Shown here: positions 1-64,000 of the stretch, one piece after another
Position numbering within the stretch: the stretch's first letter is position 1
Layout of the letters: every line of letters begins with the position of its first letter
Assembly: GCF_963921235.1 (NCBI RefSeq)
Contig: NW_026948187.1
Location: 1,426,001-1,490,000 of the forward strand
DNA: 64,000 bases
Reading direction: 5' to 3'
Source: Mobula hypostoma
Lineage: Eukaryota
Notes under the pieces: model-generated
Told to the model about the DNA's origin: nothing
Databases searched by the model: none
The model's input: the letters and a program-made list of their open reading frames with translations, nothing else
Made by a program: the position numbers and the translations under genes

Positions 1-29
1 GATAAGAAGGAGCCATCAGTCAGACATGG

Positions 30-520
30 TAAGACATAAGACACAGGAACAGAATTAGGTGATTCGATCCATCTGGTCTGCCTCACCACTCAACCATGGC
101 TGATTTTCATTCCAACACCATATTCCTGCCTTCCTCCTGTGACCCTAAAGCTACTTAGCAATCATGAATATATCAATCTTTGTCATAAATATACCCAAAT
201 GGCAGCCTCAACTAACCTCTGCGGTAACAACTTCCACAGATCAGACTTCTTTAGGCCAAAATATTTTCCTCATCACAGTTTTAAAGGGAAGCATATCTAT
301 TCTGAGACTGTGCTGTCAGATCAGACTCTCTGTCCAATGGGCACATCCTCTCCATATCCATTGTATCCAGGCTTTTCAGCATTCGGTAGGTTTACTTAAC
401 CATACATCTCTCCACCACCCCCACTGTCCCTCTGAACTCCATTGAGCACAGGTTCTGAACCATCAAATGCTCCTCATACATAAAACCGATCATTCCTTAT
501 ATTATTCTTGTAGACCTCGT
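30..520 (-). mobile_element. Degraded CR1-type LINE 3' end
   Basis: Resembles the reverse complement of the CR1 3' tail seen repeatedly in the window (e.g. 60260-60750). Confidence 0.6.
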
Positions 521-1841
521 TAGCAACAACTGCACAAAACACATTTCCAGGAATAACAGACAGATTGGTACCTGTATAATTTACAGGGAAAAGTTGTGCT
601 TTCTTTACTGTACTACTGTCACAGAACAAGCCATTTCCATTCCCAGATTAAAACAGGTCCATTTCAGGAAATATAAACCAGTCCAGGGTGAATGTAATAA
701 AAAGAAACTGGAATTACCAGAAATGCTCAGCAGGTAAGGAACAGCTGTGGGGAGAGGAACAAACATTACAATTCAGGTTAATAACATTTTGTCAGAATGA
801 CTTCAAACATTTTCTGTTTTTAGTGCAGATCTCCAGCAACTCAAGATTCTCTCTGATTTCCACCAAGTGACAGACAGGTGACAGTCAGGGGGGGGTTTCC
901 AAACACAGTTTGAACACCAAACTCACAGGTCTATTTCTACTGTTGTAAACATGGACCAGCCCATTTACTCATAGCCTCTCCCTGTGAGGATGGAATGGGA
1001 ACTCATCCTCTCCTCAGATTAGCAATCATTGCTTCCAAAGGAACTCCAGAAACAAGCATCTGATCCCAGACCAGAAATACTCACTCAAAACCTTATAAGC
1101 CCAAGCAGCTCGATCCCCGGATCCATTTTACCTGGGTCAAAAACTGTGATAACCCAGGACCCAAACTCAGAGTCACACAGCTGAATCTGCCACTCACTAA
1201 CCCTGAGAGTCTCACACATTGCCCCCACATCTCACACTGGGTAGTGCAATCCGGGATTTCCCCACAACCAATGTCCAGCTGCTCAAAATTTCTGCTTCAT
1301 TTCAGAAGGACGACCATCCAGCCCCATTTCTAGAAGCATTAAAGCCAAAACACTGACAGTTCCATATGCCTGTAATGTAGATCACAGAATTATAGCGCAA
1401 GCACCAACTCTCCCAGTACTCTTTCCTGCCAGTAAAATGCTGCAGTGTGTCAGCCAGTCACAATTCAATAACTAGCACCTCCACACCAATGCACAACAGA
1501 ACTGGTACCTGATGACCCTCTGGCATTCTAGCTAAACTGATTCTGGAAATAACACAGCAAGGTCAAAGTTGTAAATGAATACTTCACAATAAAAACAAGG
1601 GTTAGAAGAAAGATTGCTGATATATAATATTGAGGTTGTGAGATACAGGGTGGACCAAGGTTGATCTAGATGGTTTATGTACATCACTGAAGCTGGGGTG
1701 GGGGGTGGGGTTGGGGATTAGGAGACTGGACAGAGGTTGAACAAGATGGGCAGGGATGAGCAGATGGAACCATGTGGGAGAAGGGATCAAGGACAATCAC
1801 TGATGGTCCTCCAGCAATACACAGATACTGAATTAATAGTA

Positions 1842-2097
1842 TCATAGTCATAGTCATACTTTATTGATCCTGGGGAAAATTGTTTTTTGCTACAGTTGCA
1901 CCATAAATAATAATTAGTAATAGAACCATAAATAGTTAAATAGTAATATGTAAATTATGCCAGTAAATTATGAAATAAGTCCAGGACCAGCCTATTGGCT
2001 CAGGGTGTCTGACCCTCCAAGGGAGGAGTTGTAAAGTTTGATGGCCACAGGCAGGAATGACTTCCTATGACGCTCTGTGTTGTATCTTGGTGGAATT
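1842..2097 (-). mobile_element. 5'-truncated Rex1/Babar-like LINE 3' end, specific to the left arm
   Basis: Encodes an ORF C-terminus (PPRYNTERHRKSFLPVAIKLYNS); absent from the paralog at ~59900; flanked by a short AATAGTA duplication. Confidence 0.65.
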
Positions 2098-2439
2098 ACA
2101 ATAGTACATACTACTGTATAAAATGACAAAGTTAGAACAAACAACAAGAACTTTGCCATATATACTTTGATCCTCACCAATTTTTTATCAATACACCATA
2201 GAAAATTTCCAATTCGGACACTTCATATCTTTGCATGGTAACTACTCTGCCTATGACTGTGAGGGACTGCAGAGACCTTTGGATACAGATCAGCAATCAC
2301 AGAAACCATTCTCCTCCCTGGACTTCCCAATCCTTCTGTAAAGCAGACAGTGAAATCAAAGATCCCCATAACCTGGATCGTTCTCCTTTCTCACCCTCCC
2401 CAGTCCGGGAGAAGACACAACAGCCATAAAGCTCAAAGG

Positions 2440-3100
2440 ACAAATGCGAGGAGCCTCAGGAAGAGAGCCGACTTGGGGGAAGTTAACGGGACTCAGGGGC
2501 CAACATCAGATTCCCCCAACACAACAAGGAGGAAACATCACCATCCATCCGGGGATAGTTTAAAGACGCCAAGTGATCTTGCGTCACGAAGCGGAGGGCG
2601 GGCTGATCTGCGGTAAAAAGCCTCACGTGACCAGTTGGCGGGTCTTCCATTTCAATTCTGCGGAAATAGACAGCCTGGGCTCCTGGTTTGGATCGTTCAG
2701 TGCAGATTAAGTGAAGTCGACACATTTCTGACGAGCCCAGATAATTGGAAAATAAATGAGTTCGGGCCTCACGGCCAACATCAGATCTCCCCGCTCGGGA
2801 TCGGTCTCAACACTCACCGATGGGAAAGTGATATCTTCGGCCCGCAGACAGTGATCCCGATCCCCGGCGCCCCGACCCAGGAGGCGATAAGCCTTTGCCG
2901 ATCCCGCAGACGGACTCACTTCAGCACCGAGCGGAAAGGCAAACACCGTCCATATGGGGACTGTGAGCAGGCGCGGAGTGATTGTTGCGTCATCCGGAGG
3001 GCGGGGCCTCGGGAACAGACGCGCAGCTGCTGCCCGCCTGCGGTTAAATGGGAGGGGCGAATGGGATCACGTGACCTGTGGGGTCCCAACCCAGGCAGAG
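2440..3100 (-). promoter_or_regulatory. CpG-rich promoter and probable non-coding first exon of a leftward gene
   Basis: High CpG; GC box GGGCGGGGCC ~2999-3008; E-box TCACGTGA 3067-3074; minus-strand donor CG|GTGAGT at 2817; all conserved in the inverted paralog 58950-59580. Confidence 0.55.
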
Positions 3101-3844
3101 ACTCCAGCAACCCGCCACTCTGTGGAAAGACACAAACTTGTGTATGTACCTGCAGTAATAGACCACAAACTCAGTTTTAATGTAAACTACTGTCTTTATT
3201 AGTATATAGAAAATTAAACAAACTACTCACCGAAACAGAAGTTAACAGTATTCTGCGTTTGTGGCTCCCACACTGTCAAGTTTAGGAACAAGTACTTAAA
3301 GTTTCAAGATGGCAAGTTTCAGTTATCCACGGAATGGGAAAAGTTGTAAATCCACATTAAAATGCAACGAGGAAGTAATCACGAAGAATTTCACTGGTTC
3401 CACGCTGGGAAAACGAAGTAACAGTCACAGAAGATTTTTAGTCACCGAGTCGTATTCCAAAATCCACGAAGAGATTGTACAAGGTGACAGTCACAGGAAT
3501 ATTCTTTAGAACAAGTGGTTGTTACACAACACCCGAATCCATGCAAGTGTTAACGAAAGTGGTCGCTACAGAAAAACTCCAACAGTCCACTTATGGATCA
3601 AAACAGTGACAATCACACATTCAATATGCACTGCGCGCCGCTCCTTCACCCAGTCCTTTTGGCATGGGAAAAGTATCAAACTTTTACCCATTACTTTAGC
3701 AAACTTCAGCTTGCAGTCCTCCCTCTCTCTCTCTCTCTCAGACTGAGAGCTCCAGCAGTCAGTGTAGTGACGTCACACTCCCGCCTCCTGCAGACTCTCT
3801 TAAAGAAACACCCACAGCAAAATGAAACCTGTGATCTCGTAACA
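3100..3844 (-). mobile_element. LTR (solo, one end lost)
   Basis: Minus strand starts TGTTAC at 3844; TGACGTCA and (GA)n segment similar to the LTR at 55052. Confidence 0.5.
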
Positions 3845-5320
3845 CTTGCCCCTCATATCTCCTCTCACCATAAATGCATTAGACATTTCAACCCCCAGAA
3901 AAAATACATCGTCTGCCCGCTCTATCTATTCCTCTCGTAATCTTATAAACGTCCATCCAGTCTCAGACCAGCCTGCGCCGCTCTGCAGAAAACAACGCAA
4001 GTTTGTGTAACCTCTCGTTATATCTCTCTTAGCCACCCGATCAATCTGTGCAGTCTCTTTCAGGGAGCTGTGAACTTGGATCCAATATCCCTCTGCTCAT
4101 CGACACTGTTCAGGGTCTTGCATTTAACAGTGTACTGTCTCTCTACATTCGACCGACCGAGCTGCCAAGATGATCATCACTAATCAAATCTCACTGAGAT
4201 TTCTCAGGTCCTGTTGAATTTATTGCCAAGTGCACAAGTACGGGAAGGTACAGGTACAGAGAAACACTGACTTGTGGCAGCATCACAGGCAAGTACATTC
4301 AGATAACACACGGAACACAAATTATACGATTCTCTGTCAGTAACAATCTATAAATATGTTGTGTCCTGATCAATATTAAAATGTGCATTTTGTGTCAATA
4401 ACAGACTTGGAAATGTTGAACTTGATCTCTGTCTCCATTCCTCCTGTAGTCCACAACCAGCTCCTTTGTTTTTGTCACCATGAGGGAGAGGTTGTTTTCT
4501 TGACACCAGTGTGTCGGGGTGATGATTTCTTCTCTGCCGGTTGCCTCGTTATTATTTGAGATTAGGCCAATCAGTGTAGTGTCGTCAGGGAATTTAATTA
4601 GCAGATTGGATCTGTGAGTGGCGACACAGTCATGGGAATACAGAGAGTAAAGGAGGGGGCCAAGGAGACAACCCTGTGGGGTATGAGTGCTGAGGGTCAG
4701 AGAGACAGAGGTGAGGGAGCCCACTCTTACCACCTGCCGGCGATCTGACAGGAAGTCCTGGATCCAGCTACACAAGGCAGGGTGAAGGCCGAGGTCTCTG
4801 AGCTTGTCGATACTTCACGCCTTCGTATGGCTACTGCTCTGCCCATGACCGCAAGGAACTGCAGAGAGCTTTGGAGAGCAGAGAACATCAGAGAAACAAA
4901 CCTCCCCTCCATGGACTCTTCCTACACTTCCCCTGCATCGGAAAAGCAGGCCATGTACTCAAAGATCCTCACAACCCGGACATTCTTGCTGCAAACCCGC
5001 TCCACCAGCGGGGAAGAGATACAAAAGCCTTAAAGCCCGTAACACCGGGCTCAAGGACGGCTTCCTGTCTGCGGTTATAAGCCAAATGAATGGTCTCCAG
5101 TCCAATAAAATGGACTCGACCTCACAATGTAACCCGACGTGACCCTGCACCATATGTCTATCTGCACTGCACTTTCTCTGCAGCCATAATGCTTTGTTAC
5201 AGTTATTGTTTTGTCGTATATCAGCTCAATGTATTGTTGTAACGTGTAGATCTGTGTGGATCGTACGTCAGGCAAGATTTTCACTGTAGCTCAGTAGGTG
5301 ATAAAAATAAACAAATTCCC
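3845..5320. repeat. Composite CR1/Rex1 block; inverted copies at 53650-57465 and 57470-58940
   Basis: Near-identical translations (MKAEVSEL..DTSRLRMATALPMTARNCRE) at 4782(+), 53942-54196(-) and 57687-57941(-); Rex1-like RT fragment LIKF(P/V/A)DDTT. Confidence 0.85.
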
Positions 5321-5940
5321 CATCTCTGTTCTAAATGGACGTCCTTCAATACGGAAGTCTCTTGTCCTAGAATCCCCTATCATGGGAAATCAGCTTTGCC
5401 ATATCTAATCTGTTCAGGTCATTTAACAATCAAAATGTTTCTATGAGATCCCCCCTCATTCTCCTGAACTCCAAGGAATACCGCCCAAGAGCTGCCAGAC
5501 ATTCCTGATACGGTAGACCTTTCATTCCTGGAAACATTTTCGTGAATCTTCTCTGAACCCTCTCCAATGTCAGTATATCATTTCTAAAATAAGGATTCGA
5601 AAACTTCACACAATAGTCTGTGTGATCTCAGGAGTGCCTTATAGAGACTCGCCATCTCATCTCTGCTCTTATATTCCATACCTCTAGAAATGAATGTCAA
5701 CGTTGCATTTGACTTCTTCACCACCGACTCAACCTGGAAGTTAACCTTTAGGGTATCCTGCACAAGGACTCCCAAGTCCATTTCCACCTCTGCATTTTGA
5801 ATTCTCTCCCCATCTAAATAATAGTCTGCCCATTTATTTCGTCCACCAGAGTGCATGACCATACACTTTCCAACATTGTATTTCATTTGCCACTTCCTTG
5901 CCCATTCCCCTAAGCTATCTAAGTCTCTCTGCAGGCTCCG
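5320..5940 (-). mobile_element. CR1 LINE ORF2 3' fragment
   Basis: KYNVGKCMVMH...DLGVLV...KSRDEMASLYKAL, typical CR1 RT C-terminus. Confidence 0.8.
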
Positions 5941-6859
5941 TAATCTCTCCAGTTACTTCCTTCCGAACCTGAGGGTGCATTCCATCAGGTCCAGGAGATT
6001 TATCCACACTCAGACTATTAAGCTTCCTGAATGAAGTCGAATATTGAAAGGCCTGGATAGAGACGTCGTGGAGGGCTGCAGTATCTGGTTATCACAATGC
6101 CATAAATACAACTTAAATATACAAACGATAGGCTTGCTCCCCAGCTTGAGATTCTAAATTGGAGAATGGTGCTTTATTCACAAAATCCTCATAGCCCACT
6201 GTGACTGTGCACTGATCCCAGCAATGGAACGCGCCACTGTAGCCCCACAGTGAACTATGTACAGATTGCAAAGCTACGAAATTGCATGTGAATAGCGCCC
6301 CCCACCCCCCAACTCCACACTTTCTGCGTTACCAGCAGACTGGGACATCTCACATCCGCCCGGCCATTAAACTGTGAACAACTGTGGTCAGGGACTGATC
6401 TCTGGGGTACTCCAAACGCTACCCGCTTCCAGTCTGAAAACGACCCACTCATCCAGCCACACACTACCGGCAGTTTATCGATCTCCAACGAGAAAGCATA
6501 ATAACCTACTCCTGAGGTTCAATACCATTGCTGACTGTGAGTTTACCACCGTGAGATGCCGAGGTACATAATAATCAGAAAGTCTCTAGTCACAGCCGTG
6601 TATATAAAACGTGATCTCAGTGGGTGTGTGGCGCATGTTCAGAATGCGAAGGAGACAGACAAACTGAGCCAAGTCAAAGACTGATGAAGGGCAGGAATGA
6701 TCCATTTTGATACAGAGACGGAAGCAGAGAGTTTGATATTGTGCCTGATGCCGGAACTGTAGCCAGTTAGAAGATGAAGTGTTTTTCCTCCAAATTGTTT
6801 TGAGCTGTGACAGTGTTTTTATCAGAAGGCACCATGGAGACTAAAATTATCTGAGTTGA

Positions 6860-7610
6860 AACACTGTCCTTCACCCACTGACGGGCTTTGTAAACTTTTA
6901 ACAGTGTAGAAAAGTCAAAGCATTTGTGTATGGGAATCACAAACACAACAGCACGTTCGTTCCGCTGTATCTGTCAGTTCACCAGCGCTTGAATGCCGCC
7001 GATCCTTGAATGTGGAGGTGGAGATGCTGGAGAAGACAGCGCCCCACTCGCTACAAGGAGAGCCCGATCACGTGTCCATGTCCGTGATCTGATTGGATAC
7101 ATCGCCATGACGTTGATAGCAGTGTGATGTCATTCACTGGCTCTCATTTTGGAAGGAATTCAGTCGCCATCGCAGATACACCAACAGCTTCGCACTGGGA
7201 AGCGGCCGTTCACCTGCTCCGTGTGTGCGAAGAGACTCATTCAGTTAACCCACCTTGTGATGCTCCGGTGAGTTCACAATAAATAGAGGCCACATTTCTG
7301 TCCGGAGTGAGCAAAGAGTTTTACTAAACCACCCCGGCTGCTGCAACATCAGCAACTTCACATCAGGGAGGAAATTCAAATCAGTTCTGTGTTAAATGTT
7401 TAACCATCACGATGACTGAAGGCAGCTGCAGGTTCATGAGGGACTGCTACCGTCAAAATTTGCAGTTCTTGTGGCTGCTCATCGCACCCAGGACTGAACC
7501 CTGGTCACTGAGCATTAGGGGAGTCCATTCTGCTGATGTTAGCCTTAAACTGGACTGATGTTTAATATTGTGGATCTGTGAAAGATAAATCAGTTCTGTA
7601 TCAAATCCCG
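6860..7610 (+). pseudogene. Decayed C2H2 ZNF relic (acceptor region, degenerate fingers, 3' UTR)
   Basis: 6865-6945 resembles the ZNF acceptor block at 18298-18380; [11 protein letters not shown] at ~7194-7227; 7495-7600 resembles the ZNF-C 3' UTR (45020-45125 rc). Confidence 0.7.
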
Positions 7611-7809
7611 TGTCTCGGGTACTTACGGTCTCTGCCACACTCTCAATGTAAACTAGGGAGGCCACTCAGACTATTTGATTCCTGCCCATGTTTCTGTTCC
7701 ATATCAGTATATCAAAATCTATCCCTGCCGTTTCCCTCTCACTCTCCCTGTGATGACAGGTTGCAACCAGTCACCACTCCGTGGGATAGATTTCCATTGA
7801 ATTTCACGG

Positions 7810-8160
7810 AATCATAGAAATCTACATCACGTTACAGGCCCTTCGGCCCACAGTGGTGTGCCGACCATGTACCTTACTCCAGAAACTGCCTAGAATTTCC
7901 CTTCTGCATAGCCCTCTATTTTCCTAATCTCCATGTACCTATCTAAGAGTCTCTTAAAATACCCTATTGTATTCGCCTCTACCACCGTTGCTGGCAATGC
8001 ATTCCACAGACACACCACTCTTTGTTTAGAAAACGTAGCTCTGAAATCTCCTCTGTACCTACTTCCAAGCACCTTAAACCTATGACCCCTCGTGTTTGCT
8101 GTTTCAGCCCTGGGAAGAAACCTCCGGCTATCCACACGACCAATGCCTGTCATCCTACAC
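7810..8160 (-). mobile_element. CR1 LINE 3' end (paralog 52420-52770 +)
   Basis: NTRGHRFKV...QRVVCLWNALP...FKRLLDRYM motif. Confidence 0.8.
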
Positions 8161-8569
8161 GCCTGCATCAATTTCCTGCATGCTTCTTTCCAGGCTGAAT
8201 AAGAGAGTGAGCGCACTGGGGTTATGACGTTCTTCAGGGCTCTTGCTAAAGTTGGTTAAACTCCTTCTTCCCTCCTCTTTTCAACGTTTTGTGTCATTTT
8301 CACTCTTTTCAAAGGACTGCGCTTCAGACAGCTTGGTTGTCCCCCGTGTTTTATATCTGCATTTGTAAGAAGGTTCTACTTTGGCATCAGAAACGCGGAA
8401 ATTTCGCTGATATTAAGTGTATTGTTTATGGGAGCTGCTTTGTGCGTTAAAAGAGCTGCTCAGTTATCCACATTTAAAAAAGAAACTGAGGTACGGACGT
8501 AAAACCTTTGCTTGCAGAAACTTTTAATGGCACCTTAATTACCCAGAAACCTCAACGTTCCAAATTTCG

Positions 8570-8880
8570 CTCTCGCTGAAGCATCGATCGAATGCGCAGG
8601 CGTCAGGGTTGAGGTTCGTCCCGAATATCACGCATGCGCGCAGTATGCAAATAGTCTCGGGTATCCATAGGCCTCCGGAAATCGGCTCAGGTGAGATATG
8701 AGCTGCAGGTAAGAATGAATCCCTGGGCGCGGGTTTTTCAACACCGACTTCTGGGACATTTGCTGTGAACTCTGGAAATCGTGACCCGGAATACCGGGAT
8801 AGTCCTGCTGTCTTCCCTCTCTTTCAGCCCCACGCTCCGAACACGGGCCCCGGGGACCGATGGATCTCTCAGCCAGAGCT
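8570..8880 (+). promoter_or_regulatory. Probable promoter and first exon of ZNF-A
   Basis: CpG-rich; NRF1-like CGCATGCGCGCA 8631-8642; donor CAG|GTAAGA at 8708/8709; mirrored at 50680-50960. Confidence 0.55.
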
Positions 8881-9007
8881 GAGCTCCAGCTGTCTAAATG
8901 CAAGGATTGGGAACTCGGAGAAAGGGAACAAAATCTTTTATATCAGCAGTTGAGAAAATCACCTTTGTTCTACCTCCAATCACAAACAAGAGAAAGTCTG
9001 CAGATGT

Positions 9008-9240
9008 CCAGAGTGAATGGGTCAAAACATGTCCTCACGGCGAGAAAGGTCCAGAACAAGAGGAGGTAGAACGAGTAACACACACAAAATGCTGAAGGAA
9101 CTCAGCATTAGGACTCTTTTCCATAGATGTTGCCTGGCCTGCTGAGTTCCTCCAGCATTTTGTGTGTGTTGCTTGTTCTACCTCCTCTTGTTCTGCACCT
9201 TTCTACCCGTGAGGACATGTTTTGACCCATTCTCTCTGGG
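9008..9240. repeat. Hairpin with ~100-bp arms built on a Penelope-derived repeat
   Basis: 9008-9107 is the near reverse complement of 9140-9239. Confidence 0.85.
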
Positions 9241-9334
9241 TACATAATGATACCAAGCACCTTTGCCCTGAACAACAAGTAGCTTTCACATCACAAATGT
9301 GCCAGACTCCAGTGAGACAGACTACTGCCCTTCT

Positions 9335-11328
9335 CTTTGTACTTTACACTTCGTTGTCGCCAGACAATTGATACTAGAACGTACAATCATCACAGCGATA
9401 TTTGATTCTGCACTTTCCGCTCCCTGGATTACAAATATTAAATATTAAAAATAGTAAAAATTAGTAAATGTTAAAAATTTAAATTATAAATCATAAATAG
9501 AAAATAGAAAAATAGAAAGTAAGGTAGTGCAAAAAAACCGAGAGATAGGTCCGGATATTTGAAGGGTACGGCCCAGATCCGGGTCAGGATCCATTCAGCA
9601 GTCTTATCACAGTTGGAAAGAATCTGTTCCCAAATCTGGCCGTACGAGTCTTGAAGCTCCTGAGCCTTCTCCCGGAGGGAAGAGGGACAAAAAGCATGTT
9701 GGCTGGGTAGGTCGTGTCCTTGATTATCCTGGCAGCACTGCTCCAACAGAGTGCGGTGTAAAGTGAGCCCAAGGACGGAAGGTTGGTTTGTGTGATGTTC
9801 TGCTCCATGTTCACAATCTTCTGCAGCTTCTTTCGGTCTTGGACAGGACAACTTCCATACCAGGTTGTGATGCACCCAAGAAGAGTGCTTTCTACAGTGC
9901 ATCTATAAAAATTAGTGAGGGTTTTAGGGGACAGGCCAAATTTCTTTAGTTTTCTCAGGAAGTAAAGGTGCTGGTGGGCCTTCTTGGCAGTGAACTCTAT
10001 TTGGTTGGACCAAGTCAGGTCATTTGTGATATTGACCCTGAGGAACTTAAAGCGTTTGACCTGTTCCACTTGCGCACCACCGATGTAAATTGGGTCGTGC
10101 GGTCCGCTACTCCTTCTGAAATCAACAACCAATTCCTTCGTCTTGCTGACATTGAGGAATAGGTTATTGTCTTCACACCATGCCACCAGGTTCTTAATTT
10201 TCTCTCTGTACTCAAACTCATCATTACCCGAGATATGGCCTACAATTGTTGTGTCATCAGCAAACTTATATATTGAGTTTGATGGAAACTTGGCTACACA
10301 ATCATGGGTGTACAGTGAGTACAGCAGGGGACTGAGTACATAGCTTTGTGGGGCACCGGTGCTCAGAGTGATTGTAGAAGAGAGCTTGTCCCCTATTTTT
10401 ACAGCCTGGGTCCTGTCTGTGAGGAAGTTGAAGATCCGGCTGCAGATCTGAGTGCTAAGGCCCAGATTCCGGAGTTTAGGAATCAGTTTATTTGGAATGA
10501 TGGTATTAAAGGCAGAGCTGTAGTCAATGAAAAGGAGCCTTACGGATGCGTCTTTATTCTTCAGGTGTCCTAAGGAGGAATGTAGGTCCAGAGAGATGGC
10601 ATCTGCCGTTGACCTGTTGCTCTGGTAGGCGAATTGCAAAGTGTCGAGGTTGACTGGTAGGCTGTGGTTGATGTGTGCCATAACCAATCTCTCGAAACAC
10701 TTCATAGCAATTGATGTCAGAGCCGCAGGTTGATAGTCATTCAGGCATGCCGCCTTGCTCTTCTTCGGCACTGGGATTATCAATGCCTTCTTAAAACACG
10801 AGGGGATCTTAGAGTGAAGCAAGGAGCAGTTGAAGATGTCAGCAAACACTCCAGCTAGCTCGCTTGCACAGCCCCGGAGAACCCATCCTGGGACGCCATC
10901 TGGGCCCGTCACCTTCCTTGGATTTATCTCAGGAAGGCCCTTCTGAAGTCCTTCTCGATGCCACCAGGTCTGGTTCATCCGGAGGAAGCGGGACGCTCCT
11001 TTTCTGCTCGAATCTTGCGTAGAATACATTTAGTTCATCAGGAAGAGAAGCGCCACAGTTATTGATATTCCCAGCCTTTTCTTTGCTCTCAGTGATCTCA
11101 TTTAGACCCTGCCATAGTCTACTGGCATCCCTCTGGTTAGCCTGGACTTCCAACTTGGCTTGATATTGCCTCTTGGCGCCCTTAATGGCTTTCCGGAGTT
11201 CACGCCTGGATTCCGTGTAGCAACCGGTATCCCCGGACCTAAAAGCCACAGCTCTAGCCTTTAAAAGAGACGACCTCACAATTCATCCAAGGTTTCCAGT
11301 TAGGGAATACCTGGATCGTCTTGCGAGA
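9335..11328 (-). mobile_element. Rex1/Babar-clade LINE, 5'-truncated, RT nearly intact
   Basis: ORFs 10929-11279 and 9584-11029 (frameshift near 10950): [33 protein letters not shown]; absent from the paralog at ~50300. Confidence 0.9.
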
Positions 11329-11379
11329 TAATATCCATTGGCATTGCCATCACTGAGTTCACCACCGTCAGTCACCTGA

Positions 11380-11760
11380 GAAAATACAACACAGAAACTG
11401 GTGTTACCTGTGTGTATTGTGGCGATGCAAAAGTTGCTGGAGAATTTGCAAGTGGGAAGAAGTGGAGTGATAATTGGAAATCTAACTTTTTAAAGCATCA
11501 TTTAGCAAGAAAATCACATATAGGCGGTGTGCGAAAGCTCTGGTTAGAAAATCCTTCATTACCCGCTATAGGCCTGCTACATAGATTGTGTGAGAATGCA
11601 GATGAACGTGATCGAACCCAGAGGAGATCAAAGTTCTTATCGACAGTGATTTGCTCACTGTTGAAATGAATACCTCTCTATATAAAGTTCAGTTTACACA
11701 TGTTGTCACTGGGCAAGAATTGTACAGCACAAGATTTTTGCACACACTGGTCATTACAAA
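11380..11760 (+). mobile_element. Possible hAT-type transposase N-terminal remnant (paralog 49880-50260 -)
   Basis: TCVYCGDAK...W...FLKHHLARKSH resembles the Zn finger of hAT/ZNF862-type transposases. Confidence 0.4.
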
Positions 11761-12235
11761 TTACAGCAGACGTTGGTGGGAAGGAGGGGAGACCTCCAGT
11801 GTCCCTGATACCCTCACATTCCTGACTCCCTATAACCCTGCACGTTAGGGAGTTGGAATTTCAAATGGATGAATTCCAGATCATCCAGGAGTTGGAGGGG
11901 GTGATAGATATGACATGAAGAGAGGTGAGTTACACCAGAGGTGTGGGATACAGGAAACTGGGTGAGGGTCAGGAAGGGGAATGAGGTTAAATAGCCACTG
12001 CTGAGAACACTTGTGGCCATCCCACAGAACAACAGGTAAACCTCCTTAGAAACTGCTGGCAGGGAATTAGCTGGCACAGGAAAGACAAAGGTGTGATAGG
12101 GGATTCATTAGTTCGGGGAACAGAACGAGAAGGGGACTAATATCCTAGTGGTCATGCTTGCTAGTGCTGGTGGATGTTAAACTGAAGTTGCAGGGCGGAT
12201 GGGAGCCAGAATGCCAGAACAGATAGTGGAGACAT

Positions 12236-13015
12236 TGAATTGAATTGACTTTATTACTTACATCCCTCATATACATGTGGAGTAGAAATCTTTATGTTCC
12301 ATATCCATCTAAATGTGTAATTTATAGTAATTTATAATAAATAGTATTTAAAACAGGACAGTCAGTGTAATATAGAAATACAATTGTATCAGCATAAATA
12401 TATCAGTCTGATCACCTGGTGGAAGGAGCTGTCCTAGAGCCTGTTGATCCTGGCTTTCATGCTGTGGTACCGTTTCCCAGATGGTAGAAGCTGGAACAGT
12501 TTGTGGCTGGGCAGACTCGGGGCTTCGGTGATCCTTCAGGCCCTTTTTACACACCTGTCATTGTAAATGTCCTGAATAGTGGAAAATTCACATCTACAGA
12601 TGCGCTGGGCTGCCCGCACCACTCTCTGCAGGTTCCTGCGATTGTGGGAAGATACAGTTCCCATACCAGGCAGTGATGCAGCCAGTCAGGATGCTCTCAA
12701 TTGTGTCCCTGTTGAAAGTTCTTAGGATTTGGGGGCACATTCCAAACTTTTTCAACCATCTGAGTTGAAAGAGGTACTGTTGTGCTTTTTTCACCACACA
12801 GACAGTATGTACAGACCACGTGAGATCCTTGGTGATGTGGATGCTGAGGAGCTCAAAGCTGTTCACCCTCTCATCCCCAGATGCATCGATGTCAATGAGG
12901 GTTAGCCTGTCCCCATTCCTTCTGTAATTCACAACCCGTCTCCATTTCTTCTGTAATCCACAACCAGCTCCTTTTATTCTGTGACATTGAGGAAGTGGTT
13001 GTTTTCTTGACACCA
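12236..13015 (-). mobile_element. Rex1-like LINE 3' fragment
   Basis: DLTWSVHT..VVKKAQQYLFQLRWLKKFG...IESILTGCITAWYG; (ATTGA)n-like tail at 12236. Confidence 0.8.
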
Positions 13016-16000
13016 GTCAGATGTTGTTCAGACTTCAGACAAAGTCAGCAATCAAAAGGTTGAGCATGGTGCAGTGAATGTGCTGAGCTGTGTATATCAA
13101 ATGCAAGAAGCATGGTGGGAAAGCCAGATGAGCTCAGTGCATTGAATGGTGATATTGTTACCATTACTGGGAGTTAGTTGCACCCAACAGTCTGAGGATT
13201 GAGAGGAACACAATTACAGAGAGATCACAGACTATGCCGAGAAACAAAGGTTGTTAACTTTCCATATATTGACTGGGACTCCCATACTGTAAAAGGACGA
13301 GATGGGGTAGAGTTCGTCAAATGTGCCCTCCAATAATAGAATTCCTGACATGGACGTGTGCAATAAGCTGTTAGGAAATGATCCAGGGCTAGTGACAGAA
13401 ATTAGTGTATGGGAACACTTTGTACCTAGTGATCACAAAGCCATGAGATTCCAAGTAGATATGGAAAAAAAAAGATCTGGACCATGGGTTGAGATTCTAA
13501 ATTGGAGAAAGGTCAATGTTGATGGTATCAGGAAGGATCTAACAACAGTGGATTGGGCCAGGCTGTTTTCTGGCAAAGGAGTACTTGGTCGGTGGGAGGC
13601 CTTCAGAAGTTAATTTTTGAGGGTGTAGAGTTTGGATGTGCCTGTCAAAATAGAAGTTGAAAAGTAACTGGTGCAGGGAACCTTCCTTTTCCAGAGATAT
13701 TGAGGCCCCGGATATCTTGTTCCTCTAAGTGCCTCAGGCTGCTGAGTGCAACCAAGACTCATTAATGACTACAATATCATAATTCCATGCCCTGAGCTCA
13801 TCCGTTTTCTTTTGTTTTGTTGTCTTCTGTTGGTTTCTAAAAGCTTTCCAATGGTTTTTATGCTATGATTTGCCTTCTCTTTGGCTTTTATGTTGGCTTT
13901 GGTTTCTCATTTCAGCCACGGTTGTGTCCTCCTGCTTTTCCAATGCTTCCACTTTGGGATGTATCTATCATTCAGCTCCCGAATTGCTCCCAGAAACTCC
14001 AGCCATTGCTGCTCCTTTGTCATTCCCAACAGTTTTCCCTACCAATGAAGTTTGGCCAGCTTTTCTACAATAGAAACAGGAAGAAGTTCAGTACAGAAAC
14101 ATGTCATTAGGCCTATCTAGTAAATGCTGAAAAACCTTTTAAGCTGACAAATGCAAAGACCTGCACCAGGACCAAAGCCCTCCATAGCCCTACCATCCAG
14201 GTACCTATCCAAACTTCTCTTAAATGGTGAAATCGAGCTGGCATGAACCGCTTGTGCAGGCATCTCATTCCACACTCTCACAACCATTTCAGTGAAGGGG
14301 TTTTCCACAGGTTCCCTTAAATTTTCGTTAAATGTGGGAGGCACTTACCCATGACCTTTGGTTATAGTCCCACCCAACCTCAATGGAAAAAGCTGCTTGC
14401 ATTTACCCTATCTATACCCTCATAATTGTGTATACTTCCAACAAATCTTCAAAGCAATGTATGATTTCCTTGTTTATGTTTAGAGCCCATTTTAGGTGTA
14501 TAAGATGAGGGGCATTGATCATGTGGATAGCCAGAGGGCTAACACGAGGGGGCACAGGTGCTTGAAAATAGGTACCAAGGGGAAGTCAGGGGTAAGTTTT
14601 TGACAGAGTAGCTTGTGTGTGGAATGCACTGCCAGCAGTGGTGGTGGAAGCGGATATAATAGGGTCTTTTAAGAGCCTCTTAGATAGGTACATGGAGCTT
14701 AGGAAATTAGAGGGCTATGTGCTAGGGGAAATTCTAGGCAGTTTCTTGAGGAGGTATCATGATTGACACAACACTGTGGGCCGAAGGGCCTGTAATGTGC
14801 TGTAGGTTTCTATGTTCTACGTTAAACAGCGGAACGACATTGACTGTTCTTTTCAATCCTCTGGTACCTCCCCCTGTCACTACGGATGACTTATTTATCT
14901 CCACTAGGGACCCAACAACTTCTGCACTTACCTCCCGTAGCGTCTGAGGGAGAACCCTGTCATGTCCTGGAGATTTATCTACCCTAATCTGCCTCAGGAT
15001 AGCAAACATCTCCTCTTCTTTAATCTGCACAGGGTTCACGATTTTAATGCCGCTTTCTAACACTTCTATTGGACTCTGACCATCTCCTGAGTAAATAGAG
15101 ATGAAAAAAAAATTAAGATCTTCCCGATCTGCTTTGTTTCCACACATGAATTGCAATTCTGGTCTTCCAGAGGACCAACTTTGCCCCTTGCAATCCTTTT
15201 GCTCTTAATCTGTCCATTAGGATAATGCTTCATCTTCTCTGCGAGGGCAACCTCATGCCTTCTTTTAGCCATCTTGATTTATTTCTCATGTGTTTTCTTG
15301 CATTTCTTACACTCCACTTACATTACAAGAACCTGCCTGCCTATCCCTGTTCTGCAACTCCATTTTGTGCTTCACCAGGGTCTCAATATCTCTTGAAAAT
15401 CAAGGTTCCCTACAGTTTCTATCTTTACCTTTTATTCTGACAAACACATACCCACTTTGTACTCACAAAATTTTGCTTTAAAGGCTTCAATTTACCAAGC
15501 ACACCTTTGCCATAAAGCAGCCTGTCGCAGTCCACAGTTGCCAGATCCTAGTGTCATAATTCCAGGTGTTGATCCATGCCCTGAACACATCCGCCTATCC
15601 TACGCTGCTCCTTGTATTGAAATATACAGGGTTCAGCATATTCACTGCACCATGCTCAACTTTTTCATTCCTGACTTTGTCTGAGGGCTGAACAACATCT
15701 GTCTCCACAACCCCTCCACTATCTGTTCTGTTATTCAGACTCCCATTCCCCCTGCAACTTCAGTTTAACCCCCTTACCCCCACCTCCCACCATGCAGCTC
15801 TATCACCCCTTTGGCTTTCATCTCCCAGATCAATAAAAAGGGGGTGCATACCAGGTACAGGCAGATAGGAACAAATGGGGTACTTAAGAAGTACAGGAAA
15901 TTCAAGTGAACACTTATGAAAGAAATAAAAGAAGGCATGAGGTTGCCCCAGCAGACAAGGTGAAGGAGAATCCTCAGGGATTCTGCAGATATGTTCAGAG

Positions 16001-17720
16001 TGAAAAGATTGCAAGGGAAAAATTAATCCTCTGGAAGATCAGAATGGTAATCCATACAAGGACACAAAATATATGGGGGAGATTTTACTGTATTTACTCC
16101 AGAGAGGGACACAGTCGTTAGAAGTGAGGCAAAGCAGGACCCTTTGTGGACCCTGTACAGATTACAGAGGTGGAGGTGTTTGCTGTCTGAAGGCAAATTA
16201 GCATGGATTCTCAGGGCCTGAAAATTTGTTCCCTGGGACCTACTGGAAGACAAGTGCAGAAATTGTCGGGGCCCATTCACAGATATTTAAATCATCCTTA
16301 GTGACAGGAGAGGTGCTGGCGGATTGGAGGGCAACCAATTTTGTTCTGCTGTTCAAGAAATGCTCTAAAAATAAACTAGGAAGTTACACACTGGTGAGCC
16401 TGACATCAGTAGTGGGAAAGTTATTGGAACATATGTGCAGGAACCGGATATGTAAGTATTTGGATAGATGTGGACTGATTAAGGATAGGCAGCATGGCTT
16501 TGTGCACGGTAGGTCATGTCCAGCCAACCTTACCGAGTCTCTCAAGGAAGTTGTCAGGAAAGTGGATGAAAGTAATGCGGTGGATGTTGTCCACATGGAC
16601 TTTAGCAAAGCACTTGACAAAGTCTCATATGGGAGGTTGGTCAAGAAGGTTCAGTCACTCAGCATTCAGGATGAGATCGTAAATTGGATGAGACACTGTC
16701 TTTGGGAGAAGCCAGACTGTGGTAGCAGATGGTTGCCTCTCTGACTGGAGACCTGTGACTCGTGGTGTGTTGCAGGGATCAGTGCTGGATCTGTTGTTGT
16801 TTGTCATCTATATCAGTAATCTGGATGAAAGTGTGGTTAACTGGATCAGCAAATTTGTGGCTGACACCAAGATTGGTGGTGTCGTGGACAGTGAGGAAGA
16901 CTATCATGGCTTGCAGTGAGATCTGGACCAGCTGGGAAAATGGTTTGAGAAATGGGAAATGGAATTTAATGCAGACGATTGTGAGGTGTTGCATTTTGGT
17001 AGGACCTTGATCTTACACAGTGACTGGTCGGGCACTGAGGAGAGCTGTAGAAGGAAGGGATCTGGGAATACAGGTCGATAATTCACTGAAAGTGGTGTCA
17101 CAGTTAGATAGGGACGGAAAGAAAGATTTTGGCACGTTGGCCTTCATAAACCAAAGTACTGAGTACAGGAGATGGATGTTTTCTTCACGTTGTACAAGAC
17201 ATTGGTGAGGCCTAATTTGGAGTATTGTTGCAGTTTTGGTCACCAACCTGCAGGAAAGATGCAAAAGAGGTTGAAAAAATTCAGAAAAAATTCACAAGGA
17301 TGTTGCCAGGTCTGGAGGACTTGGGTCATAAGGAAACATTGAACAGGTCAGGGCTTTATTCCTTGGAATGTAGAAGATAAAGGGGAGATTTGATGGAGGT
17401 ATACCACAGTTATGAGGGGTATAGACAGGGTAAATGAAAGCTAGCTTTTACCACTGATATTGGGTGGGACTACAACCAGAGGCCATGTGTTAAGGGTGAA
17501 AGGTGAAATGTTAGGGGGAACATGAGGGGAAACTTCTTCACACGGACGGTCATCTGGGTGTGGAATGAGCAGCCAGCACAAGTGGTGCCTGCGAGCTCAA
17601 TTTCAACATTTACGAGGTTCGTATCGGTACCTGGATGGTAGGGGTACGGGAGTAGAAAGTTTGAATAGCTCGGCACCAGCTAGATGGGCCAGACATGTTT
17701 CTGTGTTGTTCTTTTCTATG
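13015..17720. mobile_element. Nested CR1 LINE fragments in both orientations (intron of ZNF-A)
   Basis: SDH endonuclease motif (13323 ORF), KSPGHD, QHGF...DFSKALDKV, QGSVL...KFVAD; parts shared with 35060-37830 (-), 47510-49140 (-) and 63600-64000 (+). Confidence 0.85.
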
Positions 17721-17759
17721 ACTGTGAGAAGAATCTTGAATAATACTGATATTCACTCT

Positions 17760-17862
17760 CAAAGTTGCTGGTGAACGCAGCAGACCAGGCAGCATCTCTA
17801 GGAAGACGTACAGTCGACGTTTCAGGCCGAGACCCTTCGTCAGGAGAATTCCTCGTGTTTGT
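17760..17862 (-). mobile_element. Penelope pLTR fragment with a minimal hammerhead ribozyme core
   Basis: Minus strand 17845-17811: CTGACGA-AGGgtctcggCCT-GAAAC-GTC-gactg; insert absent from the ZNF-B paralog and flanked by a CTGATATTCACT duplication. Confidence 0.65.
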
Positions 17863-18338
17863 GCTGATATTCACTGTAATTCCATTTAACAGCTGTGCAG
17901 ACCAACCATACATCTCAGTAGGAGATATTTACATGGCGTTAAAACTGTGGCACTTTAAATTAACGGTACATAAAAGAAAATCCCAGCTGCACGTCAACAA
18001 AGGCTATTTGTGTGAGAGTGTTTCAGTTACTGTGGGCCCAGGCACTCATGCAGCTCAGTGGGAACAGGGAATAATACCAATGGAGAGAGTCAAACTGAGC
18101 CAGGTCACAGATTGGAGATGGCAGAAATGCCCCATTCTTATAGAGACAGAAAAAGCATCAGAGAGTTTGTTGGTCATCCCAGATACCAGCACAGTGCCCA
18201 GTTGGAAGATTATTTCTCTCTCCAACATGGGTTGAACTTCACTGTAACAGTGTGATGTCAGATCACACATTGGCAAATCAAATGATCTCTTCTGAAATGT
18301 CCTTCACCCATTGATGGACTCTGTAAATCTTTTTACAG

Positions 18339-18744
18339 GTTAAGAATGACAAGGAATTTGTCTACAGGAATCTCAAACACAACACGCCAGTTTTGCTGTC
18401 TCTGTGCAGATATTTAAGAAGTGGAGCAAGGGATTCACTCGATCATCCTTCCTGCTCAGACCGTGGGGAGGGATTCACTCGATCATCTGACCGACTGGTA
18501 CGCCCGTCATTTTACACAGGAGAGATCCCATTCATCTGCTCAGACAGTGGGTTGGATTGACTCGATCATTTGAACTGAAGGTACATCAGCAAGTTCACAC
18601 TGGGCAAGGCTGTTCACCTGTTCTGTGTGTGGGAAGGGATTCAGTCGGTCTTCCCACTTGTGGACACACCAGTCAGTTCACACTGGGCAGAGGCTGGTCA
18701 TCTGCTGAATTTGTGGGGAAGGATTCACTCGGTCATCTGACATA
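18339..18744 (+). other. 5' UTR part of the ZNF-A last exon, made of degenerate fingers
   Basis: Acceptor TTTTTACAG|G at 18338/18339 conserved at 34623 and 47168; frameshifted fingers; in-frame TGA 18706-18708. Confidence 0.7.
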
Positions 18745-19548
18745 ATGGCTCACCAGCGGGTTCACACTGGGGAGCGGCCGTTCACCTGCTCATCGTGTGG
18801 GAAGTGATTCACTCGGTCAGCTAAACTGAAGGTACATCAGCGAGTTCACACCGGGGAGCGGCCGTTCACGTGCTTATTGTGTGGGAAGGGATTCACTCAG
18901 TCATCCACCCTAGTGCTGCACCAGCGAATTCACACTGGAGAGAGGCCATTCACCTGCTTAGACTGCGGGAAGGGATTCACTCAGTCATCCACCCTACTGG
19001 CACACCAGTCAGTTCACACTGGGGAGAGGCCGTTCACCTGCTCAGTGTGTGGGAAGGGATTTACTCAGTCATCCACCCTAATGGTGCACCAGCGAGTTCA
19101 CACTGGGGAGAGGCCATTCACCTGCTCAAACTGTGCGGAGACATTCACTCGGTCATCCAACCTACAGAGACACCAGCGAGTTCATACGGGGGAGAAGCCA
19201 TTCACTTGCTCAGTTTGTGGGAAGAGATTCACTCGGTCATCCAACCTACAGAGACACCAGCGCGTTCACACTGGGGAGAGGCCATTCACTTGCTCAAACT
19301 GTGGGAAGGGATTCACATCGTCATCTAAACTGAAGGTACATCAACGAGTTCACACTGGAGAGAGGCCATTCACCTGCTCAGATTGTGGGAAGGAATTCAC
19401 TCAATCATCCCACCTACAGAGTCACCAGCGAGTTCACACTGGGGAGAAGCCGTTCACCTGCTCAGACTGTGGAAAGGGATTCACTCGGTCATCCTACCTC
19501 TTGGCACACCAGTCAGTTCACACTGGGGAGAAGCAATTCATATGTTGA
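18745..19548 (+). pseudogene. C2H2 zinc-finger gene ZNF-A with a nonsense mutation
   Basis: Same ATG context as the paralogs ([13 protein letters not shown]) at 18745; GGA>TGA at 18805-18807 in finger 1; 8 intact fingers follow; stop plus frameshift near 19546, then an ERV LTR. Confidence 0.85.
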
Positions 19549-19674
19549 GACTGGGAAGGGATTCACTCGGTCATCTGTTCTACAGAGACACCAGCGAGTT
19601 CACACTGTGGATAATCCATTCACCTGTCAGACTGTGGGAAAGGATTCCCTCACTCTTCCACCCAACAGATGAGA

Positions 19675-20150
19675 TGTTGAAGGATAATTTGTCCTGTTAA
19701 CTTGCTGGAAATTAGATGCTCTCAGGTGATTAAGTGGTCTTTGTCAAGTACTATTGAGATTTTAAAGGGTTAATTTGTGCTGATGACATGCAAGAATTTT
19801 GATACTAATGACACACATAGTACTTGGATGGATGACCTTTGCTTCTGCTTTAGGCGCTAAAGTATTCTTTGTCTCATACTATTAGTCTTGCCAGGCACGT
19901 GACTGTGGGTGTAGCTAAAATTTGTATCTTGCATACGTGACCGACTGTGGTGTAAAACCCTATAAAAAGGGAGGACTGTTCCCCTGTTTGAAGAGCATCG
20001 CTTGACAGGACTCTGCAAGTACTGCGAAGTTTGTTAAGTGATCCTCCAAAAAGCTTGTACTTGCTTAAATAAAGAACCGTGGCTATCCACAGAAGTTGGC
20101 GTATTGCATTTGTATCAACTGTGTAAGAATCTCAAGAAAACAAACCAACA
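19675..20150 (+). mobile_element. 5' LTR of an endogenous retrovirus
   Basis: TGTTG...CAACA ends, TATAAAA 19961, AATAAA 20068, followed by a PBS. Confidence 0.85.
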
Positions 20151-20157
20151 TGACATG

Positions 20158-20175
20158 TGGCGACGAGGATGGGAT
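20158..20175 (+). other. Primer-binding site, tRNA-Ser(GCU)
   Basis: TGGCGACGAGGATGGGAT is complementary to the 3' end of vertebrate tRNA-Ser(GCT) (ATCCCATCCTCGTCG-CCA). Confidence 0.8.
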
Positions 20176-21030
20176 TATAACATAAACAGAACTCCTAGGC
20201 AGAATGAATAAGTGATCAGTTGTGTGATGGTGACGTGAGACAGATGGGCCCACAAGGTAAGATTTACCTTGATCTCTCTCATTAACCTATCACTCAGTCG
20301 ACCCCTCGTCCCATAGAGCTCTGTAGTGACGGAATCCCTGGGATACCTTACGCACTTGTACGCCAATGGATTCGTCTCAGCAAGGTTTGAGTCCCCCGGA
20401 GTTCAGAGGTTAGAGTCCTCAGAGCTGTATGTTTTCGGAAAAGGAGGTTAGAGTCATCGGATAGTGGGGTTTGAGTCCCCGAAAATAAGGTTAATTATAG
20501 TGTCCGTTTCAACCACCCTGCCTCAGACCGGTTGTTAAGACGGGAAGTCCCCCACACAAAGGTCAGGACCCTGAAGTGTGTGTGGAGAGCAAAGACACTG
20601 GGCTAGTACATAGAGATAAGTTAAGGAGTTGGCACTTTAAGACTGGGACAGACATTGGATAAGCCGGGAGTCGGAACCCTTTTGTATCGGTTATGTTGGG
20701 ATAACCCCAAAGCTGAGGAACGGTTCAGATGCCTGTCGCCATGCTGAAATTAAAACATTGAGAAATGAAATTTGCCCAATACAGGGAACTTAGGATTTAA
20801 ATAAATGTATAAAAGCAGAAGAGGCAATTTGGAAATGTAACACTGGGACTAAATGGAAAACTTTAATATCCACGTGGAGGAAGTAACAAATAAATCTATG
20901 CAGACCAGCTGGGAGAATAACACACGTCGGAGAGGGATAAGCTCATGTGATCTAAGCCAGGATTCCCCAATTAGTTTTCCACGAGGGCCAAATTATGTCA
21001 AACATGCCAAGCCAAGGACCATAACGTCCA
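20176..21030 (+). mobile_element. ERV leader and decayed gag 5' part
   Basis: Follows the PBS; ICPIQGT*DLNKC at ~20770 resembles the WPxxG(T/S) matrix motif of class I ERV Gag. Confidence 0.5.
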
Positions 21031-21275
21031 GGGTTTTTTTTTCATTGCGCCAGTAAGTTGTTTTATGAGCAGGTGTTGTTGTTGTTGCTATTATCATTAA
21101 TAGTATGTTATTATTATTTTTATTAGTAGTAGTAATAATAATATAGGCCTGGGATTCTGAAAGCCTGAGTTGTGGGTCACTCAAGAAAAAAATGCACTCT
21201 TGAAACAAAATAAGTCCAAAACCAACCATTTAGTTATAACTGTAGCTCTCGCAGCTGTCAGCTGTCACATTGAGA

Positions 21276-22570
21276 TGCCACAATGGGGGCGCTGGTAGCG
21301 GACCCAAATACAAGACACAGACACTGAAGTACTAGAACAGGACAAGGATGCAGGACCTGGGCTAAGACATGGACAAGAAACAGGGAAACCGGACAAGGAA
21401 CTATGAACTAGGAGCCTGGGCTAGGGAGAGCGGGACCACGACTAGAAACTATGGACTAGGAGACAAGGCCTGGACTCCGAGCCAGAGACTGGACAAGGAC
21501 CCAGAACCTGAGTCTTGCCTTGGGCTCGGACCCCAGAACCAGGCAAGGACATGACGTGGCTGGGGTCTTGGCTCTTGACGCTTGAGCCTGGGGTCTTGGC
21601 TCTTGAACTTGGAGACAGGCTGGGGTCTTGGCTCTTGACTTGGAGACAGGCTGGGGTCTTGGGTCACGAGGCTGCAGGCAGGGGTCTTGGGACTTGGAAT
21701 GCGGAAGCTGATATCTCGGAGGCTGGAGCTTGGAGACAGACTGGGAAATGTGCATCAACATAGAGCCGGGAGTTATCCTTCGAAAAGGTGGGACTCATCT
21801 TTAACATGACACCAACATGAGACAAGACAGTACATAGACATAGAACCGGGATTATACTTAGACAAGTCGAGAATCAACCTCTCCACACCAAGGTGGGACA
21901 GGACCATCCGTCGGGTAACGGCAGAACTACTGGACTTACCCAACAGAGGCAAAGACAAAACAAGACAGGTCCCCCAATCAGGGCAACAGCAGAACGTCCC
22001 GACTTACCCCATGGAGGCGAGGACAAGACAAGACATGACATCCCCCTGCAGGGCAATGGCAGAACGGCCTGACTTACCCCACGGAGGCGAGGACAAGAAG
22101 AGACAAACACCAAAGAACGACAGACAGTTCCATCTCTGCATCGGGGTTGCTCCGAGTAGCAGTTATGGCCAGCAAACTCGGCTGGCTACGGAAACAGCCC
22201 GATCTCTATCTAGCTCGGAGTGACTGACGGCCACTCGGCTGGCTCAGGAAACGGCCGAATCCATACTGCAAAGACAGCTCCAACTACTGACAGCAAGGCT
22301 CAATGAGGGAATGGTTCCCCAATCACGGCCTAAAGATGGCAAGTGGCCGCTCCAGCCTTCCATCGGCAGGTTGCTCCCAGGGGATCTTGACAAGACAAAT
22401 CAGCAGCCCACACTCAACCCCAAGGCTACTTATATTCCAAGACCCAAGTTGAGAATCAGGTGCCTATGAATAATTCAACCAAAGGAAGGGACAGCTGGAA
22501 GACCCAGAGTCCCGAGTCCACGGACCAGACCGTGAAGCAGAATGCGAACTTCACGGACCAGACCATAACA
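21276..22570. mobile_element. Solo LTR (~1.3 kb) with internal tandem repeats
   Basis: TG...CA ends; 5-bp TSD TGAGA at 21271-21275 and 22571-22575; ~30-bp repeats 21560-21700 and ~72-bp repeats 21890-22100. Confidence 0.75.
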
Positions 22571-22593
22571 TGAGAACTCATCTGGGAGTTAAA

Positions 22594-22595
<2 letters not shown>

Positions 22596-22630
<35 letters not shown>
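22596..22630 (+). repeat. (CA)n microsatellite
   Basis: Direct observation. Confidence 0.95.
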
Positions 22631-22633
<3 letters not shown>

Positions 22634-23029
22634 GTCTTCAGCACTTCTCTTCCACACAAAGAACACCTCTTCCACACGGAGTTTTAGTAGTGCTGCCTTT
22701 TCCACTGTTTCTCTTCTCTCATTTAATTTAAAATAAGAAATAGATTAAGCTATGTAGCATTTGAAGTATGAAGTGTAGGTATAAATGAAATTATCAGTAT
22801 TATTGTTGTTGTAATATTATTATACTGCAATAAGATTGACAAATGGAGAAAATAAATTGATTCACTCACCAATCAGTGAGAGAAGTGACAGTGACGGGAT
22901 GAGGCAATCCTTCTGATGTCGGGACTGTATTCTGTTGTGGGAATCCTGAGGCACTGGCCGAGATGTGCATTGGAGAGTCTGTTTCTGTCCTGGTTCTTGA
23001 TAGAGTTCTTTGAAGAAAACGATGACTCA

Positions 23030-23280
23030 CATATGTACACTCCTCCGCTAAAACCTCGACTCTTCTTGTTGCCATGTTAGCTGACAATGGCACCGTCTTT
23101 AATAGCTCCACAACTGTTTTCTTGGTTTTCTCATCATGACTTAAGACTTCGCCAACTGTATCAATTGCACATGTTTTAATCAACTCGGCATCAGCGAATC
23201 TTAGCTTTGGCAAGATTCCATGACACATGCAATGATGCAGCTGTTGTGCTCTCTTGTGCAGATGTTGACTTATAGCTAAT
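23030..23280 (-). mobile_element. hAT (Buster/Charlie/SPIN-like) transposase fragment
   Basis: FADAELIKTC...LLKTVPLSANMATRRVEVLAEE matches the F.DGELIK.C...PLS..TV.RRI pattern. Confidence 0.7.
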
Positions 23281-23415
23281 AGAAATGGAGTGCTTTATGA
23301 TGTTATTATATTTGTGATTTTTTGTTAGCGTTGATCTGATTTTGCAGGGTATTTGGCATTGAAACTGGCAGCATGCGTATTGTTGAAGTGCCGCTTTAGA
23401 TTTTCTGTTTTGCAG

Positions 23416-23931
23416 ACAGCCACGGCAGCGGCAGATCTACTGACCATCGTGCTTGCGGTGATATTGTGGCGGTTCAGTTATTATTACTTCCCCGGGATTT
23501 TCCTGGACATCACCCCCGTGTGCAGTGTGATCTCTGTCCTGGGAAAGGGAGTCACAGAAATTTCTGTCTGGTTCACCGTCACTTTTACTTTTGATCGGTT
23601 TGTCGCCATTTGTTGCCAGAAGTGGAAAATAAAATATTGCACCGGGAAAACTGCAGCTGTGGTTCTGACAACAACCGGCGTTCTGCTCTGCTTTAATAAT
23701 GTGCCCTTCTTCTTTATATATCATCCTGTGGAAGTGGTTGACAATATACCCTGGGACTGTATTGAAATACCGGGCTACTATACGGATCCTGGGTGGATGG
23801 GATATCACCGGCTTTCTACCGTCCTCACGCCAATACTCCCGTTCGTGTTAATACTACTGTTCAACGCTCTGACAGTCAGACACATTTTAGTGACCAGTCA
23901 CGTCCGTAAGGGGCTGAGGGGTCAAACCAAG
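23416..23931 (+). pseudogene. GPR139/GPR142-like class A GPCR fragment (TM2-TM5)
   Basis: AADLL (TM2), SVWFTVTFTFDRFVAIC (TM3, DRF), KYCT, PILPFVLILLFNALTVRHI (TM5); frame open, but no TM1 and cut by an LTR before TM6. Confidence 0.8.
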
Positions 23932-24401
23932 AGACAGAGGATGGACAAGGTGCTGTGAGTCCGCTAACACGGTCGGACCCCGCGCAGGAGTCCGAGGTCC
24001 AGGGTGTTCAGCGAGGAGAGGAGACGGACTCGTGTGGCGCGTCTGGTCGACCATTGTTGTTGGTCCCAGCCGGCAGGTCGAGGTGGTCCGAGGGAAGACG
24101 CAGGGTGAAGAAGGAGCGTCCTGAGCTCCAGCTGTTTGTGCACGAAGAGATAGAACTTTGATGGGTGTGGTGCCTTTTATTTTCCTTTTATATTTTATTC
24201 TTCATTAATTATATAGTTCCAGTAATATCTATAAAAATGTAATTCATTTAATCGTATCTGGTGTACTGTCTGTCATTTGGGCGGGGTGGGGTACATCACA
24301 CCGCATCCACACAAACTAATTACCCAGTTTGGCAGGGCCGAGGGCTGTTTCCCTAGACGACCGCGAGCTGAGCGACCCTGAGGCTGGCCATGGGGGCTAC
24401 A
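23932..24401 (+). mobile_element. Gypsy 5' LTR (5' part missing)
   Basis: Direct repeat of ~26415-26892; ends GGGGCTACA. Confidence 0.9.
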
Positions 24402-24403
24402 TC

Positions 24404-24446
24404 TGGGGGCTCATCCGGGATTTGAACCCAGGACCTCTCGCACCCC
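24404..24446 (-). other. tRNA-Pro PBS extended to a 43-nt copy of the tRNA 3' half including CCA
   Basis: TGGGGGCTCATCCGGGATTTGAACCCAGGACCTCTCGCACCCC is complementary to tRNA-Pro positions 76-34 with two CpG-type transitions. Confidence 0.85.
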
Positions 24447-24915
24447 GCCAGCTTCTTCCACCCTGACCTGAAAAGCAGCAGGTAAAGGATGTTCCGCCTC
24501 CAGTTTTTTTCTTCCTGATGACTTCTTTTTGGTCGACTTTCAGTTTTTCCACTTCATTTAAACTGTCGATAGTATCTTTTCCGAGGTCTGTCCTCCATTG
24601 CTTCATCTCCTCTGGAGTGTAGTCAAACTCCCCTCTCTGGGCTCTCGGTTTTCTGTTCGCCTTAGTCAGACCACTTCCTTGATCTTCCCCAACTTGTAAG
24701 TCTTCCAATCTTTTCCGGATTAATTCATCAGTACATGACCACAGTGTCGGCTCGGAATTCTGTTTCTCCTCACGGTCTCTCCTCCAACTCCCCGCCAAAA
24801 GCCCCTGGTTCCCAGCCATATGTTCCATCAACAGGAAATTCAACTGGTATGTCCGGTCATTTTTCTCACATTGCACCAAACATCGCCAGTCAGTCCTGCA
24901 GACACAGAAGACTGT
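24447..24915 (-). other. Captured antisense stop-free reading frame of unknown protein (~156 codons)
   Basis: Frame open across the whole insert (VFCVCRTDWRCLVQCEKNDRTYQLNFLLMEH...EFDYTPEEMKQWRTDLGK...KKKTGGGTSFTCCFSG); not gag/pol-like. Confidence 0.55.
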
Positions 24916-26218
24916 TATGGGAGAAGTACTTTGTTCATTATGGCCTCCCCCGGTGGATCCATAGTGATCAGTGACGGGACTTCGAGAGCAGACTTATCCA
25001 TGAATTACTGGGTATGCTTGGGTTTGAGAAATCCAGGACCACACCCTATCACCCGCAGAGTGATCCTCAGCCCGAGAGGTTTAACCGGACCCTGCTGGAC
25101 ATGCTCGGCACTGTGGCGATCGGATAGAAGAGTAAGTGGAGTCAGCCCATCGGCCATTTGGTTCACTGTTACAATTGTACTCGCAATGACGCTACGGGGT
25201 ACTCGCCTTATTATCTGACGTTCGGGCGGGAAGCGAAGTTGCCCATTGACCTGTGCTTTGGGACTGAAGTGGGTGAATTACCTTTGAAGCCATATCTGAA
25301 GTATGTGTCCGATATAAGGAGAGAGTTGAAAAGGGCGTACGAGTTAGCTGAGACGGCAGCCACCAAGCAGAATTAGAGGAAGAAGAAGAGGTATGATCAA
25401 AAAGTAAAATTCTCCCAACTATTGCCGGGAGACCGGGTCTTTATCCGGAATTTAGGACTACCTGGTAAGCCCAAGTTGGCTGATCGCTGGGCGGCCACCC
25501 CTATGTGGTAGAGAGCCAGATGCGGAATCTGCCTGTTTACTGGGTGAGACCCGAGGATGGGAAGGGGCCTGTCAATGTACTCCATCGGAACCACTTGTTG
25601 CCTCTGGGTCGAGAGGTGAAGGTAGACCCAGAGCCCGAATGGGAGTTTAGTATGAGGACTCTGCAAGGGCGCAGGGCGAGGGAAGAGCCCGCTGCGAAAG
25701 GGACGGGGCCGGTCCCCACCCCGAAAAGGGATACGTCATCGGAAGACGATGATTCGGACGTGTGGCACCTCTTTCCGTTCACTGATTCCCCGGTACCGGA
25801 AGAAGAGGCCCCTGGCCCTTCCCCCACTGAGTTAGGGGAGAGGAGGGAGGGTGCTGAGGAGCCGCCTGAAATACAGCCGGCATTGGGAAAAGAGAGGGTG
25901 AAACCAGAGCCCGAGGCAGAGGGCTCACAGGTGCCGAGGGATCCCAGTGAGGGTGAGGGTCCGACAGGTAGGCCCGGAGTGTCACCTGTGGAGTCTGAGC
26001 CGGAAGAGTCAGCAGAGTAAGTACAGAGGTCTCAGAGGAGTAGGCACCCCCCGGAGAGGTTGACTTATACAGTGCCGGGAGAACAGGGTGTGATCTCCAC
26101 AACCCTGGGAAGTTATGTCACTGCTTTATGCACCTGGGTTGGGTGTTGTGTTTTGTAAGGAGAAATGGTGAACTCTGTTAATATCATGAGGACATGAATT
26201 TTATTTGGTGGGGAAGAG
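24916..26218 (+). mobile_element. Gypsy integrase C-terminal half, 3' region and PPT
   Basis: YFVHYGLPRWIHSDQ, SRTTPYHPQ, ERFNRTL, YN...TGYSPYYLTFGRE, acidic tail; scattered stops; PPT GGTGGGGAAGAG ending 26218. Confidence 0.9.
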
Positions 26219-26892
26219 TGTTAGGCGTTTCTTCTTTGTCATGTTATAATTGAAATGGCTTCTTTGTTGTGTTAACTGCTGAGAACGTCCTCCCGCTAGC
26301 AGTTGGATTGGATTACGTACGGATAAGAGGGTGAACAAACCAATTGGGATAGATGTTATTCTTTCTGTGTGTCTGTAAGTTACTGTGATGCGCGTTTTTG
26401 GGAGAAGGCGGGAGAGAGACAGAGGATGGACACGGTGCTGTGAGTCCGCTCACAGGGTCGGACCCCGAGCAGGAGTCCGAGGTCCAGGGTGTTCGGCGAG
26501 GAGAGGAGACGGAGACGGACGCATGTGGGGCGTCTAGTCGACCATCGTTGCTGGTCCCAGGTGGCAGGTCAAGGTGGTCCGAGGGGAGACGCAGGGTGAA
26601 GGAGGAGTGTCCTGAGCTCCAGCTATTTGTACACTAAGAGATAGAACTTTGATAGGTGTGGCGCCTTTCATTTTCCTTTTATATTTTATTCTCTATTAAT
26701 TATATAGTTCCAGTAATATCTATAAAACTGTAATTCATTTAATTGTATCTGGTGTATTGTCTGTTATTTGGGGGGGGGGGTACATCACACTGCATCCACA
26801 CAAACTAATTATCCTAGTTTGGCGGGGCTGAGGGCTGTTTCCCCAGACGACGGCGAGCTGAGCGACCCTGAGGCTGGCCAGGCGGGGCTACA
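26219..26892 (+). mobile_element. Gypsy 3' LTR
   Basis: TGT...ACA directly after the PPT; matches the 5' LTR. Confidence 0.9.
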
Positions 26893-27759
26893 CGAATAAT
26901 TAAAATGATTCTGAACACATTTTTCAACACACCGGAGACATGCTGATGATATTATGTTGTTGCACAAACACGTTTATTTACGGAGTAAAGCAGTCCAAGT
27001 TCAGAGAGCAGTTCATCAGCGCAGCGAAATATCCACTCACATCAATTATTCAACTAATTAATAAAAAAAATCTGAGCTCTTCTCGGAGGCGGTCGCAATG
27101 TTTTCGATCTTGACTCTGCAGAACCAATGATCATCGGAGAACGTGGCAGCGGGGAGAGTAAATCTGGTTTAGCACCCGAGAGAAACACAGCACAGGAACA
27201 GACTCTCCGACACCCGCACCCCGCGACTCCACTCCTACCGATTATTAAATTCACCCTACCTTTTATTTTCAGCTTTCCACCATATTCCCGCACTCGTCAC
27301 CGCCAGACACTTTTCGGTCTGAGAAAGTCAGACAGGTTCTGGGGACATTCAAGACCAAATCGGTAAAAAATGCCACTCATTTGCTACTTTAGTCTTTTGC
27401 ATAAAAATTAAATTGGGAAAAAAAAAGGCCAACACGAACTTACAGTAAAGCTTGTACTTGTCCATTACATTAGACAATGATGTTATGGAGGAATGTTTAA
27501 CACCACAGCACTGATTCCGAATTGCGCAATTTTATTTTACCGAAACCACCGATGCCTACTCTGCTTTGAGGAAAATAATGACATCTCACTTCCAGATTTC
27601 TAATAAATTTCCATCCGACTCCCCTCTGCATTCACTCCAGTAGAAATGCATGTTTCCTATTTTTACTTTTTATCTCAGCTAAAAATTCTGTTCTGGATGC
27701 CGACAAGCACACAATTGCTTGGAAAAGGCAATGGGCTGAAAAGTAGGAATCTGACAGCA

Positions 27760-28740
27760 TGGGAGAGTGGATCACGGGAGAAAGGGCAGGAGAGGAGGCA
27801 CCAGAGAGAAATATGAGGCAGTGGAGGAGAAGCGAGGAGGGAGGACAGAATGGGAGAGGGAAAGGAGAAGGTTGAGGTGGAAGTTAAAGGAATCGATGCT
27901 CATGACGTCAAGTTGGAGGTGACGCAGATGCAATATAAGGTGTTGATCCTCCAACCAGAGAGTGGCCTCATCTTGTTAGTGGAACAATGAACCGGCATGT
28001 CACGTTGCGATGAAGCGTGGATTTTAAATGGTTGTTCATCGGGAAATACATTTCGTTGCGGACGGAACGAATGTGCTTGATAAAGCCGTCTCCCAATCTA
28101 CATCGGGTCTCACTGATGAACGGGAGGCCGCACTGGGAGCGCCGGATACAGTAGATGAACCCAACAGACCCGCAGGTGAAGTGTTGCCTCACCTGGAAGG
28201 GCTGATGGTGATCCTGAATGGAGCTGAGGGAGGAGGTAAATAGGAAGGTGCAGCACTTCCCTCGCTTGGGAGGACATGTTCCAAGAAAGGGATTAGTGGG
28301 GAGGAGAGAATGGACAGGGAAATCTCTCTGGAAAGCAGAGTGTAGGCGGGGGTGGGGGCGGTGGGATGAAGGTGTGTTTGGTTGTTGGAGATGACAGAAG
28401 TTGTGGAGGATGATGCCTTGGATGTGAAGGCTCATGGGGCTGCAGGTGAGGACAAGAGGGACTCTGTCAATGTTAGGGTGACTATAAGATGGAGTGAAGG
28501 GGGATTTTCAGGAAATAGAATCGATTGGACTGAGATCAGCATCAATGCTGGAGGAAGGGAAACCCATTCTATTCAGGAGGAGACCATCTCTGATGTCCTG
28601 GAAAGGAAAATCTCACCCTGTGAGATATGGTGGAGACAAAGGAACTGAGAAAAGGGGATAGCTTGCTTCTTTTTTTTTCACAGGAGTGAAGCGGGAAGAG
28701 GTTTAGTCAAGACAGCCATGCAGATCGGTAAGTCTACAAA
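27760..28740 (-). mobile_element. Penelope-like element, GIY-YIG endonuclease remnant
   Basis: FQVRQHFTC.S...IYCIR.SQCGLPFISETRCRLGD.F..H. Confidence 0.8.
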
Positions 28741-28829
28741 GAGAAAGTGTGAGCGTGTTTTATGATTCCTGCCGTCTGCCACGGGCAGTGTCTTTCTCGG
28801 GTCATCTGTCGCCTGAACGCACCAGGGCG

Positions 28830-28975
28830 GATGGTGGAGGGTTTTGCAGAGATGGCGAGTGCTGTAGGGGTCAGAAGGGTTTACAGAAACGGAGAGTGAT
28901 GTAGGGGTCGGAAGGGTTTTCACAGATGGCGAGTGCTGTAGGGGTCGGAAGGGTTTTCAGAGATGGCGAGGGGTG
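28830..28975 (+). repeat. Short tandem repeat, ~37-bp unit, about 3-4 copies
   Basis: GATGGCGAGTGCTGTAGGGGTC(A/G)GAAGGGTTT repeated. Confidence 0.8.
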
Positions 28976-29619
28976 TCAGGACACTTCTTCACCACTGCGA
29001 AAATGTACTTTACTTGTAGTACCAAAATGGTAATGTTGTCCGTAACAAAATGAAACCCGTATTGTATCAGAACATTTTGCTAATAATGTTCGTGCAACAC
29101 TATGCTGAGTGAACCCGAGTACCCGACTGCAGACTGCAGTCCCTACACTGTATTTCACCTGCACTTCACTGCCTGTTCTCCAAACCTGTCTGAGTCCCTC
29201 TGCAGACACCCGCTTTACTCTAACCTACACGTCCCGCAACTACCTTCGTATCAACTGCAAAGTTGGTCACCAGGCCATCAATTCTCTCATCCAATCATCG
29301 ATATCTAACATGAAAAGAAACGGTCTCAATAACGACCCCAGCGGAACACCGTTCGCTACCGGCAGTAAACAGAACAGGTTCGCATTGCTCTGACTCTTTG
29401 CCTCCTGCCAGTAAACCAATCTTCGATCTATGCCAGTATTTTTCCAGTATTACCTTGAGCTGTTAAGCAGCTTCATATGCAGCACATTGTGAAAGACCAT
29501 CTGAAAATCCAAACATCATCCTCTTTCTCTCCTTTGTCTATCCTGCCTGTTATTTCATTAAAGAATTCCAATGGATTTCTCAAACAAGTTTTCCCCTGAC
29601 TTAGGCCTATTAGATCATG

Positions 29620-30453
29620 TGTGACCAAGTTATCAGAAGATGCCAATAAAAGAGATAAGAGAGAGACAAATGGGGGAAACATTCAAAATGCTAATAAGAG
29701 AGAGATGCGAAGGATTATCAAAAAGGAGACACAATTCCGAGTATTGTCAGAGACCGGTTGCTTTGAACCTGAACTGTTTGAAGTTTGATGGACAGGCGAT
29801 ACCCCAGCAGGGGGATAAAAGGAACAGGTTCGCTAAAGCAAGACAACACGACACCACAAGATAACGAGACCCTGGAAGTGTGGTGTGCCCCCACAAGTTG
29901 GTGGGAGTTTTGGAGGTCTGGTCGCGGGACCAACCATAGACGCACAGGGTGAGACAGTACGATCGGCGGGAACCTGGTGTGAGTGTCCACCCTTGCCTGG
30001 GTGCCGGGTTCACCGCAGAAGAACGATTGTATCCGGAACGGAGGGGTCACAGTCAATGACCTCAGGAGACATTAAAAATGGCTCGCGCCAAAAGCTAACT
30101 GCGAGGAATATGAAGGTCTGTTGAATCCGATTTTAATATCAGCATTTGCTCTCTCTCTCTCTCTCCCCAATGGCACGACGGCGATTACTGTGAACTGAAA
30201 CTGAACTGAACTCTGTGTCACTTGAGACTGATCATTTTACCCCTAGACTGCGATAGGGCTTGATTGATCCTATTATCCTAGTTCTCTGTACATATGTGTT
30301 TATTTATTGCTAACCCGTTGCATTTATATCCTTACTATTAGAGTACTGTGTTACTTACTTCTTTAATAAAACTTTCTTAGTTCCAGTAATCCAGACTCCA
30401 ACTAAGTGGTCCATTTCTGCTGGTTTGGCAACCCAGTTACGGGGTACGTAACA
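29620..30453 (+). mobile_element. Solo LTR inserted in a minus-strand CR1 fragment
   Basis: TGTGAC...GTAACA ends, imperfect 4-bp TSD CATG/TATG, AATAAA ~30365; CR1 sequence on both sides. Confidence 0.7.
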
Positions 30454-31882
30454 TATGCGCCTCCGACAATCCTGAAAAATCATCCTGAATGGCTTCCAAC
30501 CACTGAGGTCAGACTAACTGTCCTATAGTTTCCTTTCTTCTGTCTCCCTCTCTTCTTAAAGTGTGAAGTGACACTTGCAACTTTCTAGTTTGCCAGAATC
30601 ATTCCAAAATCCAGAAACACTTTAAAGTTCATTACCCTTTCTTTCAGAGAAACATGAGTGGGAACCTTTTTCACTCAGAGGCGGTGAGAATGTGGAATGA
30701 GCTGCCAGAGCAAGTGGCAGGGGCAATTTCAACATTTAAGTGAAGTCTGGATGGGTACATGGATGAGGAGGGTATGGAGGTCTATGGTCCAGGTGGAGAT
30801 TGTTGGAACTAGGCAGATGAATGCTTTGGCACAGACTAGATTGGCCGAATGGCATTTTTCTGTGCTGTGGTGTTCTATGACTCTAATGCCTTCACAATCT
30901 CTTCAGCTACTGCTTTCTGCACCCTGTGGTGTTCACCTCTGGTCCAGGAGTCTTATCTATCTCCAGGCTTTTCAGCTTCCAAAGTAAATTCTCTCCTTAG
31001 TAGTAGCATCTATACTGACTTCTGCCCTGATGCTCTTGAAGAATTGGCATTTTTTGGGGAAAAATCATGAGAAGTCAGAGTAAGAAGAGTGGGGAGGTGG
31101 GGGGAAGGAATGAAGTAAAATATCTCCGAAAGATATATTTTCCTTAACAAAACCAGGATTCAGCACTCCATGCCAACATGTATAAAACTAAAAAGAACTA
31201 CACATTAAGAAAATGAAGAAATGGTCATGATAGAAGATCAAGTTAACTACTCATGTGCCACCATAGAAGACAACCCTGCGATTTAAGCAGACAAGTTGCT
31301 AGAAAACTGAGAAATGAGTGTGCTTCATGATGTCTGTACCTCACGTTTTATCAGCTGGAGCTGAGAAACAAGAAAATATAATAATACTTATTATAGGTTT
31401 ACAAACCCTCTATAGACGGACCTTAATCATTTCTAAAAATGTAAACATGAACATTGGACAGGATCAGTGCAGAGCAATAAAACATGAAAGTTGCAATACA
31501 GCTGGTGGAATATGAAACAGATCAGTAAGGTACAGTACAACCCAGAGACGAATATGAAACATGAGACCAAAAGGCATAGGAGCAGAATTAGGTTATTTGA
31601 CCCATCGAGTCTGCTCCACCATTTCATCATGTTTGATCGAATTTTCATCTCAGCTCCAATCTCCTGCCTTCTTCCTGTATCCCTTCGTGCCCTGACCAAT
31701 GAAGAATCTATCAACCCCTCTCCTTTCAAGAAAAATACAAGTATATGGGACACAAGAGACACTGCAGATGCTGGGAATCTGGAGCAATACACACAATGTG
31801 CTGGAGGACCTCAGAAGGTCAGGCACCATCAAGAGCTGGGAATCAATGTTTTGGGCCAAGACCCCTCATCAGGGCTCTTGAT

Positions 31883-32860
31883 ACCCAGATATCTGGAATT
31901 TCACCAAGCCAGAAAATAGAAAACAGTATCAAATAGTGAAAACATTGGACAGAATTTACTTCAAGTCTTATGAAAATCTGCCAACCAGAGCTCAATAGTA
32001 TAACAAATACAACAAAGGCAATAAACACTTTCACCATTCCCATATTAACGTATTCTTTCGGAAAAAAATATCTTGGTCCCGTTCCGATATGTTATGGAAA
32101 TTTACAAAGAAAAATAAGAACTGAAATGGCAAATTTAGAAAACAGTGTTAACACTGAAACAAAGTTAGATCAACACTACCTAGGACAGATGGAGGATGAG
32201 GAATTACAGACATTAAAAACTGACACAACAGTCAGATAATACTCCTAAATATATATTTTGTTTAAGCATTCCATGTGAGCATATGCAATTTTGACATGAA
32301 GTACACAACAGAAAACTTAAATGAGAGGCCATCTCAGAAAAATGAATTATCGCTATGGAAAAAAAAAAGTTAAACAGTGGAATGAGTATGACCCTCCATG
32401 GGAGACATCCCAACGATCTGAGCAGACTAGATGTTGACAAATGCATCATGATACATGCAGAAAATGCCAAGAGAAACCAGACACAATCCAACACATTCCA
32501 GGATCCTGCAGCAGTTTAACTCAATCTGATTACTTACACAGGTACAATCAAGTGGTAAATATCATTCGCCAAAAAACAACACACACACAAAATGCTGGTG
32601 AACGCAGCAGGCCAGGCAGCATCTACAGGAAGAGGTACAGTCGACGTTCAGGGCCGAGACACTTTGTCTACAGAGGGTTTGTAAACCTGTAATAATTATT
32701 ATTATATTTTCTTACAAATCTTGCAAATGATATGATAATCAATACATTATTACAGATAGAACAATCTATAATAACCATCCAGATATAATATTAGAGAATA
32801 AACAAGCAGGAACAACTTCCTCAATACTTAAAACCATTCCCAACACACACATGTTCCTCG
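31883..32860 (+). mobile_element. R4/Dong-clade (REL endonuclease) non-LTR retrotransposon remnant
   Basis: ELNS..TTKAINTFTIPILTYSFG; CRKC...TIQHI.GSC (CCHC); YLHRYNQV; TDRTIYNNHPDII. Confidence 0.75.
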
Positions 32861-32997
32861 ACCAGTGTAGCATCTCACCAGAGGTATTGGTTGTGTCATC
32901 AGTCAGACAACTGCAAGATTTTCTCTGTCAATCAGCTTCCAAATGTTGCTACTCTGTCATTTGTTGCCACGACCCACTGCTGATTCCCTTCTCCTCA

Positions 32998-34212
32998 TCA
33001 TACGTTCTCCCCAGTGTGAACTGACTGGTGTGTCAGGAGATAAGATGACTGAGTGAATCCCTGCCCACGGTCTGAGCAGGTGAATGGCCTCTCCCCATTA
33101 TGAACTGACTGGTGTGCCAATAGGGTGGATGGCTGTGTGAATCTCTTTCCACAGTCTGAGCAGGTGAACAGCTTCTCCCCAGTGTGAACTCGTTGGTGAC
33201 TCTGTAGGTGGCATGACTGAGTGAATCCCTTCCCACAGTCTGAGCAGGTGAATGGCCTTTCCCTAGTGTGAACTGATTGGTGTCTCTGTAGGTTGGATGA
33301 CCGAGTGAATCCCTTCCCACAGACTGAGCAGGTGAAATCCCTCTCTGCAGTGTGAACTGACTGATGTGTCAGTAGGTGAGATGCCTGAGTGAATCCCTTC
33401 CCACAGTCTGAGCAGGTGAATGGTCTCTCTCCAGTGTGAACTCGCTGGTGCCTCAGTAGATGAGATGACCGAGTGAATCCCTTCCCACAGACTGAGCAAG
33501 TGAATGGCCACACCGCAGTGTGAACTGACTGGTGGGCAAGTAGTTCAGATGACCGAGTGAATTCCTTCCCACAGTCTGAGCAGGTGAATGGCCTCTCCCC
33601 AGTGTGAACTGACTGGTGTCTCAGTCGATCAGATGACCGAGTGAATCCCTTTCCACAGTCTGAGCAGGTGAATGGCCTCTCCCCAGTGTGAACTGAATGG
33701 TGTGCCAATAGGGAGGATGACTGAGTGAATCCCTTCCCACAGTCTGAGCAGGTGAATGGCCTCTCCCCATTGTGAACTCGCTGGTGTACCAGTAGTTTGG
33801 ATGACTGAGTGAATCCCTTCCCACAGTCTGAGCAGGTGAACAGCTTCTCCCCAGTGTGAACTCGTTGGTGAATCTGTAGATGGGATGACTGAGTGAATGT
33901 CTTCCCACAGTCTGAGCAGGTGAATGGCCTCTCCCCGGTGTGAACTGACTGGTGTCTCTGTAGGTAGGATGACCGAGTGAATCCCTTCCCACAACCTGAG
34001 CAGGTGAAATCCCTCTCTGCAGTGTGAACTGACTGATGTGTCAGTAGATCAGATGACCGAGTGAATCCCTTCCCACAATCTGAGCAGGTGAACGGCCTCT
34101 CCCCAGTGTGAACTCGCTGATGTACCTTCAGTTTAGATGAGCAAGTGAATCCCTTCCCACAGTCCGAGCAGGTTAACGGCCGCTTCCCGGTGTGAACTCG
34201 TTGGTGAGCCAT
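32998..34212 (-). CDS. C2H2 zinc-finger protein ZNF-B, 13 intact fingers plus 1 degenerate
   Basis: 404-aa ORF of CxxC-x12-HxxxH repeats with TGERPF-type linkers; acceptor at 34623; in-frame upstream TGA 34249-34251. Confidence 0.92.
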
Positions 34213-35059
34213 TAGGTCAGATGACCGAGTGAATCCTTCCCCAGAAATTCAGCAGAAAGCCAGACTCTGCCCAGTGTGAACTGTCAGGTGAGTCCACAGG
34301 TGGGAAGACCGACTGAATCCCTTCTCACACACAGAACAGGTGAACACACATATCAGCCCAGTGTGAACTTGCTGATGTACCTTCAGTTTAGATGACCGAG
34401 TGAATCCATTCCCACTGTCTAATGAGCAGGTGAATGGCCTCTCCTGTGTAAAATGACAGGCCTGCCAGTCAGTCAGATGATTAAGTGAATCCCTTCCCAC
34501 AGTCTGAATAGGAAGGATGGTTGATTGAATCCCTTGCTCCACTTCTTAAATATCTTGACAGAGTCTGCAAAAGTGATTTGTTATGTTTGAATTCCCATGC
34601 ACAATTTCCTTGTCATTTTTAACCTGTAAAAAGATTTACAAAATACATCAATGGGTGAAGGACAACATTTCAGTTGAGATCACTTTAGTTGCCAAGCTGA
34701 AGAGAGAAATTATCTTTTAACTGGGCACAATGCTGGTATCTGGAATGACCATCAAACTCTCTGATGCTCTTCCTGTCTTGAAAGAATGCGGCATTGTTGC
34801 CATCTCCAAGCTTTGACCTGGCTGAGTTTGACTCTCTCCACTGGTATTATTCCCTGTTTCTACTGAGCTGCATGGGTTCCTGGCCCCAGTAACTGAAACA
34901 CTCTCACACAAATAGCCTTTGTTAACTTGCAGCTGGGATTTTCTTGTATTTACTGTTAATTTAAAGTCCCACAGTTTTAACGCCATGTAAATATCTCCTA
35001 CTCAGATGTACGGTTGGTCTGCACAGCTGTTAAAAGGAATTAGAGTGAATATTAGTATT

Positions 35060-37830
35060 ATTTAAGATTCTTGTCACAGTCATAGAAAAGTACAACACAG
35101 AAACAGACCATTTGGCCCATCAATTTTTTGTCGAGCTACTTAAACTTCCTACTCCCATACCCCTACCATCCAGTTACCTATGCAAACTTCTAACATGTTG
35201 CAATCGAGCTCGCAAGCACCACTAGTGTTGGCTGCTCATTCCACACCTGGATGACCGTCTCCGTGAACAAGTTTCCCCTCTTGTTCCACTTAATCTTTCA
35301 CCTTTCACCCTTAACCCATGACCTCTGGTTGTAGTCCCACCCCATCTCAGTGGAAAAAGCCAGCTTGCATTTACCCCATCAATGACCCTCAAAATTGTGG
35401 ATTACCTCCATCAAATCTCCCCTCACTCTTCTACGTTCCAAGGAATAAATTCCTGACCTGTTCAATCTTTCCTTATAACCCAAGTCCTCCAGACCTGGCA
35501 ACTTCCTTGTGAATTATCTCTGAACTCTTTCAACTGTTTTTACATCTTTCTGTTATTCGGTGACCAAAACTGCACACAATACTCCAAATTAGGCATCACC
35601 AATGTCTTGTACAATGTCAACAAAACATCCATCTCCTGTTCTCAGTACTTTGGTTCATGAAGGGCAAGGTGCCAAAATCTCTCGTTCTGACCCTATCTAC
35701 CTGTGATACCACTTCCAGTGAAATATAGATCTGTATTCCCAGATCCCTTTCTTCAAAAACACTCCTCAGTGCCCTACCAGTCACTGTGTAAGACCTACAC
35801 TGGTAGGTCCTACCAAAGCACAACAACTCGCACTTGTCTGCATTAAATTCCATTTTCCACTTCTTAAACCATTTTTCCCGCTGGTCCAGTTCGCACTGCA
35901 AGCCATGATAGTCTTCTCACAGTCCACTAGATCCCTAGTCTTGGTGTCATGGTGATCCAGCTAACCATGTTATCATCCAGACTACTGATATAGATGACAA
36001 ACAACAACAGATCCAGCACTGATCCCTGTGGCACACCACTAGTCACAGGCCTCCGGTCAGAGAGGCAACCATCTGCTACCACAGTCTGGCTTCTCCCAAA
36101 GACAGTGTCTCATTCAGTTTACTATCTCATCTTGAATGCTGAATGACTAAACCTTCTTAACCAACCTCCCATATGAGACTCTGTCAAGTGCCTTGCTAAA
36201 GTCCATGTAGACACCATCCACTGCCTTGCCTTCATCCACTTTCCTGATAACCTCCTCAAGAAACTCTATAAGATTGGTTAGACATGACCTACCATGCACA
36301 AAGCCATGCTGCCTATCCTTAATCAGTCCTAATCTATCCAAATACTTATATATCTGGTTCCTGCACACATGTTCCAATAATTTTCACACTACTGATGTCA
36401 AGCTCGCCAAAGTAGAATTTCCTCGTTTATTTTTAGAGCATTTCTTGGACAGATGCTGTCCTCCAATCCTCCAGTACCTCACCTGTCACTGAGAGTAATT
36501 TAAATATCTGTGCTTGGGCCCCGACAATTACTGCACTTGTCTTCCGCAGGGTCCCAGGGAACAACTTGTCGGGCCCTGGGGATTTATCCACGGTAGTTTG
36601 CCTTGGCACAGCAAACACCTCCACATCTGTAATCTGTACAGGGGCCATTAAGTTGATGCTGCTTTGCCTCACTTCTGTAGACTGTGTCCAGCTCCTTTGT
36701 AAATACGGATGCAAAAAAAAAACTCCCCCATCCATTTGGTCTCCTCATATGGGTTACCATTCTGATCTTCCAGAGGATTAATTTTGTCCCCTGCAATCTT
36801 TTTGCTCTTAACATATCTGCAGAATCCCTGAGGATTCTCCTTCACCTTGTCTGCTGGATAACCTCATGCCTTCTTTTATTTCTTTCAGAAGTGTTCACTT
36901 GAATTTCCTATATTTCATAAGTACCCCATTTGTTCCTATCTGCCTGTACCTGGTATGCACCTCATTTTTATTGATCTCGGAGATGAAAGCCAAAGGGGTG
37001 ATAGAGCTGCATGGTGGGAGGTGGGGGTTGGGGAGGGTTAAACTAAATTCGTGGGGGGAATGGGAACCTGAATATCAGAACAGATAGTGGAGGGGTTGTG
37101 GAGACAAATGTTGTGGAGACAGACATTGTTCAGACCTCAGACAAGGTCAGGAATGAAAAAGTTGAGCATGGTGCAGTGAATATGCTCTATCCTGTATATT
37201 TCAATACAAGGAGCAGTGTAGGAAAGGTGGATGTGTTCAGGGCATGGAACAACACTGGAATTATGACACTGGGATCTGGCAACTGTGGACTGGGACAGGC
37301 TGCTTTATGACAAAGGTGTGCTTGGTAAATGGGAGGCCTTCAAAGTGAAATTTTGAAAGTACAAAGCGGGTATGTACTTGTCAGAATAAAATGTAAAGAT
37401 AGAAACTGTAAGAAACCTTGGTTTGCAAGAGATATTGAGACCCTGGTGAAGCACAAAATGGAGTTGCATCACAGGGACAGGGAGGCAAGTTCTGATGGAG
37501 TATAAGAAATGCAGGAGAACACATAAGAAATAAATCAGAATGTCTAAAAGAAGCATGAGGTTGCCCTCACAGAAAAAAAAAATGAAGGGTAATCCTAAGG
37601 AATTCTAGTGATAGATTAAGATCAAAAGTATTGCAAGGGACAAAATTGGTCCTCTGCATGACCAGAATGGTAGTCTATGTTTGGAACCAAAGCAGGCGGG
37701 GAAGATCTGAAATACTTACTCAGGAGATGGACACAGAGTCTATGGAAGTGTGGGAAAGTGGCATTAACATCATGGTCCCTGTACAGATTAAAGAAGAGGA
37801 GATGTTTGTTATCCTGAGGCAGATGAGGAA
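35060..37830. repeat. CR1-rich intron block, inverted paralog of ~14980-17760
   Basis: Same order and junctions of CR1 pieces as upstream of ZNF-A. Confidence 0.8.
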
Positions 37831-39639
37831 AGGTATGTCGCATCTGGAATTATTTCCAGTTAGAGGATGATTTCCTCCTGCACAGCTCTGACATATTGGG
37901 AAACCACATTCGAGGCAAGCTACAGCAGGGGTTTGCCATTGCCTTGAGAGCACCAGCTCTTAACCCAGCACAGATAGAGAGCGTGCAAGGATGTTGTGAA
38001 TGCAGTCCAGAATAAAATGGAAAGTAGGGAAAGTTTAGGAAGCTAGAATCAAACAGAGACATGGAGGATTAATATGAAGCCAGAAATGAACTTCAAGAAA
38101 TAAAAGCAAAACTCGAGGAGAACTCGGAAAACCATGACGGCCCATAAAAACTCCTTGGCAATTATGATTAAAGAGAATCTTGAAGCATTCTGTACATACA
38201 TCAGGAACAAGAGGATAACACGGGAGAGGGTGGAACCACTCAAGGACAAAGGGGGAGGGGACCATTTGGTTGGATACAAAAGATATGGCTGAATTTGATA
38301 AAGAGTACTTTACATCAATATTTACCAAAGACAAGGAAGTGGAGCACATGGAGATCAAGGCCTGTTCCCCTGCTGTGTGATCCAGCACTCCGGACATGAC
38401 AAATTAACGATGGTGACACCACACGGCATTGATTTCAAAACCCCTCACCCCTCTCCAACCTGAAATAACCCAGACTGAACCCCTTTGTCACCACTGCGAA
38501 TATCTGTTTCTGTCAGGGTAACATACAGATTGGTCACTTCTGCTAAACAACTGGCAATTGATGAAGTTCCCGTGTTTTCATTAATGTTGCTTCCTTACAG
38601 CAAAACTAACCCTGTCACTGTGTCAGAATCAATGATTAAATCCGACCCCAAACACTGTGATTTCATCCCGGCACATTGTAACTTGAACCATCTCTCTGAG
38701 GGTCTGATGGGGACACAACCCCTGCCCTCTGCACATGTGATCACATCTCCCCTGCTTCTGACATTTCAAATACCCTCAGAATGGTTTTCTGATTCAGTCT
38801 GAAGGTTATGGTACATTCAGCTCATCGTCAGACCTGACAAACCATGTCTTCCCACAGCTGGTTCCACCTGTTGGTGTGTCCTCTTTCCTCCACCTCCAGG
38901 GAAGCTGCATCTCCACACAAACTCCTCACTTGAGACGACTGTCTCTAGCCGTGACACAGGAAATCACATCACTGTCACTCTCCTGATATCATGTGTGACC
39001 TGCTCACCTCCGGGTATCCTCCCTGACTAAGCTTCTTCCTCAGTCACCATCTGTGAGATTATATAAAACAAAAACAATTAAAACGATCTATCAGACAACT
39101 CCTGTACCCTTCCACCCCGAACCATGCTTCGCTGCTTAAAACTCTTCTCCTCAGCCTCTTCCTTTCTCCCTTTCCCCTTACAGACTCCAGATGTGCATAC
39201 AGACCAGAACCCACTGTGTGGACATTTATATCTCACAGAAGACACTGAACAACCCCGTGTCCCTCTTTGATACAGAGGTCACTGACACCCCACCGCCATC
39301 CCAATCTGCACCAACAGCCCATGACGGTGACAGCTCTTCCCAGACTCTGGGGTTTTGTAACAAACACAATGTTAACAGCAAGATTAGACAGTAATTCATA
39401 TGACGAGAGAATTGTTGCTCACTGAACGGATACCCGAGCGTCCGATACAACGGAGCAGATCCTCCTCTGTTTACAACTTTATCTGACCCGGGTCACGGAA
39501 CGTCCGATCATCCCACTTTCTCACAACAGCAACCCCACCCGACTACGGTCCCACAACCTTCCGACCACTCACCCCCTACCCACAGTCCACCCATAACCTC
39601 TACCCACACACAGACAGATCCCCTTCACCCCAAACCCCC

Positions 39640-39990
39640 TCCCAGCCTGGGAACCACAACTAACTGATCCCACAGCCCGGGCTCGGGCGCAAAGCTAAAA
39701 CCGGGGCTGCGGGACGACCGGCAGAACTCGGTCCCGGCCTTTTCCCACTGCAGCAGGCCCCCGATTCACGGACTCCAGGAACAACCCGCTCACTCACCGC
39801 CGCCTGAATGGCAGACACACCGGCCACGGCAACAGCTGCGGTTGGCACCGCGCCTGCGTTTACCAGGAGGTTCGCTGCAGCGCCACCCGTGGCCGGAGGA
39901 CCATGCAGCGCCACCAGTGGCCGGAGGACCATGAAGCGCCACCCGTGGCCGGAGGCGGGAGGGACAACGGAGAGATAAATCACAAACACG
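39640..39990 (-). promoter_or_regulatory. CpG island, probable first exon of ZNF-B
   Basis: CpG-rich; minus-strand donor CG|GTGAGT at 39798/39797; 28-bp tandem repeat 39880-39955 upstream. Confidence 0.5.
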
Positions 39991-40439
39991 TCTGCAGAGC
40001 TAGAAATTCAAAGCAACACAAACAAAATGCTGGCGGAACCCAACAGGCCGGGCAGCATCTATGCACAGTCAACGTTCCCAGTTGAACCCTCCTTCAGGAC
40101 TCAGAAGGAAGGGGGGAAATATCTGAATCAAAACGGAGCGGGTGAGGAAGGGATCTCTATGGTTCACATTGTCAGGGTGTTAAGTTTACCAGGAGACAAA
40201 GACTTCAGGGACGAGAGGTTTTCTGTTGACTAATACACTGTGTGTGGACCCCGCTGGCAATTCTGGTGTTGTGACCCGAATCAAACACCACGCTGCCCAC
40301 TCCACCAACAACACGGCACAGCCGGACACATAACAGGGGACTTTACATCTCACAACACTGGATTCAGTGATGAAACCCGTGATTAATGTTGTTGTCCCAC
40401 TGAAATCATAAGAAACGTCCATTCAGGTGTTTTTAATTA

Positions 40440-40860
40440 CAAGCGCACCCCCCCACCCACCCGCCTGACGTCACACATGGTTCCCCTCGCGCGTACCTGA
40501 CGTCACACAAGCGCTGCTCTGCTCGCGCTGAAACAGTTTAACGGCGGAGCTGCCGACCACGAGACCCCTCCACCCCTCACCTCCGCTGCGCTGTAGTCAT
40601 TGGCCCGAAGCGATGTCAATCACTGTTTCCGCCCAATAGCGGAAGCGGGCCAGCCGAGAGGGCGTTACCCCGCTGACATCTCTTCTCAAAGAGGAACAAA
40701 TCCCAAAGTAAATGTCCGCTTTCTGATTTATTTCCATTTCCCTCCGAGGGAAGTTGGGGCGTTTGTGAAGCGTCTCCTGCGGCCGGAGTCTGATGTATCG
40801 CTGAGAGGTAGGAGGAGACCGCTCGGCCCGTCGGTTTGATGCCGGTTCCCCGGGGAGGGA
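40440..40860. promoter_or_regulatory. CpG-rich promoter-like element
   Basis: Two TGACGTCA (CRE) at ~40466 and ~40498; CCAAT boxes ~40599 (rc) and ~40633; GCGGAAG (ETS); possible + donor GAG|GTAGGA at 40807. Confidence 0.5.
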
Positions 40861-41119
40861 GAGGGGGATTTTATTGAAAGGATGAAGACGGTGAGAGAGG
40901 GGGCGGACAGGATGTTTGTCCCGGTGGGGACAGGAGGGGCTCATCTGTGGAAATGTCTGAGCCCACGGTGGTGGCGATTCACCACATTGGGGGGCAAACA
41001 CCGGCAGACTGTTGCCCTGCAAGCGGGGCCAATGGTCCGGGCACAGTGGGGACAGGAGATGTGTTGGGTGTTGGGGGGGGGGGTGAGGAGAGGATATTTC
41101 GTATGTTTTTTGTATCCAT

Positions 41120-43140
41120 AACAGAGGGCACAGCCTCAAAACTGAGGAGCGACCTTTTAGAGTAGTTAGGGAGAGTTTTATTTAGTCAGAGAGCAGTGAA
41201 TTCTCTGACACAGACGGCAGTGGGGGCCAAGTCTGTGGGTACATTTAAGGCAGAAGCTAATAGTTTGCTGATCAGTCAGGGCATTACAGGATATGCCGAG
41301 GAGGCAGGTGCATGGGGTTGAGTGAGAACCGGGATCAGCCTTGATAGAACGGCGGAGCAGACTCGATGGGGCTGAATGGCCTAATTCTGCTCCTGTGTCT
41401 TATGGTCTTATACTGCTAGTGTCTTACACAGTGAAGATTGACACAAAATACTTATTACATTCGGCTGCTATTTCTTAACTATTACTGACTCTCCAGCATC
41501 ATCTTCCAGTGGTACAATATCAACTCTTGCCACTCTTTCACTCTTTATATCTCTGAATAACTTTTGGTACTTGATATTATTGGCTCACTTACCTTAATTT
41601 TTCATCTTATCTCTCCTGTGTGTTTTTTTTTTAGTTGTCTCCTGTTGGTTATGTAAAACCTTCCCAATCCTCTAGCTTCCCACTACTTTCTTGCTATATT
41701 ATATGACCTCACTCTAGCTTTGATCAAAAACAGGAGAAAATCTGTGGATGCTGGAAATCCAAGCAACACATACACAAAAAGCTGGAGGAACCTAGGAGCT
41801 CAGGCAGCACATATGGGAAATAGTAAACAGTTGATGTTTCGGGCCAAGACCCTTCATTGTGACTGGGGAAAAAAGATGAGACGTCAGATGAAGAAGTGTG
41901 GGGGTGAGAGGGGTGGAAGAAGTGGTAGGTGATAGGTGAAACTGGGAGATGGGGAGTAGTGAATGAAAACACTTCTGAGCATATAATTTCCTTAACAATT
42001 CTCGAAAGATCATTGCTAATGCCTCCACATCTCTTCAGCCACCTCTTTCAGACCTCTGGGGTGTACAGTGACCTATTGACCTTCAGACCATCTCTGTTTC
42101 CCAAGAACCTTCTCCCAGGTAACGTAACTTTACACATTCTGACCACTGACATCTGGGACTTCCATATTCCTGCCAGGGTCTTCGACAGATAAGAGAGATG
42201 TACAATGTATATTCAGTTCATCTACCATCACCTTGCACCCCACCTCATTGCTGCCTCTCCAGCATCATTTTCTAGTGGTTTGATATCCACTTCCACCTCC
42301 CTTTTACACTCTATGTACCTGAAGAAAAATTTGGTATCCTCTTTAACACTACTGGCTAGCTCACCTACGTATTCCATCTTTTCCCTCTTAATTATTTTAG
42401 TTGCATTCTGTTGGTTTTTAAAAGCTTCCCAATCCTCTAACTTCCTAGTAATTTTTGCTCTATGCCCTCTCTTTGGTTTTTAAGTTGTCGTTGATTTCTC
42501 TTATCAGCCAGTTTTGTCACCTTACCTTCAGAATACTACTTCTTCTTTGTGATGTGTCTATCCTCTGCCTTCCGAATTGCTTCCAGAATTGCTATCACTG
42601 CTCTGTTTTCATTCCTGCCCATGTTCTTTTCAAATCAAATTTGACTATTTCTTCTCTCTTGCTCTTAAATTCTCTTTATTCCATATCTGACTTTAGCTAC
42701 TCCTTCTCTAATGTCAGGGTGAATTTGATCAGATTAAGATCACTTGCCCCTAAGGGTTCTTTGAACTTAAAGTGACCTAATTCAGTCCGGTTCATTACAA
42801 CACCCAATCCAGAATAGCTGATCCCCAAGTGGACTCAACCAAGAGCTGTTCTAAAAAAAAGCATCTTGAAGGCATTCCAGGAATTCCTCCTCTTGAGACC
42901 AACACCATCCTAATTTTCCTAATCACTTGCATGACAATCCCCCATGACTATTGTAACATTGTCCTTTTGGCACGCATTTTCTATCTCCCATCGTAATTTG
43001 TGGACCACATACTTACCACTGTTTGGGAGCCTCTATACAATTCCCATCAGGGATTTTTTTTTACATTTGCTGTTCTACCCACAGATTCTACACCTTCCAA
43101 CCCTATGCCATGTCTTTCTAATGATTTTATTTAATATTTT
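41120..43140. mobile_element. CR1 fragments with an inserted Penelope pLTR piece (~41725-41960)
   Basis: CR1 3' tail 41120-41410 (+); minus-strand CR1 pieces; degraded hammerhead-type motif ~41830-41865. Confidence 0.65.
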
Positions 43141-43184
43141 ACCAACAGATCCACACAACCCCACTACCAGCTTGTTCGTGGCTT

Positions 43185-44530
43185 GTTCTTTCAAGAAACA
43201 CATAAGTATCTGGGAAACAAAAGGACCTGCAGATGCTAGAAATCTAGAGAACTACACACAAAGTGCTGGAGGAGCTCAGCATGTCAGGCAGCATCTATGG
43301 ATGGGAATCAATATTTTGGGCCAAGACCCTTCTTTGGGACTCTTGATACCGACATATCTGAAAAATCAACAAGCAAAAACAATAGAAAGTGGTGCAAAAT
43401 TGGAAAAACCTTTGACAAAATTCAGTTCAAGGCTTAAATAAACCTGCCAAACAGAGCTCAATAGTGAACAAATACAACAAAGGCAATAAACACTCTCATC
43501 AATACCGACATTAACTTTTTAATGAAAATATCTTGGTCCCATTTCAATCAGTAAAATTTACAAAGATAAATAAGAACTGAAATGACAAATTTAGAAAAGA
43601 CTATTTACACTGAAATCCACTTAGATTAACACTACCCTGGATAGAAGGAGGAAGAATAACACACATGAAAAAAAATCACACAACAGTCAGAGAAAAGTTC
43701 TAAGTATATATTTTCATCAAAAAATAATAGGATTCAGTGCCCCATGTGCATATGCAATTGTGATAAGAGATACAGACGAAAAAACTTAAATGAGAGGCTA
43801 ACTCAGAAAAATGAATCATCACTATGGAAGAAAACATTAACCAGTGGAATGAGTATGACCCTCCATGGGAGACATCCCAACGATCTGAGCAGACGAGATG
43901 GTGACAAGGAAGCATCGAGCACCTGACTGAGAGTTGGAGACCTCTTCCCAGAAACAGAGGGGTTCCTTGCAGAAATACTGGACAAGGTGGTTAACAAAAA
44001 GAAAAAAAAAACATACAAAACAAACAAACAAGGAAATGCAGAAATTGCCAAGAGAAACCAGACACAATCCAACACATTCCAGGATCCTGCAGCAGGTTAA
44101 CTCAATCTGATTACTTATGCAGGTACAATCAAGTGGCAAATATCATTCACCAAAATCTTGCTTTAAAATACCTACTCATGAATGACCACCATAACTTCAT
44201 TAAGGCACCATAAATTCAAGCCTGATCCAGTTAGGGACAGAATCTCACAATTTATATGATAATCAATACATCATTACTGATAGGATAATCCATAATAACC
44301 ATCCAGATATAGTATGACAGGATAAACAAGCAGGAACAACTCCCTCAATAAATAAAACCATTCTCAACACACATATGTCCTCGACCAGTGGAGCACCTCA
44401 CAACAGGCATTACTTGTGTCAATAGTCAGACAACCGAATTATTTTCTCTGCCAATCAGTTTCCAAACGTTGTTACTCTGTCATTTGTTGCCATGCCCCGC
44501 TGCTGATTCCCTTCTCCTCATCATACGTTC
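43185..44530 (+). repeat. Direct paralog of 31720-33008 (Penelope piece plus R4/Dong remnant)
   Basis: Shared sequence e.g. SGMSMTLHGRHPNDLSR and CAATCCAACACATTCCAGGATCCTGCAGCAG; this copy keeps RVGDLFPETEGFL. Confidence 0.85.
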
Positions 44531-45030
44531 TTACCCCGACCATCGTCCAGAGCCCCAAACTCTGCCCTGTGCAGACCAGCCTCTGGTTTCTGACCCTGTT
44601 TCGTTGAACATCCAACTGATGGTTTCCCATTCTGCTTTCAGTATTTAGAGGACAGTGTTTTTTTTTTTCTAACAACCCTTTACAAGCAGGGAAAATGACC
44701 CATAATGTGGAAATGAGCCCTAAATAAGGAGGTTAACGACCAATGTCATTCTTCCTCAGCCCAGAGATTTGAGGGGCGATGAACATCTCAGACAGAACTG
44801 CAGTCAGCTCGACTTCTTCAGTCTGCAGAATATTCAAGGGAAACCTCTTCACCCACAGAGTGGTGACTGTTTGGAACCCATCACCACAGGGAGAGCGAGA
44901 GATGAACAACAGGGGAGGATTTAAAAGGACCGTCGTGGAACTGAATCACTGGCAAAGTTGATTCTCTACTGTACACTAGTTGTGTTGTAAATTCACTAAG
45001 TACCAGAGACAGAGTTTAAAATAGAACTGA

Positions 45031-45036
45031 TTTATT
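45031..45036 (-). other. Probable poly(A) signal of ZNF-C
   Basis: AATAAA on the minus strand downstream of degenerate 3' fingers (45200-45480). Confidence 0.5.
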
Positions 45037-45480
45037 TATCTCAGATCCAGAATACTAAACTCCAGTCCCATTAAAGGTGAATGTGCAGCAGAAGAAACTT
45101 CTCCCATGTCCAGTGACCAGGGTGCGGAACAGCAATAATTACACAGCTCAGCACCGTCAGACACTCTCGAAATAGCGTTCAGCAATGGTGATGCATAAGT
45201 ATCCAGAATGCAGCTTACTGAAACTCTCTCCCCAGTGTGAACCCCGTAAGGTGTCACAAGGTTAGATAACTGAGTGAATCACTTCCCACATTCACAACAG
45301 GTGAATAGTTTCTCCCCTGTGGGAACTCAATGATGCTTGATTTGGCTGAGAGAATTTCTTCCTTAACTCTTAGTAGGGGATCGGACCAGTATGAACTCGC
45401 TGGTGTCTCAGTAGTTGAGATAACCGAGTGAATCCCTTCCAACAGTCTGAACAGGTGAACGGCCTCTCCTCAGTGTGAAC

Positions 45481-46755
45481 TCACTGGGGTACCAGTAGGT
45501 AGTATGACCGAGTGAATCCATTCCCACAAACTAAGCAGGTGAATGCCCACTCCCCGGTGTGAAGTGACTGGTGTCTGAGTCGCTGAGATGACAAGGTGAA
45601 TCCCTTCCCACAGTCTGAGCAGGTGAACAGCCTCTCTCCGGTGTGAACTCGCTGATGTACCTTCAGTTTAGATGAGCAAGTGAATCCCTTCCCACAGAAT
45701 GAGCAGGTGAATGGCCTCTCCCCAGTGTGAAGTCGCTGGTGAGCCTTTAGGGTGGATGACTGAGTGAATCCCTTCCCGCAGTCTGAGCAGGTGAATGGCC
45801 TCTCTCCAGTGTGAACTCGCTGATGTTCCTTCAGTTTAGATGAGCAAGTGAATCCCTTCCCACAGTCTGAGCAGGTGAACGGCCGCTCTCCAGTGTGAAC
45901 TCGCTGATGGTCCTTCAGATTAGATGACCAAGTGAATCCCTTCCCACAGTCTTTGCAAGTGAATGGCCTCTCTGCAGTGTGAACTCGCTGATGTACCTTC
46001 AGTTTATATGAGCAAGTGAATCCCTTCCCACATTCTGAGCAGTTGAAATCCCTCTCTGCAGTGTGAACTCGCTGATGTACCTTCAGTTTATATGAGCAAG
46101 GGAACCCTTTCCCACATTCTGAGCAGGTGAAATCCCTCTTTTCAGTGTGAACTGACTGATGTGCTTGTAGGTGGGATGACTGAGTGAATCCCTTCCCACA
46201 GTCTGAGCAGGTGAACGGCCTCTCTCCAGTGTGAACTCGCTGATGTTCTTTCAGTTTAGATGAGCAAGTGAATCCTTTCCCACAGACTAAGCAGGTGAAT
46301 GACCTCTCTCCAGTGTGAACTCGCTGATGTACCTTCAGTTGAGATGAGAAGGTGAATCCCTTCCCACAGTCTGAGCAGGTGAATGGCCACTCCCCGGTGT
46401 GATCTGACTGGTGTCCCAATAGGGAGGATGATTCAGTGAAACCCTTCCCACAGATTAAGCAGGTGAACGGCCGCTCCCCTGTGTGAATTGACTGGTGTCT
46501 CTTTAAGGAGGATGATTCAGTGAATCCCTTCCCACAGACTGAGCAGGTGAATGGCCTCTCTCCAGTGTGAACTCGCTGGTGAGCCATTAGGGTGGATGAC
46601 TGAGTGAATCCCTTCCCACAGTCTGAGCAGGTGAATGGCCTCTCTCCAGTGTGAATTCGCTGATGTACCTTCAGTTGGGATGACCAAGTGAATCCCTTCC
46701 CACAGTCTGAGCAGGTGAACGGCCTCTCTCCAGTGTGAACTCGCTGGTGAGCCAT
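45481..46755 (-). CDS. C2H2 zinc-finger protein ZNF-C, 14 intact fingers plus 1 truncated
   Basis: 424-aa ORF; acceptor at 47168; in-frame upstream TGA 46792-46794. Confidence 0.92.
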
Positions 46756-49700
46756 TAGGTCAGATGACTGAATGAATCCTTCCCCACAAATTCAGCAGAT
46801 GACCAGACTCTGCCCAGTGTGAACTGACTGGTGTGTCCATAGGTGGGAAGACCGACTGAATCCCTTCTCACACACAGAACAGGTGAATGGCCTTGTCCCA
46901 GTGTGAACTTGCTGATGCACCTTCAGTTGAAATGACCGACTGAATCCATTCCCACTGTCTAATCAGATGAATGGGTCCCCCCCCCCCCCGTGTAAAATGA
47001 CAGGCATGCCAGTCGTTCAGATGATCGAGTGAATCCCTCCCCACAGTCTGAGCAGGAAGGATGATCGAGTGAATCCCTTGTTCCACTTCTTAATTATTTG
47101 GACAGAGACAGCAAAACTAGCGTGTTGTGTTCGAGATTCCCGTAGACAAATTCCTTGTCATTTTTAACCTGTAAAAAGATTTACAAAATCCATCAATGGG
47201 TGAAGGACAGTATTTCAGATGAGATCACTTGAGTTGACCAGGAATGATCTGACAACACACTGTTACAGAGAGGTTCAACCCAAGCTGGGGAGAGAAATCA
47301 CCTTCTAACTGGGCACAGCGCTGGTATCTGGAATGACCATCAAATTCTCTGATGCTTTTCCTGTCTCTAAAAGAATGGGGCATTTCTACTGTCTCCAATC
47401 TATGACCTGGCTGAGTTTGACTCTCTCCATTGGTATTATTCCTTGTTCCCACTGAGCTGCATGGGTTCCTGGCCCCACAGTAACTGAAACACTCTCACAC
47501 AAATAGCTGGCAGTGCATTCCACGCACCACCACTCTCTGTGTAAAAAAACTTTCTCTTGACATCCCCCTCGGTATCTGTTTCCAAGCACCTTAAAACTAT
47601 GCCCCTCATGCTAGCCATTTCCGCCCTGGGAAAAAACCTCTGGCTGTCTGCACGATAAATGCCCCTCATCATCTTATCCATCTAAAAAAGGCTCTAAACA
47701 TAAACAAGGAAATTATACATTGAAGATTTGTTAGTATACAAAATTTTGAGGGTATAGATAGGGTAAATGCAAGCAGCTTTTTCCACTGAGGTTGGGTGGG
47801 ATGACAACCGGAGGTCATGGGTATGTGGGAGAGGTGAAAATTTAACAGGAACATGTGGAAAAGCTCTTTACTGAAATGGTCATGAGAATGTGGAATGAGA
47901 TGCCAGCACAAGTGGTGAATATGAGCTCAGTGTCACCATTTAAAAGAAGTTTGGATAGGTACCTGGATGGTAGGGGTATGGAGGGCGATGGTCCCGGTGC
48001 AGGTAGTTGCATTAGACAGCTTAAATGTTTTTTCAGCATTGACTAGATGGGTCAAATAGCCTGTTTCTGTACTGAACTTCTCCATGTTTCTATGACAGAG
48101 AAGCTGGCCAGACTTGTTTGGAAGGGAAAAGGTGGGAGTGACAATGGAGCAGCAATGGCTGGAGTTTGTGGGACCAATTCGGGAGCTGAGTGATAGACAC
48201 ATCGATACAAAGAAGTGGAAGCAGTGGAAAGGCAGGACACAACCGTGGCTGAAATGAGAATTCAAAGCCAATATGAAAGCCAAAGAGAGGGTAAATAATG
48301 ACCAAAACCTATTGGGACGCTTTTAGAAACCAACAGAAGACAACTAAAAAAAAGTCAGATGAGCTCAGTGCATGGACTCATGATATTGTAGTCATTAATG
48401 AGTCTTGGTAGCACCCATTAGAGGAACAAAATATCTGGGGCCTCAATATCTCCTGAAAACCCAGGTTCCCTGCACCAGTTACCTTTTACCTTTTATTTTG
48501 GCAGGCTCATACAAACTGGACACCCTCAAAATTTCATTTCTGAAGGCCACCCACTTACCAAGTACTCCTTTGGCAGAAAACAGCCTGTCCCAAACCACAC
48601 TTGTCAGATCCTTTCTGATACCACCAAAATTGACCTTTCTCCAACTTAGAATCTCAACCCGTTGTCCAGACCTTTCTTTTTCCATATTTACTTGGAACCT
48701 CATGACATTATGATCATTAGACACAAAGTGTTCCCATACACCAATTTCTGTCACTAGCCCTGGATCATTTCCTGATAGGTTATTGCACACTTCTACGTCA
48801 GGAATTCTATGTACTGATTAAGGGCATATTTGACAAACTCTACCCCATCTAGTCCTTTTACAGTCTGGGGGTCCCAGTCAATATATGGAAAGTTGAAATC
48901 ACTTCCTAAATCAACCCTTGTTTCTTGGCCTAGTCTGCAATCCCTCTACAAATTTGTTCCTCTTAATCCCTCAGACTGTTGGGTACAACCAAGTCCCAGT
49001 AATGGATACAATTTCATAATTCCCTGTCCTGAGCTTATTTGGCTTTCCTATGATGCTTCCTGCATTGTGATATACACAGTTCAGGACAGTCGTCACACCA
49101 TTTGATTGCTGACTTTGTCTGAGGTCTGAACAACATCTGTGTGGTGTCAATAAAACAACCTCTCTGGGATAGCGTCCTCCACCAGTACATCAGGCTGACT
49201 AATTCAATGCTGAAACGATTGTATTTCTGTGTTATATTGACTGTCCTGTTGTATATACGATTTATCATAAATTACTATAAATTGCACATTGCACATTTAG
49301 ATGGATACGTAACATAAAGATTTTTGCTCCTCGTGTATATGAAGGATACAAGTAATAAAGTCAATTGAATTCAACTCACCCTCTCCACTATCTGTTCTGT
49401 CATTCTTGCTCCCATCCCCACTGAAACTTTAGTTTAACCTCTTCCCCCCCCCCCGCCCACTAGCAATAGCCAGCCTCATCCCTAGGATATTAGTCCCCTT
49501 CTAGTTCTGTTGCCCTAACTAATTCCCTGCAACACTTTCTAAAGTGGTCCACCTGTCGTTGTGGGGGATAGCACCAAGAGTACTCTGCGATGGCTATTTA
49601 ACCTCATTCCCCTTAATGACTCTCACTCAGTTTCCTGTGTCCTGCACCTTGGGTGTAACTCACCTCTCTTCATGTCATACCTATTCCCCCCCCCCCCCCT

Positions 49701-50679
49701 CAACTCCTGGATGATCTGGAACTCATCCATTTCCAGCTTCAGCTCCTTAAAGTGCGGGGTTACAAGCTGCAGCTGGATGCACATCTTGTAGGTGAGGGCA
49801 TCAGCGACACTGGAGGTCTCCCCACCTTCCCACCAATGTCCCCCTTAATTTGTTAAGACCAGTGTGCACATCAATCTTGTACTGTGCATTTTTCACCCAG
49901 TGACAACATGTGCACAGTGAATTTTAAATAGAGAGGTATTCATTTTCACAGCTAGCAAATCACTGTCGAATAAGAACTTTGATCCCCTCTGGGCTTGATC
50001 GAGTTCATCTGCACTCTCACACATCCTATGTAGCAGGCTTGTAACGGGTAATGAAGGATTTTCTCACCAGAGCTTTTGAACAATGTCCCTATGTGGTTTG
50101 CTTGCTAAATTACACTTTGAAAAGTCAGATTTCCAAATATCACTCCACTTCCTCCCACTTGCAAATTTTCCAGCAACTTTTGCATCACCACAATACACAA
50201 AGGTAACACCAGTTTCTATATTGTACATAAATATTTCCCCTGAACCCTCCCCCAGGAGACTAACGGTGGTGAACTCAGTGATGGCAATGCCAATCAATAT
50301 GAACTACTCTGTCTCATTGGAGTCTCACACATTTGTGATGTGAAAACTACTTGTACACCCAGAGTGAATGGGTGAAAACATGTTCTCACGACTAGAAAAG
50401 TCCAGAACAAGAGGAGGTGGAACAAGCAACACACACAAAATGCTTCAGGAGCTCAGCAGGCCAGGCAGCATCTATGGAAAAGCGTACTAATGCTGAGTTC
50501 CTCCAGCAATTTGTGTGTGTTGCTTGGATTTTCAACATCTGCAGACCTTCTCTTGTTTGTGATCGGAGGTAGAACAAAGGTGATTTTCTCAACAGCTGAT
50601 GTGAAAGATTTTGTTCCCTTTCTCCGAGTTCCCAATCCTTGCATTTAGACAGCTGGAGCTCAGCTCTGTCTGAGAGATC

Positions 50680-50960
50680 CATCGGTTCCCATTCCCTCAT
50701 CAGCCGGAAGCTCCCCGGGGCCCGTGTACGGATGGTGGGGCTGAGAGAAAGGGAAGAGATCAGGACTGTCCCGGGATTGGGTCACGGTGGCTGGGTTCAC
50801 AGCAATTGCCCCTCAGTCGGTTTTGAATTTTCTCCCCGGAGATACACTCTTACCTGTGCCGATCACCCCGACTCCTTTTGTTTACTGCGCGCATGCGCGA
50901 TATTCGGGAACATCCACAGCCCTGACGCCTGCGCATTCGATCTGCGCTTCAGCGAGCTTT
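50680..50960 (-). promoter_or_regulatory. Probable promoter and first exon of ZNF-C
   Basis: NRF1-like TGCGCGCATGCGCG 50886-50899; donor CAG|GTAAGA at 50854/50853; paralog of 8570-8880. Confidence 0.55.
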
Positions 50961-51654
50961 CTGGGTAATCACGGTGCCATTAAAAGTTTCTGTAAACACC
51001 GATTGTCCATACTTAAGTTTTTCTTCTGTAGAAAACTCAGTAGCTCTTTTAACGCAGAAGGCAGCTCCCATAAACAATACACTTCATATCAGCAAACATT
51101 CCGCGTGTCTGATGCCAAAGTAGAACCTTCTTCCAAATGCAGATATAAAACACAAGAGATTCTGCTGTTGCTGGAAATGCAGACACATACACACAAAATG
51201 CTGGAGGAACTCTGCAGTTCAGGCAGCAGCTAAGCAGAGGGGTACACAGTCTAGGCATGCTGAAGGGGCTTGGCCTAATCGTTGTCTATTTATTCCTCTC
51301 CACATTTGCGGCCTGATCTGTTGATTTCCTCCAGTATTTTGTAGAAATTAACCACCTTTTTTTTCAATTAAACAGTTTCAAAATGTTTCTGATCTTTCAT
51401 TTGTAGCCACCCCCTGCTGGTCTGATTCCTCTTCCTCCTCTTCGTAAATTTTAGGTCCCATCTCTTTCTGGAGCCCCAAAGCCCTGATTCAGGCTGGTAA
51501 CTCTTTGGTTTCTGACTCTACACCATCGAAGGCTCATTTGCTAGTCTGCTGTCAGACTTTAGAAGCGCATTGCAACAACCCAGCTGTCTGAGGCACAGTC
51601 CTTTGAAATGAGTGAAAATGACACAAAACGTTGAAAAAGATCAGGGAAGAAAGG

Positions 51655-52310
51655 GATAGGGTGGTGAAGAAAGCTTTTGGTTTGCTGGACTTTATTAATC
51701 AGAGCATTGAGTATAGGAGTTGGGATGTAATGTTGAATTTGTATGAGGCATTGGTAAGGCCAAATCTGGAGTATTGTGTACAGTTCTGGTCACCGAATTA
51801 TAGGAAAGATGTCAATAAAGTTAAGAGAGTACAGAGAAGGTTTACTAAAATGTTGCCTGGGTTTCATCTCCTAAGTTACAGAGAAAGGTTGAACAAGTTA
51901 GGTTTTTATTCTTTGGAGCGTAGAAGGTTGAGAGGGGATTTAATAGAGGTGTTTAAAATTATGAGGGGGATTGATAGAGTTGACGTGGTTAGACTTTTTC
52001 CATTGAGAGTGGGGAAGATTCAAACAAGAAGGCATGGGTTGAGAATTGGCGGACAAAAGTTTAGGGGTAACATGAAGGGGAACTTCTTTACTCTGAGAGT
52101 GGTGGCTGTGTGGAACGAGCTTCCAGCAGAAGTGGTTGAGGCAGGTTCTATGTTGTCGTTTAAAGTTAAATTGGACAGCTATATGGACAGGAAAGGAATG
52201 GAGGGTTATGGGCTGAGTGCAGGTCGGTGGGACTAGGATAGGGTAAGAGTTCGGCACGGACTAGAAGGGCTGAGATGGCCTGTTTCCATGCTATAATTGT
52301 TATATGGTTA
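51655..52310 (+). mobile_element. Young CR1 3' fragment specific to the right arm
   Basis: Stop-free CR1 ORF2 C-terminus (LVRPNLEYCVQFWSP...RRLRGDLIEVFKI); absent at 8265; AAGAA(A)GG duplication. Confidence 0.85.
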
Positions 52311-55051
52311 TAAGAAGGAGCTTAACCACCTTAGACCAGAGCTCTGAAGAACATTGAAACCACAGTGAGCTCATTGTGTTATTCAGTCTGGAGAGAAGCA
52401 TGCAGGAAATTCATGCAGGTGTATAGGATGATGAGAGGCATTGGTCGTGTGGATAGTCAGAGGCTTTTTCCCAGGGCTGAAACGGCTAACACGAGGGGGC
52501 ATAGGTTTAAGGTGCTTGGAAGTCGGTACAGAGGAGATGTCAGAGCTAAGTTTTTTAAACAAAGTGTGGTGTGTGTGTGAAATGCACTGCCTGCGACGCT
52601 GGTAGAGGTGGATACAACAGGGTCTTTTAAGAGACTCTCAGATAGGTACATGGAGATTAGGAAAATAGAGGGCGATGCGGTAGGGTAATTCTAGGCAGTT
52701 TCTAGAGTAAGTTACATGGTCGGAACAACATTGTGGGTCGAAGGGCCTGTAATGAGCTGAAGATTTCTATGATTCTATGAAATTCAAGGGAAATCTCCTA
52801 TCCCACGGAGTGGTGACCAGTTGCAACCTGTAATCACACGGAGAGTGAGAGGGGAACGGCAGGGATACAGTTTGATATACTGATATGGGATAGGGACATG
52901 GGCAGGGACAAGATGGGCCGATTGGCCTCTCTAGTGTACATTGTGAGTGTGGTAGATACAGTAAGTACCTGAGACACGGGATTTGATACAGAACTGATTT
53001 ATCTTTCACAGATCCACAATATTAAACACCAGTCTAGTTTAAGGCTAACATCAGCAGAACGGACTCCTCCAATGCTCAGTGACCAGGGTTCAGTCCTGGG
53101 TGCGATGAGCAGCCGCAAGAACTGCAGAATCTGACAGTAACCGTCCCTCATGAACCTGCAGGTGCCTTCAGTCATCGTAATGGTCAAACATTTAACACAG
53201 AGCCATTCATGTGAGAATTTAGCTTTTTCTATTTTTCTGAGCTTCTCGTGAATGTGTACAGTTTAGTTAAGCTTTGCTCCAGAATTTCCACACAACTAAG
53301 AGTTTATTACATTTTTTTATTTTTAGTTTTGCACTGCTAATATAATTTAACTATTTAATATGTATATTATTGTAATACATAGTTGTTAAAATCTATTGTT
53401 CTGAATTAGGTTCTACTGCTGCCGCAGAGACAACGAATGTCATGACATTTGCCGGTGCTATTAAACCTGATTCTGATATTGATATGGGAGACCCACCACC
53501 GGTCACCTGATCCCAGTTACCGCAGATCGTAAAGCGAGATTGAAGCCTTTTCTATTTATCTGCATTCCTCAGAAATGATAACAGTTCAGTTAAGTTTCCT
53601 TCCGAGGTTCCAAAGCAGAAGCTCAGTCTGTCTAATATTTCCACACAATTAAAATGGGAATTTGTTTATTTGTATCACGTACTGAGCTACAGTGAAAATC
53701 TTGCCTGACGTACTATCCACACAGATCAATACATTACAACAGTTATTGAGCTGATATACGACAAAACAATAACTGTAACAAAGCATTATGGCTGCAGAGA
53801 AAGTGCAGTGCAGATAGACATATGGTGCAGGGCCACATCGAGTTACATTGTGAGGTCGAGTCCATTTTATCGGACTGGAAACCATTCATTTGGCTTATAA
53901 CCGCAGACAGGAAGCCGTCCTTAAGCCTGGTGGTACGGGCTTTAAGGCTTTTGTATCTCTTCCCCGATGGGGGAGCGGGTTTGCAGCAAGAATGTCCGGG
54001 TTGTGAGGATCTTTGAGTACACGGCCTGCTTTTCCGACGCAGGGGAAGTGTAGGAAGAGTCCATGGAGGGGAGGCTCGTTTCTCTGATGTTCTCTGCTCT
54101 CCAAAGTTCTCTGCAGTTCCTTGCAGTCATGGGCAGAGCAGTAGCCATACGAAGGCGTGAAGTATCGACAAGAAGATCAGAGACCTCGGCCTTCACCCTG
54201 CCTCGTGTAGCTGGATCCTGGGCATCCTGTCAGATCGCCGGCAGTTGGTAAGAGTGGGTTCCCTTACCTCTGTCTCTCTGACCCTCAGCACTCATACGAG
54301 CAGGGTTGTCTCCTTGGCCCCCTCCTTTACTCTCTGTATTCCCATGACTTGTGTCGCCACCCACAGCTCCAATCTGATGATTAAATTTGTTGATGACACT
54401 ACACTGACTGGCCTAAACTCAAATAATAACGAGGCAGCCTACAGAGAAGAAGTCATCACCCCGACACAGTGGTGTCAAGAAAACAACCTCTCCCTCATGG
54501 TGACAAAAACAGAGGAGCTGGTTGTGGACTACAGGAGGAATGGAGACAGGGACCAAATTCATCATTTCCAAGTCTGTTATTGACACAAAATGCACATTTT
54601 AATATTGATCGGGACACAATGTATTTTATGTATTGTTAATGACATAAAACATATTTATAGATTGTTACTGACAGAGAATCGTATAATTTGTGTTCCGTGT
54701 GTTATCTGAATGTACTTGCCTGTGATGCTGCCACAAGTCAGTGTTTCTCTGTACCTGTACCTTCCCGTACTTGTGCACTTGGCAATAAATTCAACAGGAC
54801 CTGAGAAATCTCAGTGAGATTTGATTAGTGATGATCATCTTGGCAGCTCGGTCGGTCGAATGTAGAGAGACAGTACACTGTTGAATGCAAAACCCTGAAC
54901 AGTGTTGATGATCAGAGGGATCTTAGACTCCAAGTTCATCGCTCCCTGAAAGAGACTGCACAGATTGATCGGGTGGTTAAGAAGGCAAATGGCGTGGTTG
55001 TGTTTATTAGTTGAAGCACTGAGTTGAAAAGTCGGGAAGTTGTGTTGCGGC

Positions 55052-57230
55052 TGTTGCGAGCCTGCGGTCGGACTGTGACTGTGTCTTTAAGAGCGCCGGA
55101 GTGAGGAGGTGGGACTATGACGTCAGTCACAGGCTGACGGCGCTGACTGTGGATTTAACCATAAGAGAGAGAGAGCGATCTGCAGACAGGCAGTCGGCCA
55201 GTCTAAAGAGAGAGAGAGGGGGATTGGAAAAGCTTATAGGTTCAGTTTGTCGCAGCTGAGGTTTGGAACTCTCCTATGCCCAGAAGAGTGAGTTGATCAT
55301 CGGTACACGGAACCACAACTAATGTGTGTGGTTGTCACTTCATAATATCCATAGGAGTGAATTTTGGAATATCTTGGGGGACCGCTTGTGTTAACCCTTG
55401 CCTGGGTATGTTGTGTGGATCAGACTGCTCTACACAGACATCCGTAGTGCAGTCCAGGTCAACGGGAGGGAAACAGACAGCTTCCCCATCAGGTCTGGAG
55501 TCAGGCAGGGCTGTCCCCTCTCCCCTGTCTTGTTTGTCTGCTGCATAGAACCCTTTGCGGAAGCCATTAGGAGGGATGAGGGCATAAGAGGGGTGACGCT
55601 GCCAGGCAGTGGAGGGACCCAAGTGAAAACCTCCCTGTACATGGACGACGTCACCGTCTTCTGCTCTGATCCGAGGTCAGTTCGCAGGTTGATGGGCACC
55701 TGCGAACAGTTCGAGCTAGCGTCGGGGGCCAGGGTCAACCGCACGAAGAGCGAAGCCATGCTCTTCGGCAACTGGCCCGACCGATCCAGCGTCCCCTTCA
55801 ACATCAGGTCTGACCACGTGAAGGTGTTGGGGATATGGTTCGGAGGGGCGGAGGCGTGCAACAAGAACTGGCAGGAGCGGACTGCCAAGGTGAAACAGAA
55901 ACTGGGACTGTGGGGAGGGCGCTCCCTGTCGATAACGGGCAAGAACCTGGTCATCAGGTGTGAGGTGCTCTCAGGGCTGCTGTACTTGGCGCAGGTCTGG
56001 CCCGTCCCCCGCTCCTACAGCTCGGAAATCACCCGGGCTGTCTTCAGATTCGTCTGGGGATCCAAGATGGAGCGGGTGGGACGGACCGCCATGCACAAGT
56101 CCCTGGACAACGGGGGCAAGAACGTCCCCAATGTCGCCCTCACCCTGATGGCCAGCTTCGTATGTGGCTGCATCAGGTTGTGTGTAGAGCCCAGGTATGT
56201 GGGCACCAAGTACCGCTACGTGCCCAGGTTCTACTTGTCGCCCTGGCTACGAAGGATGGGTCTGGCCCCACTCCCGCGCAACGCCCCAGTCAGCTGGTCG
56301 TTGCCGGCATACCTGTCCTACGTAGCAAAGTTCTTCCAGGAGAACGCCTTTGACCACAGGGCCATCAGGCAGTGGTCGGCACGTAGTGTCCTGCAGGCAC
56401 TGCAGGAGAAGGACGTGATGGACACAGTGGGGTGGTTCCCGGAGCAGACTGTCCAGTTCATCTGGCAAAATGCCTCATCGCCAGATCTAACCAACAGGCA
56501 CCAAGACCTCGCCTGGCTGGCGGTGAGAGGGGCCCTCCCAGTCAGAGCCCTCCTGTACGCCCGGAACGTCGTCTCCGCACCCCATTGCCCACGGGAGGAC
56601 TGCAGTGAGGAGGAGTCTGTGACCCACCTCTTTGCACACTGCCAGTTCGCAAAGAGGGTGTGGAGGAGGATGGATGGGCTAGTGTCACGGTTTATCCCCA
56701 GCAGCTGCGTAACAGAGGACTCGCTGATCTACGGGCTGTTCCCGGGGACACACACGGAGACCAACGTCCGGTGCTGCTGGCAGATCATCAACTCGGTGAA
56801 AGATGCTATTTGGTCGGCCCGTAACTTGATGATCTACCAGCACATGGAGATGTCCGTGGGAGAATGCTGCCGACTGGCACATTCTCGACTGCAGGAGTAC
56901 GTGCTGAGGGACGCACTGAAACTTGGTGCAGCCACCGCAAGGGCCCGGTGGGGAAGGACCACAGTATAGGTTTCTCCACCCGTGGGAGTGGGAGGGGTCG
57001 GAGGGCGGGGAGTATACCCCTCAACAATGAAATGATGTGGTATAAATACGGATATGTACTGTGTATAATGCAAACGTATGTAAAGGATGAAAAGTTATTG
57101 AATGGTTTATTGTATATATTTATTTTTGAATAAAGTATATTTTGAAATAAAAAAAAAATGTTGTGTGGTAACACCTGGCAAACGATACTCCTGTGACACG
57201 TCACTTTCGCTGATAACTCGTATGTGAATT
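55052..57230 (+). mobile_element. LTR inserted in CR1 and interrupted by Tx1
   Basis: Starts TGTTGC where the 58780 copy continues as CR1; resumes after the Tx1 TSD at 57159. Confidence 0.6.
55419..57158 (+). mobile_element. Tx1-clade (L1 group) non-LTR retrotransposon, 5'-truncated, open ORF2
   Basis: GVRQGCPLSP, YMDD, C-terminal CPREDC...HLFAHC; AATAAA and poly(A); TSD TGTTGTGTGG 55409-55418 and 57159-57168. Confidence 0.92.
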
Positions 57231-58949
57231 TGTAGAGGGCGCAGAAGAGGTTTACCAGGATACTGCCTGGATTAGAGGGCATGAGCTGTAACGAGAGGTT
57301 TACAAACTTGGGTTGTTTTCTCCCGAGCGGCACAGGCTGGGGTGAGACTGGATAGACGTTTATAAGATTACGAGAGGTAGAGATAGAGTGGACAGACGAT
57401 ATATTTTTCCTGGGGGTTGAAATGTCTAACACATTTAAGATGAGAGGAGATGTGAGCTGCAAGTTTGTTTCTTTCTGCATTACGACTGTACATTGAGCTG
57501 ATATACGACAAAACAATAACTGTAACAAAGCATTATGGCTGCAGAGAAAGTGCAGTGCAGATAGACATATGGTGCAGGGTCACGGTGAGTTACATTGTGA
57601 GGTCGAGTCCATTTTATTGGACTGGAGACCATTCATTTGTTATAGCCGCAGACAGGAAGCCGTCCTTGAGTCTGCTGGTACGCGCTTTAAGGGTTTCGTA
57701 TCTCTTCCCCGATGGGGGAGCGGGTTTGCAGCAAGAATGTCCAGGTTGTGAGGATCTTTGAGTACACGGCCTGCTTTTCCGACGCACGGGGACTGTAGGA
57801 AGAGTCCATGGAGGGGAGGCTTGTTTCTCTGATGTTCTCTGCTCTCCAAGGTTCTCTGCAGTTCCTTGCAGTCATGGGCAGAGCAGTAGCCATACGAAGG
57901 CGTGAAGTATCGACAAGAAGCTCAGAGACCTCGGCCTTCACCCTGCCTTGTGTAGCTGGATCCTGGACTTACTGTCAGATCGCCGGCAGGTGGTAAGAGT
58001 GGGCTCCCTCACCTCTGTCTCTCTGACCCTCAGCACACATACCCCACAGGGTTGTCTCCCTGGCCCCCTCCTTTACTCTCTGTATTCCCATGACTTGTGT
58101 CGCCACCCACAGCTCCAATCTGCTAATCAAATTCGCTGACGACACTACATTGATTGGCCCAATCTCAAATAATAACGAGAAGTCATCACCCCGACACAGT
58201 GGTGTCAAGAAAACAACCTCTCCCTCATGGTGACAAAAAACAAAGGAGCTGGTTGTGGACTACATGGGGAATGGAGACAGGGACCAAATTCAACATTTCC
58301 AAGTCAGTTATTGACACAAAATGCACATTTTAATATTGATCAGGACACAATGTATTTTGTATATTGTTAATGACATAAAACATATTTATAGATTGTTGCT
58401 GACAGAGAATCATATAATTTGTGTTCCGTGTGTTATCTGAATGTACTTGCCTGTGATGCTGCCACAAGTCAGTGTTTCTCTGTACCTGTACCTTCCCGTA
58501 CTTGTGCACTTGGCAATAAATTCAATGGGTCCTGAGAAAACTCAGTGAGATTTGATTAGTGATGATCATCTTGACAGCTCTGTAGGTCGAATGTATGAGA
58601 CAGTATACTGTTAAATGCAAAACGCTGAACAGTGTTGATGATCAGAGGGATCTTAGACTCCTAGTTCATCGCTCCCTGAAAGAGACTGCACAGATTGATC
58701 GGGTGGTTAAGAGGGCAAATGTTTATGGTTGTCTTTATTAGTTGAAGCAATGAGTTCAAAAGTCGGGAAGTTGTGTTGCAGCTTTGTAAAACTAGTTAGA
58801 ACACATCGGGAGTGTTTCATACAGTTCTGGTCGCCCCATTCTAGGAAGGATGTCGTGGCATTGGAGAGGGTGCTGAAGAGGTTTACCAGGATATTGCCTG
58901 GATTAGAGGGCATGAGTTAAAGCAAAAGTTTGGACAAACTTGCTCTGCC

Positions 58950-59580
58950 CGCGGTGGGAGCATCTACCGGTCACGTGATCCCGTTTGCCCCTCTCATTTA
59001 ACTGTAGATGGGCAGCATCTGCGCGTTTCCGAGGCCCCGCCCTCCGGATGACGAAACATTCACTTTGCGCATGCTCAGTGTTTTTCTTTCCGCTCAGCGC
59101 AGAAGCCGATCATCTGCGGGCTCGGGAAGGGATCCTCGCCTCTTGGGTTGGGAGCGAGGGGTCGCGATCACTGTCTGCGGGCCGAAGATATCACTTTCCC
59201 ATCGGTGAGTATTGAGACCGATCCCGAGCGGGAAGATCCGATGTTGGCCGTGAGCCCCGAACTGAGGGCCAGCTCCTCATTGATTTTCCAGTTATCTGGG
59301 CTTGTCAAAAATGTGTAGACTTCACTTAATCTGCATTGAACGATCCAAACCAGGAGCCCAGGCTGTCTATTTCCGCAAAATTGAAATGGAAGTCCCGCCA
59401 ACAGATCACATGAGGCTGTTTGCGCAGATCTGCCCCGCCCTCTGCTTTGTGACGCAAATCAGGTGGTATGTTTATGCAGTCCCCGGATGGGTAGTGATGC
59501 TTCCTCCATATTGTGTTGGGGAAATCTGATTTTGGCCACTGAGTCCCATTAACTTCCCCCAACTCGCCTCACTTCCTAAA
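58950..59580 (+). promoter_or_regulatory. CpG-rich promoter and first exon of a rightward gene (probable ZNF-D)
   Basis: Inverted paralog of 2440-3100; E-box 58971, GC box 59033, donor CG|GTGAGT 59204/59205. Confidence 0.55.
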
Positions 59581-60259
59581 GCTCGTCGCATATGTCCTGA
59601 GCTTTCTGGCTGTTATGTCTTTTCCCAGATTGAGCTGGGTGAGGAAGGAGAATGTCCCAGCTTGTGGGGATCTTTGAGTTCACTGCCTGCTTTACCGGGG
59701 GACTGGGAAGTCTAGAAGGGAGAATGGTTTCTGTGATCCAAAGGTCTCTGCAGTCACGGGCAGAGTAGATGCCATACAAAAGTGAGAAGTGTCCAGATGG
59801 GAAACATTCTATGGTGTGTTGATAAAAATTGTGTGAGGACCGAAGTATATGGCAAAGTTCTTGTTTGTTCTAACTTTGTCATTTTAGAATTTTTATACAG
59901 TAGTATATACTATTAATTCAGTATCTGTGTATTGCTGGAGGACGATCAGAGATTGTCCTTGATCCCATCTCCCACCTGGTTCCATCTACTTATCCCTGCC
60001 CATTTTGTTCAACCACTGTCCAGTCCCGTAAACCCACCTCCCCCCCCCCCCACCTGCTTCAGAGATACCCTGCTCTACGGACAACATGACAGAGCAGGGT
60101 ATCTTGCAGGGGACTTTAAATCACACAAGGTTGGATTCATTGATGAAACCTGTTAAGTTTCCTTCGTTCACACCCTGATAATCATTAAGAATGTCCATTA
60201 AGCAGCCTTTGAATACAAACTCTCACCCACATGTGATGTCATTCTGGTGCCCCCACATA

Positions 60260-61790
60260 AAACCATAAAATATACTGTAGGAGCAAAATTAGGCCATTTG
60301 GCCCATCACACCTGCTCTGCCATTTAATCATGCCTGCTCCAATTGTCCACAGTCCCAGTCTCCCTCCTTTTGCCCATAAACTGTCATCAATCAAGAATCT
60401 AGCAACCTCTGCCTTTGATATCCATAAATACTTGGCCTTCACAGCCGCCCGTGGCAAAGGATTCCACAGATTCACCACTCTCTGGCTAAAGAAATTCCCC
60501 CTCATTCACCTTTCTAAAAGGACGTCCCACTGCCCCCTTTATTCTGAGACTACATCCTCTGGTCCTGGACTCTCCCAATACAGGAAACATCCTCTCCACA
60601 TCCAGTCGATCAAGGCCATTTACCGTTTGATAGGATTCAATGAAATCATCCTTCATTCCTCTGAATACAGGTCCAGAGCCATCAAATGCTCTTCATGTGA
60701 CAGGCCATTCAATTCTGTACTCATTTTCATAAACGTCCTTGGAACTCTCTCCAATGGAGCCCAAGGGGCCCAAAACTGCTGAGAATAATCCAAGAGCTTT
60801 ATAAAGTTTCAACATTACATCCTAACTTTTGTATTTTAGTCTTCCTGAACTGAATGTGAACATCATGTTTGCCTTCCTCACCACAGACTCAACCCACAAA
60901 ATAACCTTTAGGGAATCCTGCACAAGGACTCCCAAGTCCATTTGCACCTCAGATTTTTTTTCTGTACATTCTCTCCATTTAGAGAATAGTCAACCCTTTC
61001 ATTTCTTCTGGTGAAGTTTATTGTCATTCACCTCCCAACACAGTATTCTATCTGCCATTTCCTTGCCCATTTTCCTGATCTTTCTGTAGCCTCTCTGCTT
61101 CCCCAAAATGACCTGCCCCTCCACCTATCTTTACATCCCCTGCAAACATTGCAACAAAGCCATCAGTTCCATCATCCAAATCATTGGCATATAACATGAA
61201 AAGAATCGTTCCCAACATAGACCCCTGTGGAACTCCACTAGAAACTGATAGCCAGGCAGAAAAGGCTGTCTGTATTCCCACTCATTTCCTCCTGCCGATC
61301 AGCCACTACCTTTTTCCTGTAATAACACAGGCTCAGAGCTCGTTAAGGAACCTCATGTGTGGCACCTTGTCAAAGGCCTGAAAATCCAAGCACACAACAT
61401 CAACCAATTCTCCTTTGTCTACCCTGCTTATTATTTCTTCAAAGCATTCCAACAAATTTATCAGACAAGATTTTCCCTTGAGGAAACAATGCTGACTCCG
61501 GCCTATTTTATCTTGTGCCTCCAAGTACCTCGAACTCACATCCTTAACAATCGACTCCAACATCTTCCCAACCACTGTCAGACTGAGTGGCCTATAGTTT
61601 CCTTTCTTCTGCCTCTCTCCCTTCTTGAAGAGAGGAGTGACTTCCAGAACCATTCCTGAATTAAGTGATTCTTGAAGGATCATTATTAATGCCTCCACAA
61701 TCTCTCTGGCCATCTCTTTCAGAACTGTGGGCATAACCCATCAGGTCCAGGTGACTTATCTGCCTTCAGATCTTCAGTTTCCTGGGAACC
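60260..61790 (-). mobile_element. CR1 LINE ORF2 remnant
   Basis: PLFKKG...GNYRPLSLT, SGVPQGSMLG, FAGD, RVVNLWNPLP. Confidence 0.85.
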
Positions 61791-61954
61791 TTCTCTTTTG
61801 CTGTGGTCCTTTCTGTACAGGTCCCACCTTCACTGGAAGAGAGCCATGGAACAAAAAGTCTTACCCCTCTCCTTCCCTCCCTCCGTCACAAGCCTGATGT
61901 CATGCATGGGTTTGCTACGCCAGGGTCTGGCGTCGTGTGTGCGGTTCCTTACGT

Positions 61955-62175
61955 CAGGGTTCCCCAAACTTTTTTGCACTGTGGACCGGTTTTTAATATT
62001 GGCCGACGGGTAGGGTGTAGGGGGCATGTTCAAGTTCAACATTGTGTGACAGGGAATGAGGAAAGGTGCAGCTGACTCATATCACCAAATTATATTGTTT
62101 CCTGTCTCTCTGTGTCCTTCACCGTCACTCTCTCTCATCTCCAGTGGACTGCGCCCCGGTGGTTGAGGACCACTG
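61955..62175. mobile_element. hAT-family MITE
   Basis: TIRs CAGGGTTCCCCAA / TTGAGGACCACTG; 8-bp TSD CCTTACGT / CCTTATGT with central TA. Confidence 0.8.
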
Positions 62176-63599
62176 CCTTATGTCTGTGGGTTTGTTTCTC
62201 GTGTTTGTGCTGTTTAATCTTTCTTCCATTCAGACAAGAGAGAGAGATCCAGATCTGTCACGTCCTATCATTGTGGGTGGGGATTTTTTTCATTGACTTC
62301 ATTCCACTGTTACAACTTGCCGAAGGGCAGCCAATGTTTCACGGTATATAACCCAATTAATGCAGGAAGGAAGCCTTTTCTGCTTTTCTGGGCTTCTCAA
62401 GCATATGTACATTTCAGTGAAATCTCCCTCTGGAAGTTCCAGAGGAGAAGCTCAGTCTGTCTAATATTTCCACACAATTAAAGTAGGGAATCATTTATTA
62501 CCGTCATGTACCGAGGTTCAGTGAAAATCTTGTCTTGCATACCATCCTCTCAGATCAACACATTACAACAGTAGATAATGGTAAAACATTAACAGAGTGT
62601 AACAAAGCATTCTGGTTACAGAGAATATCCACTGCAGGTAGACATATGTTGCAAAGTCACATTGAGTTACATTATGAAGTGAAGAGTCCATCTTCTAATG
62701 CTGAGGAATATTCAGTTTGCTTATAACAGCAGAATGCAAAATGTCCCTAGGTCTGGTGGTATGTTTTTATTCTTTTGTTTTCATTTACCTTCGACCCGAT
62801 GGGTGGTTGAGAATCGAGAATGTCTGGTCTGGAGTTCTGGGAATCTTTAATTATGTTGGCTGATTTACTGAGGCTGCAGGAAGTATAGAGAGAGTCCATG
62901 GAGGGGAGGCTTGTTTCCATGATGTGTCCACAGTTCTCTTCTATTTCTTTAAGTCAAAAGAAGACAGTAGCTGTGCAAAGGTGTGAAGTATCCGGATGGG
63001 ATACTTTTTATGGTGTAAACTTAAATTCGCCGGATGAATAACCACACTACAAACAGTTCTGTACTTTATCCTTTTCACCAGTTTATTTGTTCGAACTCAG
63101 CCGGCGAGAAGCTCGGAGCCAAGCATGAGAGAGACAGAATTCCTCTCCCTCTGGCTGCTCATGATGAATCTCAGTCTAACATGCAGAAACGTTACAGTTA
63201 TAGAACCAACAAAATAAAGAGCACTTTAGTTCAACTGGTCCCACCAAGGCTGTTGGAGCAAAACTTAATTTCTTAGATAAGAGAGTCCACTAGATCATGG
63301 TTTTAATTACAAATGAATGTTCTGTCCAATCCTTATCAGTTATTCTCTTTCGTTAGACACTTCGTTCAATTCGTGTCTCATGAGAACTCAACTCTACATA
63401 ACGTTCCCAAGAGACATCTGTGAGTCGTTAATCTGAACAAGCTGCAAGCAGATTCCTCAGTGAAGGACAGAACAGAAATTTGCACACTATCTGGAACAGA
63501 GCACACATAAGTTTGGACTTAGTTTCAACCCATTATTTACAAGAGTCCAAGAATCATTTCTTACATCCCCCAATACCCTTAAAACTTCATCACCAGAGT

Positions 63600-64000
63600 G
63601 TTGTAGCAGATAGTTGCCTTTCTGACTGAAAACCCGTGACTAGTGGAGTGCCAGATGGATCAGTGTTGGATCTGTTGTTGTTTGTCATCTATATCAGTAA
63701 TCTGGATGATAGTGTCGTTAATTGGATCAGCAAATTTGTGGATGACACCAGGATTGGTGGTGCAGTGGACAGCGAGGACGACTATCATGGATTGCAGTGC
63801 GATCTGGACCGCTGGAAAAAATGGGTTGAGAAATGGAAAATGGAATTTAATGCAGACAAGTATGACGTGTTGTGCTTTGGTAGGACCTACCAGTGTAGGT
63901 CTGACACAGTGACGGGTAGGGCACTGAGAAGTATTATAGAACAAAGGGATCTGGGAATACAGGTCTATATTTCACTGAAAGTGGTGTCACAGTTCAACAG
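63600..64000 (+). repeat. CR1 block matching the ZNF intron segment 16720-17110
   Basis: Same idiosyncratic CR1 copy (CWICCCLSSISVIWM frame) that precedes ZNF-A and ZNF-B. Confidence 0.8.

What the first reader, a model, noticed from the sequence alone, without database searches (positions are those of the whole stretch)
24402..24446. Gypsy PBS runs on into the whole 3' half of tRNA-Pro, ending at the wobble base
Seen: after the LTR end (24401), 43 nt are complementary to mature tRNA-Pro from CCA to position 34, and the match stops abruptly at position 33. Established: a PBS is normally at most 18 nt because plus-strand synthesis stops at m1A58, and tRNA halves arise by anticodon-loop cleavage. 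The base opposite position 34 is C. Eukaryotes generally lack a tRNA-Pro(GGG) gene, but C is what RT inserts opposite inosine in tRNA-Pro(IGG). Inference: this is a fossil of reverse transcription through a hypomodified, A34-to-I edited 3' tRNA half that served as primer. The inosine reading rests on one base.
Basis: partly seen in the sequence, partly recalled or inferred. Interest (0 to 1): 0.8.

Follow-up and report, generated by a model that had tools for sequence, protein, structure and literature searches.

The report
Primer tRNA copied into a retrotransposon
A broken jumping gene in a ray genome carries a copy of the 3' half of the tRNA that primed its replication, a fossil of reverse transcription overshooting its stop signal; the claimed trace of an edited tRNA base does not hold up.

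Summary
After the 5' LTR (23930-24401) and a 2-nt spacer, 24404-24445 is 40/42 complementary to tRNA-Pro from CCA back to position 35. Both mismatches are CpG-to-CpA decay. That is 24 nt beyond a normal 18-nt primer-binding site, so DNA synthesis passed A58.

The end of the match is not a clean tRNA end. The adjoining 466 nt (24447-24912) are an antisense copy of the myosin-rod cargo of a sister Ty3/Gypsy family common in rays. That cargo reads ...GGC GGG GTG on the minus strand. So 24442-24446 belong to both the tRNA copy and the cargo: a 4-6 nt microhomology. The "C opposite wobble 34" is the first base of the cargo's conserved glycine codon. A 3' tRNA-half primer is neither shown nor excluded.

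Best reading: over-extended plus-strand strong-stop DNA ended in the anticodon loop. It was rescued by non-homologous strand switches onto a co-packaged sister element and back into integrase. This gave a defective, probably single-copy insertion lacking gag, protease and RT.

The scan's unchecked notes list similar tRNA-Leu run-ons elsewhere in this genome. The kind is known from retrovirus experiments; a germline Gypsy example is a modest addition.

The parts
23930..24401 (+). 5' LTR, ends ...GGGGCTACA
   Evidence: BLAST self-match to 26415-26892, 90.6% over 480 columns. Global alignment: 37 mismatches in 470 aligned bases, 11 of CpG type.
24402..24403 (+). 2-nt spacer (TC) between the LTR end and the PBS
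   Evidence: Sequence read directly.
24404..24421 (+). Canonical 18-nt primer-binding site, complementary to tRNA-Pro positions 59-76 including CCA; one CpG->CpA change at 24413
24422..24441 (+). Run-on copy of primer tRNA-Pro positions 58 to 39, the part that only the tRNA explains; T opposite A58; one CpG->CpA change at 24430
24442..24446 (+). Junction overlap ACCCC: complement of tRNA positions 38-35 (plus 34 if read as G) and also of the donor's GGGGT (Gly-Val codons)
   Evidence: Loose ends 'before 24442' in contigs of other copies, whose reverse complement reads GGCGGGGT-AACTGCGTCCCAGA = GGVTASQ. Protein alignments end at the Val codon 24443-24441.
24447..24912 (-). Antisense copy of the myosin heavy-chain rod cargo of a sister Ty3/Gypsy family; open on the minus strand apart from one frameshift near 24504
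   Evidence: phmmer hits P0001-P0007 (best E 1.3e-23). tblastn places them on the minus strand. Family profile versus PDB Myosin-7, E 7.7e-18. A 1-nt length difference at 24504 in other copies.
24913..25373 (+). Integrase remnant, from about 20 aa before the HSDQ motif to the C-terminal part; frameshifted
   Evidence: Stop-to-stop translations. Weak rve_3 hit. PFV integrase, E 0.013. More than 50 contigs per run carry ordinary integrase sequence before 24913 instead of the cargo.
25484..26017 (+). C-terminal pol tail (...DDSDVWHLFPFTDSPVPEEE...), shared with the myosin-carrying sister family
   Evidence: P0005 and P0007 align to + strand 25760-25837.
26400..26414 (+). Polypurine tract-like run (GGGAGAAGGCGGGAG...) abutting the 3' LTR
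   Evidence: Sequence read directly.
26415..26892 (+). 3' LTR

Best explanation
The element is a dead rearranged copy of a ray Ty3/Gypsy retrotransposon, made in one faulty round of reverse transcription. Minus-strand DNA was primed normally by tRNA-Pro. Plus-strand strong-stop DNA did not halt opposite m1A58. It went on copying the primer to the anticodon loop, with its 3' end somewhere at tRNA positions 38 to 34. Such a tail cannot pair with the minus-strand PBS, so the normal second jump failed. The tail's last bases (..ACCC or ..ACCCC) paired instead with GGGGT in the myosin-rod cargo of a sister Gypsy element, probably co-packaged in the same particle. After 466 nt of that cargo in antisense, a second non-homologous switch led back to the autonomous element's integrase region. 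Shown: the tRNA copy, its register with the PBS, the identity and orientation of the cargo, both junction positions and the overlap. Inferred: the order of the switches, which strand was growing at each, co-packaging, and why synthesis ended in the anticodon loop.
For: The PBS plus 24-nt extension is contiguous, in register and 2 nt after the LTR end. PPT, integrase and tail all lie on the + strand. The cargo is sense to RT and to the tail in relatives (P0002, P0006, P0005, P0007, P0012, P0014) but antisense here. Its homology ends exactly at the tRNA junction...VEEAGGV. Other copies continue GTAACTGCG.. there. At 24913 more than 50 contigs per run continue with ordinary integrase sequence, so that joint is special to this copy. 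Divergence of the tRNA part (2/42, both CpG decay) equals half the LTR divergence (37/470), so the copy was perfect at about the time of insertion. Junction 31-mers occur in only 3 runs of one sample, which suggests low copy number. PMC8599865 reports that m1A58 is required for the stop and that without it RT copies more tRNA, giving a non-complementary end. PMC4997597 describes microhomology-guided 'tertiary template' patches in retroviral non-homologous recombination.
Against: No target-site duplication is recognisable, so one integration event for both LTRs is not proven. No other copy of this LTR family could be fetched, so what follows the PBS in intact members is unknown. Donor DNA at the junction is known only from 3-4 contigs plus protein alignments. 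The second junction shows little or no microhomology. 24889-24912 is not assigned to any source.
Confidence: 0.65

Rival explanations
1. One reading: the primer, or the template left attached to minus-strand DNA, was a 3' tRNA-Pro half cut in the anticodon loop. Plus-strand synthesis ran off its 5' end at position 34, which was inosine and so was copied as C.
For: The copy does end inside the anticodon loop. Extending a 3' end needs terminal pairing, so the strong-stop DNA ended within positions 38-34. A run-off at 35 or 34 would use the whole 4-5 nt overlap without any coincidence. Unchecked notes of the scan list other long tRNA run-ons in this genome.
Against: The C at 24446 is the donor's own Gly codon base, so it says nothing about position 34. 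The end point is equally explained by a pause or by where microhomology happened to exist. The other noted run-ons (34, 43 and about 50 nt of tRNA-Leu) do not share one end point.
Confidence: 0.12
2. A full-length tRNA was copied until RT stalled one base before m1G37, with the 3' end at the A of 24442. The stalled end then switched to the cargo with only 1-2 nt of homology. On this view the following CCC(C) is all donor sequence and resembles the tRNA by chance.
For: m1G37 is a general feature of tRNA-Pro and blocks Watson-Crick pairing (established knowledge, not tested here). Contigs of other copies align from exactly 24442.
Against: It needs a 1-in-64 coincidence for the next three bases. 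It also needs the same tRNA to have let RT pass A58 with the correct base.
Confidence: 0.12
3. The long complementarity is the family's normal leader, an extended PBS. The rearrangement merely cut it at 24446.
For: Some retroelements pair with their primer outside the 18-nt PBS. PMC8599865 notes complementarity up to position 54 in lentiviruses.
Against: A contiguous 42-nt match would be without precedent. The complementarity ends exactly at a rearrangement junction. An unrelated element with a tRNA-Pro PBS (L001) diverges 3 nt after the 18-mer.
Confidence: 0.05
4. The structure arose at the DNA level after integration. Nested or neighbouring insertions were joined by deletion, inversion or microhomology-mediated end joining, and the two LTRs may come from different insertions.
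For: No TSD is seen. A paralogous flank contig has 179 other letters at the site rather than a clean empty site. Microhomology is also typical of end joining.
Against: The 24 nt in register with the PBS still require copying of a tRNA annealed there. The two LTRs differ by an amount consistent with one insertion.
Confidence: 0.06

Closest known systems
Over-extended plus-strand strong-stop DNA when m1A58 is missing (Fukuda et al. 2021, PMC8599865)
   Same: RT copies the primer tRNA beyond the 18 nt. The extra bases are not complementary to minus-strand DNA and block normal completion.
   Different: That work was done in vitro and in TRMT6-mutant human cells with MLV and HIV RT, and the products were regarded as dead ends. 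Here the product was rescued, integrated in a germ line and fixed, in a Ty3/Gypsy element.
Circular MoMLV DNA with a reverse-transcribed tRNA between the LTRs (Colicelli and Goff 1986, as described in PMC12220202)
   Same: A primer-type tRNA was left attached and copied into viral DNA next to an LTR.
   Different: That case had a nearly whole tRNA-Gly acting as a spurious primer, in an unintegrated circle of a mutant virus. Here it is the 3' 38-42 nt of the regular primer tRNA-Pro in an integrated two-LTR element.
Tertiary-template 'patch' insertions and tRNA-mediated recombination in retroviruses (reviewed in PMC4997597; HITME as cited in PMC12220202)
   Same: A third template with fortuitous microhomology bridges two non-homologous junctions and replaces deleted sequence.
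   Different: In HITME the tRNA is itself the patch inside the genome. Here the patch is an antisense piece of a sister element, and the tRNA part stems from the primer.
Deletion proviruses bounded by the PBS with extra tRNA bases (Olsen and Swanstrom, J Virol 1985; recalled from memory, the paper is not in the library)
   Same: Read-through of the primer tRNA, followed by mis-annealing downstream, deletes the 5' part of the genome.
   Different: I could not check it. As I recall it there was no inverted insert, and the products came from avian retrovirus in cell culture.
PBS inheritance in yeast Ty1 and Ty3 (Lauermann and Boeke 1997, as summarised in PMC7472051)
   Same: Same superfamily (Ty3/Gypsy) and the same reverse-transcription step.
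   Different: The yeast elements are reported to inherit their own PBS strictly rather than a copy of the tRNA. This ray element shows a tRNA copy that reached the genome.
copia priming by a tRNA-iMet fragment (Kikuchi et al. 1986; from memory)
   Same: A tRNA cut near the anticodon is involved in LTR-element priming.
   Different: copia uses the 5' part, with the PBS complementary to an internal 3' end. Here the PBS pairs with the true CCA end.

Membership tests
LTR retrotransposon with a tRNA-Pro primer-binding site | Two direct long terminal repeats | tested here: met
   23930-24401 versus 26415-26892, 90.6% identity; 7.9% mismatches in the global alignment.
LTR retrotransposon with a tRNA-Pro primer-binding site | PBS within a few nt of the 5' LTR end, complementary to the tRNA 3' end including CCA | tested here: met
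   24404-24421, 17/18, 2 nt after the terminal CA.
LTR retrotransposon with a tRNA-Pro primer-binding site | Polypurine tract abutting the 3' LTR | tested here: met
   GGGAGAAGGCGGGAG at 26400-26414.
LTR retrotransposon with a tRNA-Pro primer-binding site | Target-site duplication and TG...CA termini | tested here: not met
   Flanks are ..AACCA and CGAAT..; the LTR starts AGAGACAG and ends CTACA. The copy is old and its flanks are repetitive, so this lowers certainty of a single integration. It does not change the LTR-element call.
Ty3/Gypsy (Metaviridae) | RT of the Ty3/Gypsy type | tested here: inconclusive
   This copy has no RT. The RT fused to the same cargo in the sister family (P0006 residues 1-135) hits Ty3 RT 4OL8 (E 7.5e-13) and Ty3 Gag-Pol 7Q5B, and no retroviral RT at E<=1. 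The link to this copy rests on the shared pol tail.
Ty3/Gypsy (Metaviridae) | Integrase core downstream of RT/RNase H | tested here: inconclusive
   Only a frameshifted C-terminal part of the core is left: HSDQ..TTPYHPQ..ERFNRTL, rve_3 E 0.0078, PFV integrase E 0.013. Domain order is not testable.
Fossil of over-extended plus-strand strong-stop DNA | tRNA complementarity continuing in register beyond position 59 into 58 and further | tested here: met
   24422-24441 matches positions 58-39, 19/20.
Fossil of over-extended plus-strand strong-stop DNA | Extension absent from normal members of the same family | not testable with these tools
   No other copy of this LTR family could be retrieved. 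Large assemblies give no DNA, and the one metagenome hit is unrelated.
Inosine-34 footprint | C opposite position 34 that can only have come from the tRNA | tested here: not met
   24446 is the first base of the donor's Gly codon.
3' tRNA-half primer | Copy ends at a defined anticodon-loop cleavage site, recurrently | tested here: inconclusive
   The end lies somewhere in positions 38-34. This is a single case, and recurrence is not testable here.

The most novel reading that the evidence does not exclude
In rays, Ty3/Gypsy elements regularly copy their primer tRNA far past A58, down to the anticodon loop. This would be either because 3' tRNA halves or hypomodified tRNAs serve as primers, or because these RTs read through m1A58. 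The resulting over-extended strong-stop DNAs would then be a recurrent source of rearranged and solo-LTR-plus-tRNA insertions. This copy and the scan's unchecked tRNA-Leu cases would be members of one class whose end points map tRNA cleavage or modification in the germ line.
Probability: 0.15. Interest if true: 0.7.

Novelty: new member of a known kind. Interest (0 to 1): 0.4.

Why it matters
The copy records, base by base, what a retrotransposon's reverse transcriptase did when the normal stop at the primer tRNA failed. It also shows how the stranded end was rescued: by a few bases of chance homology to a sister element. Such products are known from retrovirus cell-culture work, but they are usually taken as dead ends that never integrate. 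This one reached the germ line. It also comes from a Ty3/Gypsy element, a group whose yeast members are reported not to pass on a copy of the tRNA. A census of such run-ons in this genome could show where reverse transcriptases stop on natural tRNAs. The correction matters too: the attractive inosine signature is an artefact of junction microhomology.

Tried and rejected
- **Rfam.** A scan of 24300-24600 gave no tRNA hit for the half molecule, only a weak T-arm-like mascRNA match.
- **Cargo frame.** Pfam and the ESM Atlas gave nothing on the window's own cargo frame. Its identity came only from the exhaustive phmmer search and a family profile against PDB.
- **DNA of relatives.** Fetching DNA around P0001, P0002 and P0007 failed because the assemblies are too large. 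Donor nucleotides and the PBS of normal family members could therefore not be read.
- **Pattern scans.** An exact scan for LTR end plus PBS found one unrelated AT-rich element in metagenomes (L001) and nothing in viral contigs.
- **Read laying.** It returned only contigs of repeats. The locus itself is not covered at 24495 or 24535, so copy number and bridging contigs could not be read.
- **Integrase homologs.** The search on an integrase piece gave three short fragments only. NCBIfam gave nothing.
- **Older papers.** Olsen and Swanstrom 1985, Colicelli and Goff 1986, Konstantinova 2006, and Lauermann and Boeke 1997 are not held. They are cited second-hand or from memory.
- **Rejected readings.** A tRNA-derived SINE or tRNA pseudogene lying next to the LTR by chance is rejected, because of the CCA and the exact PBS register. 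A minus-strand orientation of the element is rejected, because there is no TGG-type PBS or PPT on that strand. Autointegration is rejected, because the junction is not at an LTR terminus.

Full report
**The element.** A self-comparison of 22001-26500 against the window finds one repeat pair, 23930-24401 and 26415-26892, at 90.6% identity. A global alignment gives 37 mismatches in 470 aligned bases, 25 of them transitions and 11 of CpG type.

The pair brackets only about 2 kb. Orientation is fixed by four features on the + strand:
- a TGG-initiated primer-binding site 2 nt after the left repeat;
- a purine run, GGGAGAAGGCGGGAG, abutting the right repeat;
- integrase remnants (..WEKYFVHYGLPRWIHSDQ / RDFES..TTPYHPQ..ERFNRTL / ..GYSPYYLTFGRE..) from 24913 on (weak rve_3 hit; PFV integrase E 0.013);
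- a pol tail at 25484-26017.

No target-site duplication is recognisable, and the LTR does not start with TG.

**The observation.** I took the human tRNA-Pro sequence with CCA from the methods of PMC12217144 and aligned it to the minus strand. Bases 24445-24404 match 40 of 42, which corresponds to canonical positions 35 to 76. Both differences (24413 and 24430 on the + strand) are CpG to CpA.

The 18-nt PBS (24404-24421) occurs once in the window with one mismatch, against 0.06 expected at three or fewer mismatches. The next 24 nt occur once with one mismatch, against 0.00 expected. The first run-on base, 24422, is T opposite A58. Base 24446 is C, opposite the wobble position, and nothing matches beyond it.

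**What lies next to it.** The minus strand is open from 24993 to 24403. Pfam and the Atlas did not recognise this frame. An exhaustive phmmer search of 24448-24912 (minus strand) found seven cluster representatives, the best at E 1.3e-23 and 71% identity.

- Two of them (P0002, P0006) begin with a reverse-transcriptase fragment.
- Two others (P0005, P0007) run on into ..DSKDDVLDVW.LPFADFP..EEE.., the same tail that the window carries on its + strand.
- A profile of the seven matches the rod of Myosin-7 in PDB at E 7.7e-18, residues about 972-1139 and 1345-1422.
- The RT part of P0006 matches Ty3 RT (4OL8, E 7.5e-13) and no retroviral RT.
- Close relatives are annotated in Mobula birostris, M. 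hypostoma, Hypanus sabinus and Hemitrygon akajei, some as 'MYH16' or 'myosin heavy chain-like'.

This is the myosin-carrying Gypsy family that many earlier notes of the scan describe in this genome. In all these proteins the cargo is sense to RT and to the tail. In the window it is antisense to the LTRs, the integrase and the tail.

**The junction with the tRNA.** A second minus-strand frame reads KKLEAEHPLPAAFQVRVEEAGGV|REVLGSNPG. BLASTP aligns it to P0001 up to ..VEEAGGV and no further. tblastn alignments of P0001, P0004 and P0007 all end at 24441. Relatives continue T(K/A)SQIEM.

On the minus strand the sequence is GGC GGG GTG followed by CGAGAGG of the tRNA. The Gly codon GGG occupies 24446-24444 and the Val codon occupies 24443-24441. 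Contigs of other copies laid on the window break away 'before 24442'. Their consensus reverse-complements to GGCGGGGT-AACTGCGTCCCAGA, which reads GGVTASQ.

Hence 24442-24446 (ACCCC on the + strand) is common to the tRNA copy (positions 38-35, plus 34 only if it was read as G) and to the donor. A Gly codon must begin GG, so the C at 24446 is what the donor supplies whatever stood at tRNA position 34. The inosine inference therefore has no support left.

**The other junction.** In each of runs X3, X5 and X6, 51-52 contigs carry ...AGGATCAGAGGGCATCCACAGTGGCCAAAG before 24913. In frame with the window's integrase this reads DQRASTVAK-VLWEKYF. So 24912|24913 is where ordinary integrase sequence is replaced in this copy. 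I see little or no microhomology there. Bases 24889-24912 are not assigned to any source: P0012 matches from ..LVQCEKND on.

**Age and copy number.** The tRNA part differs from the tRNA at 2 of 42 sites (4.8%), both CpG decay. Half the LTR divergence is 3.9%. The tRNA copy was thus essentially perfect when the element inserted.

Sampled 31-mers across 24385-24475 were found in only three runs of one sample of organism A. They were not found in three other runs of that sample or in organism B. This is weak evidence for a single-copy or low-copy junction.

**Mechanism.** PMC8599865 reports that m1A58 of the primer is required for the plus-strand strong stop of MLV RT on tRNA-Pro and of HIV RT. 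It also reports that without the stop RT copies further tRNA, giving an end that is not complementary to the other strand. The 20 tRNA-only run-on bases here are that product.

RT cannot trim an unpaired 3' end, so the strong-stop DNA that was finally extended must have ended inside the overlap, at tRNA positions 38 to 34. Its last bases paired with GGGGT of the cargo sense strand. I cannot tell which of two paths was taken:
- the strong-stop DNA copied a co-packaged sister-element RNA and then returned to minus-strand DNA at integrase; or
- an aberrant minus strand had already switched from integrase onto sister-element minus-strand DNA and then annealed 3' end to 3' end with the strong-stop DNA.

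Both paths give the observed product and both need the same over-extended intermediate. Microhomology-guided third-template patches are an established feature of retroviral non-homologous recombination (PMC4997597).

Three causes for the end in the anticodon loop stay open: run-off on a cleaved 3' half, a stall before m1G37, or chance.

**Comparison and novelty.** tRNA read-through products are known from retrovirus work, and I recall older reports of PBS-bounded deletions with extra tRNA bases. My literature searches found no report of such a germline fossil in an LTR retrotransposon, which is not proof that none exists.

The review PMC7472051, citing Lauermann and Boeke 1997, states that yeast Ty1 and Ty3 strictly inherit their own PBS, whereas retroviruses copy the primer. 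A Ty3/Gypsy-type element with a fixed tRNA copy is therefore of some interest.

Unchecked notes of the scan list further run-ons in this genome: 34, 43 and about 50 nt of tRNA-Leu, and a tRNA-Pro cDNA copy. I could not test them.

**Verdict.** The run-on interpretation holds, the inosine point is refuted, and the tRNA-half point is undecided. It is a new member of a known kind, of moderate interest.

Noticed in passing
window 32870-34403 and 45297-46900: Two arrays of an 84-bp tandem repeat, about 18 units each, roughly 11.2 kb apart, 75-90% alike within and between arrays.
   Followed up: no
window 23353-23958 (+): An open frame with a rhodopsin-type 7TM domain (7tm_1, E 1.5e-09) runs into the 5' LTR. 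Its flanks are themselves multi-copy in the sequencing runs at about 80-85% identity. One paralogous contig joins 23924 to 26926 with 179 other letters between.
   Followed up: partly
P0001, P0007, P0011-P0015 (proteins from public ray assemblies): Myosin-rod cargo of a Ty3/Gypsy family is annotated in Mobula, Hypanus and Hemitrygon as 'MYH16' or 'myosin heavy chain-like' genes. The cargo joins two separate rod segments, about residues 972-1139 and 1345-1422 of Myosin-7.
   Followed up: partly
window 24504-24510: A run of T that is one base shorter in about half of the other cargo copies. It shifts the minus-strand cargo frame in this copy.
   Followed up: partly
window 24767-24800: Other cargo copies carry extra sequence here: loose ends in 42 contigs of run X1, and joints with 4-15 letters between. 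This matches the roughly 20-aa stretch (..REETMTHLRRDQQKLKTSIQN..) present in P0001 but absent from the window.
   Followed up: partly
L001:1-700 (-): An unrelated AT-rich LTR element in a soil-type metagenome contig has the same LTR end heptamer and an ordinary tRNA-Pro PBS. It diverges from the tRNA 3 nt after the 18-mer.
   Followed up: yes
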